Shown here: in pieces, positions 1 to 64,000 of the stretch | Position numbering within the stretch: the first letter of the stretch is position 1 | Layout: the number at the start of each line of letters is the position of its first letter | Source of the DNA: the human T2T-CHM13v2.0 reference genome, Homo sapiens | Length of the DNA: 64,000 nt | Reading direction: 5' to 3' (one strand) | NCBI RefSeq assembly: GCF_009914755.1 | Contig: NC_060933.1 | The notes under the pieces: model-generated | What the model saw: the letters and a program-made list of their open reading frames with translations, nothing else | The model's database searches: none | What the model was told of the DNA's origin: nothing | Program-made: the position numbers and the translations under genes

Positions 1-13
1 ATGTATTTGCTGG

Positions 14-770
14 TGTGGATGAAAAGAGTCAAACTGTAAAATATTTGAAGAGATTTATTCTGAGCCAAATATGAGTGACCATGGCCTATGACACAGCCCT
101 CAGGAGGTCCTGAGAACATGTCCCCAAGGTGGTCGGGGTAGAGCTTGGTTTTATATATTTTAGGAAGGCATGAGATGTCAATTAAATACATTTAAGAAAT
201 ACATTGGTTTGGTTCAGAAAGGTGGGACAACTCATAGCAGGGATTTCCAGGCTATAGGCAAATTTAAACATTTTCTGGTTGAAAATTGGTTGAGGTTATC
301 TGAAGACCTGGGATTAATGGAAAGGATGTTCAGGTCAAGACAAAGGATTGTGGGGACCAAGTTTTATTGTGCAGAGGAATCTCTCAGGTAGCAGACTTCA
401 GAGAGAGAGCAGGTTGTAAAATGTTTCTTATGGGACCTAAAAGGGAGCCTGGCTCTTAGTTGATTATCTCCTGGATCTGGAAAGGAAGGAAGGAAAACAA
501 AGGGGGAAGCAGATTCTTTATATGATATGGATTTTTCCCACAAGAGATTTTGCAGGGCAATTTCAAGGCATGGCAAGGAAATATATTTTGAGGTTAAATA
601 TTTTTTTCCTTGGCTCATGATATTATGCCAGAGTCAGATTGAAAAGCAAGTCACAATATACAGGGTCAAATAAAACCCATCTGATGAGAATCCATGATCT
701 GTAGGGCATGACTCCCCAGATCCCTTAGGTAGGAATTTGGGCAGGATAAAAATTCAGAGGTTAGTTCTCA
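14..770 (-). mobile_element. Solo ERV1 LTR, MER4 group (MER4D/E-like)
   Basis: TG...CA termini with near-TSD ctgg/ctag; its reverse complement matches the plus-strand LTR at 2847-3738 (…cccaaattcctaYctaaggga…ggggagtcatgcc). Confidence 0.8.
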
Positions 771-940
771 CTAGGTTGAAGCTTCTGCCCATTTAGAATT
801 TAAGCAGCTATTGTCAAGGTGCTTTCCACAGAGGTGGGACTGGTTCTACTGCACCATCAATGGATGGAAGCGCGCTTCCCTATGTCCCCAGCAACACAGA
901 TGCTGTGAACACGGTGCGCACTTGGCAATCTGCTGGTGTG

Positions 941-1506
941 TGTCAGATACAGTAAGTTCCTCTTCAAAGGTTTAATTTCTGACTTCCTTGTTCTCAAGAT
1001 CAACTTCCTTGTCCCTTCTCCTAAGCTACTTGCTCTGTAAACTTCTCCCACCAGTCCCAATCTGTAACTCACATCTCTTCCTTATTTGGAAAGAGTCCTC
1101 TTTTACTCCTGGCTACCCATTCTGTAAACTGCCCCTCCCACCAAAACAGTTCTTCCAGCCGAAACTACCCTGCCTGCCTTTGCCGCACTCTGACATGCCC
1201 AAACATGCCTTGTACCATAACAGACAGCCTCTCCCTTCCTGCCTAATTAGCCGTATTCAGTTTTAAACAGTAGCAAATCAGGTCAGTTTAGATTGTGCAG
1301 TCCGACTCCAGCCAATGGAGACAGGACACAGAAGCAGAGACTAACCACGTTAGGGATAAAAACTCTTTCCCTCCTTTGTTCAGTGTGCTCTTCTCAGTGG
1401 CCAGAAGCACAAGCAGCACCCTTCTGCAGAAGTAAGTTTGCCTTGCTGAGAAATCCTTTGTTCCAGTGCTCATTTTCCTTGTGACTCTGAGCTCTTATTT
1501 CTAACA
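941..1506 (+). mobile_element. Solo ERV1 LTR (subfamily not assigned)
   Basis: TGTCAG…TCTAACA termini, near-TSD tgtg/tatg, CCAAT, TATA-like and AGTAAG poly(A)-like elements; same family as 4126-4594. Confidence 0.75.
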
Positions 1507-2347
1507 TATGAAATGTTCTCTTGTTGTAGTTTCAGTTTGCATTTATTTTACTATGGCTGATGTTAAGCATCTTTTCACCTGTTTGAGAGTCATTGCATTG
1601 CTTGTCTGTAAACTGTCTGTAGCTTTTTTTCCACTTTCTGTTAAGTTCTTTGTCTCTTTACATTTTAAAAGCGTGGTTCATCCTGGGTTGGCTGAGCCAC
1701 ACCTGTCCAGACCTGTCCATTCAGGGGCCCCTACCTCCAGCACTTGACACTAACTCATAGGCTGCAGACCCTACCCTTATCCACAGGCAACTTTCAGCCC
1801 TTTCCAAGGTCAAATGCCATATTGATTGTAGTATTTACGTATTCCTTACCATTTTCATTAGGTTCCTCCTTTTTATGTGTTACTGATGAAATTTTTGAAC
1901 ATTGTGATCCTAACCCCTATTTTTTCCCACCAGCCATGTGATTTCTTGGCACTAGTTTGCAGAGCATGGTGAATGTCACATTATAACAGAACTGATTGTA
2001 TAGCAAATGGAAATACAAAGCAAATGGACAGAAATAAGTTTTCTACAACAGCAATGACAGCAAATGTAATTTGGTTATTCTTTCTAGTTTAAAGAAAATG
2101 ACCCTTAGACAACATTTCAAAAAGTCAATAACATATTGTTTATAAGAGATACCAAAAAATGGGACATTGGAAGTAAAAATGGAGAACACTTTTCTATCAA
2201 ATAAGAACCTAAAGAATGTTGAGAGTTGTTTGTTTGTTTTGTAGTTTTCAGCATGCAAATTCTGAACATGTTTCAGTAAAAATGTACATCTAGTATTTCA
2301 TTTTTGGTGCTATTTTAAATGGTACTTTCTTTTTAAAAAATTGATTT

Positions 2348-2791
2348 GTGAAAGGAAAATAAAAAACTTGGGACCTCAATTCACCCATCCAAAAGAAAAA
2401 AAATTAAGCTGGAAGCTGAGTCATAGAAGAAGCTGCCTCTCCTTTTGTTCCTAAGCAGAAAGCTACAGATAAAAGGTTGAGTATCTTCACAGGTAGCTGC
2501 TCCATGTTCACCTGACCTTATGAAAAGCGTGGATTACTGAGCACAAGACAAATATATGATTGACTGTTTCCCTACATGTTCCTTTTCTCTTGCCACCTGT
2601 GGATGACCACACCCTCCTTCTTTTCCCCACCAGCCCACTTCTCCCTTTTAAATATTGAGGCCCTCAAAGTCATCTTTGGAGAAAGACACAGACCACAGAC
2701 TGTTTCTGTGATTCTGGTTTTCTTTTCCTTAACATTGGCAAAATAAACTTCTCAATTGATTAAGACCTGTCTCAGATACTTTTTGACTTAC
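2348..2791 (+). mobile_element. MER4-group ERV1 5' LTR
   Basis: Starts TGTGAAAGGAAAATAAAAAACTTGGGACC, has AATAAA near 2742, ends …ACA and is followed by a degenerate PBS-like sequence and internal DNA. Confidence 0.7.
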
Positions 2792-2846
2792 AAATTGTGA
2801 CCAACAGAAGGAACTCTGAGTGGAGGTGGTCCTTTGACAAATCTCC

Positions 2847-3738
<892 letters not shown>

Positions 3739-4125
3739 CTCCTATCCATGCTCAGTATCAGTTTGGGCTATCTTTATTGCTCAAATTAATAGGACAATTT
3801 GCTGAAGTCCGATTTGCTGAAGTCCAGGAGTATCCCCTTCTACCCCAGAGAATCCCTGATCTCCCAACATTCGGTTGAGATCTGAGGTTTCTTTTGCTGA
3901 GCAACTCCTTTTCTGGAGTTTCAGCTCGATTCCAACAGGGAAGGCGAGTTTGGGACTTTTCCTGTTTCTGAGACAGTAGAGAGCAGTCTTCAGCCTGGGC
4001 CCCATTTCTAGGTAAGTAGCTGAATTGGAGTTTTGTCTTGAAAATTCTCCCTCATGACTAAAAGTTAAGATTGACCACCGCCTGGTCTTCATTTCTGCTT
4101 CCATTAGAGAGCTCAGTAATCATAT

Positions 4126-4594
4126 TGCCAGAAATTATAAGTTCCTCTTCAAAGCTTCTTTGGTCTTTCTTGCTCTGTACACAGCCCTTCCTGCTTAATC
4201 TGTAATGAGCACTTGTTTTTCTGCTTAATCTGTAACCTGCAAACCTCTTACTCTGTAAACAACTCTTCCCACCTAGTTGGTAAGGAACAGCCTCTCCCTT
4301 CCCGCATAATTGGCCTTATTCAATTTCAAACACTAGCCAATCGGGTCAGTTTAGACTGTGCAGTCCAACTCCAGCCAATGGGGAAAGGACACAGAAACAG
4401 GAACTGCATCAGCCAATGGGGAAAGGACACAGAAACAGGAACTGCATTAGGGGTAAAAACCCCTGCCCTCCCAGCTTGGTGTGCTCTTGCGATTGTGACT
4501 GATGCAGGCAGCACCCTTCTGCAGAAGTAAATGTGCCTTGCTGAGAAATTTTCTGCCTGGTTTTCTTTGCAGCACCAAGCATTTTTTTCTAACA
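4126..4594 (+). mobile_element. Nested ERV1 solo LTR (same family as 941-1506)
   Basis: TG…CA termini, exact TSD ATAT; internal tandem duplication of the CCAAT-containing segment at ~4372-4447. Confidence 0.8.
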
Positions 4595-4892
4595 ATATAG
4601 TTTGGTTTCATTGTCGTTTTGGTCTTTCTCCCATTGGATTTGACCATCTCTACCTGACTTGGCCAAATCTGAATGAGAATTCCACACTATGGGTAACAAG
4701 CCCTCTGGATTGGCTAAAATTCCTTGAAGCTGCAAAAGAGAAAAAAAAAACATTCACTTGATTTCTCTGTGTGCTTCCTTTCTTAAAAAATTATTCTTTT
4801 ATTTTTCTTCCACCCTATTTCTCCCAAAAAGGGGAAGCCCTTTTGCCATCTTTGGTACCAAGTGAAAAAAATGTCTACAGAAGGGTTCTAAT

Positions 4893-5531
4893 TGAAGCGG
4901 CGTTGTTGTCTGGGGTAAATACCTGAGGTTCGTCATCTCACACCAGGGAAGTTGAGGATGCAGACACACAAGAAGTGAGTTTAAGATCAGAGGCTTAATA
5001 GGCAAAGGAAAGAGAAAAGAGGATAGCTCTCTCACCTGCGGAGAGAGAGGGGCGTCTGAGTGGGTCTTCCAGGTCCTTGGTGAAATGCACGAGGTTTTAT
5101 AGACGAGCTTGAGGAGGCAATATCTGATTTACATAGGACATGAGAGATTGGTCAGACTAGGCATGCCATTTGCATAGTGCACAAAGAAGCTGGCCGACCC
5201 ACCCTAATCTTTTATTATCCAGATGGGGTCTCTACCTGGCCGGTGTCATATTGCCTGCCTTTTACCACACAGGTGGCGACCAAGAAAAGGGAAGGGGGAT
5301 CCTTCATGTTGAACAGACTTGGCTTCCAGGTATCCCTCTTCTATCACCACAGCTGCTAGCATTTACCTATGTAAGCTTTTAGCTTGTTTATCTATACTTG
5401 CAGCTTGATTTTTCAGGCTGCTTTTTGTTAGGAAAGAAATGATTGGGGGCTGCTTTTTATTAAAAGGAAACCTTGCTGAGGACTCTCTTACCCTCCTTAT
5501 CTGCCTGAATTTCTTTCTCACTCCTGTATCA
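4893..5531 (-). mobile_element. Nested ERV1 solo LTR
   Basis: TGA…TCA termini with exact TSD TAAT; poly(A)-like signal and CCAAT read on the minus strand. Confidence 0.75.
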
Positions 5532-6809
5532 TAATGACTTGGATCCTTAAATAACTCAGAATAAAGGCACCACTCACCCTGTGCGGGGGTGTTCTGCTTT
5601 CTGTGTGGAGTTTTCAGAGTCATGGCAGGTTTTTCTTAGGTCTAAAGTTCTGCTTTCCTGTATTGCATTACTTGACTTCTTTGACTTTTAGAGATACCAG
5701 AGATTACTCTGTACTGTGAGAATATTTGACCTTGGTGTGTGTCATGGCAGATGAGAGCTACAACGTTAGGGAAGGCTGAGGACAGTTTACAGGAAATGGT
5801 CATTACTACAGGGGGCCACTCATTGCACATTTAGATCAGAAAATTGTGCATGCTTTCTTGGCTCTGTTCCTTAGAGGGCTCCACCCTAAAGCCAGTGACC
5901 TAATCAAGCTCCGCTGAAAATACTACCTATCAAACTAAGTCACTTCAATAAAATTCTGTGTAAAGGAAATTTATGTCTTTAAAGGAAATTTCCATTTTGT
6001 AAGGACATCTCTGTCTCTGCGTCTAAACCACTAGGAACTTTAACTAAGGGGGAGACAATGGCTTCATTTACATAACAGACCTTGCCTTTTTTAGATCCAA
6101 GTCTGTGCCTTTGAGATGTACATTTTTTACCTTGCTTCACCTAAGTCATGTATTTGGAGATGTAAATTTAGAGTTACCTAGTTAACAATTGTTTAAGACA
6201 TGGAATAGATAATCAAGAGATTAGTGGTATAAAGTAGGGAAGAAAAAAACTTTGAAAACAGGCAAGTGAAACATTTTAAATCCCTAAGATTTGCCTCTGT
6301 CTGTGTCTGTTAAGTCTGTGTGTTTATGTGTCACATGGAAACAATATTTCACTACCAATCATATGAAAGAGCTCTAATTAGTTGGCTTAAAGAAAAGTAA
6401 GTGTTTGTAGACTAATAGAAGCTAGCCCAGAGGCCTTTCAGCTCACATGACTTTAGTAATCTTTGGTAAGATTAATTTGGTAAATGTAATCTCACAATTC
6501 TCTCCAGTAATTGAAAATCTTAAAGTCATGTTGTGTTAAATTAAGTCATCCTAGGTTTTTTGCTGGAAATTAGGGTTTCTAAGAGAATAGTAGGAAAGTA
6601 AGATGCATTTTTGGTGAAGTTTATTTAAAAAACATGAGGATGTGGTTTTTGCTCAATGAAACATATTTTTTTTCTAGTTTAAAGGACCTTTCTGCTGGTG
6701 TCGAAGATAAAAACCGCTATTCACATCCAACCGTTCTTTTGTAAACTGGTGAGTTTGCATTGGTACCTCCTGGCTGGAATTCCAAGGCAAAAGCTATGGG
6801 ACCTTTATT

Positions 6810-7203
6810 TGTGTGTGTGTGTGCGCGCACGCGTGCACATGTGTGATTGTGCGAGTGTGTGTGTGAGTGTGCATGTGTGTGGTGTGTGTGCGAGTGTGTG
6901 TGTGCATGTATGTGAATGTGTTCATGTGCATGTGCAAGTGTGTGGTGTGTGTGTGCGCAAATGTATGCATGTGCGTGTGCGAGTGTGTGGTGTGTGCGAG
7001 TGTGTGTGCACGTGTGTGTCATGTGAGTTTTGTGTGTGCGAGTGTGTGCATGTGTGGTGTGTGCATGTGCGAGTGTGTGTGCAAATGTGTCAGTGTGTGC
7101 ATGTGTGTGTGCGTGTGGTGTGTGTGCATGTGTGTGAGTGTGTACACGCGTGCATGCTTAGGTGTGTTTATGTGTGCATGCGTGTGTTTTGTTATGTGTT
7201 GTG
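6810..7203. repeat. Degenerate (TG)n/(TGCA) purine-pyrimidine repeat
   Basis: About 390 bp of imperfect tgtgtg/tgca; produces the spurious Cys/Val and His/Thr ORFs. Confidence 0.95.
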
Positions 7204-7542
7204 ACCACAAGGTACCAAATTGGCTTAAAAAAAAAGGAGTGCCAATAAATTAAGTAAATAAGTGCAAATACTTTTCAAGTTCATATGACTTCAGTAAATC
7301 TTTAATAAATAACCTAACTTTAAAATAATTGGTAAAATAAAATTAGAAATGTCTTCAGAATTGTCAACATACATTATTATTTAGATTTATTGGTCTAATA
7401 TTGTTAATTTAATAAAAACAGTAAATCCTGCGTTATTGGCCAAAAAATTCATTTATTTAACCTTAAGATTCTTACTTAGGTAAACACCTGAAATTCACTG
7501 GCTATAAAAATGGTCAACAAGGAAATAACTTTAAATGATGAC

Positions 7543-8586
7543 TGTAAGCCAAAATATATCTGAGACAGGTCCCAATGAATTTAGAAGTTTCTTTTGCCAA
7601 GGTTAAGGACATGCCATGTGAGCCCCCAAAATCTGAGACAGGTCTCATTTAATTTAGAATGTTAATTTTGTCAAAGTTGGGGACACGTGTCCACGACACA
7701 GCCTCAGGAGGTCCTGATGACAGGTGCCCACGGTGGTCCAAGCACAGTTTGGTTTTATGCATTTTAGGGAGACATGAGACATCAATCAACATACGTAAGA
7801 TGAACATTAGTTCAGTCCGGAAAGGCGGGACAACTCGAAGCTGGGAGGGGGGCTTCCAGGTCATAGGTAGATAAGAGATAAATGGTTGTATTCTTTGGAG
7901 TTTCTGATGAGCCTCTCCAAAGGAGACATCAAATATGTATTTAACCCAGTGAGCCGAGGGATGATTTTCAATAGAATGAGAGGCAGGTTTGCCCAAAGCA
8001 CTTCCCAGCTTGACTTTTCCCTTTAGCTTAGTGATTTGGGGGGCCCAAGAGATTTTCCTTTCACACCCATGACGCAGCCTCAGAAGGTCCTGATGACTTG
8101 TGACCAGGCTGGTTGGGCCACAACTTTTTCACACATTTTAGGGAGACATACGACATCAATCAATACATGTAAGATGTACCTTGGTTCAGTCCAGAAAAAG
8201 CCAGACAGCTGGAAATGGGGCCTTCCAAGTCATAGGCAGATGCAAAGATGTTCTGATCAGCAGTTGGTTATTACCTAAAGACCTGAAATCAGTAGAAAGG
8301 AATGTCTGAGTTACGATAAGGGGTTGTGGAGACCAAAGTTTTATCACGCAGGTGAAGCCTCCAGGCGGAGGTTTCAGAGAGAATAGATTGTAAATGTTTC
8401 TTATCAGACTTAAAGCGTCTGTCCTCTCAGTCTGAAGGTCTGTGTTGATGGTAATAAGGTATGTCCAACTCCCTCTTCCCATCTTGGCCTGAGCTAGTTT
8501 TTCAGGTTAACTTTGGAATGCATGTGGCAGAGAGGACAGGTCCAATCAGATGGTTGGGGGGCTTACAATTTTACTTTTGGTTTACC
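7543..8586 (-). mobile_element. MER4-group LTR with a second MER4A-like LTR (7617-8065) nested inside
   Basis: Outer TSD TGAC (7539-7542 and 8587-8590); inner element TGTG…TCACA flanked by gcca/ccca; the duplicated ctgagacaggtc motif shows two related LTRs. Confidence 0.8.
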
Positions 8587-8865
8587 TGACTATCATAATT
8601 TTCATAAGCAATCTAGGCAAACTATTAAAAATTAATTAATTAAGTGTAATGGACTAAATGCTTGCAAATAAACATCATAGAATTTAAAATCTAAAGTTAT
8701 AGCAAATTAAATAATATTTGTTAAATGTCTGTATCGTTTCCAATTTTTTTAACAAAAATTTGATTATAGGAGAAAACATTTTTCTGAAAAATAATGTGTT
8801 TTTATGAAAAGGAAATAATTTTTGTCTAATTCAAAGGCTATTTAAACGTCATTTTTGAAACAAGG

Positions 8866-9620
8866 TGTATTAGGGTTCTCTAGAGGGACAGGACTAATAG
8901 GATAGATATATACATATAAAGGGGAGTTTATTAAGCATTAACTTACACAATCACAAGGTCCTACAGTAGGCTGTCTGCAAGCTGAGGAGTGAGGACAGCC
9001 AGTGTGAGTCCCAAAACTGAAGAACTTGGAGTCCGATGTTCAAGGGCAGGAAGGATCCAGCACAGGAGAAAGATGTAGGCTGGGAGGCTAGGCCAGTCTA
9101 GTCTTTTTATGTTCTTCTGTGTCTGCATTTTTTTTTTTTTTTTTTTGAGATGGAGTCTCGCTCTGTCGCCCAGGCTGGAGTGCATTAGCACGATCTTGGC
9201 TCACTGCAAGCTCCACCTCCTGGATTCATGCCATTCTCCTGCCTCAACCTCCTGAGTAGCTGGGACTACAGGTGCCCGCCACCACGCCCGGCTAATTTTT
9301 TTGTATTTTTAGTAGAGACGAGGTTTCACCATGTTAGCCAGGATTGTCTCGATCTCCTGACCTTGTGATCCGCCCGCCTCAGCCTCCCAAAGTCCTGGGA
9401 TTACAGGCTTGAGCCACCGCACCGGGCCTTCCTGCTTTTTATTCTGGCTGTGCTGGCAGCTGATTAGATGGTGTCCACCCAAATTGAGGGTGAGTCCGCC
9501 TCTGCCAGTCCACTGACTCAAATGTGAATCTCCTTTGGCAACACCCTCACAGACACTCCCAGGAACAATACTTTGCATCCTTCAATACAATCAAGTTGAC
9601 ATGATGTATTAACCATCACA
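8866..9620. mobile_element. MLT2A (ERVL) solo LTR interrupted by a minus-strand AluY-like element (~9127-9428)
   Basis: TGTATTAGGGTTCTCTAGAGGGACAG start, AACCATCACA end, exact 5-bp TSD CAAGG. Confidence 0.88.
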
Positions 9621-10207
9621 CAAGGTAAAAGGAACCAGTACATAAGAGAGATATAAAGAATGTTATAAATATGAAGAGGTATTTTTGGTAAGAAGGGAAA
9701 ATAATTTTATATGAGAAAAAATCTTATGTGGTAATTTTTTTGTCCTAAAATAAAATGACTGGTTGTTTAAGAAAGAGGGATGTTTAGGATAAAACACGAA
9801 CTCCAAGCATATTGTAAATGGTTTGTGTAAGTGGTAATAAGGTTTACAAAAAGGGAATTTATGAAAAAACTTTACATAATCAAGTTGGTTCTAATTAAAA
9901 GGAAATTACAATAGTCTCTCTAGAGGTTGGGTTTTGATATTAAAATACACTAATTAAAGAATTGGTTAGAACAACAAAATTTTCTTAAGGTATTGATTTA
10001 CTCAATAAAATTACAAGAGATTTTAATTTTTTTAATGCAAAAGTTTAACTTTTATTGCATCTCACTGTTTTCAGCTTTCTCTCCCCTTCAAGAAGGCCTG
10101 AAATAAGTTTCTCCTGCAAATTACTCATCATCTCCCGTAACTAGTTTCCTCAGGTTCTAACTGCTGTTGTGGCCTGATGCCACAGAATATTTTATCTTAA
10201 GGATCTC

Positions 10208-10529
<322 letters not shown>

Positions 10530-12870
10530 TCAATATAACCTTCTGTGCTCTTGGCTTCAAATTCTTCTATGAAGTTGGAAACTTTCATTTCTGACCCAGG
10601 ACACACTCTTCCTATGTGTCTAACTAATTCAAGTCCTAGGAAAGCTGAGATTAAAAAAAATAAGGTTACAGTATCTGTGTAACTCTAGGTATTGCTTTTA
10701 AAGACCTTGTGCCATTAAGTTACAGGGCTTTGACTCCGGTCTAGAAAGGACACAAAGCCTACTAAACCTTAAACACGAACAGCAGTTAAAGCCTCCTCTT
10801 CAGACCCATGAGATGACAATCAAAATAACCTGCATTCATGAGACACAGGACTGGATATTAACACTATCCAGCGCCTCTAGAAGAGGTGAGCACGTGAGAT
10901 TCTCAGGGCTGATTATGAGAGATAAAATTAGTTCGGAGTTTCTCTACAAATTAAATATTAATATCAAGGCCACACTGATGGAAGACCGGCATAAAAGCCC
11001 CTTGGAAAAACTGGCCCCATGTCACTGACATGTGACAAGTAAAGACTGTCACTTCCTGACAGATCTAGGAATCCCAGAAACTGTCTGTGGTCTGTGTCTT
11101 TCTCCAGAGATGACTTTGAGGGCTTCAATGGTTAAAGAAGAGAAGCGGGCTGGCCCCAGAAAGGCACCCAGATCCTTCCTCCCGCCCCTTTCCCAACGGC
11201 TCCTTCTACTCCCATCCCTCATTCATCCTTTCTTTCATATTGATTGAGACCTGTTGTGCCTGTGTGTGCCAGGAACTCAGCCAGACCCTTGGACTTATGG
11301 GTGCCCTGCCCGCCTCTCCTGTGCATTAAATACCTTACAGGCTAGGGCTGAAGGCAGGTTTTGAGTACGAAAATAGAAGATCTCTAAAAGTTCCTAAAAC
11401 AGAGACAGAGAAGGGATAGTGATGGATTTGGGGAAAGACATGGGTGCCTAGAGAGGCCGGCTAATGATGACTATCTCTTGGGTAGGGAAGGGGTGGGGGG
11501 GACTCCTCCACCAAACAGATCCCTGTCTAAGCACAGCAGGGGAAGATGCAGGGAAAAGCCTCCATCTACACCCCAGATAACATCTACTGTCACTTTAGCT
11601 GCAAATCCACCTGCCAGAAAACCTTCTTGTGAAAATCTTGTGAAAAGGGAATTCATCTACTCAGATATGCCCTTGTCAGTTCCACTCTGTTTCAACAGAA
11701 GGGAAACCAAGCAAGATGCAGGAAGGCACAGCCCAGGGGCATCTAGTGCTAAGGCAGCTGCTGCAGGCTGTGCCCTCTGTCCAGCTGGCCGGGACTCAGC
11801 GGCTGGGAAGGCCTGTCTGGATGGTGCTGAGGGCTCATCTGCCTAGCAGGCTGCTCAGTCAGGAACACCCTGTTGATTCTCCAGGGAGGGCAGAGCCGGG
11901 GCAGCCGGGCAGGCTGGATCCAGCCCCACCTCCCAAATGCCCTGTCCTGTGGAGGAGTGACTCGGTCAGGACTGCTTCTCAGCAGCCATGGGCAAAGCTC
12001 AGGGCAGGTTCCACTTCTCCGCAGGCCTCCCGCCGCACAGGGAATGAGAGGAAGCCCCCGCCCTGGCTCTCTGCCCTCCACCTCTCCAAGCTTAGTTCCG
12101 ACCCCGCCCGCCCCTGGCTCACTGGCCTCTGCCTCCTCTCTGTGCCTGGCCATGCACCACCTCATTGCTGCCTCTGCAGCACTGCACCTTCCGTCCCTCT
12201 GCCTGGTCACCCTTCGCCGGGTCTTGCTGAGGCTCCTTCACAGAGGCCACAGCACGAGGGGCATCCTCCCCTCTGACGTCTCAGGAGGAGGCTCTGCTGC
12301 CCCCGAGTTCCTGAGAATCCCTCGCCCTCACCCAGACCCTCTGCCTGGGGCCCTAAATGCTTTCACATCCCTCCTCTGTCCTCAGACTCAGAAAGTAGAG
12401 CAGGGTGGGAGCTGGTCAGAGGGGGCCACTGCCACTCATCAGGTTTCCCTGGGGAACTTGACAGAAGAGGGCTTGGTGGGGGTGGGTGCCCCTCTCTAAG
12501 CTCGAGGGGTCAAGCAAGTGGATCCCAGATGGGAGGGCCCCAGGGTGCTGTATGCAGAGCGGCCCTGGGCTGGATCCCCCGGCCAGGCCAACCACTAAGC
12601 ACACCCTGCTCACCAGGGTCATGAATGTCCATCCTCTGGGCCACTCCTGGAACCAGGCTTCGGCCTCTCTCCTGGGACACTTATGTTCTACATGGGTCGC
12701 GGCCTCTGCAGGTGTGCACCTGTGGGCAGCATCGTTTTCCTGGCTGATGAAAGAGGAGATGGAGTTAGGGCAGGTGTGGCTCCGCGCTGTTGTAGCAGGT
12801 CAGGTTTCACTAGCAGCTGAACAGGCAGGCCCCCATAACAACTTTCAGCACTGACTGAGTGATTAAGTTA

Positions 12871-13311
<441 letters not shown>

Positions 13312-13721
13312 TTAACAGGACCCATTTAGGATTAAACAAGTTTTATTGGGGTCTAAAGGAACGCCCCAAACCTCCATGATTTAGCAGGAGACAAGATAAG
13401 GGTAATCACCCCAGCACCTGGACCCCTCCAGATTAAATAAATTTACTGAGGCTCCAGAGGAAGATCTTCAGGACTCAGGCGTTCGTTATAGATTAGAAGA
13501 AGTTCATCACTTATGTCTTAGGGGAATGCACACTTACACGTAGACATACAGCTTTGAAGGTATATAAGCTCTGGAAAACTTAGTAATTTTGAGTTGGTCT
13601 GGTGCTATTATCTCAGTACCCATTTACAGAAGCAAACTCTCTTCTTTCCCAGTTCATCTGCATCTCGTTATCAAGCCGTGAGAATTAGCTGCCCAACCCC
13701 GGGTTCAGTCTGGGTACAATT

Positions 13722-13739
13722 TGGCGAGCCAGCCAGGAG
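13722..13739 (+). promoter_or_regulatory. Retroviral primer binding site (tRNA-Arg)
   Basis: TGGCGAGCCAGCCAGGAG, 3 nt after the LTR end. Confidence 0.85.
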
Positions 13740-13759
13740 AAAGCGGCTAAGCAGCTTCA

Positions 13760-16371
13760 CAGATATGGCCGGATTTTGTCGGATTTGGATTCCTAACTAT
13801 GGATTAATGGGAAAGCCCTCATGTGAACTGTTGAAAGGGGCCGACCACGATCTTTTCGAGTGGGAAGAAAGGCACCATCACTCGATCAACAACCGAAGTG
13901 TAAGTGAATCTTCACCCCCGCCTTAGGGCTTCCAAATCCTCCTCAGCCCTTCCAACTGGATGTGCACGAGAGACTGGGTTTGGCACTTGGAGTCTTAATG
14001 CAAAGGTGAGGCGAAGCGTTACAACCCATAGCACATGTTTCAAAGCAGCTTGACATGGTAGCCAAGGGCTGGCTGGGCCTTCCACCTTCGAGCAGTTGTT
14101 GCTGCTTGCCTGCTACTCGAGGGAGCTGAGACGCTGACCTTGGGGCGGCCTGTCACAATACATACGCCCCACCACATGTCAGTGTTATTGCAGCACAAAG
14201 GAGGTTACTGGCTGACAGCAGGCCAGTTGGGTAGCTATCAAGCCATCCTTTTAGACGACCCCGAAATAAAGCTGCAAACCACCAGAACTCTAAACCCTGC
14301 TCCACTATTCCCTGCCACCGAGGAGCTGGAGAAACTCTACATAACTGTCTAGAGGTCATAGACCAAGTGTTCTCCAGCCACCCGACCTAAAGGCTGTAGC
14401 CCTCCCGCGTACAGACTGACCTTGTTTGCAGGTGGGAGTAGCTTGGTCACCGACAGGAAGAGCAACACCATGTATGCCGTGGTGACCTCCTCAGAGGTAA
14501 CAGAGGCAAGAACTTCGTCGGCAGGAACCTTGACACAGAAGGCAGAGTTAATCGCCCTTACAACTGTCCCAAGTTAAGAGCGCCAACATACACGCTAATT
14601 CCAAGTACGCATTCATGATAGTTCACGCCCACAGAGCTATCTGGAGGGAAGGAGGGTGGCTAAGAGCGGATAACACCAAAGTTAAAAATGCTAAGCAAGT
14701 GTTAGAATTGTTAGAGGTGGGCCGGGTGTGGTGGCTCACACCAGTAATCCCAGCACTCTGGGAGGCCAAGGCAGGTGGGTCACCTGAGGTCAGGAATTCG
14801 AGACCAGCCTGGCCAAAATGGTGAAACCCCGTCTCTACTAAAAATACAAAAATTACCCAGGCGCGGTGGCGCGTGCCTGTAATCCCAGCTACTTGGGAGG
14901 CTGAGAATCACAAAAGAATCGCTTGAACTGAGGAAGCTGAGGTTGCAGTGAGCCAAAATCGCGCCACTGCACTCCAGCCTGGGCGGCAGAGGGAGACTCC
15001 ATCTCAAAAAAAAAAAAAAAAAGTTAGAAGCGATAAAGGCCCCACAGGAAATAGCCATAATGCATTGCCCTGGCCATCGACGCAGTAATTCCGAAGTGGC
15101 AAGGGGTAATGTTTTCGCAGACTGCACCGCCGGGCATTCAGCCAGTGACAGCATCGAAATCCAGGCGCCCTTAATTTCCCAAATAGACTTCACGGCCCTC
15201 GAGCCCCGGTATGCTTCTGAAGATAAAAAGGCTGCAGAAGATAAAGGATTCAAACTAAAGGAGGAAGGGTGGAGGCTAGAGAGGAAACAGCGCAGGCATA
15301 GGCTGGGCGGCAGTGCATCTCGTCCACCCGCTGTTAAAGTACGTTCACGATAGCCCGCACTTTGAGAGAGTCGCTTCATTGGCCTTTGTACAAAATTATT
15401 TGAAAGGGAAAAGACTAAAGGCCCACGTAGAGAATATCATTCAACACTGTCATCTGTGCGCCCGGAATGAGCCTAATAATCATAGCCGAGGGCAGCCTGG
15501 GCAACAAGAAAGAGGCAGTCACTCACCAGAAAACCAGCAAATAGACTTCACACAGATGCCACCAGCCCCTGGGAATGCAAATACCCCCTAGTTCTAGTGG
15601 GCACCTTCTCTGACTGGGTGGAAGTGTGCCCATGTCACTCCGAATGAGCAACTGAAGTAAAGTTTTGCTCAAGGAAAGCATACCACGATACGGGCTCCCC
15701 GACGTAATCCAAAATGATAATGGGCCTTTGTGCACCTCTGAGATAACTCAACAAATGAACGAAGCATTGGAAATGAAGTGGACACTGCAGTCAGTGTGGA
15801 GACCTCAATCTTCTGGACAAGCTAAGAGAATGAACCGCAGCCTAAAAACATTCATTGCCAAGTTGTGTCAAGAGGCTCCGTTGAAATGGACTCAGGTACT
15901 TAGCATTGCACTGCTCCCTGTAGGTGGGATTAAAATAAGTCCCTGCGAAACCGTCTTTGGGAGACCCTTTGCAGCCAATCTGTCTCGGGCCACCAAAGTG
16001 CCCCTAGGTAGGGAGTCGGCTATTCAGAATCATGTTGCTCACTTAGGACAAACTCTTAACGTTTTGCATAAGTTTGCTTCCAACACGGATGCGGTGAATT
16101 CCACAGACACCTGCCACCCACTCCTACCTGGCGATCAAGTGCTGCTGAGGGAATGGAAGGAAGCTGCCGCGATGGGAAAAATGGAAGGGCCCTACCACGT
16201 GCTCCTGACCATGGACGCAGCATTGAAGCTGGCAGGCATCAAGCCTTGGGTCCATCACACATGAGTGGAAAGATCCCTGCCGGCCAAGAGCCCTGCAGCA
16301 CAGGAATCTCTGGCCACGGCTGGGAAGCAGAACCCCTAGAAGGCCTGAAGTTTCTATTCAGAAAACGCTAA
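13760..16371 (+). pseudogene. Disrupted ERV pol remnant (RT C-terminus, RNase H, integrase)
   Basis: Translations GFCRIWIPNYGLMGKP (RT thumb), [11 protein letters not shown] and IMHCPGH…GNVFAD (RNase H), QIDFTQMP and IPRYGLPDVIQNDNGP…WRPQSSGQ…WVHH (integrase); stops, frameshifts and an Alu at 14720-15022. Confidence 0.88.
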
Positions 16372-16399
16372 GACTTTCTCTTCTAGCGCTCCGTCTTGC

Positions 16400-18480
<2,081 letters not shown>

Positions 18481-19653
18481 AGAGAGTACTACTGGGAACA
18501 AATCAACATCTTTCACTCCAACACTGCGTTTGGTGCCCCGTAACAATGACCTCCTATCAGCAGGAAGTAGCCAGAAAGATTATAATGCCCCATCCCCCCA
18601 TGATTCTCATAAGAAATAAATATACAAGCATGATAGCAATCATGCATAATTTGACAGTGGGGATTGTGGCAGGCCAGGTCTCACTAACGGCTGAATAGGC
18701 CGGCCTCCACGACAACTGTTTCAGCACTGACCGGGTGGTGAAGTCAAATATTAAAAGCTGAGAGGGCCAGCGCCCTTCAACAGAGGCTGGAATGTAACAA
18801 AAGCCCACCAAGAGTTTTGCCCAGGCCTCTCCTGGGCCTTGAAGCATGACAAGATAACAAAGGAATTCTTAACAGGACCCGTTTAGGATTAAACAAGTTT
18901 TACTGGGGTCTAAAGGAACGCCCCAAACCTCCATGATTTAGCAGGAGAAAAGATAAGGGGAATCACCCCAGCACCTGGACCCCTCCAGATTAAGTAAATT
19001 TACTGAGGCTCCAGAGGAAGTTCTTCAGGACTCAGGCCTTAGTTATAGATTAGAAGAAGTTCATCACTGTGTCTTTAGCTGAATGCACACTTACACGTAG
19101 ACCTACAGCTTCGAAGATATATAAGCTCTGGAAAACTGCAATTTTGAGCTGGTCTAGTGCTATTTTCCCGGGCTTCTGCCTGTACCCGGTGACAGAAGCA
19201 AACTCTCTTATTTCCCAGCTCGTCTGCATCTCGTTACTGGGCTGAGAGAATAAGGAGCGAATAAGCGCCCGGCCATCGGTTGAGTCTGGGGACGCTGTGA
19301 CTCACCATTGGCTCCGGCCCCAGACGCTGTGCTGGGGAAGGAGCGGGAGGGGATGGGAGGGGAACAGAGACACCCTGTACTCCACAGACACAGCCACCAT
19401 GGGTCCTCTTGCAGGCTGAGAGAGAGGCTGTCCCCTGCATTTGGGACAAGGTGCCTGCCTCCAGTGAGGGGACAGCAGGTTCCTTTGCCCATGGATCCAG
19501 GAAGCTCCCACAAGGGAGTGGGGTGATCTTCCCCAAGGTAGAGAGGGCAGCAGCCTCGGGGCCTTTGGCTGCATGCCCAGTGGGCACAGGATGTGTGTGG
19601 ACGGGCCACAGAGTGGGCCGCCCTGCAGGGCTGGAAGCCGCAGGGCAGCAGGG

Positions 19654-19659
19654 TATAAA
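19654..19659 (+). promoter_or_regulatory. LCN9: LCN9 TATA box
   Basis: TATAAA starting 42 nt upstream of the LCN9 ATG. Confidence 0.8.
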
Positions 19660-19695
19660 GGGGGTGGGCCGAGGGCTGAGGCGTCCACAGCAAAG

Positions 19696-22477
19696 ATGGC
19701 TCTGCTTCTGCTGAGCCTGGGGCTGAGCCTCATCGCAGCCCAGGAGTTCGATCCCCACACCGTTATGCAGAGGAACTACAACGTGGCCAGGGTGTGTCTG
19801 CGTTGGGGTCTGTGGGGAAGGGGCCAGGCTTCAAGGCACCTGTCTTCCCCCAGCCTGGGGTCTCTGACCTGTGACCAGGGCAACTGGTCCAAGGGGAGCC
19901 CACCTCTCCTCCCCAAGCTGTGACAGCAGCCTGGGAGAGCAGGGGTTACTCCGGGAGGGTCGGGTGGGAGAGGCCTGGGAGAGTGACTGGGGCCCTGAGA
20001 GGTTAGAGGGGGCCCTGGGAGGGCAGAGGGGAAAGCTGGAGAGTGGAGTGGCGGCCAGCAGGGAGATGGGGGCCCTAAGAGGACAGAGGGGTTCCTAGAA
20101 GTATAGGGGAGACCTAGGGAAAAGAGGGGGACTCAGTGGGAAAGGGTGGAGCGGGGGACCTTGAGAGGACAGAGGGGGACCTGGAGGGGCAGAGGAGAGA
20201 CCTGTGGGGCAGAGGGGGCCCTGGAAGGGCAGAGGGCATTCTGTGAGCAGAGGGGGGACCTTGGGATCAAAGGGGGGATCTGGGGACATAGGGGAGACCT
20301 GGGGGGCAGCGGGGGCCCTGGAAGGGCGGAGGGCATTCTGTGAGCAGAGGGGCGACCTTGGGGGTAAAGGGGGGATCTGGTGACGAGGGGAGACCTGGGG
20401 GCACTGGAAGGGCGGAGGGGTTCTGGTTGGGAGCCAGATGCTAAGGGGCCGGGCCCTGGGAGGGAAGACTGTGGGCGCTAAGCATCCCCAGGGCTGTCCC
20501 GCGGCCCCCCACCCACTGGAGCTCTTTGTCTTCAGGTTTCAGGGGTCTGGTATTCTATTTTCATGGCCTCAGATGACCTGAATCGGATTAAAGAAAATGG
20601 AGACCTGAGGGTCTTCGTCCGGAATATTGAACACTTGAAGAACGGCAGCCTAATATTTGATTTCGAATACATGTGCGTGTTGCCCATCTCAGCTGGCATC
20701 AGGAAGACCCATGCCCCTGCCACCCCAACGCATACTCTCACTCTTGCACACACACGCTCGCACACTCACTGACTTGCACTCTGGTGAGAGCCTGAGCCTG
20801 TGCGTGTGACCCTTGGGGGCAGGGTGAGGTGGGAGCAGGGACTTGGTCTGCCTGGCACTGTGCTCTTCCCTGAAACATAGAGATGAAATCGCCCCCTTCC
20901 AAGGCTGGGGTGAGGTTCGAGGAGATGAGGGTGTCCGGTGGGCTGCAGCAGGGCCCAGCCCAAGAACTTGGGGCTGTGGAATGAGGCCTGGGCATTGGGA
21001 GGGTGAGCCTGTGCCCTGGAGGAGGGGTGCTCTCTGCCATCGCACGTCCAGGGGGCTGGAGCTCCACTCCCGGCATCTTCCTGGCTGGCTTCCAGGGTGC
21101 AGGGGGAGTGTGTGGCTGTGGTCGTGGTCTGCGAGAAGACAGAGAAGAATGGGGAATACTCCATCAACTGTAAGTGGAAGCCAGGCTCCTCCTGGTCTCA
21201 CAGTCGGGGGTCTCCTTTCTCCAGGGCCTGGGCCATATTCTGGTGAGCACTGACTCTGGGGATTTTAGTTAAGCCCCTGACAGCTTGACCCTGAACTGGA
21301 GGGACCCATCCTGGCACCTACCCAGGGGGGCTCCTGGCCCAGGGGAAGCAGGGAGGCAGGTGTGTCATGCTGAGCTCTGGGGGGTGAGCCCACTGAGGGG
21401 CCACCAGGGTCTGCAAGCCAATGACAAGGAGGGAGGGGGCTGTGCCGCTGCTGCCCGCCCCCTGTGCAGGGGTCTCCGCTGGGTGAGCACCGTGGGCTCC
21501 TCCCCTCCCGCCTCAAAAGGCCACTTGACCCCCCATCCTCACTTGCGGCCACACAGCACGTGTCACAGGACCCTGAGGGTGGCGGGGCCAGGCCACGCTG
21601 AGCCATGTCTCCACGCAGATGAGGGCCAGAACACAGTGGCCGTCTCGGAGACTGACTACAGGCTGTTCATCACCTTCCACCTCCAGAACTTCAGGAACGG
21701 GACCGAGACCCACACGCTGGCGCTCTATGGTACCTCCGCTGTCCCCCTCTGACCCCCTCGGGGACCCCACCTCCTCTGAAGTCTGGCCCAACCCTGGGCG
21801 GAGGAGGGTCTCGCAGTGGCCCTGGGGTTTGGAGAGGTGGTTCCCGTTGGCTATTCCTTCCCACAGACACACCGTTAGGGTGCTGGGTGCTTCAATCTGT
21901 CACCTCCCATCTCACTTGGCACAAAGCCCCTCTCTGGTCAGGGCGTGACCCCCTGCCCAGCCTCAGCACTTCCTGAGCACCCCCAGCAAGGCCCAGCTTC
22001 ACACAGAACCAACTCTGTTCCCAGCACGGGTCCCATAGCTGGAACCCTCCTTCCTGAGCAGATTTGAAGAAACCTGCGAAAAGTACGGACTTGGCTCACA
22101 AAATATCATCGACTTGACCAACAAAGGTCAGCCCCACTGCTCCCGGACCAAGCGGGAGCCGGGACAGGGTGGGGATGGGAGGTGTGCCTGCGGGGTCCCT
22201 GTCCCTGCGCTGAGAGCCCCCTCTGTCCTTCCAGATCCCTGCTACTCCAAGCATTACAGGAGCCCGCCCAGGCCTCCCATGCGTGAGCTGCGACTCGGGA
22301 CGGGCAGGGGGCTGGATGGGGAGAGCTTGGGGCCAACGTCAGAGGCTGCGGGGTCCCACCCCAGGAGGTGCCCATCCCTCCCCCTGGTCTGGGAACCGAA
22401 CACAAGGTGCTTTGGTGAAAGATGCTGTGAAAAGCATCCTGGAGTCGGGGCAGTGATGGGGCCTTCCAGGGTGGTAA
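19696..22477 (+). CDS. LCN9: Epididymal-specific lipocalin-9. Exons 19696-19791, 20536-20672, 21096-21169, 21619-21729, 22025 (canonical) or 22070 (alternative)-22126, 22235-22282, 22470-22477
   Basis: Signal peptide MALLLLSLGLSLIAA; lipocalin motifs SGVWY (GxW), ETDY and LALY; GT-AG introns; exon sizes 96/137/74/111/102. With the 22070 acceptor the frame gives 176 aa ending PMRW*; the 22025 acceptor runs into TAG at 22036. Confidence 0.93.
20010..20420. repeat. G-rich degenerate tandem repeat in LCN9 intron 1
   Basis: Recurring gggggccctgga and gggagacctgggg units; the block at ~20215-20310 recurs at ~20310-20410. Confidence 0.75.
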
Positions 22478-22539
22478 GGTCTGAGCAGGAAGTGAGATGG
22501 GGCCCTGTGTGAGTCTCCAGGGGCTGATGTCACCATATG

Positions 22540-22900
22540 CGGGTGACTAGGACAACCAGGATTTACTTTCTCACAGCCTGGAGCCCGAGGTCTGAAACCC
22601 GAGGTCCGCAGGGCTGTGCTCCCTCCACCAGCTCCCGGGAAGGGTCCTTCCTGCCTCTTCCGGCTGCTGGGGGCTCCAGGCATCCCTGGCTTGTGGCTGT
22701 CACTCCAGCCTCTGCCTCTGTCTGTGTCTCCTCTTCTGTCTCTTCTAAGGACACTTGTCATTGGATTTCGGGCCCATCTTCATGCAGAATGATCTCCCGT
22801 CAAGACCTCAACTTCACACCTGCAAAGACCCTTTCCCATCAGATGCCCTTCACAGGCTCCAGGCACTAGGAAAGGAGCATGTCCTTTGAGGGACACCACT
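22540..22900. mobile_element. MLT1 (ERVL-MaLR) LTR fragment
   Basis: MLT1-like motifs tttctcacagcctggag, catccctggcttgtgg, taaggacacttgtcattggattt, cacctgcaaagaccct. Confidence 0.7.
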
Positions 22901-23312
22901 CAGGTCACCACAGGCTCCTTCTCCGAGCTGCCCCTCCCTTCTCAGACATGGTCCCAGCCCAGTAAAAACCCCCAGGGCCCCCTTCCCTTCCCAGAGCCTG
23001 AGCCTCCCAGAGATACGCCTCTGAAGGCACCTCTGCATTTCTGCACGAGGGTTCCTGAGGGTAAAGGAGTGGATGTACCTGTGGTGCGTGGTGGCCCCAA
23101 GATGCGGGTGAGATGAGATGGCAACCGGCAACCAAGGCCCTACCCCTCCCCTCTCCGCCCCTCCCCTCGCTGACCTTCCCCTCCCTGTCCCTCCCCTCTC
23201 TGCCCCTCCCCTCCTGTCCCCTCCCTGGGCTCAGCCACTGCCTTTGGGGGAAGATGATCAACAATGTCACAGCTGAGGCAGGTGCCTGCGCCCCCGCCTC
23301 CATGTTTTGGTG

Positions 23313-23318
23313 AATAAA
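23313..23318 (+). terminator. Candidate LCN9 poly(A) signal
   Basis: First AATAAA I could find downstream of the LCN9 stop, followed by GT-rich sequence. Confidence 0.4.
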
Positions 23319-24419
23319 AGGGAGGTACCAGCCAATCTGCGGTGACTTTGTGGGTTAAAAGTGATTGTTGGTTGGGCCTCTGTCAGAGATGTGAAAACGA
23401 CTGCATTTGTGTGATGCTCTCGAAATCACAAAACCGCAGAGGGGGACATGAGTCGGTGATTTCCAGAGGTTACAAATGGAAGGTAGGAATTCAGCCAGAA
23501 AGGGGCACCAGGAGGGGCCCTGGTGACGATGGAACGTCCTGCACTGTGACCCTGGCGGTGGACATGACCCTGCACGTGCAGCAAAAATGCGGCTCTGTCT
23601 GAGGAGCCGCTGGCCCTGCCCCCTGCCCGGGGGAGAACATTTTGCAGCCCGAGACCCAGAAGCGTCTGTGCTGGGGGCGTGCGCTGGGCGGCCCCAACTC
23701 TGGCGTCTGCGTGAGCTCTCCAAGGGGTCATCCTGTGGGTCACAGTCCCGGGTGCTCAGGAAGAACCTGTCCCCAGAGCCAGTGCCTGCTTGTAAAGGAG
23801 CTAAGTGGAGCTGTCTTAGGATGAGGGTCTGGATGCCACCCCCCACCCCACCTCCATTGGGAGCTCCAGGCTATAGGGTGAGGCTGGGTAGAGTTTTAGT
23901 GCCCGCTGTATGGGTGCCAGGCTTGGGGAAGGAGCAGCTCCATTGGGATGGGAGGGAGTGGGAGGCACCTGGCATTCCCATGGCTGCCCAGCTTCCGGCC
24001 CCTTGTTTGGATCTGGGCCCAGCCTACTGAGCTGCAGCGGGAACGCGAGAAGCTGCCCACTCGGCGGGGCCCGTTGGTGCACAAAGCTGGCCTCGGAGGA
24101 GCAGAGCCAAGGCTGCCAGAAAGGGGTGCTGGGAGGCCACTGCCCATTGGTGCAGGGGGAGCCTCTGGGCCCCAGAGGAGGCCTGGGCATGGGGGTAGAT
24201 GTGGACATAGGCAGAAGCCTTTAGCCCCACCCCAGAAGACAGCACAAAGGGGAGCTGAACCAGAGCTGAGTGTCCCCAGCACCCACCCCACCATCAGCTG
24301 CTCAGCACCAGGCTGGCCCTGGCCTCAGACTCCTGCAGCCTCAACACCAGGGGCCTCAGGTGGACAAAGGAACAGGGCAGTGGGCAGGGCATGAAAGAAC
24401 AACCAAGAGACCACCCTCA

Positions 24420-24780
<361 letters not shown>

Positions 24781-25380
24781 TGTATTCAGACCCCGACTCC
24801 TCATCCTCCACTGCTCCCTCCTGGTCCAAGCACGCCCTTCTTTCCCTGATGATGAAGAAGCACCCCAAGGTGGTCTTGCACTTCCGTGCTGCACCCCAGG
24901 TTATTCTCTCCCAGCAGCCAGACCATCCCTGTTGAAACAGAAGTCAATGTTCTGCTTCCTGTGATGCAGAGAAGCTCTGAGCAGGCCCTCTCCCACTACA
25001 CACACAGGTAACAGCTAGGAAGTTTGAATCAAATATAAACAACTTTCTAAAGGTACTCGAGTGTGGAGGAAGGTTGACTCCCATGACGTCTACCATGACC
25101 CTATTTTCAAATATGGTCCCATTCTGAGGTGCATCAACAAGCATTTTGGGTGCTTGGGGAGCACAATTCCGTCACAACACCCTCCAATCACCATCTCTGC
25201 TCTGACAACCCATGGGACTCATCATATGGGTGGGGACACCTTTGGCACAATTTGGCATCATCTTCTGGAGCCCAGAACCCCCTACCCTCCACCCCCCAAC
25301 CCCAGTGCTCAATCCCAGGCTCTCTCTGTTTAGGGCCTGTGTCCCCCTAGCTGTGTTCCAGGAGGGTTCCCCAAAGTGAC

Positions 25381-25739
25381 TGATATGGTTTGGCTGTGTA
25401 CCCACCCAAATCTCATCTTGAATTCCCACATGTTGTGGGAGGGACCTGGCGGGAGGTAACTGAATCATGGGGGCAGGTCTTTCCCATGCTGCTCTTGTGA
25501 TAGTGAATAAGTCTCACGATATCTGATGGTTTTAAAAAGAGGAGTTTCCCTGCACAGGCTCTCTCTCTCTTTGCCTGCTGCCATCCCTGTAAGACCTGAC
25601 TTGCTCCTCCTTGCTTCCCACCATGATTGTGAGGCTTCCCCAGCCACGCGGAACTGTAAGTCCAATTAAACCTCTTTGTTGTGTAAATTGCTCAGTCTCA
25701 GGTATGTCTTTATCAGCAGCGTGAAAATGGACTAATACA
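25381..25739. mobile_element. THE1 (MaLR) solo LTR
   Basis: TGATATGGTTTGGCTGTGT…GGACTAATACA, near-TSD gtgac/gtaac. Confidence 0.9.
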
Positions 25740-25939
25740 GTAACCAACACACAGGCCCAGAAAGTTGGCCCAGCCCAAGATTGGCTATTGATTTTGGAAA
25801 CTGGCTTTGTGGGAGCATAACATTTTGGTGTCTAAAGCCACAGAGAAAGAACAGACTGGCTCACATTTCCCAAGATTAAGCCCCCTCTCCAAGTCAGGGA
25901 CACCCAGGGACACCTCACCAGGCACCCTGACCACACAGC

Positions 25940-27051
25940 TATATAGACAGGCCAGGGCCCAGAATCCCTGCAGCCAGAGAGTCCCCATTTGTCCCTCTGC
26001 CCCAACTGCCCATGCCTGGGGATGCAGCTGATTGTGGACCTGGCACTGGCTGGTGGCCTCTGAGCTCATGGGGTGCACTCCCAAGAGCAGGCGTCGGACC
26101 TGTCGCAGGTGAGACAGTACCTCCCAAGGGGCTCCTGGGGGCTCCCAGAAGGCAGGGCCAGGGACAGGGCTGGGAGGACAGTCCTGACATCCAGTCAGCA
26201 TCATGGCGGTCAAACCCTGAGTGAGCCTTCTGGACAGTGGGCCCACCTGGCTCCTGGCTGGAGTAGAAGTGTCTCCCATCTCCCACACCTGCCTGGAGAT
26301 CTTTCCGGAGAGCAGGACTCTGAGAGTCCCTGCCTCAGGCAGCCATGCCACCCCATCTGAGTCGGCGCCCAGGAAGCAGGCCTGAGAGGCCCCCTAGTAC
26401 CACACTCCCTGGTCAGTGTAGCCAGATGCCCACGGGCACCGCTGCCCACAGCAGAGCATGGACACCATGGGCACCCCCAGACCAGGATGTGGGGCTCAAT
26501 CCCAGGGTTGCCCTTTGCACAGCTTGTAAATGGCTGAGGGGGATTCCAAGGGTAGCTGTGGGGTTGGAGCCTCTGCTGTGGTCCTGGAAGAAGCTCTGAG
26601 CTCAGTCCAGCAGGGCTCCAGGGACCCCAGCAGTGGGGCAACACCAGGCACTGGAGATGAACAAGGCTGACCATCCTCCCCACTTGCTGTTCATGAGCCA
26701 CCATCCACAGGAGGTGCTAGGGAGGCCGGCGATCCCTTGGCCAGGGCATAGGGTCAGCCTGAAGGCCTGGAACCCACCAGCTTGGCCAGCACCTCAATGC
26801 GTTCCTGGGCACAATCTCAGCAGGACACCAGGCGCTGACTGCTGGTGTGGACGGAGCTGGACGGGGGAGGAGGGGGTTCTGGCCCCCCATCAGCCTCTCT
26901 CGTGCCCGCAGCTCTCTGGGAGCTGGCACACCTCAGCATTGGCCTCCAACGACTCTGCCCAGATCAAACCTGGTGGGCGCTTCAGGTTCTTCATCAACAC
27001 CTTGGACCCGAAGGACGGGAACCTGCATGGGGAAATCCTTGTGCCATGAGT
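25940..27051 (+). pseudogene. Lipocalin pseudogene, putative orthologue of dog Can f 2: TATA 25940, exon 1 26022-26108, exon 2 26912-27045
   Basis: Exon 1 MQLIVDLALAGGL*AHGVHSQEQASDLSQ with CAG|GTGAGA donor (phase 0); exon 2 LSGSWHTSALASNDSAQIKPGGRFRFFINTLDPKDGNLHGEILVP (GxW motif, 134 nt, phase 2) ending CC|ATGAGT, a broken donor. Confidence 0.85.
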
Positions 27052-28329
27052 CCAGAGTGCAAGGCGGGCTCAGGATGGGTGGGGTGCTGGGTGGGCTTGG
27101 TCAGCCCTTGGTGGAGGGATGCTGCTTGACCACCAGCTGGTCTGACTCCCGCCTCCAGCCCTCTCGCCTGCAGTGTGGACTTGGCCACCCACCTGCCTCT
27201 GCCAGCCATGCCCGGCTTGTGTGGCCCCTCACCATAGCCCGCCCAGGGTCTCTCGGGCATCGAAAGGACAAGCTTAAGGGTCGTGCAAATGCACCGCGTG
27301 TACAGGACGGCTGTGTGCACACGTGCACCGGGGCGAGGGGCTGTCGATGCCACTTCCCTTCGCAGTGTTCTCTTAGTTACCGACAGTGTGGCAGCCTGCA
27401 GTTACCAGGGAAGCCGGAGCTAGGAGCAGAGGCAGGCGAAGCCCCAGGAGGGGAGGCATGTCCACTCCCCACAGCCCCTCCCATACCAGAGGCCCTTGAC
27501 AATGCGCCTGCAGGTCAGGCGACCAGCCAGGTGTGGGGTGAGCCCCCGCCTCTGTTTCCCCAAATGACTGGTATGTTCCTGGGCACACATCCGATGGCTG
27601 CCAGCCTGCACGTCACGCCCAGCTGCCGGAGCTACTGCGGGATTCCAGAACAAGGAACGTGACATGCTCGGCCTGGAGCGGAACAAGGCACCTGGCTCCC
27701 GCACCCTCGACGGGGCCCTGCCCAGTGGACACGACCACGTGGAAGCCTCTTCCTCCTGGCACTGCAGAGCGGATGGCGGATGCAGATCCCACTTTGGGGA
27801 TGGCGGGCACTGCTGGTAAATTCTAGGCACAGGAGCACCCTCTGGACAGGGCTTCCTAACCTGGGGCCTCTTGGCATGGGGCACCCACAGCGCAGTGCCA
27901 GGGCCAGGAACCGCTCACTCAGCAAGAGCAGCAACTTCCCACCGAGTGCTTTTCAGGCAAGGAAGCCACTGGATTTCTCCATGTGCTCTAGGGCTCCGTG
28001 ACCCAGGAGAGAGAGATTTCTCCCGGGAATGGGGTGTGTGCCGCTGAGCGCTGGCTGCAGACGCCCAGGGACCGGACCAGGCCCAGGCAAGCTGGGGGTT
28101 TGGGGTGGGACGGGACCATGAGGAGAGGAGGGGATGGGGACCCAGTGCCTCAAGGGGGCGGCAGCGGGCATGGGACGGCTGAGCAGATGTTCCCACCGCT
28201 GGCTGGAGGACTCTAGGAGGCGGGGCCATCTGAGCCTTCACGGGAGTCTGAAGGAGGCTGGTGACCCCTGGCCTCTCTGACAAGGAGCGGCTCTGCCCAG
28301 CACAAATGGGTCCCTCAAAGCTCTGGTGT

Positions 28330-28705
28330 CACCATCTGAGATCAGTCTGGCCAGGCTGAAATGGAGCTGTTGGCAGGGCCATGCCCCCTCTCGAGGCTCT
28401 CGGGGAGACCCTGCTTCCTCCCCTTTCCCAGCTCCAGCGCCACTTCCTGCCTCCTGGCCCCTTCCCCCTTCAGAGCCAGCAGCGTGAAGTAGCAGCTTCA
28501 CCTCTCCCTCTGCGTCTTCCCTCTTCTTGCCTCTCTCTTATGAGGACACTCGTGACTGCATTTGGAGCCCACCAGGCAATCCAGGGTCATGCCCTCACCC
28601 CGAGATCCTGAACTTCGCCACAACTACAGAGCCCCCTTTGCCATATGAGGTGACATTCACAGGTTCCAGGGTTTAGGATGCGGACGTCATTATTCAGCCA
28701 ATCAC
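28330..28705. mobile_element. MLT1 LTR fragment
   Basis: cttatgaggacactcgtgactgcatttggagccc and tttgccatatgaggtgacattcacaggttccaggg motifs. Confidence 0.7.
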
Positions 28706-28804
28706 AATGTATATCTCAAAAACACAAAGAATAAGCAAGCTGGAGTGGCTACATTTATATAAGGAAGGGGACCATTCCCAGGGATCAAGACAGACATTTT
28801 GGAT

Positions 28805-33230
<4,426 letters not shown>

Positions 33231-33954
33231 ATTCTTTGCTGGAATTCCTGTGTGGTTTCCTCCTGGCCCTGCCCTGACACAGAAATGGGGTCCGGTCCGT
33301 GGGGCTCCCACTGTCATCTCGTCCCTGTGATGAGGAGAAGACAGCCTGGGAGGCCGACGGCTGGTGTGGCCATGAGGCTTCTAACCCGACAGCCCCATCT
33401 CCCTCGTTCGGGCTGACGGCAACTGAGCTGGAGGAGTCTGTGGCCCAGGACCCAGGAGCTGGCATGGGCTGGCATGGGCTACAGGACAGGGCTTTCGTGG
33501 GGCAGAGCCCGCAGGTGTCCAGCTCCCGCCCAGGGACACAGCTGCATGTCTGGGATCAGCCTGGGTTCTTGTTCCTCAGCACACACCCACCTGACAGGTA
33601 GGAGTAAGCTGATTTAGACAAACAAATCCATACAGCAAATAACAAAAAGATCAGCCTCTTAGATACAGCAACATTGGGAAGATGATATGAAAGGAAAGTT
33701 CAGAGGTGCTGAGCTAGGGCAGCCTGGGCACCCAACAAGGCGTTCCTCTATTTCCCAGTGAGGATAGAGGGAAAATGCAGGGGGCCAATTTGAATTTAAA
33801 AATACCCAACCCAGAGTAAAATCTCAGCTGCCTTCCTACAAGCAACGCACTGACGGTGATCCCCACACATCGGCATCACCATGGACAAGGTCCTCTCCAC
33901 GTGGAAATCCGCGCTTTCCTGCTCGCAGCTTCATGAACATTTTCTTGGCTCCTG

Positions 33955-34062
33955 TGTGCGCCGTGGTCTTTGTGCACCATGGCCTGTGTACACCATGGTC
34001 TGTGTGTGTCGTGGTCTGTGTGCACCGTGGCCTGTGTACACCGTGGTCTGTGTGCGCCATGG
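33955..34062. repeat. Short tandem repeat (~15-16 bp, tgtgcaccgtggtct)
   Basis: About 7 imperfect copies visible. Confidence 0.8.
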
Positions 34063-34612
34063 CCGTCTGCCTGTCTTCGGCACTGGAGCCTCCCTTTGGC
34101 TAACGGAGCACCTGGGCGCCTGCCTTCTGCTTGTCAGAGAATCAGCACTTTGTGATCCATGGATGATGCTGACCTGAAATGCCCACGAGCCCAGGTGCCT
34201 GTGCTGACGGCAGCGGGCAGGTGGCGGCGCCTCCATGCTGTGGACAGAATGCATGGCCTCTACTGCACGCGCTCTGCAAGGTGACCTTGGAAACGCTCTT
34301 GCAATGGTGACGTCACAGTCCCAGGAAAAGCCAGTTCCAGTTTTCCTGCCCACTCCATCCGGCGGCCTCTCCCCATCCCAGCCTTGCACCAAGACGGGAC
34401 CTGGGTCTCTTGAGGCTTTTGAGTCTTCCCCATCAGCATTTCTTTCATTCAAAATAAAGTTAAAAGAACCCCCCAGGACACGAGGGACTCCAGGCACCCC
34501 AAGCTCAGAGGCACAGTTTTGAGGGGAGCTCTCTCCTCACATGAAGTGTGGCCTTGAGGTGCCAGCAGCCCAGGGGGCTCAAGGCTGTGACAAAGCTTGC
34601 AGACTGGAATGT

Positions 34613-34888
34613 GCTGGGACTGGGGCTGGGGTTGGGGTTGGGACTGGGGCTGGGGCTGGGGCAGTGACGGGGGCTGTGGCTGTGGCCGTGGTAGTGACCA
34701 TGCCTGGAGGCTGTGGTCACAGCCATGGCTGTAGTTGCAGTGACCGTGGCTGTGGCCGTGGCTGTGGCCATGTCAGTGGTGGTGGCTGTGGCTGTGGCTG
34801 GGGGGTGGGTGGCCATGGCTGCGGCCGTGGCTGTAGTTGTGTCTACGGCTGGGGTTGTGGCTGAGGTATGACCGTGGCTGGGGCTGTG
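34613..34888. repeat. Hexamer repeat (GGGGCT)n grading into (GGCTGT)n
   Basis: Direct inspection; gives the low-complexity Ala/Thr and Gly/Cys ORFs. Confidence 0.9.
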
Positions 34889-35885
34889 AAATGTTAAATC
34901 CAGCTACCTGCCCCCTGCTTTCTTCCACCCTGGCAGGCCACCCATCACCCACGCCAACATCAGACTTCGACGGCGAGAGAGCATTGACCTCCTTTCAGCA
35001 AATGTCGATGCCAGGTACACACAAGCACAAATCCACTTGGCCGGTCCCAAGGTGCCACGCACAGCCACTGTCACCCCCTTCTCCCCCGCAGAGCCCCTCA
35101 CTCCCCAGCTCCTGGTGGGCCACCCTGCCCCCATCCCTCCAGGCCTTTGCCTGAGCTCCTGGCAGCTTCCCAGGCCCTCTGCCCGCCCAGCCTTCCCTGA
35201 GGCTGTGTCTCCCGCAGTCAGGCCAGGCCCAGGCCTTCTCTCCCCTCCCTCACCTGCAGCCCCCATATCCCCAGGCCCAGTGAGGCCAACCCAGCCTCTG
35301 CTTCCGCGCAGAAAAAGTGCTCTGCAAATTCAACCGCTGCTGCTGCTCAAATCTCCTATGAAGCTGAGAATTAGAGGAAGCTTCCAGAACCTGGCAGCCC
35401 CAGCAGCGTTCCCAATGGCAGAGCCCAAGCCCTCGGCTCTCCTGCTCTTCCTCACCTTGCACAAGATCTGCTCTCCAGATGGGTCATGAAAAGGCATTGG
35501 GGACAAAAGAGAAAACCACTAGGGAAAGAGGGGAGCATCCACAAACCCCCTTCTGTTCCTGAGGCGCCGAGTGGCTGAGTGGTGGCCGAGCAAACCCACC
35601 CAGTGGGGCTGCGGGCACCTGGCCTCAGGGCCCACTGAAACCACTTCTGGGCTGGCCTCCCTTGCTTCACCCAGCCCCATGCCACCCTTCCCCGTGCAAA
35701 CACTGCACCCCCAAAGCTCTGCCCACACTCAGGCCCAAATCAACCTCTTACCAGCGCTGGGGCCTCCTGTCTACTTATTTTTGGCAGCATGTAACACACA
35801 AAAACATCAATGCACAACTCACTGAATTCTCACAAGGCATACACGTGTGCAATGGCCACCCAGCAGTCCTTCTGCACCCCCAAAC

Positions 35886-36775
35886 CTATCCCCACCCCTC
35901 CCTAGAGGTGAGCACTATTCCCTCCCCCTCCCCACAGGTCAGCACTATCCCCTCCCCTCCCCACAGGTGAGCAGTATCCCCTCCCCTCCCCACAGGTGAG
36001 CAGTATCCCCTCCCCTCCCCACAGGTCAGCACTATCCCCTCCCCTCCCCACAGGTCAGCACTATCCCCTCTCCTCCCCCTCCCCACAGGTAAGCACTATC
36101 CCCTCCCCCTCCCCACAGGTCAGCACTATCCCCTCCCCCTCCCCACAGGTCAGCACTATCCCCTCCCCTCCCCACAGGTCAGCACTATCCCCTCCCCTCC
36201 CCCTCCCCACAGGTAAGCACTATCCCCTCCCCCTCCCCACAGGTCAGCACTATCCCCTCCCCCTCCCCACAGGTGAGCACTATCCCCTCCCCTCCCCACA
36301 GGTGAGCACTATCCCCTCCCCCTCCCCACAGGTCAGCACTATCCCCTCCCCCTCCCCACAGGTGAGCACTATCCCCTCCCCTCCCCACAGGTGAGCACTA
36401 TCCCCTCCCCCTCCCCACAGGTGAGCACTATCCCCTCCCCCTCCCCACAGGTCAGCACTATCCCCTCCCCTCCCCCTCCCCACAGGTAAGCACTATCCCC
36501 TCCCCCTCCCCACAGGTCAGCACTATCCCCTCCCCCTCCCCACAAGTGAGCACTATCCCCTCCCCTCCCCACAGGTCAGCACTATCCCCTCCCCCTCCCC
36601 ACAGATGAGCACTATCCCCTCCCCTCCCCACAGGTCAGCACTATCCCCTCCCCTCCCCCTCCCCACAGGTGAGCACTATCCCCTCCCCTCCCCCTCCCCA
36701 CAGGTCAGCACTATCCCCTCCCCCTCCCCACAGGTCAGCACTATCCCCTCCCCTCCCCACAGGTGAGCACTATTC
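35886..36775. repeat. ~30-bp C-rich minisatellite, about 29 copies (cccctccccacaggt[c/g/a]agcactatc)
   Basis: Highly homogeneous tandem units counted by eye. Confidence 0.97.
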
Positions 36776-37039
36776 TGCTGTTTCAGGTTGTTAGGTATAT
36801 TTTTAAAATCCTCATCTCTGAGAATCACCCAGTTGTTGGTCTCAGCTGTGATTTGTCATCTCCATGGCTCTACCACTGCTGTACAGAACGTCCCTATGCT
36901 TCCTCTGTCTACTCTTCCAAGGATGGACACTGAGTCATCCCGTTTGGGTCGCTGGAGCCACGTGTGCACTGTTGGGGTGGGGCTGGCAGGCGGTCTCTCC
37001 GGTGGCCGGGGCTGCCCAGGGGCTCGTCCCAGGTGATGC

Positions 37040-37522
37040 TGTAGCAGGAGGAGCTGCAGACAAAACTCCTCAGACACCGGATTAAAGAAGGAAGAGGTTT
37101 TTATTCAGCCGGGAGCGTCGGTAGACGCACGTCTTAAGAGCCGAGGTCCCCGAAAAAGAAATTCTTGGCCTTTTTAAAGGCTTACAACTTTAAGGGGTCC
37201 ACGTGAAAAGGTCGTGATACATCAAGCAAGCGTGGGAAACGTGACCGGGGGCTACACGCATCCGCTAACAGAACAAAAAGTTTCACAACGCTTTTTTCAT
37301 ACAGCGTCTGGAATTTACCGATAACACAAGTAGTTTAGGTCAGGGGTTGATGTTATTATTATTACTTTTTTTAACTCCTAGGGCTGGGTAGTGGTGACAA
37401 GGTTGTCTGGCTGTTTATCTTACTTTTGTTTTTTTCCACTTTTCACTTTTTCTCTCCTGTCTTGTGAACTAGGCAAGGTTGGGGGAGGAGGGCAGCAAGA
37501 GCAGTAGTGGTCTCCTTCCTTA
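37040..37522 (-). mobile_element. LTR2B-like (HERV-E/Harlequin) solo LTR
   Basis: Minus strand starts TAAGGAAGGAGACCACTAC and ends …CCTGCTACA; exact TSD ATGC; AATAAA on the minus strand near 37100. Confidence 0.85.
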
Positions 37523-39062
37523 ATGCCACACAGCTTCCCGACACACAGGGCTCCAGCAGATTGACCCAGTGCCCCTGCCTTTTGACGGCCATGCTTTAGC
37601 CACTATGGTGAGGGAGATTGTGGGGGGCCCCCAATCATGTCAACTAAAGAATGACAAGGCTCATACATTTGGAAAGGAGAGCTTTATTGCTCATAAACGG
37701 TTGCAGCCTGCAGGATGGCCCTTCTGACTGGCTGGGAAGTGCAGCCTCAGGCCAGAAGCCAGAAACAGACACTTTCACATGGAAGAGAAGGGAAGAAGAA
37801 TTTACACTGCATGGGGAGCAGCCCCTCCCTCCCTACCTGGAGACCTTTCCTGTGTATCCAACAAACGATTGAGCCAGGACCAGTGTGCTCTGTGGGCAGG
37901 GGGCTTCTCCCCAAATCCCAGGGCACCAGGTGCTGGCCACCAACCAGTGCTGCACCCAAGCTACCACCCACCCCTGGTGACCAGCAGGTTCCACACCGAG
38001 GGTCAGCTGCTCCGCAGGAAGGCACAGGGGCCCTGAGAGCTGGTGGAGGGACCCCCAGGCCGAGTGTCCGATGGGGCTTCCCAGAGGGGACACCTCACCA
38101 GGACGGGGCAGGAGGCAGGGTGTGGGGCCGCACAGGGCCTCAGCACAGACACAGGGTAGTGAGGGCACTGAAGGGGCTGTCACTGTATCCCAAGGGCTTG
38201 GGGAAAGTGGCACATTTTTTAAATGAAAAAAATATATGTTTTTAAAGAGGCAAAGATAGTCACCTTTTTAAGTTGGATTTGACTCAGCAGAGACCCGTGA
38301 AGCCTTCTCCAATCCCCGAGCCGGGCATCCGTGGTTCAGTCGGGGAAGCCCCTGCTGCTGGGGACTGGGGTGGGGGGGGGGTCACAGTCAAGTGTGAGAC
38401 CCAGGGTCCAGCAGTGACCTGGGACCTAAAGTAAAACAGATACAGTGCTGGGCTGGGCTGGGGAGTGTGACCCTCCAGGGGAGGCAGGGACCCCAAGCCA
38501 GCATCTGCCCTCAGAGGCTGCCAGGGAAGAGCAGGTACCCTTGGGAACCGGCGCCAGGGGCAGGCCCATCCCCATACACCCTCCCTGGCATCCGGCACTT
38601 CCTCTCTCCACCCAGGACCCCAGCTCTGCAGACTAGATCCAGGACCCCAGGATGCCACCCTGTCTCTGCTGCAGCCTGCATGGGGGACCCCAGAAAACCA
38701 CCCCCATCTCAATGCCTCCCCGTGGAGGCCAGCGGGACTCCATGACAGGACTCCAACGAGGACGTCAGAGCAGGCAGTCACGTCTCCGGACCCTCCCTCC
38801 AGCCCCAACTGGCCTTACAGTCCCTCCGCTCAGGCCCCTCTCCCCCAGTGGCTGCCACCCTGCCTCCAACCTGAGACCAGCCCCAGCGGGTTGTACTTTT
38901 TTGGATATTTATTATGTTTATTCGTAATTTGATTGCTTGTTTTTCCAGTGCTTAGTGGACAGCACATCTCAGGGAGCCTCAGCCCAGCCCTCCCTCTGCC
39001 ACCGGGGGAGCCTCCTCATTCACATAACACCCTCCAGGGGCACACCTTGCCCTGCAGGATGA

Positions 39063-39527
<465 letters not shown>

Positions 39528-42199
39528 CCTTCATGGGTGACTCTTACACAGCCTCAGCTGCACTTCCCCTTCCAGGTAGCCTTTCCTGAGCCCCGAGTCT
39601 GACAAGGAGCCCCTGCCCAGGCGTCCACAGCCCCCAGTGTCGTCCTCATCATTGGCCCAGCCCTGAACCCCCTCTGTGCATTTCTGGGAGGCTGGAGCCC
39701 CAAGTAAATCAATGAATGAATGAAGAATGAGTGAGTGAACACCTTCCCTGTCTGGGAGGCCTGAGGCAGGGGCGGGAAATGGGGAGGCCTGGGCAGCCTC
39801 CTACTGCCGCATCCTCTGCACCTGTCCCCGCCGGCCAGCCCACACCTGGGCACACCCGACCCAGAAAAGTGAGGGGGAGGAGAATGACGAGGAGAGCAAA
39901 CGCACCTCTGAGCCCAGGCCTTCTGCGAGGAAGAAGATGCTGGAGAAGCGGCCAATCTAGGAAGAGGCCGGGTGGCCCCCATCTCCCCAGCCTCACACCT
40001 AGCCCTGAGTGGGGGCCACCCTTGGATCTGACCCGGGAAAATGACACAATTCTGGGCAGGGCCAGCCAGGAGCTGGGAGTCCTGGGTGCAGCCAGTCCCT
40101 GCCCTCTCTGTGCCTCAGTTTCCCTCCCGTAGGACCAGATGTTTGCTGGGGTCCCCGCCAGCCTGACCCTTGGCTGGACCCACTCCTGGGACAGCAGGCC
40201 CCCTGCAGGGGAAGGAGCAACCCCAAAATGTGGAGGGCCTAGGGGGTGCCCCTCACACCTCCCCACTGGCCACTGCAGGGGAGCCGAGCAAGGGCCGAGG
40301 CTGGGCTCTCCGAGCAGGACCCAAGCCAGGCATCCACCAGGCCACTGCCCGGGGCCTCCCGCCCTCCCTTCCCGCCTGCCTCTCTCCTCTTCTGCTAGGG
40401 ACCTGGCAGAGACGGGGCCTGCGCTTGGGATTTAAGAGAGTCACCGCTCCACACCTGCACTGTGCCCCTCCCACCCCAGGCCAGCCCTGAGGGGGAGCAG
40501 CTGTCACCCTGACATCCAACAGAGTCCCACTTCCGAGGCCAAGGTGAGCACAGCATGGGTTTGGGGGACTCCCAGGAGGGCTCATGTGGGGAAGCCAGGA
40601 GCATGAGTGAGTCATTAGCCCCATCACAGCCTTCTCGGGGAGAGAACACACAACTGGGGGTGCCTCCCCCTCCCCTCCTCTGCAATGACAGTTCTCTGTC
40701 CCTGTGCCTGACGGGTCCTCCTTGGCGACAGCCTCCTGCCCCACTACATGGACCTGCGCACCCTTCGAGTAACCTTGCAAGCCCCTTAAAGGGGCTGGCC
40801 CTTCTAGTTCCCTTCCTTCAGCTCCGCTCCTCTGCCCAGGGCTCTTACGTGGTTGGGGTCTGGCCCTGCTGGGGGATGGGCCCTTGGAGGAGAAGAGAAG
40901 AGACAGCCCAGCTTATGAACTTGGCAGTTCACCCAGGAAAAACGAGTCCCCTCCCTTGTCCTGGCACCAAAGTGGCCTCCCAGCACAGTTCCTGGGCTGA
41001 ATCAACGTCCACTGACTGTAGAGCCCATTCCAGGTCCTGAAGCACGTTCTCTGAGCACATGCTGTGCCCAGAACCCTGGAGCTCCAAGGAACCCCCAGGG
41101 CTGGGCTGTGAATGCAACATGGAGAAGTCCAGGGCTGCTCCCAGCCACCTGAGGACATGGCTGCTTGCCCCATCCTGGCAGGGAAGAGCCATGGCGGACA
41201 GTGCCCAGGCACAACACAGCCTCAGCAGCCGGACTGCCCATGGCTCCATTCCACCCCAATTCCACCCCAACACTCTCCAGGGAAGGGGGCCGCAGAATGA
41301 GGGGAAATGGACCCCATCTTACCATCAAAGAGCTAGACGCTGCTCCGTGGCCCTGCCGAAGGTGGTTTCAGAAATCCTGATTCCAGAGACAGCAGCACCT
41401 AGTGGGGAGGGTACTGGGATGCACTTCGGGGCAGCCTGGTCCCCTCTGGGGAGGAAATCGATCACAGAGCCCCCCGCCTGGAGGGCACAACGGATCCCCA
41501 CTTTACAAGAGGCAGCCGACTGGGGCCTCTGCATCCCCCCACTCGCTCCTACCTTGGTTCACCCATGTTTATGGCCATGCGTCACAGGCGTGGGGGGCTG
41601 CCAGCTGAGCCCAACCAGGTCGGGGCGAGGCAGGTGCTGTTGGAAGGGGCATTATGACACCCCAGCACTGCACGCACGCCTTCGGCATCTCCCGCTTGGA
41701 CCCACGGGTGTCTGTGGCAGGGATCACAGCCCTATTTTGGGCATCAGACGCTCCCATAAAAGGACAGGGAGGCGATGGGGGTGGCTCTTTGGTGAGTGCT
41801 GGGCCCTGACACCACGGAGAGGAATCACCCCCTCCTGGGAAGACCCTCAGGGCTGTCCTTTAACCCTCCCTGAGCCCTCCCCTCCCCCCAAGGTCACAGC
41901 TCCCACTCCTCCCACTCGGGACCCCAAAACTGCACCAAAGACGTGATGGGGGTCAGTTTTTGCCCCTGACAACCCCACCCCATTTATAAGGCAGACGCCA
42001 GTAAAGTGACCAGTGGTTCACAGGAGGGAGACCCTCCCCCCCGCACTCCCACCCCAATCCCCGTCTTCCTCAAAAATGCCCCTGGAGGGTCAGACTCCAG
42101 CCTGTGGTGCCGGGGACACATCCCCCAGGAAACCTCTGGGCTGAGGCAACACCAAGTGCAGAATAGGGGTGACCTGTGTCTGCGGTGACCTGTGGCTGT

Positions 42200-42500
42200 G
42201 GTGACCAGGGATAGGGTGAGCCAGGGGTAGGGTGAGCCGGAGATGAGGTGAGCCTGGGGTGAGTTGAGCCAGGGATGCGATGAGCCGGGGGTGGGGTGAC
42301 CGGGGGGTAGGATCACCGGGGGTAGGTTGAGCCAGGGATAGGGTGAGCCAGGGGTAGGGTGAGCTGGGGGTGGGGTGAGCCGGGGGTGGGGTGAGCCGGG
42401 GGTGGGGTGAGCCAGGGATAGGGTGAGCCTGGGGGAGGGTGAGCCGGGGGTGGGGTGGCCTGGGGGTGGGGTGACCCGGGGTGGGCCAGCGTGGGGTGAC
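42200..42500. repeat. G-rich ~20-bp tandem repeat (gggtgagccgggggtg)
   Basis: Repeated G-run units by inspection. Confidence 0.9.
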
Positions 42501-45161
42501 ACTCGGGGGAGAAGGTCAGCAGGGCGGTGAGGGGGTAGGAATCGGAGCTGCTCAGTGGGCCCAGCTACCAGGAGCCCCGGAGGGTCCTCGACGGATTTGT
42601 GCATGAGAAACCAGATCGCTTCTACCTGGGGTGGGCAGCTCTGCTCCCGGGTGGCCTTGGCGCTCCTTGGCTGGCTCCCTGGAACTGGAAAGGGCAGCCC
42701 TGGGGCTCCTGGTCACTGCAGGGGGAGTGCGTGGGCCCCTGCACAGCTCTGCTCTAGGAGGAGTGGGGTCAGAGGACCCTCAGCGGACGGGCCTCTCCCA
42801 GCCCCCTGCAGTGGCGCCAAGGCTCCAGGAGCCGAGGCCTCTTCCTGAGTGTGTGCTGTGCCACTCATGATCCTTTGAAGAGCCCCCTCCCCGGCCTCGC
42901 ACCCAGCCAGGCCCACAGTGCACACAAGCAGAGGCCCCATTCATGTCTCTGTGAAGCTCGGGGCCTTGTGTCTTTGGGGGCAGCAGCCGCAGGATGTGCA
43001 TCCATGGGAACACAGGGAGGGTGGCCCTGGAACAGCGGTGGCTGGGAAAGGTCTTGCCTGCACACAGCAGCCTGGCCTGGCTGTGTCTGACCTGGTGGAA
43101 GCCCCAGGCCCCTAGCCCAGCTCCTGCTCCTCAGAAAGGCACCTGGGGGCCAGACCTCGAGGTCCAAAGTTCATTGTCTTTGCCAAAAAGCATCTGCATC
43201 TTGGTGGCCACTGTGCTGTTATCGGGGCCTTGAGGTCCATCCAAACACAGACACAGGGCACTTTAGGAGCAGTGACTGGAACAGCCTAGAGGAGGCTAGG
43301 CAGCAACAAATCACTCAGAAAACCCAGCAAAGGAAAGCGCAGACCCCACGGCCTGTCCCCGGGCAAAGGCAGTTCGCACATAAAGGCTGCCCCTGGCTGG
43401 CCCAGCTCTGCCCCCATCTGCCCCAGGGGGTGGCCAGGTAGGGAGGAGCTGGCTCTGGCACAAACCCAACTCCACCTGTCTGTGGCCTGCCTTGGCCAAC
43501 GTCTCTGCCTCTCAGGCTGGAGGGCTACAGGCAAGCAAGGAAGGTATAACTGACCCTCGTGCTCGCTAAGGAGGAAACCCCACCTCTCCAACGAGCGATT
43601 CCATGTGGCTTCAGCTGCCACCCCCCTTGAGGATAACACAGAGCATCTGTCCGTCCTGCTAACCCTTCTGGTCCAACCTGGAATCCCTTAAGTCAGCAGA
43701 GGAATGAGGAAACTCACATTGATCCAGAACGTCTCTCTCATCACCCCCAAGAAGCCGAGACCCTGCTACTCCAGGAGGTTCTGGGAGGACCCAGAACCCA
43801 TGTTCCTTAGAGCTGGCACCATTGAGTACATCCACTGTGGGCAGGGGGGGTCCTCGCCCTGGATAAAAACCAGGCGGCCACCTCAGTCCTTGAGGACACG
43901 CCCCTCCCTTGGTGCCAGGCCCCTTTGACAGCCAGGGGGGGCTTCCATGGGTGAGTGCAGCACCCTCCTCCCCGCCTCACAAGTGGCTTTGCCCAGACCC
44001 CCACACCCTCCCAGTGGAAGGTGCCCCCGGCCAGCGCTGTGACCAGCATGTGATGGGTCATGGCCTGCTGACTGCGAGCGGACTCGGCCTCTCGCGGGTG
44101 GGCCCACCAGCCGTGCAGTGTGGAAAGGTAGGCACGTCCATCCTAACTGCCGTGGGGGCAAGGTGGGCAGGTGAGGCCAGGGCGGGATGGCGTGGGGAAG
44201 CAGGAAGGAGCACCGAGATTTCTGGCTGTTGGGGCTGGGCCCAGGGGGACACCCCTGGGCAGACAAGGGCTGAGGTGGTGGGTCCCCTGGGGGGGCCAGG
44301 ACCACGTGGTGGGAGTGGACCAGGGAGACAGGGAGCCCAAAAGGAGGTGTCACCCCTTCCAGGGTCAACACATGGGCCTGCCCTAGTTCACTGCTTTGGG
44401 GACCAACCTCAGCATCTTGTCCCAGAGCCAGTGGCGGGTGGGGCCTTCCCTGCCCTCAGGGCCAGGCTGTGCTTCAGAACAGCAGAGGCTGACACCCTAG
44501 GCTCCAGGGAGGCCTGGGCCTCAGAGGCCGGTGGGCTCACCTGGGGTCCAGCTGATCCCTCCAAGCTCTGTTTCCCAAGAGGTACCCCAGGGAGCCCCAC
44601 ATCTGCTTCTCTTTCATGTAACCTGGGGACACAGCAGTGCCCACCTCCCAGGCTGACCAGGGTGGTGATGTCTGACCGACCACACTCCTGCCAGCCCCAC
44701 CAGCCGTACTTCCTGCCTTCCCGCCGCTCCTGGCCAAACAGGCTGGGAAATAGCTGGCGGCCTCCCAGGGAAGGACTGGCCCAAACCCTCCCGATGCCCC
44801 CACTCCCCCAGTGTCTTCTCTCAGGAAGGGGTCCGTGGGCCACACTTCAGGAAGGCGGTCCCAACGCAGACCAGAAGTTTCCGCAGCTTCCCGGGGCTTC
44901 AGCGTTCTAAGAGCCCACAGAGGGCAGGACAGGGCTGCCTCCTGGGTCAAGGGCTGGGTGTTAGTGCCTCTCTGGTCCCAGGGAGGAGCCAGCAGGGGCA
45001 TCCAGGGAGGCCAGGACTGGCTTGAACACAGTGGAGGTGGCAACGTCGCTGCCTGGAGCCAAGGGAGCCTTGACGGTGCAGTGACCACGGTTCTGGGGAC
45101 CATGGGGCCAGGAAATCCCACAGCGTTGAGGGTGTGGCCGTCAGCCCTGAGGGCATCCCCT

Positions 45162-45560
45162 GGAAGCCACTGCTCCATGTCAGCGAGGCTGGACCCCCGT
45201 CCTGCAGGGTCACAATCCCTCCAGCCAGAAGCCACTGCTCCATGTCAGCGAGGCCGGACCCCCGTCCTGCAGGGTCACAATCCCTCCAGCCAGAAGCCAC
45301 TGCTCCATGTCAGCGAGGCCGGACCCCCGTCCTGCAGGGTCACAATCCCTCCAGCCAGGAAGCCACTGCTCGATGTCAGCGAGGCTGGACCCCCGTCCTA
45401 CAGGGTCACAGTTCCTGCAGCCTGGAAGCCACTGCTCGATGTCAGCGAGGCTGGACCCCCGTCCTGCAGGGTCACAGTTCCTGCAGCCTGGAAGCCACTG
45501 CTCGATGTCAGCGAGGCTGGACCCCCGTCCTGCAGGGTCACAATCCCTCCAGCCAGAAGC
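45162..45560. repeat. 65-67-bp minisatellite, 6 copies
   Basis: gaagccactgctc[c/g]atgtcagcgaggc[t/c]ggacccccgtcctgcagggtcaca… repeated head to tail. Confidence 0.95.
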
Positions 45561-46704
45561 CGCTCCCAGGTCGAGCACAACCTTATTGTCAATCACTGTG
45601 ACACAATTATGTGTCAATCACAGGCCACGTTCTTGATCAATCTCCTCTGTGGCCACCCAGGACCCTGCAGACCTCACAAGCCAAGGAGATGAGTGGAGCC
45701 CGGACGTACTTGTAAAAGCAGGTGACACCGTCATGTGTGATGTCAGGCTCATGCTGGGCACCGTGAGGAGAGCATCCCGCAGGCCCAGGACAGCGCAGGG
45801 AGACCAGGCAGGTAGCTGCCACCTCCATGCAGGTGAGGGACGGGGGTGTGGAGGTGGGGAGGAGTGTGGAGAAGCAGGCAATGTGTGCAGTATGCTGATG
45901 GCCCTGGATGGTGCCTCCAGACACCAATCACATTGCACGGGATGTGAATTCCATCTCAATGCAGCTGCTGAAACAAAACCCCCGGGTGCGTGGAGCCCTC
46001 TGCCTGCGTCTGCAGCTGCGCGTTCATCAGCTCAATAAATCCTCCCAGAGATGAGTCTGAAACCCTATGAGGTGTCTACTTAGCATCAGACACTACTCTG
46101 AGTGATTTAGCTCTATCCACTCTCACTCCTCCCCTCTCTACCAAGCCCATTTGACAGATGAGATATGGGCTTGGTGAGGCTGCGTCGCAGGCAGCATCCA
46201 GGACAGGACAGAACTAAGCCTGGCCCGGCTGCCAGCTGGGCCAGGGGTTGTGGGTGAACCCGGAAGGCAGAGCCAAAGGAACAACTCACAGGCCAGGCAG
46301 GGCCCAGGGCAAGGGGCACTCATGGGTGCCACCAACGGAGGCCTGAACTTTGGGGACGGCAGAGATAATGGGGAGCAGGGAAAGGAGAGTGAGGGCCAAG
46401 GGCCAGGCCCGAATGCTCCGCTCCTATGTCTGAGGTGTCCAAGGGCCCAGATGTGAATGGGGGCCTCCACAGCAGCCCAAACCCGACACGCACCCACCGC
46501 CAGCCTCCCCCTCTCACCTCCCTCACCAAAGGACAGAATCCCGCACCTCCCAGACTCGGATGTCCATTCCCAAGGCCCATGGGAGGGACACACTGGTGAC
46601 CCTCAGGCAGACGGGCATCCAGCCCACAGCCTTGGGGGTTCCTCCAGGCAGCCCACCTGCCCACTCCCGCTCATGCTGCGCACGGAGATGAACCTGGAGC
46701 CGGC

Positions 46705-47072
46705 TGACGTGGTCCGGCTGTGTCCCCACCCAAATCTTGAATTGCAGTCCCCGTAATCCCGAGTCCTGGGAGGGATCCAGTGGGAGGTAATGGAATCATG
46801 GGGGCGGTGACCCTCATGCTGTTCTCGTGATAGTGAGTTCTCACGAGATCTGATGGTTTTTTAAGGGGTTCTCTCCCGCTTCGCTCTGCATTTTTCCTTG
46901 CTGCTGCCACCATGTGAAGAAGGATGTGTTTCCTTCTCCTTCCGCCACAATTTGTCAGTTTCCTGAGGCCTCCCCAGCCAATGCTGAACTGTGAGTCAAT
47001 TAAGCTTCTTTCCTTTATAAATTACCCAGTCTTGGGCAGTTCTTTATAGCAGCATGAAAAGGGATTGATACA
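46705..47072. mobile_element. THE1/MST (MaLR) solo LTR
   Basis: ggctgtgtccccacccaaatct…tctttatagcagcatgaaa…ataca; near-TSD ccggc/cctgc. Confidence 0.85.
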
Positions 47073-47904
47073 CCTGCCCACCCCGCCCCTCCCCTCAGGG
47101 AACCAGGCACGACCCCAGCGTGGACGCCTGGAGAGAGAATGTAGCTCCCAGAGGGGCAGCTGAGCATGTGCGTCTCGGAGCTGGGGGCCTCCTGCACCTC
47201 CTGGGTGAAGAGATTCAGAGACAGCTGAGGGCAGGCAGGGGGAGGGCACCCCACTCCCGTCTGCATGCTGGTTCCCACTGCCAGCCCCGAAACCCGTTGG
47301 TGGAGACCCTTCAGATGGGCATCAGAGTTCACTCCTGGGGCCTCCCTAGACCCCACCTCCCACCCCACCCTCATGTGACCCAGCACCTCCCCCAAACCGC
47401 CTCAAGGGTCCAAGGTGTGCCATCCTCTCCTCAGGCCTCCTCTTCCAAGGAGCCCCCGGACATTAAGGAGGACCAAGGCTTCTCACACACTGTGGGCCGA
47501 GGAGACACACACACAAGCCATGACCTGGGCACCGGGAACCACTGCAGGGACAGCTGATGAGGGTCAAAAGGCCAGAAAAGTCCAGGAGTCAGGAAGATTC
47601 TGGAAGTTTCTGGAAAGAAAGGGGAGGGAGGGCCTCGTGCTGGGCTGTGGAAGGTGACTAGGTGCGGCCCTGACCAGGGACCCCCGGCTCCCAGTTGGGG
47701 TGCAGCACGGACTCTTCCCCCCATGCTGGCCACGGAACAACACTGAGGGGAAGCCAGGCAGCACAGTGGCCCACCCTGCCGCGCCACCCCATGGCCACCT
47801 TCATGCTTGGACAGCCACGCCCCACTCAGCTCGTGACAGCCAGGGGCAGCTGGGTGCCGACCGGAGGGGTGGTAGGGTCTCCTTGGTCAGCCGGAGCAGG
47901 GCTG

Positions 47905-48588
47905 ATACATACACCCAGTGCAAATATAGGCATGCACACCAATAGTCACAACCATGTACGCACACCAACACACACGGGAGCACAAACACATACACACCAA
48001 CACAGTGCACATACATGCACACACACCAGCACAGTGCACACACACACTGCGAACAGCACACACATATGCACATGCACACACCAGTGCACACACGTACACA
48101 CGAGAGCACAAATACATGCATACACACCAACACAGTGCACACAATGCACACGGGCCGACAGTGCACAAACATGCATGCACACACCAACACAGTGCACACA
48201 TGCATGCACACCACAGTGGAGACATCACACACATGCACACCACAGTACACACACATGCAGACACCAATACCGTACACATATGTGCACACTGCACACAGAC
48301 ATGCACATACCAACACCTGGCACAAGCACCCATGCACACACACAACTGCAGTTTGCACAGTGCAAAAGCATGCGTACCAACACAAATGGGAACAGAAACG
48401 CACATACAACACAGCACACAAACGCACACATGGCAACAGTACACACACACAACCACAGTGCAAACGTGGACACACACCAACACATGGGACACACACACAC
48501 GCACACCAACATATGGATGCGCAAACACTCAAGTACTAGCACGAAGCTGTGCATACCCACGAACACGTGTGCACACACATGCACACAC
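47905..48588. repeat. Degenerate (CA)n-rich low-complexity tract
   Basis: About 680 bp of cacac/tgca repeats. Confidence 0.95.
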
Positions 48589-48589
48589 G

Positions 48590-48990
48590 GTACTACAGTC
48601 TGGACGTCTCCTCCAAATCTCATGTCGAAATGTGATCCCCAGTGTTGGAGGTGGGACCTGGTGAGAGATGACTGGATCATGGGGGCAGGTCCCTCACGAA
48701 TAGCTTAGTGCCAGCCCTTTGGTGATGAGTGAGTCCTCGCTGTCAGTTCACGTGAGATCTGGTTGTTGAAGAGTTTGGGACCTCCCTCCTCTCTCTTGCT
48801 TCCACTCTACGTAATGTGCTTGCTCCCGCTTTGCCTTCTGCCATGATTGGAAGTTTCCTGAGGCCTCCCAGGAGCAGAAGTCACTACGCTTCCTGTACAC
48901 CCTGCAGAACCGTGAGCCGACTAAATCTCTTTTCTTCCTCCATCACCCAGTCTTAAGTATCGCTTTACGGCCGTGCAGTAGTGAACACAA
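48590..48990. mobile_element. MST (MaLR) LTR
   Basis: ccaaatctcatgtcgaaatgtgatccccagtgttggaggtggg…ctgcagaaccgtgagcc motifs. Confidence 0.8.
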
Positions 48991-50218
48991 TGGTCTTCTA
49001 GGAGACACTCTTGAAATCTGGCTGCCTGTGTCGACCCCTAATGAACAGAACACGGAAGAGCAGCCTCGTGCTCCCGGCTGGGCCCCGACCACCACTCTGT
49101 CCACCAGAGGTCTGAAGGCTCCTCCGCCTCTGCCGCAGGGTCTCAGCAACACGGGCCATCAGTGCCCGGTGGCATTGGCAACCCAGGGATGCTGTTCTGC
49201 AGCCAACAGCCTCAGGCATCCAGCTGGACCTGAACCTCCTTCCAAGGGACCACGATGGGTGCTCAGAGCCAGTCCTGATGGCCTTGGGCCCCTCACCAAA
49301 GCCCCCTGGGGTCTGCCCGCCACCCACAGCCTGGTGTCTGCACGGCGCTTGCTCCCTGGAGCCTCCTAACCTCCTGCCCACGGCAGGCCCTCCTAAGCCT
49401 TTGCCTGAATGACTCAGAGGAATGAATGGAACATTCTGGCTGGCTGCGGGGGCGGCTGCATGCAGGCACAGGGCTGCAGCCTGGTGGGGCTCTGAGCCCA
49501 CGCTCAGACCTGTTTCCTCTACCTGGGCGACAGAGACTGCGCTGGCCCCTGGAACACTGCCCTGGTGGGCGTGCTATCCAGATGGGGATAGCAGGGTGAG
49601 ACCCTGAGCATCCGGGGTCGGAGACCAGCACCACCTGTGCTGTGGCTGAAGAACAGGCGGGCACCTAAGCACCATCCAAAGAGCTCGGCCCTTCCTCTAA
49701 GTAACCTGCCCACCCCGACTCCGAAGTAACCCAGCTCCCCTCCAGATCTCAGGGTGTAGGGCTGGGAATAGGACCAGACACTGAGGCCAGGTGACCTCTG
49801 CCCAGGGTCCCCTATTCCCCATGCACAGTGAGTGCAGAGATGACCAGCAGTGGAAGTGGAAGCCAGCCCTTCCCTTGGAGCCCCCTGGGCTGGGAGAGGA
49901 CAGCAGGCTTTTCCTAAAGGACTCTCCTCCCTGCAGCTCTGAGTGGCAACGAGCAGGAAAAGCAGCTCACAGAGCAGCCTCCAGGCACCAAGACCGTGAG
50001 GCCACATCGCCTCCAGGGAGCAGGTCCCACAGCACCCCTACCCCAGGGCACCAGGACTGGGTTATTCCGGGATTTCGCAGTGCTGAGAACTTTGGAGAAC
50101 AAAATCCCCGGCAGCTGCCTGAACGCTGAACGGAGGTGGCGCGATCCGCCTGATGAATCAGGCTAATTACACAGAAGCCACACAGGTTTTGCTTCCTCCA
50201 GGAAAACTGCTTTCCCTC

Positions 50219-50224
50219 TTTAAT
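50219..50224 (-). terminator. SOHLH1: Candidate SOHLH1 poly(A) signal ATTAAA
   Basis: About 150 nt downstream of the long-isoform stop on the minus strand. Confidence 0.6.
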
Positions 50225-50376
50225 ATTCACTATCCTCTTCTCACAGCCTGTAAGCCTCGCTCAAATTAGGGTGCAGCTGCAACCCAAACCCAAAATAAAA
50301 TGCCCAAGCACGCGACAGGGACACACACGGCTCCAGATCCACCGGCCCCGCCCGCCTCCTCTCCACAGCCTGGCTG

Positions 50377-53300
50377 CTAGCAGGCAAAGAAGTCAGGGAA
50401 GATGCTCTCCACCTCGTCCTTCAGGGCCAGGCCTGCACAGTCCACATCCAGGCCCCACGGCTCCAGAGGGCTGTCCTGGAGCTCCTGGGAGCCAAGCTCA
50501 GGGTCCCCTAGGAAGCCTGGCTCTCCAACATCCAGTGGACTGCTCTCAGCTGGGGCCCATGCAGGGCCACTGCCTCCTCGACCCTCCAGAGACCCTGGAA
50601 GCAAACAGGACACATCGGCAGGGCAGGCAGGTGCTCTGGGAGCTTGAGGCAGACAGGTGGGGTCGGAGGAACAGAGCTCCCACCTCAGTCCGTCTGCCCT
50701 GCCCTGTCCCCGCTGCACAGAGGCTGTGATGAGGTGGGTGAGCTCATACCTGGTGGCCCCAGACCCAGGACACCTGTTGGACCAGAACCAGGAACGGGCT
50801 CCCAAACACTAAATCCTAAATGGAATGGACACACGCCATGTCACAGGGCCATACACCTTTGCCGGCCAGCACGGGCTGGACCAGGGGCCTCGCTGACACA
50901 GGGTCAAGGGGAAGAATACAGGGCTCCAAGCACCGCCAGCTCTCATGCAGGCTCGTCCACATCACGTTCACTCACACACTCACATATCACCTATAACGCT
51001 CAATACCAGACACGGCCCAACAGCTAAGCACCAACGGTGGAGAAAACGGGGGCTCAGACACAGACCCTGGGGCCCCCTGACACACGCTAGGCCTGAGTCC
51101 CAATTCCCCAGCTCATATCAGGTGCTTACGCAGGGGGACCAGCCCTGAACCCAGGGCCCCACTCACCCGGCCACGAGCTGGGACCAGCAGTCAGCAGGAA
51201 GGACGTCCCATCGTCCACATCAGACCCCAACGCAGACCTGGAGGCGACAAGCTCTTCCTCAGTGGCCACAAGCGGACCCAGACCTTGGAGCTCAAGGAAA
51301 CATTTGGGCCCAAGTCCTGCAAAGGCAGCTTCGAATGCAAAGATCTAGGCACCACTCCTGACAGGCTCCACCCTGCCCAGCGGGGAGAAACGCAGAGGCC
51401 ACAGCCGCTGAGGACACGGGCCAGCGGCTCTCGCGGGTCCCGATCCGTCCTGCAGAGCATCTCTGCCGGTTTCTCTCCAGCCACAGTCTCGCTCTTCTCG
51501 TCCCCTCCCTCCCCCTCCCCTCCCCCTCCCACACCCCAGCTGGTATGTGCTCACGAAACACAAACTCATTTTACTATCAGCCAAAACAAATGACAATTAG
51601 GAAGACAAAAGTGTTTCCAGAAACACACATTAGAAAGCCACACGGCAAGGCTGGCTGGTCCTGTCCTGGGCTGTGGCCTTGGCCTCCCTCCCACGGGCAC
51701 AGAAGCAGAGACGGAAACTTCCAGATGCCGAGAAAGTGGGCCCAAGCAGGACTGGGAGGAGGTGGGACAGGCTCACACACACATGCTTGCTCACGCACAC
51801 ACAGGCGTGCACACCACCTGGGCACTCACCCGGCCTCCTGCGCCAGCATGGGGTCCTCCTTGGCTGGCTCCCCAAGAGGTGCAGCCCCCATGGCCAGGGA
51901 ACCAGCCTGGCCCAGCCAGCCAAGGGCCTCCCCGCTCATCACGGGCAAGGTCTGCTGCTGCGAGAACGGAGGCCAGGACAGGGGTGGCCTCACAGCCTTA
52001 GGAAGACTCCGGCCTGGGGGCCACGGCACCAGGCTGGAAGGTTCTGGGAGAGAAGTCAGATGCGGGTCAGCCTTCCCTGCCCAGCCCCACAGGCTGCCCC
52101 CGAGGACCTCGTGACTCACGGGCTCGGTCCACTCACGCTGACCGAGCACCTGCCCTGCTGCCTGCACCCTGCAGCAGGGACACGTGGGAGGAAGCTCAGA
52201 AGCGGGTGGCACACAGGTAAACAAGGAAAAGATGAACACCCAAAGGTGGGGTGCCCAACACCTGGGGGCCAAGGGCTTCCTAGAGGGGGTGCTGGCTTGG
52301 CCAGCCACAAGGGGCTTGGATCTGGGGACCCTCTCAGCACCGCCTCCCGGACCTCGAGCTCTGCCCTCAGACCTGCTCGCTCCCCACGTGCCTGGCTGAC
52401 TCCTGGGTTTCCGGAGTGCCCTGATGACCCCAGCTCTGACACCAGCCCTGCCAACTGCATGACTGCTCCCAGCCACAGCTGGGAGCCAAAAGGCACAGCC
52501 CTGCCTCTCATGGCACCTGGCGACTTCCAGACGCTACCACAGCAGGGGCCGAGGGGAGTTCGGTCATCAGAGGCGCCCTGCAGGGCCACCCACAGAGGGA
52601 CCAGAGCTCAGCTGTGGGTGGCATTAGGGACAAAGGCCCCGGGTGGCAGAGGGAACAGCTGGGAGGCCTCGGGCCCCTGGCTCACCCCAATTACAGTTCC
52701 TGCCATGGCCAGGCAGCATAGGCGGAAGGGCAGATGGGGCGCCCCGGGGAAAACAGATCTCCGGCCACATCCAAAACACACCAGCCATAGGCGGGTGAGA
52801 GAAGCAGGGCCACAAAGCTGGACGGAGCAACCAGGATGGGGCCGAGTCCCTCTACCTCCCCACTTCCCACAGACCCAGGACAGAACCAAGTCCCTCTACG
52901 TCCCCATGCTTCCCAGCAGACCCAGGGAGTGACCAGGATGGGGCCAAGTCCCTCTACGTCCCCACGCTTCCCAGCAGACCCAGGGAGTGACCAGGATGGG
53001 GCAAGTCCCTCTACGTCCCCATACTTCCTGCAGACCCAGGGAGTGACCAGGATGGGGCCAAGTCCCTCTACGTCCCCATGCTTCCCAGCAGACCCAGGGA
53101 CCCAGGGAGGAGAAGATCAGGCCCTCCCTTCCCTGGAGCACATGGCAGTCCCAGGAGGAGACAGGATAGAAGGAACAGCTCCCATGGTGGCCTTTGCCCA
53201 GGACTCTCCCTTCCTCGAGCCACACTTCCTCCCTCCCGAGAGCACACGTCCTCCTTTTCACAAAAGCAGGCACAGCCCGGGGGCCTTGAATCAAGCTCAT

Positions 53301-56300
53301 CCCTCAACACGTGGGTTTCTCACCAACACAAGGGCCTGGGAAAACTTCGAACCCCCGTTTGCAAACAGCCCCCATTGTTCTTAGGGCTAAAGCACAGCCT
53401 GGCGCCGCTCCCCAGGCCAAAGGCACCCCACATGCACACCCAGGACTCACCTGAGAAAGGGGGCAGCCCACCCCGCACCTGGCACAGCCCCAACAGTGCC
53501 TCACACTTGTCCGTGCCCAGGGACGTGCAGCTCGCGGGGTCCCACTGCCTGGAGGACGCAAGGATGTGCGGCACGGGCTCTGGGCTGGCCGACGCTGGAT
53601 CCAGGGACCAAGGACTTTCCAGAAACGCCTTCACATCTGGGGTTCTAGAAGGAGCAACATGACAAGGATCCTGGGTCTATTCCCCAGCCCCCTGGAAGGC
53701 TGCCCCCACCCACCCCAAGAGCAGAGGGCTGGACCCATCCCCAGGACACCCCAGGCACCACCCAGCATCAAGCCAGCCTCTGCCCAGGGGCCCTGGGCCA
53801 GCCAAGCTCCACAGCTGTCTACCCAGTTTCCCTCTGCCCAACTCCTCCGGTTCTAGATTCTTCCACAGCTAATTAGCCACCAGTCCCATGCCCCAGCCTG
53901 CTTTGGGGTAAAATGGGTACATTTAAACACAAGATGCAGACAGTCCTTCAACCTGGGGAGCTGCCATTCTGAAAAGAACCAAATTATCTTGACTTCAGAA
54001 AACTGCATTCCTGAAGCTGCCCATGGGGAGGAGTATGACACCTCACTGACCACCTGTAAATTCCCCACACACAGGAGCAGAAGAGATCCTCCCGGGCACC
54101 TCCCACCTCCACACCAGCCCAGGCCCTCAATTCTGCTGACCGCGCTCCCCCCTTGCTGGAGCTCGCCCATGTTGGTCACCTCACACCTGGCCACCTGAGT
54201 TGGCAGGGCCCTGGGCAGGTCACCACCTGCGGAGGCCAAGCCGGGCCTCCAGGCCACACCCTCCCGAGGACATGCCAGGGGGCTTTGGGTCTGCTGCTCC
54301 CAGGGTCACCCAGCCCTGGAGAGCGGGCCCCAGGAGACACTAACCGAGTCCCGCTGGACGCTCCCGTCCCAGGGTCTGGCACACCTGCTTGAATCTGACT
54401 CGACAACGTCAACTGTAAAACATCCTCCTGCAACGAGTGCCACATTTCCTTGGAGGAAGCAAGAATCTGAAATTTAAGTAAACATGTAAAACAAAGACAG
54501 AGACAGTCAGCTGAGAAACCCAAGACACGGTGACAAGACTGCTACCCCAGGGCCTGGAGGGTCACTGTGAGCTCGGTCCCCGCTTGGAACTTGGGGGCGA
54601 GAGTACAGGTTGACAACGAGGCTGAGGTTCCACCCCCGAAAGGCCCCACCATTCCTGAATCAGGCTGTGCATACCCAAGGGCCTCACTGCAAATGCTGGG
54701 ACCCCTGACCTCACAGATGACAACACAGTTTCATTCCCCACGCAGGTCCGCAGCCCCAGCACTCACGGGGTCAGCCAGAGCCCCCAGAGCCTTGGAGAGG
54801 GGAGAGGAGCCTCTCTCGGAGACGTGCAGAGAAATGATCTAGGGGGTGCTCAGCCAGGGAGGATCAGGAGACCCCAACTCTCCCCCAAATTGGCACGGAG
54901 CATCTCGGCAACCCATCAATGAACAGGACTCAGGGGCACAGGAGGGCTGGAAAGGAAGGCTTGCTCCTTTCCAGGGACAGAATAACAACAGGTAAGGCTT
55001 GAACAAATCAGGAAGTGCCCTGCCGAAAACGTGGCCTGCTCTAGCCGTGGAGACCCAGAGGGCTGAAGGAGACGGGGATGACAGGGGACACACTGCCTGC
55101 AAGGTGGTGAGATGTCCCATCACCGTGACGCCGGAGGACTGACGGCGTCTACCCTTACAACTCACAGCGTGCTGCTCCTGACTGGGCCCCAGGGCGCTGG
55201 CAAGCCGCAGGAACTGCACAGACATCTCCAGGACCGAGGCCATGTCCTCCCGCCGGCCATCGAACTGGGGCAGCAGGGCCCGCAGACGCTCACAGCTCAA
55301 CGACATCCGCTTCCTGGTTCCGGTCAAGAAACAAATATCTCTGGGCCCTCCTGCCCTCCCCGAGAAGGGACAGCAACTGCTAGAACCTGCCAGATAGACC
55401 CTGGGCGCTTGTCAGGCAGAGGGGGCTACAAGATGACTCAGAGCTGCCCCCGTGGTCTGAAGCCCCGAGATCCACATCAGAGCACAGCCTGGGCCTGACC
55501 CCTGGACCTCGGCGACAGGCTGTCCAGCCCAGGCCCAAACCATGGCTGCTTTGCGGTGTGGAAAAGACAGCGAGGGTCAGAGGCAGTCAGAAGCACAGAG
55601 GGTCACAGGTGCACAGCCTCAAAAGGCCAAGGCTTCAGGATAAAGAGGGGCTGCAGGATGTTCCCCAACACGGCTTTTCTGGTTTACTTGGAGATGTGCA
55701 GTCTGTCCTTCTCCTGGGCACAGGCCACGAGCCCCTCCCAGCTGCCTGACACCTGGTGGCAGCCCCGAACATAATCTCACCCGCTCCACCCCTTTACAGC
55801 GCCCTCACCCCTGGGAGGCACCACCACTCACCTGCGCTCCCTCTCGCTGATCACGTTCCGCCGAAGGCAGGAGCTGGGACCCTCGGCCACCGTAGGGGCC
55901 TTGGGCGGGCCCGAGCCCTGGGCCGAGTCCTCGCAGCAGGAGAGGGCACCAGACAGGGAGCCGCTGCCGAGAAAGCCAAGAGCACCGGGCCCTGAGAACC
56001 CCAGAAAAGGCCACCAGGAGTCCCAGATGCCAGAATGGGCGTCTTTGGGGTGCGGGTGGAAGCCAAGACTGGGTCACGTAGGGACACGGCCCGGCCCTCT
56101 CTGCACCCCTTCCCCTCTCCCAGGGTCCAGGGCTCCGCCCCAGGAGGCCCAGGATGGGTGGAGCCCAGCAACTTGCGGAAGAACCCCTGGGTACAGGCCT
56201 TGGGCCCCCAACCCCTTGGCTGCCAGCCCAATTCCTCACTTGCATCCCCTGACGGTGGGGATTCTGGAGACCTCCGGGTAGGGCTCGGAGCACCGGGACG

Positions 56301-56304
56301 CCAT
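50377..56304 (-). CDS. SOHLH1: Spermatogenesis- and oogenesis-specific bHLH protein 1, long isoform, 387 aa. Exons 56304-56240, 55963-55832, 55313-55166, 54466-54345, 53644-53451, 52043-51830, 51237-51167, 50594-50377
   Basis: MASRCSEPYPEVSRIPTVRGCN…; bHLH RRNVISERERRKRMSLSCERLRALLPQFDGRREDMASVLEMSVQFL; all introns GT-AG with consistent phases; 1164 nt total, ending FPDFFAC*. Confidence 0.97.
51126..51237 (-). CDS. SOHLH1: SOHLH1 short-isoform terminal coding segment (exon 7 read-through, 328 aa protein)
   Basis: Ignoring the donor at 51166 gives …SSWPGEWGPGFRAGPPA* (TAA at 51128-51126); 987 nt total. Confidence 0.8.
52831..53107. repeat. ~58-bp minisatellite in SOHLH1 intron 5 (4-5 copies)
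   Basis: accaggatggggccaagtccctctacgtccccatgcttcccagcagacccagggagtg repeated. Confidence 0.9.
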
Positions 56305-56339
56305 GAACTCGCAGCTGCGGAGCGACCCCACGCGCACGG

Positions 56340-56500
56340 CCCCTTCCGCAGGCAGCCCCGCCCCCTCACGTGTGCTCTGCCCACCTGCCACGTGCTTTCC
56401 ACCTAGCCCACCCCACCCCCACTTGCAATCCGCCCCCATAGCGCATGCGCTCTAGCCCTCCCCACGCAGCCAGCCCGGGGCCCACGTGACCCGCGTTCCT
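56340..56500 (-). promoter_or_regulatory. SOHLH1: SOHLH1 proximal promoter: three CACGTG E-boxes, NRF1 palindrome, GC boxes
   Basis: CACGTG at 56367, 56389 and 56483; GCGCATGCGC at 56441-56450; CCGCCC at ~56358 and ~56430. Confidence 0.75.
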
Positions 56501-58410
56501 GCAAAGAAGGTGCTGGAAAGGGACTCGGGGGGTCCACCCACTCTATGCCCCCGCAGGACGCCAGGGGAAGGGGCCCCAGCCCAGGTGGCCCTGCCTCTAC
56601 CCTTACCTTCCCGGGGGTCGCCTCGGTTCCCACTTATGCGGTGGTCTCGGTGCCCTTGGGCACTTTGGAGATGCGGGCTCTGCCCTTAGGAGCCCAGCCC
56701 CTGGTGGGAGTGGGCGGGCTGGGCTGAGTTGTTTAGCCCAGGCCTGGGGGACCCAGGGACACAGGGAGGGGGAAGGGTACCCGCCTGCTCCCCAGTCGCC
56801 CACGCCTCCATTTTCCCCCAAATCTAGTACGCTTGCAGACACTGCGCCTCAGGGTAGGGTCACCATCCACACTTCTGGGTCGCCCAGAACCAGGGGCATC
56901 TTGTCCCCACCCCAGGCCACCATCGTCCGTGCTCTTCCTCCCGCTGAGCTCTGCCGGGCACCCTCGGAACTGTCTGTCCCTTCACCTGGCCCTGCCCAAG
57001 CACCATCCCCGCTTTATGCCCTGGGGCCCCAGCTCGACCCCTCACCTCACACTCTCAACAGGTTTCTGCGGGATCGCGGGGGTCCTGCCCATCCAAATTC
57101 AGAAAGCTCCGGCGCCAGGTGTTTGCTCACCTCCCCGCTGAACTCCAGGAGCCGCCCTGCGCTGGGCTTGAGTCCCCCAGTACATACTTTTGGGGGGATG
57201 ACGGAGGGAAGGGGGAGGTGGAGACCCTTCCTCTTTCACGGAGGTTGCGGGGGGCCCTCAGGGAAGCAGAGGGGACGAGGGTGGGGGGTGAGGCTGGACT
57301 GTTGGGAGGACATCCCTGGCCTGGCTCGTGCTGAGGTCGTAGCGGGAGGAGGTGGGGTAGGTGGCAGGGGCTCTCCTCCCGAGAGGGGAGGCAAGAAGGA
57401 GCCCGGGCAGGTGCCACCACACGGGGACGTCTGTCCGGGGTGCCCCAGTCTCCTGTGGAGAAGGCGCGGCTCTGGGCCTCGGGCTGGCATCCTGGACTTT
57501 GGGCCAAAGATGGGTGAAGGGTGTTTGGAGCAGAGGGAGGTTATGTAATATAAGGTGGTGTCTCCATCCCTGCTCCGCCCAGCCTTGGCTGCAGGTCAGA
57601 CATGGAGGAGGACGGGGTTGGAGAGGAGGGCAAAAGCTCTCGGGGACCTGGGCCCCTCTCCCGGCCCTGCCCCTGGCCAGGGAGGGATGGACGGGCTGGC
57701 GATCTGGGGCTCCTCAGTGGCAGAGTGGGGCCAAGTTTTTGTTTCCCTAAAGCCCTCGGAATGTCATCAAACCTGCGACTCTCCTGCCGTTGACAACACG
57801 TGTAATTACTGCTAATTAATCACAGATGCAGATGGTGCGGCCTCTCAGTTTTTTCTGAGTTCCCCAGGCAGGAGGGCGTTGGCAGAAAGGCCACCATCTT
57901 GCCCCGGCGGCACCCGCCCAGGGGTGGTGGGACCCCGGCAGCAGCACCGGCCAATCTAGGGACCTGAGGAAAAACCCCCAAGATGCCCACGAGCTGTGTG
58001 GCGGGGGCACAGGCTGAACCTCTGCTGGGGACTTAGCATCCTAGACTTCCCCGAGTGTTCCCCACCCACCCCTCAAAAGCATCTGTGTTCAGCCTGCTGC
58101 CTCCTGGAGAAACAGGGAAGGACCCTCTGGAGAGACACTGGGGAGGCCAGGGACCACAAAGTACATGGCATGCGCCCTCCAAATGGACCTGGCCCTCCCC
58201 CTGGCCCTCGTGGGCACAGTCCTGGCTTAGTGAGGGGCCTGGTCCACCCTGCAAACCAACAAAGCTCTGGGGACAGAAATCGCAGTTCTCCAGAGCTCTG
58301 TGTGAGGCTGAGCCAGGGTGACGCATGTGTAACAGTGTGAGCACGTGCACGGGAAAGGGGGCCCGCAGGGGGACCCTCTGCTTCCTAGTCTTTGGCCTGC
58401 AGCATCTTAA

Positions 58411-59718
<1,308 letters not shown>

Positions 59719-62700
59719 TAAGTGGCTGTCAGATGAGGGCGGGAGTCCTGGGTTCTGGTCACTCCTCGTTCCCCGCTGGCCTATCCCTGGGAGGAGAGGG
59801 CCAGTTGAGAATGGCATTCAGGTGACCTGGAGCTAGCTGTTCCCTGTGCAGTGTCCTGGGATGCCATGCGTCTGCCGTCCACCCAGTGACCAGTGCAGAG
59901 GCACGGACCGGCAGCTGAGTGGGACAGTCCTGAGCGGAGGTTGCCCCAGGATCCAGGTTCCCCATCCTCTTCCCCATCCCTCAGCTCTTGAAAACAGGCA
60001 AGTCTGCCCCTCACCCTGTCCCCAGAGCCAGACTCCAGGGAACCCTGGGCAGAGCCGGTCACTGCCTTGGGCGAACCCCTCCCCACCAGGACAGAGCCCT
60101 TTCTTCTGGATCCTGCCCAGTCTCAGGCTGTCCTGAGGCCAGAGAAGGGGGTGGAAGAGCATACCTGAGAGCGGGAGGCCTGGTGCGGCTGCCTGTTTGT
60201 TCTATGGGACTCAGTTTCCCCGAGTGTAAAATGAGGAGGTAGGGCGGATGGTCTTTAAGGGCTGCCTCTGGTGAGGGACCAGGCTGGAGAGGAGGTTCCC
60301 AGAATCAAGAGGCAGGCACAGCACCCACCTGGCACCCGGGGGAGTCCGGGGTACAGCGTGTGTGAGGAGCAGGTGCTCTGAGGGTGGACAGTGACTTGGT
60401 GATGTCCTTGGGAAGTGGGCACAGCCTGGACGTGCTCTGAGGGGCTATCCGGGGGATGCCTGTCAGGCACAGAGAAAATGACCCCAAGGGGGTCCTGGAT
60501 TGCCCTCATCTTTGTGGGCTGGCCGGCCCCTACCATCTCCCTCCCCAGCCTAGCGTTGCCCTCCCTGGCCATTCTGCTGGAGTTTATCACCTACCCTGCT
60601 GGGCCTGACCTGCTCCAGACGAGCCGGCAGGACAGTGTCCTCAGGGTCCAGCCTTTAGCTCCAGGCCTCATCCTCCGGGTCCTTCCAGACACCTGTCTCT
60701 CCCAATTGGCCCTGCCCACCGGCCCGGGACAGCTCCTCCTCCCCGCTGGACTGAGCTGGCCTCCGTTGCAACAGAGATTCCCTGTCACACTGCAGGCAGA
60801 GCAGCCGCCGGCAGTGGAGGGATGTCAGGCGTCAGGCTTGGGGAGGGAGCAGGACCTGGGCTTGGCTGGGCTCGGGAGCGGGGAGCTGAGCTCCAGGTGA
60901 GGCCAAGGCTTGCGGCCCAGGCAGGTGGCTTCAGCTGCAGAAAGAAGAACCTTCGTGCTGCCTGGTGGTGGGGGGAGCTCTGTGGGGCGGGTTTCCCCAC
61001 CAGCTCTCACATGGGGAGGAGGGTGCCAGGCAACAGCGTGGTCAGAACCCAGGCCCTGGAGTCCATAGGTCTTGGTGCCAGGCCTTGAGCAGGCCTCTGT
61101 CTTTCCTGGGTGCTGGAGGATGCCAGCCTTGGTGCTATGGTTCAGAGGGGCCAGGAGGTGCTTGGACACCCCACCCCACTCCAGTGCCCCAGCTCAAACC
61201 CCCAGCTCCACGCTAGTGGTGTCCCTGAGTCAGCCTCAAGGCCATCAGGCCAGAAAGTGGGGCTCCAGAGAGGAGCTCCTGGCCTTCCAGTTTGCAGGGG
61301 TCTTCACGGGCCTCTGGCCTCCAGGCTCCCTGCTCCCACCTCCATGCCATGGAGTCCCAGGCCCTCAGCTGCCTCCCCACAGGCCCTGGAGATGACAGCT
61401 GTTGTAGGACAGGGAGGGACCAGTGGCCCTGGTGGCCCCAGAGCTGGCAAGTGCCCACCCCCTGCCCAGCGCACTTCGCATCAGAGCCCCTGCCAGGCCT
61501 TTCCTGGAAATACCACTTCCCAGCAGCTGTGCTCCAGGGCGGGCCTGGGACCCTCTAGGCCCTGATGGGATCAGGCCCTGGCATCCTGCCAGGGTACATG
61601 CCTGGCCCAAGGTCCTGGCCAGCCCTCCAGGCCCATATTAGGGAGCAGTGCCTTCAGCAGCAGGAAGTAGCTCAGGGCTCATGGGAAAGGTTTGAGGGCC
61701 CAAGATACCGCCCAGCACTGGCCGGCAGGAGGGACGGCTCAGGCCACAGGGAACTCAGGGGTCTGCTGTGGCCCAGGAGTGGCCACAGTAACAGCTCAGG
61801 AGGACAGAGGTGAGTGAGAAGGGAGCAGACAGGGTCCCCACGAGGGCCTCTGCTTCTGTTCCAGTGGCTGGCCTGGGTGTGGCCTGTGTCCTCGCACCCG
61901 GCAGCCTCCAAGTGTGCTGGTCTGGTTCACCCACCGTATGGGGAGCTCTTGATTAACACAGAAAATTACTTGGGACAAGCCTGGTGTGGCAGTAGTGGGG
62001 CCTTGCTGTGGGGCCATCTCATGCCCTCGGAGGGTGTTGGGGGGCATCTCGGGCTCTCCCCTGAGGCTTTTTGTCCTGCTTCCCCGGGATGCAAACTTGC
62101 AGGCTTTGACCCAGGTGCCATCGGCCCTGGAAAGGGTGGCACTTCTGTGTCTCCCACAAACAATCCCAGGTTTCTCTGCAACAGGAAAGTTTGTCCAAGT
62201 GTGTCCCAGCCCTGCATGGGTGAGGGATGCTGAACGGGTATCGTGTACCCAAAAACAAGTGCTGTGTGTGCATGTGAACCTGGGCGCTCCGTGAGCCAGG
62301 CAGGCGCACCGTGGGCACGTGTGTGAGAGCTGGAGGAGGATGTGTGGGGCCCGCCAGCCAGCTTGTGTGACCTTGAAGTCACCGGTCATGAGTCTGGGGA
62401 AAGGCAGGCTGGGCTCAGCGTGCCCGTGCTAGGTGGCTGGGTGCCAAGACCCGGTTAAATGGGCATCTTTCAAAGGTGTCTTGGGACCTCTCCCAGCTGT
62501 GTGTGTGGATAAGGCCACCCATGTTCACCCAGACCCACTTTCACCTGTGGAACTTGGAAGTGAGCCAGCGGGGCTGGAACTGAGGCCAGGATGCGATTGG
62601 CCCAGGGAGGTGAGACCAGTACTAGCAGCTGGCAAGTGTAACAGGTTTGCAGGGGACAGTGGCAGGGCAGAGGCCGCGAGCTTCCTGGGGTAGGTCCCTG

Positions 62701-62944
62701 GGAAGGCCCTCCTTGAGAGGGGGCCTCCAGCTGCTCCCTAGATCGGGGGCGGGAGGTGGGGGAGGTGGGAGAGGAGGGTGGCCTCACTGGAGCAGAGGTG
62801 GGGGCATCAGGAGATGGAGGGCATTGCAGGACCAGGGTCTGGACTGGCACAAGGCGGGCGCCCCGGGAGGAGCAGAGGGCCTGGAGGAGCTTCTGGGAAC
62901 TGTGTCTGTGAGGTTGGTCCATCCCAGCACTGAGATGCAGTAGC

Positions 62945-63075
62945 TGTGTCAGCTCTGGCGAGTCACTTCACCTCTCTGGGCCTCAGTTTCCTCATCTGTA
63001 GAATGGGAATGCTAGCATGGACCTTACGAGGTTGTGTTGAGCCCATGCTGACAGCACATACTCGGTGTTTACAAA
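62945..63075. mobile_element. MIR SINE in KCNT1 intron 1
   Basis: MIR core agtcacttcacctctctgggcctcagtttcctcatctgtagaatggg. Confidence 0.85.
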
Positions 63076-63850
63076 GCTGTGTTGGCGTCGGGAGCTTGCA
63101 CACCAGCCAGTTCGTCTTTGCCTTGTCACGCACCAGCCTGTGTTGACACGTCAGAGCTAAGCATTTGTCCGGTGACTTCCCAAGATGGATTCTTAAAAGT
63201 GGAATTGCCCAGTCAAAAGATTCCCACAGTGTTAATGTTTGCCGCATGGCCCACGGCCCCCAGGGGTGAGAATGGCTCCTCCTCACAACAGTGCCGGGGT
63301 GTGGTGTGTGCCAGCTGCCACCGTCTCCTCCTTGGCACCGTCGCCCTGGGGCACCTGTGTCCTGCCAGGCACCACTCAGGCCTCGGAGGCTGAGACACAG
63401 CTGGCCCCTTGGTGCCCAGGAAAGGCACACAGGCCTCCTCCTTTGTAGCCACTCTGGGGCACTCCACAAGAGGGGCAAAGAGGGCTTCCATCTGCCTGTG
63501 ACTCCCTCCAGGGGCCAGAAGTGGGTCCTCATGCTTCACAGGCACCAATAGTGCTTTTGCCTGGGGCAGACCCCAGCTGTGACAGACAGCCAGGGCTCAG
63601 ACCACCACACCCAGCAGCTTTCCAGTAGATTTTCCTGACCCCAGCCACATTGAGGGAGGGGGCTGGGGCAGGTATTGGGAGCGCCAGTGAGTTGGTCATT
63701 TTCTGAGCATGATGGCAGCTCAGGGTACGGGCCCCTAGATGGAGCAGGGGCCCTGTGCCTCAGCCTCCCTAAAGTGGCCCAGCCCTCCCAGAGTTCATTG
63801 GTGCTGAGGAAATGAAGCCTCACTTGTGCCTCAGTTCCCAGACAGGCCCA

Positions 63851-63990
63851 AGGCCAGGCACGGTGGGTCATGCCTGTGATCTCGGTGCTTTTGGAGGCTA
63901 AGGCGGGAGGATTGTTTGAGGCCAGGAGTTGGAGACCAACTTAAGCAACATAGCAAGACCCCTGTCTCTACAAAAAAAAAAAAAATTAAA
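63851..63990 (+). mobile_element. Alu left monomer/FLAM or start of an AluJ
   Basis: ggccaggcacggtgggtcatgcctgtg…ctgtctctacaaaaaa. Confidence 0.85.
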
Positions 63991-64000
63991 AATTAAGATC

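What the first reader, a model, noticed from the sequence alone, without database searches (positions are those of the whole stretch)
22025..22126. LCN9 has an in-frame TAG in its canonical exon 5, so it may be a hidden pseudogene
The strong acceptor (ctctgttcccag|22025) defines a 102-nt exon, the usual lipocalin exon 5 size, reading LY-A-R-V-P-STOP-LEPSFLSRFEETC, with TAG at 22036-22038 (probably CAG>TAG). This predicts a 143-aa truncation lacking the C-terminal helix and cysteine, with the stop 88 nt before the next junction (NMD-compatible). The 176-aa form that I recall as the annotated protein needs a weak purine-rich acceptor (ttgaag|22070) that deletes 15 codons, including the conserved SCR3 arginine.
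Basis: partly seen in the sequence, partly recalled or inferred. Interest (0 to 1): 0.8.

Follow-up and report, generated by a model that had tools for sequence, protein, structure and literature searches.

The report
Human LCN9 carries a disabling stop
The human lipocalin 9 gene has a stop codon where monkeys and a beaver have glutamine, so none of its possible transcripts can encode a complete lipocalin; this is an ordinary lineage-specific gene decay that reviews still count as a working gene.

Summary
With the 22025 acceptor, exon 5 is 102 nt. Read in the phase left by exon 4, it gives a TAG at 22036-38: a 143-aa product, with the stop 88 nt before the last junction.

The stop is derived. 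Six orthologue models include the whole exon. Five have Gln there (Trachypithecus, Cebus, Sapajus, Callithrix, Castor) and one has Glu (Apodemus). The rest of the human exon matches the four monkeys at 30-31 of 34 residues.

The RefSeq-selected transcript uses neither 22025 nor 22070 but an acceptor at 22062. This shifts the frame and stops at 22115-17, giving 157 aa. The remembered 176-aa form (22070, 15 codons deleted) is the older RefSeq/UniProt-type model.

All three forms lack conserved lipocalin parts: the SCR3 arginine, the long helix, strand I or the C-terminal cysteine.

The most likely reading is a loss-of-function locus in the manner of a unitary pseudogene. When the stop arose, whether it is fixed in humans, which junction is used and whether any protein is made could not be tested here. 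I found no paper stating this. Interest is modest.

The parts
19696..19791 (+). LCN9 coding exon 1 (start codon, signal peptide)
   Evidence: Open and conserved with orthologues
20536..20672 (+). Exon 2, holding the G-x-W lipocalin motif (SCR1)
   Evidence: W37 is invariant in 41 relatives. This exon alone matches Can f 6 and MUP chains at E 1e-10 and below
21096..21169 (+). Exon 3, holding Cys83, the disulfide partner
   Evidence: C83 present in 90% or more of the rows
21619..21729 (+). Exon 4; ends in phase 1; encodes strands F-H
22025..22126 (+). Ancestral (canonical) exon 5, 102 nt, used by the second RefSeq transcript
   Evidence: supplied annotation table
22027..22029 (+). CGG codon of the conserved SCR3 arginine (R141)
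   Evidence: R 74 + K 16 of 104
22036..22038 (+). In-frame TAG (codon 144); Gln in 5 and Glu in 1 of the 6 full-exon orthologue models
22045..22061 (+). Pyrimidine run of 11 followed by GAGCAG: the exonic acceptor for an exon start at 22062 (RefSeq-selected). It shifts the frame by one base
   Evidence: supplied annotation
22115..22117 (+). TGA that ends the 157-aa frameshifted form, 9 nt before the last junction
22068..22069 (+). AG of the weak in-frame acceptor (exon start 22070) behind the old 176-aa model
22235..23335 (+). Last exon. The TGC at 22240-42 is the conserved C-terminal cysteine (C176 of the intact orthologue), reached in frame only by the 22070 form
   Evidence: C in 73 of 90

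Best explanation
Human LCN9 is a MUP-clade epididymal lipocalin gene whose ancestral exon 5 took a single C-to-T change. The change turned a Gln codon into TAG at codon 144, just after barrel strand H.

Shown: the canonical splice form ends at 143 aa. The only other acceptors in the exon that the annotation or older records use give two forms. One is a frameshifted 157-aa product (22062, RefSeq-selected). The other is an in-frame product lacking 15 codons (22070, the old 176-aa model). Every form lacks conserved lipocalin elements.

Inferred: mRNA spliced at 22025 is degraded by nonsense-mediated decay, because its stop lies 88 nt before the last junction. The 22062 form escapes decay, because its stop lies 9 nt before the junction. 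That would make it the most visible transcript and would explain why it was selected. No form folds into a stable secreted ligand-binding barrel. On this reading the locus is a loss-of-function allele decaying like a unitary pseudogene, and this is tolerated because epididymal lipocalins are redundant.
For: Five of the six orthologue models with the whole exon have Gln and one has Glu at that codon. The human exon is otherwise identical to the four monkey models at 30-31 of 34 residues.

Pfam Lipocalin PF00061: intact orthologues cover profile positions 1-143 or 1-144 of 145 at 93-105 bits. The human 176-aa form scores 70.5 bits. The macaque counterpart of the frameshifted form covers only positions 1-110.

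Family conservation over 110 aligned rows: R141 is R or K in 90 of 104; F153 is F in 79 of 96; G161 is G in 76 of 99; C176 is C in 73 of 90. The intact Cebus model (pLDDT 88.5) places strand H at 131-140, the helix at 147-159 and strand I at 167-169. It matches MUP, Can f 6 and boar salivary lipocalin structures at a target-normalised TM-score of 0.9 or more. The human 176-aa model loses the long helix, and its pLDDT over residues 131-160 falls from 95-98 to 84-85.

Three protein searches found no ape model with the whole exon 5. Mouse Lcn9 knockout males are fertile (abstract and passages). In the passages seen, LCN9 is not among the lipocalins named as highly expressed in human caput; LCN8, LCN2 and LCN10 are.
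Against: RefSeq keeps the gene as protein-coding and selects a coding transcript. Exons 1-4 are intact, with good splice sites and no second lesion. AlphaFold still draws an eight-strand barrel for the 176-aa form at mean pLDDT 86, so a partly folded product is not excluded. Lineage-specific residue changes are too few to show relaxed constraint: human 4, Pan 3 outside a garbled stretch, and Pongo 3, over 172 columns. No RNA, protein, population or ape DNA data could be consulted. Fixation, timing, NMD and the absence of protein are therefore all inferred.
Confidence: 0.66

Rival explanations
1. A truncated product is the working human protein. It would be either the 157-aa form (all eight barrel strands plus an 18-residue basic tail from the shifted frame) or the 176-aa form lacking 15 residues, kept for a changed role.
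For: RefSeq selects the 22062 form. A macaque model (P0005, a cluster of 34 member sequences) has the same junction and a similar tail. The 22062 acceptor has the best pyrimidine tract in the exon, a run of 11, and its stop escapes the NMD rule. Exons 1-4 are intact. AlphaFold keeps the barrel in the 176-aa form.
Against: Both forms lack the SCR3 arginine, and the 157-aa form also lacks the helix, strand I and the disulfide cysteine, all conserved across the family. The Pfam match of the macaque counterpart stops at profile position 110 of 145. The macaque and other monkey models may be seeded from the human record, so they are not independent. Comparing the human tail with the macaque P0005 tail in the shifted frame, and human with the Mandrillus model P0003 in the old frame, I infer by hand about 3 differences that are silent only in the old frame and about 3 that are silent only in the shifted frame. 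The shifted frame therefore shows no sign of selection. This was inferred from proteins of two different monkeys, with no DNA. No paper found reports a human LCN9 protein.
Confidence: 0.17
2. The stop is a human polymorphism (or private to this assembly), and intact CAG alleles that encode a full lipocalin of about 190 aa still segregate. LCN9 would then be a polymorphic pseudogene rather than a fixed loss.
For: There is a single lesion in an otherwise perfect exon, as expected for a young mutation. Allele frequency could not be checked.
Against: The older 176-aa human model was built on earlier references and also skips these 15 codons. A stored human record from another assembly (P0001) is the same skipped form. 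That would be needless if those sequences had CAG. No human or ape protein with the whole exon was found in a 5.8-billion-protein collection. This is weak evidence, because clustering at 90% identity hides cluster members.
Confidence: 0.12
3. Ribosomes read through the TAG at a useful rate and make a full-length lipocalin from the canonical transcript.
For: The stop is followed by C (TAG-C). From general knowledge, not tested here, a C after the stop is among the leakier contexts. Everything downstream is intact and in frame.
Against: There is no known read-through signal here. Basal read-through is about a percent or less (general knowledge), and the transcript meets the NMD rule.
Confidence: 0.03

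Closest known systems
Human MUPP (the human MUP pseudogene at 9q32)
   Same: [quoted passage not shown] It is a single-copy gene disabled by one point change in an otherwise recognisable gene (passages: a G>A change at a splice donor).
   Different: MUPP is named and treated as a pseudogene. LCN9 is listed as protein-coding and counted among the 19 human lipocalin genes. The LCN9 lesion is a nonsense codon, and cryptic acceptors downstream allow truncated reading frames. Whether the LCN9 lesion is specific to humans is unknown.
Intact LCN9 orthologues (Cebus imitator P0009, Trachypithecus francoisi P0006; mouse Lcn9, 178 aa)
   Same: The human gene has the same exon structure. Exons 1-4 are near-identical, and exon 5 is identical at 30-31 of 34 residues.
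   Different: They have Gln where the human gene has a stop, and they cover the whole Pfam profile. In the model, the helix, strand I and the disulfide cysteine are all present.
MUP, Can f 6 and boar salivary lipocalin (PDB 3kff, 5x7y, 1gm6)
   Same: These are the best structural matches of the intact orthologue model: E about 2e-18, target-normalised TM-score 0.92-0.94, 38-39% identity. Human exon 2 alone finds them at E 1e-10 to 5e-7.
   Different: These are complete, folded, ligand-binding proteins. No human LCN9 reading frame encodes the full fold.
Old RefSeq/UniProt-type human LCN9, 176 aa (NP_001001676.1)
   Same: It equals the window translation through the 22070 acceptor at 176 of 176 residues (length and accession from the table).
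   Different: It needs a purine-rich acceptor with A at position -3, and no transcript in the supplied RefSeq table uses that acceptor. With the single last exon of that table, the frame would run on to 250 aa.

Membership tests
Lipocalin (Pfam PF00061; kernel lipocalins, MUP/LCN9 clade) | Profile match above the curated cut-off | tested here: met
   the human 176-aa record scores 70.5 bits against a cut-off of 23. Intact orthologues score 93-105 bits.
Lipocalin (Pfam PF00061; kernel lipocalins, MUP/LCN9 clade) | G-x-W motif (SCR1) at strand A | tested here: met
   Exon 2 encodes G35-V-W37. W37 is invariant and G35 is present in 90% or more of 41 relatives.
Lipocalin (Pfam PF00061; kernel lipocalins, MUP/LCN9 clade) | Conserved arginine (SCR3) after strand H, present in a product that continues into the rest of the fold | tested here: not met
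   The codon (22027-29) is read only in the 143-aa form, three codons before the stop. It is absent from the 157-aa and 176-aa forms.
Lipocalin (Pfam PF00061; kernel lipocalins, MUP/LCN9 clade) | C-terminal helix packed on the barrel, followed by strand I | tested here: not met
   In the intact model the helix is at 147-159 and strand I at 167-169. Both are absent from the 143-aa and 157-aa forms. In the 176-aa form, 8 of the 13 helix residues are deleted and no long helix is predicted.
Lipocalin (Pfam PF00061; kernel lipocalins, MUP/LCN9 clade) | Disulfide between the strand-D cysteine and the C-terminal cysteine | tested here: inconclusive
   Cys83 is present in all forms. The partner (TGC 22240-42) is in frame only in the 176-aa form. 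No bond was tested.
Unitary pseudogene | A disabling lesion in the ancestral reading frame relative to working orthologues | tested here: met
   A TAG where five of six full-exon orthologue models have Gln and one has Glu.
Unitary pseudogene | The lesion is fixed in the species | not testable with these tools
   No population or archaic data were available. The only indirect hints come from older models that skip the codon.
Unitary pseudogene | No functional product | not testable with these tools
   No RNA-seq or proteome data were available. Four paper searches found no report of a human LCN9 protein.
Unitary pseudogene | Relaxed constraint after the lesion | tested here: inconclusive
   Human-specific residue changes number 4 in 172 columns, against Pongo 3 and Pan 3 outside a garbled stretch. 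The counts are too small, and no codon data were available.
NMD substrate (50-55 nt rule; the rule is from general knowledge) | A stop more than about 55 nt upstream of the last exon junction | tested here: met
   The 22025 form has its stop 88 nt upstream. The 22062 form has it 9 nt upstream and so is not a substrate. Actual decay was not tested.

The most novel reading that the evidence does not exclude
The frameshifting 22062 junction is not noise. It would be a splice form shared by catarrhines that makes a barrel-only lipocalin without helix or disulfide and with a new basic tail. Once the old frame was closed by the TAG, this form would have become the sole human LCN9 product, with a function of its own. 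A second bold reading, also not excluded: the stop is specific to humans and, together with MUPP, marks a coordinated loss of the whole MUP/LCN9 clade in our lineage.
Probability: 0.08. Interest if true: 0.6.

Novelty: new member of a known kind. Interest (0 to 1): 0.33.

Why it matters
Reviews and family trees count LCN9 among the 19 working human lipocalin genes and use the 176-aa sequence. That sequence depends on a weak acceptor that the supplied RefSeq annotation no longer uses, and it lacks a conserved arginine and most of the helix.

If the locus is a loss-of-function gene, the human count of epididymal lipocalins drops by one. Mouse Lcn9 results would then not carry over to men. The same 15-codon skip also appears in models of other primates, which suggests that the human model has been copied into other genomes and can distort comparative work. 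The finding is useful housekeeping rather than a surprise: chemosensory and reproductive lipocalins are often lost in humans (MUPP).

Tried and rejected

I repeated it with the window range lengthened into intron 5. It found only Cebus, Sapajus and the human 176-aa record (3 hits among 5 candidates) and no ape form with the whole exon.

3. A search with the exon 5-6 region of the Trachypithecus protein returned 8 hits among 8 candidates. Among catarrhines, only Trachypithecus has the whole exon. This is weak evidence, because clusters at 90% identity hide their members.

4. I could not date the stop. No primate DNA is reachable with these tools. The Ensembl-type models of Pan, Pongo, Mandrillus, Piliocolobus and Saimiri all skip the 15 codons. 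I set them aside as evidence on the stop, because Saimiri skips them although Cebus, Sapajus and Callithrix have the whole exon.

5. A count of lineage-specific residue changes was too small to interpret. I dropped Pan residues 34-44 as a model artefact.

6. For splice strength I used only pyrimidine content, the -3 base and yTnAy branch-point motifs. No trained splice model was available. The single branch-point-like motif (A at 22001) serves 22025, and none lies within 12-50 nt upstream of 22062 or 22070.

7. Literature: seven searches were run and passages were read in PMC6381713, PMC8420045, PMC4487233, PMC10759339, PMC10506895, PMC12691349, PMC8476925, PMC11050150, PMC8312960 and PMC10836090. 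None mentions a stop codon, truncation or pseudogene status for human LCN9. Suzuki et al. 2004 (Gene 339:49), which first described these genes, is not held, so it may say something on this. No supplements were opened.

8. I rejected recoding of the TAG: there is no evidence for it in a human nuclear gene.

Full report
**The observation.**
The four upstream coding exons of LCN9 sum to 418 nt, so exon 4 ends on the first base of a codon. From the acceptor at 22025, exon 5 is 22025-22126 (102 nt). In that phase it reads Ala, Arg, Val, Pro and then TAG at 22036-22038. The product is 143 aa, and the stop ends 88 nt before the 22126 junction. All annotated donors begin with GT and all acceptors end in AG.

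**Other acceptors within the exon.**
- One search listed every AG from 21995 to 22125.
- Downstream of the stop, only the exon start at 22070 keeps the old frame. It has A at position -3 and a purine-rich approach.
- Its translation equals the stored human record P0001 at 176 of 176 residues.
- It also matches the 176-aa NP_001001676.1 listed in a 2019 family review (table passage).
- That acceptor follows a run of 11 pyrimidines and a CAG. It shifts the frame by one base, adds 18 unrelated residues and stops at TGA 22115-17, giving 157 aa.
- That stop is 9 nt before the last junction.
- The table's second transcript carries the 22025 exon. No listed transcript uses 22070.
- With the table's single last exon, the 22070 frame would run to 250 aa rather than 176.

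**Whether the stop is derived.**
- A search with exon 2 found primate LCN9 models and one rodent (beaver) model. Two further searches added a marmoset and a wood mouse.
- Six models include the whole exon 5. Trachypithecus, Cebus, Sapajus, Callithrix and Castor have Gln at the stop column, and Apodemus has Glu.
- Leaving out that column, the human exon matches the four monkeys at 30-31 of 34 residues.
- TAG is one transition from CAG. The site is not a CpG (context).
- So this is the orthologous exon in its ancestral frame with a single disabling change.
- Among unnamed family representatives, seven more have the whole exon, with N, E, D or Y at that column. The residue itself is free to vary, but a stop is not a substitution.

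**Models set aside.**
The models of Pan, Pongo, Mandrillus, Piliocolobus and Saimiri all skip the same 15 codons. Saimiri does so although its relatives Cebus, Sapajus and Callithrix have the whole exon. I take these as likely projections of the human 176-aa model and not as evidence on their DNA. A Macaca nemestrina model (P0005, a cluster of 34 members) has the 22062-type junction and a similar tail. It too may be seeded from the human record. No ape model with the whole exon turned up in three searches. That fits a stop older than humans, but it is weak evidence because clustering hides members. I cannot date the stop.

**What is lost.**
- The intact Cebus protein folds with mean pLDDT 88.5. 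Strands A-H lie at residues 38-140, a helix at 147-159 and strand I at 167-169.
- Its best structural matches are boar salivary lipocalin, mouse MUP-IV and dog Can f 6, at target-normalised TM-scores of 0.92-0.94.
- Over 110 aligned family members, four positions stand out:
  - R141 is R or K in 90 of 104.
  - F153 is F in 79 of 96.
  - G161 is G in 76 of 99.
  - C176 is C in 73 of 90.
- The 143-aa form ends three residues after R141 and lacks the helix, strand I and C176.
- The 157-aa form lacks R141 and everything after it.
- The 176-aa form lacks residues 140-154: the end of strand H, R141, F153 and 8 of the 13 helix residues.
- Pfam agrees:
  - Intact orthologues cover profile positions 1-143 or 1-144 of 145 at 93-105 bits.
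  - The human 176-aa form scores 70.5 bits.
  - The macaque frameshift form covers positions 1-110 only.
- The AlphaFold model of the 176-aa form keeps a barrel but has no long helix. Strand H is shorter, and confidence over 131-160 falls from 95-98 to 84-85.
- Because an alignment guided that model, the surviving barrel is not proof that the protein folds.

**Most likely mechanism.**
- Shown: a derived nonsense codon closes the ancestral frame, and every alternative frame is defective.
- Inferred: mRNA spliced at 22025 meets the rule for nonsense-mediated decay, and mRNA spliced at 22062 does not.
  - The 22062 form would then be the stable species, which would explain its selection by RefSeq.
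- The 22062 acceptor is made of the codons for a Pro-Ser-Phe-Leu-Ser-Arg stretch that the monkey models also encode. It is probably an old by-product of the coding sequence rather than a new signal.
- Loss should be tolerable:
  - Mouse Lcn9 knockout males are fertile, and an effect appears only on top of a four-gene deletion (abstract and passages).
  - A human-mouse comparison names LCN8, LCN2 and LCN10, but not LCN9, among the genes high in human caput (passages).
- I put this reading at about two in three.

**Rivals.**
- A truncated product may still work, about one in six.
  - For it: RefSeq's choice, the intact upstream exons and the strong 22062 acceptor.
  - Against it: the loss of conserved elements, and no sign of selection in the shifted tail.
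  - By hand, I compared the human and macaque (P0005) tails in the shifted frame, and human with the Mandrillus model (P0003) in the old frame.
  - From these I infer about three differences silent only in the old frame and about three silent only in the shifted frame. This comes from proteins of two different monkeys, not from DNA.
- The stop may be polymorphic, about one in eight. An independent human record and the older model both avoid the codon, which argues against this weakly.
- Read-through is unlikely.

**Comparison with what is known.**
- The nearest precedent is the human MUPP pseudogene: same clade, single copy, one point lesion.
- LCN9 differs in three ways:
  - It is still called protein-coding.
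  - Its lesion is a nonsense codon.
  - It has escape acceptors downstream.
- In seven searches and passages of ten papers I found no statement that human LCN9 has a stop, is truncated or is a pseudogene.
- Reviews list it as a 176-aa lipocalin.
- The founding paper on these genes is not held, and database record comments could not be read.
- RefSeq's own models imply that its curators know of the stop.
- I therefore class this as a new member of a known kind, of modest interest.

Noticed in passing
window 20153-20401 (also 19989-20031): A G-rich minisatellite in LCN9 intron 1, with units of about 20 nt nested in a 97-nt period, 2.5-12.7 copies. It is likely to vary in length between people.
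   Followed up: no
window 23143-23225: A 15-nt C-rich repeat (CCCCTCCCCTCTCTG, 5.5 copies) in the LCN9 3' UTR, inside a RefSeq 'enhancer' interval.
   Followed up: no
P0002, P0003, P0007, P0010, P0012; P0018, P0024, P0033, P0035: The 15-codon skip of the old human model recurs in models of five other primates and in four distant unnamed representatives. Saimiri shows it although three related genera have the whole exon. This looks like an annotation copied from human into other genomes.
   Followed up: partly
P0016, P0027, P0030, P0032; P0019, P0029: Several unnamed LCN9-like models leave the family alignment exactly at the exon 4/5 junction. Four start their tails with Gly, consistent with reading on into intron 4, and two have frameshift-type tails. 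The 3' half of this gene seems hard to model in many species.
   Followed up: no
P0012 (Pan troglodytes model), residues 34-44: The start of exon 2, including the G-x-W motif, is replaced by unrelated residues in this chimpanzee model. This could be a model artefact or a lesion in that assembly.
   Followed up: no
P0004 (107 aa, on a 1344-base contig): An open frame that reads through LCN9 exon 2 and its flanking intron sequence, with monkey-like residues. It looks like primate DNA inside a collection of predicted proteins. Its origin was not traced.
   Followed up: no
window 22235-22600: In the old frame, the last exon stays open for 92 codons past its start, so the 22070 form would give 250 aa. 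The 176-aa record therefore needs either a further splice near 22285 or is partial. P0001 is labelled 'partial'.
   Followed up: partly

What the first reader, a model, noticed from the sequence alone, without database searches (positions are those of the whole stretch)
25940..27051. Relic of a lost lipocalin gene resembling dog allergen Can f 2, directly downstream of LCN9
Seen in sequence: TATATA at 25940, ATG at 26022, a signal-peptide-like exon 1 with TGA at 26061 and a good donor, and a 134-nt exon 2 with the lipocalin GxW motif and correct 0/2 phases. From memory, Can f 2 begins MQLLLLTVGLALICGLQAQ and continues LSGRWHSVALASNKSDLIKPWGHFRVFIHSMSAKDGNLHGDILIP. That aligns without gaps to LSGSWHTSALASNDSAQIKPGGRFRFFINTLDPKDGNLHGEILVP here, far better than to the neighbouring LCN9. 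Inference: a unitary pseudogene of a salivary or chemosignal lipocalin. Loss of the self counterpart could bear on Can f 2 allergenicity in humans. I do not know of an annotation for it.
Basis: partly seen in the sequence, partly recalled or inferred. Interest (0 to 1): 0.9.

Follow-up and report, generated by a model that had tools for sequence, protein, structure and literature searches.

The report
Dead human copy of Can f 2
Just downstream of human LCN9 lies the broken front half (promoter, exon 1, exon 2) of the gene that in dogs makes the salivary allergen Can f 2, so humans carry only a dead stump of this odour-carrier-type protein.

Summary
Window 26912-27045 (+) is a lipocalin exon 2. 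Its 45-codon reading (26912-27046) matches dog Can f 2 without gaps (29/45 identical, PDB phmmer E 4.8e-14). It matches the neighbouring LCN9 at only 35%.

A profile of 10 Can f 2 orthologues scores it at E 2.2e-26. Exon 1 (26022-26108) matches the colugo, slow loris and galago orthologues (0-1 of 5000 shuffles). Promoter and intron flanks are also alignable with carnivore and pangolin loci. In a tree the fragment falls in the eutherian Can f 2 clade (94/97), apart from LCN9.

The gene is dead three ways:
- an in-frame TGA at codon 14;
- an intron-2 donor that reads AT instead of GT;
- no trace of exons 3-6 anywhere in the 64 kb.

Intact annotated copies exist in carnivores, pangolin, colugo and two lorisiform primates. 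None from a haplorhine appeared.

Dog synteny and the time of loss could not be tested. RefSeq has no gene here, and nine literature searches found no description. It is a new member of a known kind, like the MUP pseudogene. The allergy link is speculation.

The parts
25940..25946 (+). TATA box (TATATAG) of the dead gene, 76 nt before the ATG
   Evidence: Read. The surrounding 25912-25986 aligns (BLOSUM62 local score 43, no shuffle control) with the stretch upstream of exon 1 in P0039, an ORF that reads through seal-like Can f 2 DNA.
26022..26108 (+). Exon 1: 29 codons, phase 0, holding a degraded signal peptide and the start of the mature protein
   Evidence: Translation; donor CAG|GTGAGA. 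Local alignment scores: colugo 51 (0 of 5000 shuffles reach it), unnamed P0027 53 (0/5000), slow loris 44 (1/5000), galago 38 (1/5000), dog 33 (41/5000), human LCN9 16 (3571/5000). It ranks 3rd of 1685 ATG-started windows against the dog-like N-terminus. No PDB match, as expected, because solved chains lack the signal peptide.
26061..26063 (+). In-frame TGA at codon 14, inside the signal peptide
   Evidence: In one search the alignment places it opposite W (colugo), R (galago, slow loris) and Q (P0027, dog). Each of W (TGG) and R (CGA) is one base change from TGA; this is inference.
26109..26911 (+). Intron 1 (803 nt). It is retained, so the copy is not a processed pseudogene.
   Evidence: GT at 26109 and AG at 26910-26911. 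Intronic stretches 26547-26621 match read-through ORFs P0004 (13/18 identical, E 0.001) and P0005 (E 0.002). Region 26016-26243 matches P0039 (E 0.039).
26912..27045 (+). Exon 2: 134 nt, phase 0 in and phase 2 out, with the lipocalin G-x-W motif and the first beta strands. No stop or frameshift.
   Evidence: PDB Can f 2 E 4.8e-14. Profile of 10 orthologues E 2.2e-26, 89 bits. tblastn with P0014 gives 3e-12 and with P0011 gives 8.5e-13. Identity to named orthologues is 27-34/45. Pfam Lipocalin PF00061 gives E 0.011 and 16.4 bits, below the 23-bit cut-off for this fragment.
27046..27051 (+). Disabled intron-2 donor: ATGAGT where GT is required
   Evidence: Read-through ORFs from five other sources continue P-W-V-Q-G after exon 2 (P0004, P0006, P0007, P0008, P0009), which implies CC|GTGGGT. 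Human reads P-stop-V-Q-S. The +4 G>A change is seen directly. The +1 G>A change is inferred, because working genes need GT; it lies in a CpG.
27052..27215 (+). Retained 5' part of intron 2. Beyond about 27215 no similarity to any orthologue was found.
   Evidence: P0004 residues 81-160 align through 27118 (E 2e-23, exon 2 included). P0006 residues 115-128 align to 27168-27209 (9/14 identical, E 0.15, weak on its own).

Best explanation
This is the truncated remnant of the human orthologue of the Can f 2 lipocalin gene. It sits in the 9q34.3 lipocalin cluster, 2.6 kb downstream of LCN9 on the same strand.

The ancestral gene had the usual lipocalin layout: a TATA promoter, exon 1 for the signal peptide, and exons 2-6 for an eight-stranded barrel. 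It made a secreted carrier of about 160 residues for small hydrophobic molecules. In the dog this protein is salivary.

In humans only the promoter, exon 1, intron 1, exon 2 and the first 170 nt or so of intron 2 remain. The remnant cannot make a protein, for three reasons:
1. Codon 14 is a TGA.
2. The intron-2 donor is AT instead of GT.
3. Exons 3-6 are gone. These encode most of the barrel, the conserved cysteine and the C-terminal helix.

Shown here: the identity of the two exons, the lesions, the absence of recognisable 3' exons in the window, and intact annotated orthologues in other mammals, including two strepsirrhine primates.

Inferred: the 3' exons were removed by a deletion rather than by slow decay, because exon 2 is no more diverged than working orthologues are from each other. 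Also inferred: both point lesions are CpG-type transitions, and no other working human copy exists. The order and date of the lesions are unknown.
For: Exon 2:
- Can f 2 is the top PDB hit at E 4.8e-14, against 3.2e-5 for the next family.
- The orthologue profile gives E 2.2e-26, against 2.1e-5 for LCN9's own exon 2.
- Identity is 29/45 to dog, 34/45 to pangolin and 33/45 to colugo, against 14/39 to LCN9.

Exon 1:
- 0-1 of 5000 shuffles reach the score against colugo, P0027, slow loris and galago. LCN9 is not significant.

Tree:
- Of 17 rows, 11 including the human fragment form the eutherian Can f 2 clade at 94/97.
- The marsupial trichosurin/MUP-like rows and unnamed P0016 form a second clade at 98/94, with LCN9 outside.

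Flanks:
- Non-coding flanks match orthologous loci.

Lesions:
- They are read directly.

Missing exons 3-6:
- Three + frames of 27047-31503 against the PDB gave no lipocalin. A positive control of similar length recovered Can f 2 at E 1e-11.
- tblastn of full-length orthologues against all 64 kb found only exon 2, then LCN9's exon-5 region at E 0.03.
- Exon-wise Smith-Waterman scores in 27047-34000 were equalled by 7-24 of 30 null chunks.
- Exon-wise profiles over 2985 six-frame peptides found nothing downstream of the relic. They did detect LCN9's paralogous exon-5 region at E 0.0085.

Intact named orthologues:
- Dog, dingo, grey seal, panda, bears, pangolins, colugo, galago and slow loris.

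Annotation:
- The RefSeq table supplied with the finding has no gene at 23336-31500.
Against: - Synteny with dog Can f 2 was not tested.
- The position of the human fragment inside the eutherian clade is unresolved. It does not group specifically with colugo and lorises, so orthology rather than an old tandem paralogue is not strictly proven.
- The rest of the human genome was not searched for a second copy.
- The Pfam match of the fragment is below the family cut-off.
- The +1 donor change is inferred, not seen in orthologue DNA.
- A weak exon-5-like match at 29928-29972 (score 35, reached by 7 of 30 null chunks) cannot be fully dismissed as a last trace of a 3' exon.
- The absence of haplorhine proteins comes from two word-index searches of annotated proteins. 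It is weak evidence on timing.
Confidence: 0.88

Rival explanations
1. The fragment is a partial tandem duplicate of a neighbouring lipocalin (LCN9 or another 9q34 paralogue) that was never a working gene in the human lineage. On this reading it is not the orthologue of Can f 2.
For: It lies in a cluster that grew by tandem duplication (PMC5571153 and PMC8420045, passages read). Only the 5' half is present. Its position within the eutherian clade is unresolved.
Against: Identity to LCN9 is 14/39, against 27-34/45 to Can f 2 orthologues. No nucleotide similarity to the LCN9 gene was found apart from a shared repeat. The tree puts it in the Can f 2 clade at 94/97, away from LCN9. The promoter, intron 1 and the start of intron 2 match Can f 2 loci of other mammals.
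Confidence: 0.05
2. All exons were once here and the 3' exons decayed in place or were broken up by repeat insertions, rather than being removed in one deletion. The relic would then be very old.
For: The 4 kb after exon 2 contains two Alus, further Alu pieces, L1 ORF2 fragments and two copies of an older repeat. There is one weak exon-5-like match at 29928-29972.
Against: Exon 2 has no stop or frameshift. It is as similar to working orthologues (29-34/45) as those are to each other across orders (26-36/45). Equal-age exons 3-5 should therefore still be detectable. The same profiles detect LCN9's much more distant exon-5 region, yet find nothing here.
Confidence: 0.1
3. The stretch is still used, for example as a promoter with first exons of an unannotated non-coding transcript, or as a regulatory element of LCN9 or SOHLH1.
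For: The TATA region and exon 2 are well preserved. RefSeq lists enhancers nearby at 23072-24073 (table supplied with the finding).
Against: No transcript or functional element is annotated at 25940-27215 in the supplied RefSeq table. Preservation is no greater than neutral decay from a fairly recent loss would leave. No expression data were available here.
Confidence: 0.04

Closest known systems
   Same: The same gene family branch. Exon 2 is 27-34/45 identical and gapless, exon 1 is alignable, and the exon phases, TATA region and intron flanks correspond.
   Different: The human copy has a stop in the signal peptide and a dead intron-2 donor, and it lacks exons 3-6. It can encode at most a 13-residue peptide. 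Synteny was not tested.
Human MUPP, the major urinary protein unitary pseudogene at 9q32
   Same: A chemosignal-type lipocalin lost in humans but intact in other mammals. MUPP is also reported to be disabled by a G-to-A change at the donor of intron 2 (PMC2864566 and PMC6381713, passages read).
   Different: It is a different locus (9q32, not 9q34.3) and a different branch of the family. MUPP keeps all its exons and is described as human-specific. The relic here has lost its 3' half, and its age is unknown.
Human LCN9, the neighbouring gene (19683-23335)
   Same: The same cluster, strand, exon layout and phases, within the MUP-like branch of lipocalins.
   Different: Only 35-36% identity in exon 2 and a separate branch in the tree. 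LCN9 is annotated as protein-coding.
Trichosurin and marsupial 'MUP-like' milk lipocalins
   Same: The next-best solved structure (E 3.2e-5) and sister clade in the tree.
   Different: 15/41 identity in exon 2 for the possum protein. It forms a distinct clade at 98/94.

Membership tests
Lipocalin (Pfam PF00061, kernel lipocalins) | G-x-W motif of the first structurally conserved region, at the start of strand A | tested here: met
   G-S-W is encoded at 26918-26926. Pfam aligns residues 2-37 to profile positions 1-38.
Lipocalin (Pfam PF00061, kernel lipocalins) | Score above the Pfam gathering threshold, i.e. a whole eight-stranded barrel | tested here: not met
   16.4 bits against a cut-off of 23. 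Only about 45 of about 145 profile positions are encoded, and exons 3-6 are absent. It is a fragment of a lipocalin gene, not a lipocalin.
Lipocalin (Pfam PF00061, kernel lipocalins) | Conserved exon-intron layout: phase-0 end of exon 1, and an exon 2 of about 134-140 nt ending in phase 2 | tested here: met
   Exon 1 is 87 nt (phase 0). Exon 2 is 134 nt by homology, against LCN9's 96 and 137 nt.
Can f 2 orthologue group (eutherian) | Closest similarity is to Can f 2 proteins rather than to any other lipocalin branch | tested here: met
Can f 2 orthologue group (eutherian) | Falls inside the clade in a phylogeny with outgroups | tested here: met
   Clade of 11 rows at 94/97. The position inside the clade is unresolved. 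The human row fills only 41% of the columns.
Can f 2 orthologue group (eutherian) | Conserved synteny (same flanking genes as in dog and other species) | not testable with these tools
   No mammalian genome collection is held. A paper search for 'Can f 2' with 'chromosome 9' found nothing. Alignable non-coding flanks are indirect support.
Unitary (unprocessed) pseudogene | Disabling lesions in a copy that keeps its introns | tested here: met
   TGA at 26061-26063, AT donor at 27046-27047, intron 1 retained, 3' exons missing.
Unitary (unprocessed) pseudogene | Intact functional orthologue in other species | tested here: met
   Full-length annotated proteins of 176-184 aa in panda, bear, seal, pangolin, colugo, galago and slow loris, plus dog Can f 2, whose structure is solved. 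Function in those species was not tested here.
Unitary (unprocessed) pseudogene | No working copy of the same gene elsewhere in the same genome | not tested
   Only this 64-kb window was searched. The published list of 19 human LCN genes has no Can f 2-type member (PMC6381713, passages read).
Processed (retrotransposed) pseudogene | Intronless copy with a poly-A tail | tested here: not met
   An 803-nt intron 1 with GT...AG lies between the two exons.

The most novel reading that the evidence does not exclude
The Can f 2 orthologue was lost on the haplorhine (or anthropoid) stem, as part of the same dismantling of vomeronasal and salivary chemosignalling that killed MUP and the V2R receptors. 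Strikingly, both lipocalin genes carry a G-to-A hit at the intron-2 donor. Humans therefore have no self counterpart at all for Can f 2. Among dog lipocalin allergens this contrasts with Can f 1, which has LCN1. That would make a clean natural test of the idea that distance from self shapes lipocalin allergenicity.
Probability: 0.3. Interest if true: 0.5.

Novelty: new member of a known kind. Interest (0 to 1): 0.4.

Why it matters
It gives Can f 2 its true human counterpart, which is a dead gene. The allergy literature has instead offered a distant working lipocalin: one review pairs Can f 2 with human LCN2 at about 25% similarity (PMC4949658, passages read).

It adds a second chemosignal-type lipocalin, beside MUPP, to the genes lost on the way to humans. 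It also fills an unannotated 8-kb gap between LCN9 and the next RefSeq feature.

For allergy research, it means that T-cell tolerance to a self orthologue cannot exist for Can f 2. Whether that affects sensitisation is untested. In practice, the locus should be labelled as a pseudogene so that exon 2 is not mistaken for a novel coding exon.

Tried and rejected
- **Long frames against Pfam.** Frames read with X at stops were too insensitive. The scan missed even exon 2, so it was dropped.
- **Raw frame against the PDB.** This was answered with an error because of stop codons. The same frames were then read with X at stops.
- **First homologue search.** With the 45-residue exon it returned only two ORFs 100% identical to the human sequence, which was uninformative. 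The library-wide search, followed by searches seeded with full-length hits, gave the named orthologues.
- **Exon 1 against the PDB.** No match, because solved chains lack the signal peptide. Exon 1 was tested against precursor proteins instead.
- **Nucleotide comparison with the LCN9 gene.** Only a shared interspersed repeat turned up, so there is no recent duplication.
- **The short 'E-C-K' just after exon 2.** This was considered as a fused exon 3 and rejected. It lies in another frame, with a single cysteine match, and intron 2 is otherwise orthologous.
- **The 29928-29972 exon-5-like match.** Rejected as not significant (reached by 7 of 30 null chunks).
- **Literature.** Nine searches found no description of this relic. 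The supplementary gene-loss lists of PMC2864566 and PMC7555810 were not opened and might list it. GENCODE and TOGA could not be consulted.

Full report
**1. The observation**

- TATATAG lies at 25940-25946.
- An ATG at 26022 opens a 29-codon frame. It has a TGA at 26061-26063 and ends at a consensus donor, CAG|GTGAGA, at 26108/26109.
- A pyrimidine-rich acceptor ends at 26911.
- From 26912 the frame encodes 45 residues beginning L-S-G-S-W.

Searched against all Protein Data Bank chains, this peptide finds the two Can f 2 entries, 3l4r_A and 8aei_A. The E-values are 4.8e-14 and 5.1e-14 (54 bits), over all 45 residues without a gap. Trichosurin follows at 3.2e-5 and mouse major urinary proteins at about 0.01. 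Eighteen distinct sequences were listed at E<=10.

Pfam places the peptide on positions 1-38 of the Lipocalin profile, below the cut-off, as expected for a third of a domain (E 0.011, 16.4 against 23 bits). The neighbouring LCN9, translated from the annotated exons of this window, matches it at only 35% over 40 residues (E 7.5e-4).

**2. Relatives**

A first word-index search with the 45 residues returned only two ORFs identical to the human sequence. A full scan of 1.84 billion representative proteins gave 15 hits at E<=0.001. Several of these are prokaryote-style ORF calls on mammalian DNA. They read from intron 1 through exon 2 into intron 2, or from the 5' flank through exon 1. Two are full-length lipocalins (P0011, P0014).

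Seeding with P0014 gave 25 proteins at E<=1e-5 among 153 candidates. Those carrying a source's name include:
- 'minor allergen Can f 2' or 'Can f 2-like' from dog, dingo, grey seal, sea lion, giant panda, two bears, Sunda pangolin and the colugo Cynocephalus volans;
- a 'lipocalin domain-containing protein' of the galago Otolemur garnettii;
- further out, marsupial trichosurin-like and MUP-like proteins.

Seeding with the galago protein gave 4 proteins at E<=1e-8 among 386 candidates and added 'Can f 2-like' of the slow loris Nycticebus coucang. No tarsier, monkey or ape protein appeared in either list. These are word-index searches of annotated proteins, so this is only suggestive of a loss in haplorhines.

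**3. Exon 2 and exon 1 against the orthologues**

Exon 2 identities, all gapless except where noted:

| Source | Identical / aligned |
|---|---|
| Pangolin | 34/45 |
| Colugo | 33/45 |
| Unnamed P0027 | 33/45 |
| Grey seal | 32/45 |
| Slow loris | 31/45 |
| Panda | 30/45 |
| Galago | 30/45 |
| Dog | 29/45 |
| Brown bear | 27/45 |
| P0011 | 25/44 |
| P0016 | 20/43 |
| Possum MUP-like | 15/41 |
| Human LCN9 | 14/39 |

These values lie within the range seen between working orthologues of different orders (26-36/45). A profile built from 10 orthologues scores the human ORF 26600-27046 at E 2.2e-26 (89 bits), and LCN9's own exon 2 at 2.1e-5.

Exon 1 had no PDB match, because solved chains lack the signal peptide. 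Against precursor proteins it is clearly related:

| Source | Local score | Shuffles reaching it (of 5000) |
|---|---|---|
| Colugo | 51 | 0 |
| P0027 | 53 | 0 |
| Slow loris | 44 | 1 |
| Galago | 38 | 1 |
| Pangolin | 38 | 8 |
| Dog | 33 | 41 |
| Human LCN9 | 16 | 3571 |

Against the dog-like N-terminus, exon 1 ranks third of 1685 ATG-started windows in the whole window; the first is LCN9's real exon 1.

The alignments put the human TGA opposite W (colugo), R (both lorisiforms) or Q (others). They also show an in-frame gain of four codons after the A-H that follows the stop, and a shortened hydrophobic core containing an aspartate.

**4. Tree**

Seventeen rows were chosen by me from about 30 proteins in hand:
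- the human fragment, with exon 1 and exon 2 joined in the script and X at the stop;
- ten eutherian Can f 2-type proteins;
- four marsupial proteins;
- P0016;
- human LCN9.

I left out the low-quality sea lion protein, dingo, black bear, giant pangolin and the partial ORFs.

IQ-TREE places the human fragment inside an 11-row eutherian Can f 2 clade (ultrafast bootstrap 94, SH-aLRT 97). This clade is separate from a marsupial-plus-P0016 clade (98/94) and from LCN9 on a long branch. Within the eutherian clade the human row is unresolved and does not join colugo plus lorises. Its terminal branch is 0.37, against a median of 0.15. The fragment fills 41% of the columns, so this resolution is the most that can be expected.

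**5. Non-coding flanks**

The read-through ORFs allow a look at orthologous non-coding DNA.
- The pangolin-like P0004 and seal-like P0005 match human intron 1 at 26547-26621 (13/18 identical, E 0.001; and E 0.002).
- P0039 matches 26016-26243, across exon 1 into intron 1 (E 0.039).
- The stretch of P0039 upstream of its start codon aligns with 25912-25986, which includes the TATA box (score 43, no shuffle control).
- P0004 aligns through 27118. The bear-like P0006 matches 27168-27209 inside intron 2 (9/14 identical, E 0.15, weak alone).

Together these argue that the same locus is being compared, not merely a related exon.

P0038 carries exon 4 with long stretches of introns 3 and 4. It finds nothing better than E 0.81.

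**6. Lesions**

(a) There is a TGA at codon 14.

(b) By homology with LCN9's 137-nt exon 2, which is one codon longer, the relic's exon 2 is 134 nt (26912-27045). The intron should then begin at 27046, where the sequence reads ATGAGT. Five read-through ORFs from other sources continue P-W-V-Q-G after exon 2 (P0004, P0006, P0007, P0008, P0009), which implies CC|GTGGGT. Human reads P-stop-V-Q-S. The +4 change is therefore seen directly. The +1 G-to-A change is inferred from the need for GT. It lies in a CpG, as would a CGA-to-TGA change at codon 14. Both of these last points are inference.

(c) Exons 3-6 are missing.
- The three + frames of 27047-31503, with stops read as X, gave 4, 8 and 2 PDB matches. 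All were LINE-1 ORF2, Alu-derived or chance, and none was a lipocalin.
- A control frame of similar length that contains exon 2 recovered Can f 2 at E 1e-11.
- tblastn of full-length orthologues against all 64 kb found exon 2 (3e-12 and 8.5e-13). The next hits were the LCN9 exon-5 region at E 0.03, then noise.
- Exon-wise Smith-Waterman searches of 27047-34000 gave best scores that 22, 12 and 18 of 30 null chunks equalled for P0014 exons 3-5. For P0011 exons 3-6 the counts were 15, 24, 7 and 8 of 30.
- Exon-wise profiles over 2985 six-frame peptides found nothing downstream of the relic. They did pick up LCN9's distant exon-5 region at E 0.0085.

Exon 2 is as well kept as in living genes. I therefore infer that a deletion, rather than erosion, removed the 3' half, with a breakpoint somewhere after about 27215. 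The following 4 kb is GC-rich unique sequence to about 28280. After that come two copies of an old interspersed repeat that is also present in LCN9's 3' UTR, then Alus and L1 fragments.

**7. What it is**

It is an unprocessed pseudogene relic, truncated at its 3' end, of the human member of the Can f 2 lipocalin group. It does nothing as a coding gene.

The ancestral product would have been a secreted barrel protein that carries small hydrophobic ligands. In the dog it is a salivary protein. I saw that only as the title of Konieczny et al. 1997 in reference lists. A pangolin study files its orthologue under 'salivary lipocalin' (PMC11947183, passages read).

**8. Known or new**

The RefSeq table supplied with the finding has nothing between LCN9 (ends 23335) and a lncRNA (starts 31501).

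Nine full-text searches found no description. I read passages, not whole texts, of the following papers.
- PMC6381713 lists 19 human LCN genes and names only MUPP as a human lipocalin pseudogene.
- PMC8420045 mentions recognisable lipocalin pseudogenes in general terms.
- PMC8476925, PMC5571153 and PMC4982115 have no mention.
- PMC2864566 includes Mup4 but no Lcn entry in its main-text table of unitary pseudogenes. It describes MUPP's G-to-A change at the donor of intron 2.
- PMC7555810 has no lipocalin term in its main text.
- PMC4949658 pairs Can f 2 with human LCN2 at about 25% similarity.
- PMC8974866 mentions Can f 2 only in its table of lipocalin allergens and a reference, names the MUP pseudogene as a human counterpart, and does not mention LCN9.

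The supplements of PMC2864566 and PMC7555810 were not opened. GENCODE, HGNC and TOGA could not be consulted. An existing database entry is therefore quite possible.

**9. Verdict**

I add three points: the donor is dead, the 3' half is gone, and strepsirrhine primates and the colugo keep intact copies.

It is a new member of a known kind, a unitary lipocalin pseudogene like MUPP, and of moderate interest. The allergy link is an untested idea.

Noticed in passing
window 22025-22126 (LCN9 exon 5 region), stop at 22036-22038: With the canonical acceptor at 22025, LCN9's frame reads a typical lipocalin exon 5, which matches Can f 2-type exon 5 (tblastn E 0.03, profile E 0.0085). That frame is cut by a TAG four codons in. 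The RefSeq-selected transcript instead uses an acceptor at 22062, which shifts the frame and gives a non-lipocalin tail. In this assembly human LCN9 therefore lacks the last barrel strands and the helix, and may itself be decaying.
   Followed up: partly
window 35886-36773; 45162-45561; 42200-42481; 33952-34062: Four minisatellites lie between the relic and SOHLH1. Their periods and copy numbers are 30/59 nt x 29 copies (90% matches), 66 nt x 6.1 (95%), 16 nt x 17.8, and 48 nt x 2.3. The first abuts the 3' end (35883) of the + strand lncRNA LOC105376318.
   Followed up: no
window 28373-28678 and 29707-29821, versus 22592-22871: Two copies of one old interspersed repeat lie downstream of the relic, and a third lies in LCN9's 3' UTR (69-77% identity). 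From memory they look like a MaLR-type LTR; no tool named them. Alus (28806-29437, 29986-30130, 30866-31107) and LINE-1 ORF2 fragments (about 30270-30900) fill the rest.
   Followed up: no
window 29928-29978 (+): A weak resemblance to the lipocalin exon-5 motif around the conserved cysteine: Smith-Waterman score 35 against P0011 over 29928-29972, reached by 7 of 30 null chunks. It is not significant, but it lies where a 3' exon could once have been.
   Followed up: partly
proteins P0002, P0003 (match to window 26600-27046): Two protein clusters in the large metagenome-derived libraries are 100% identical to the human intron-1/exon-2 ORF. Human DNA has therefore been ORF-called into those libraries. 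Similar read-through ORFs from carnivore-like and pangolin-like DNA proved useful as a window on orthologous introns.
   Followed up: no
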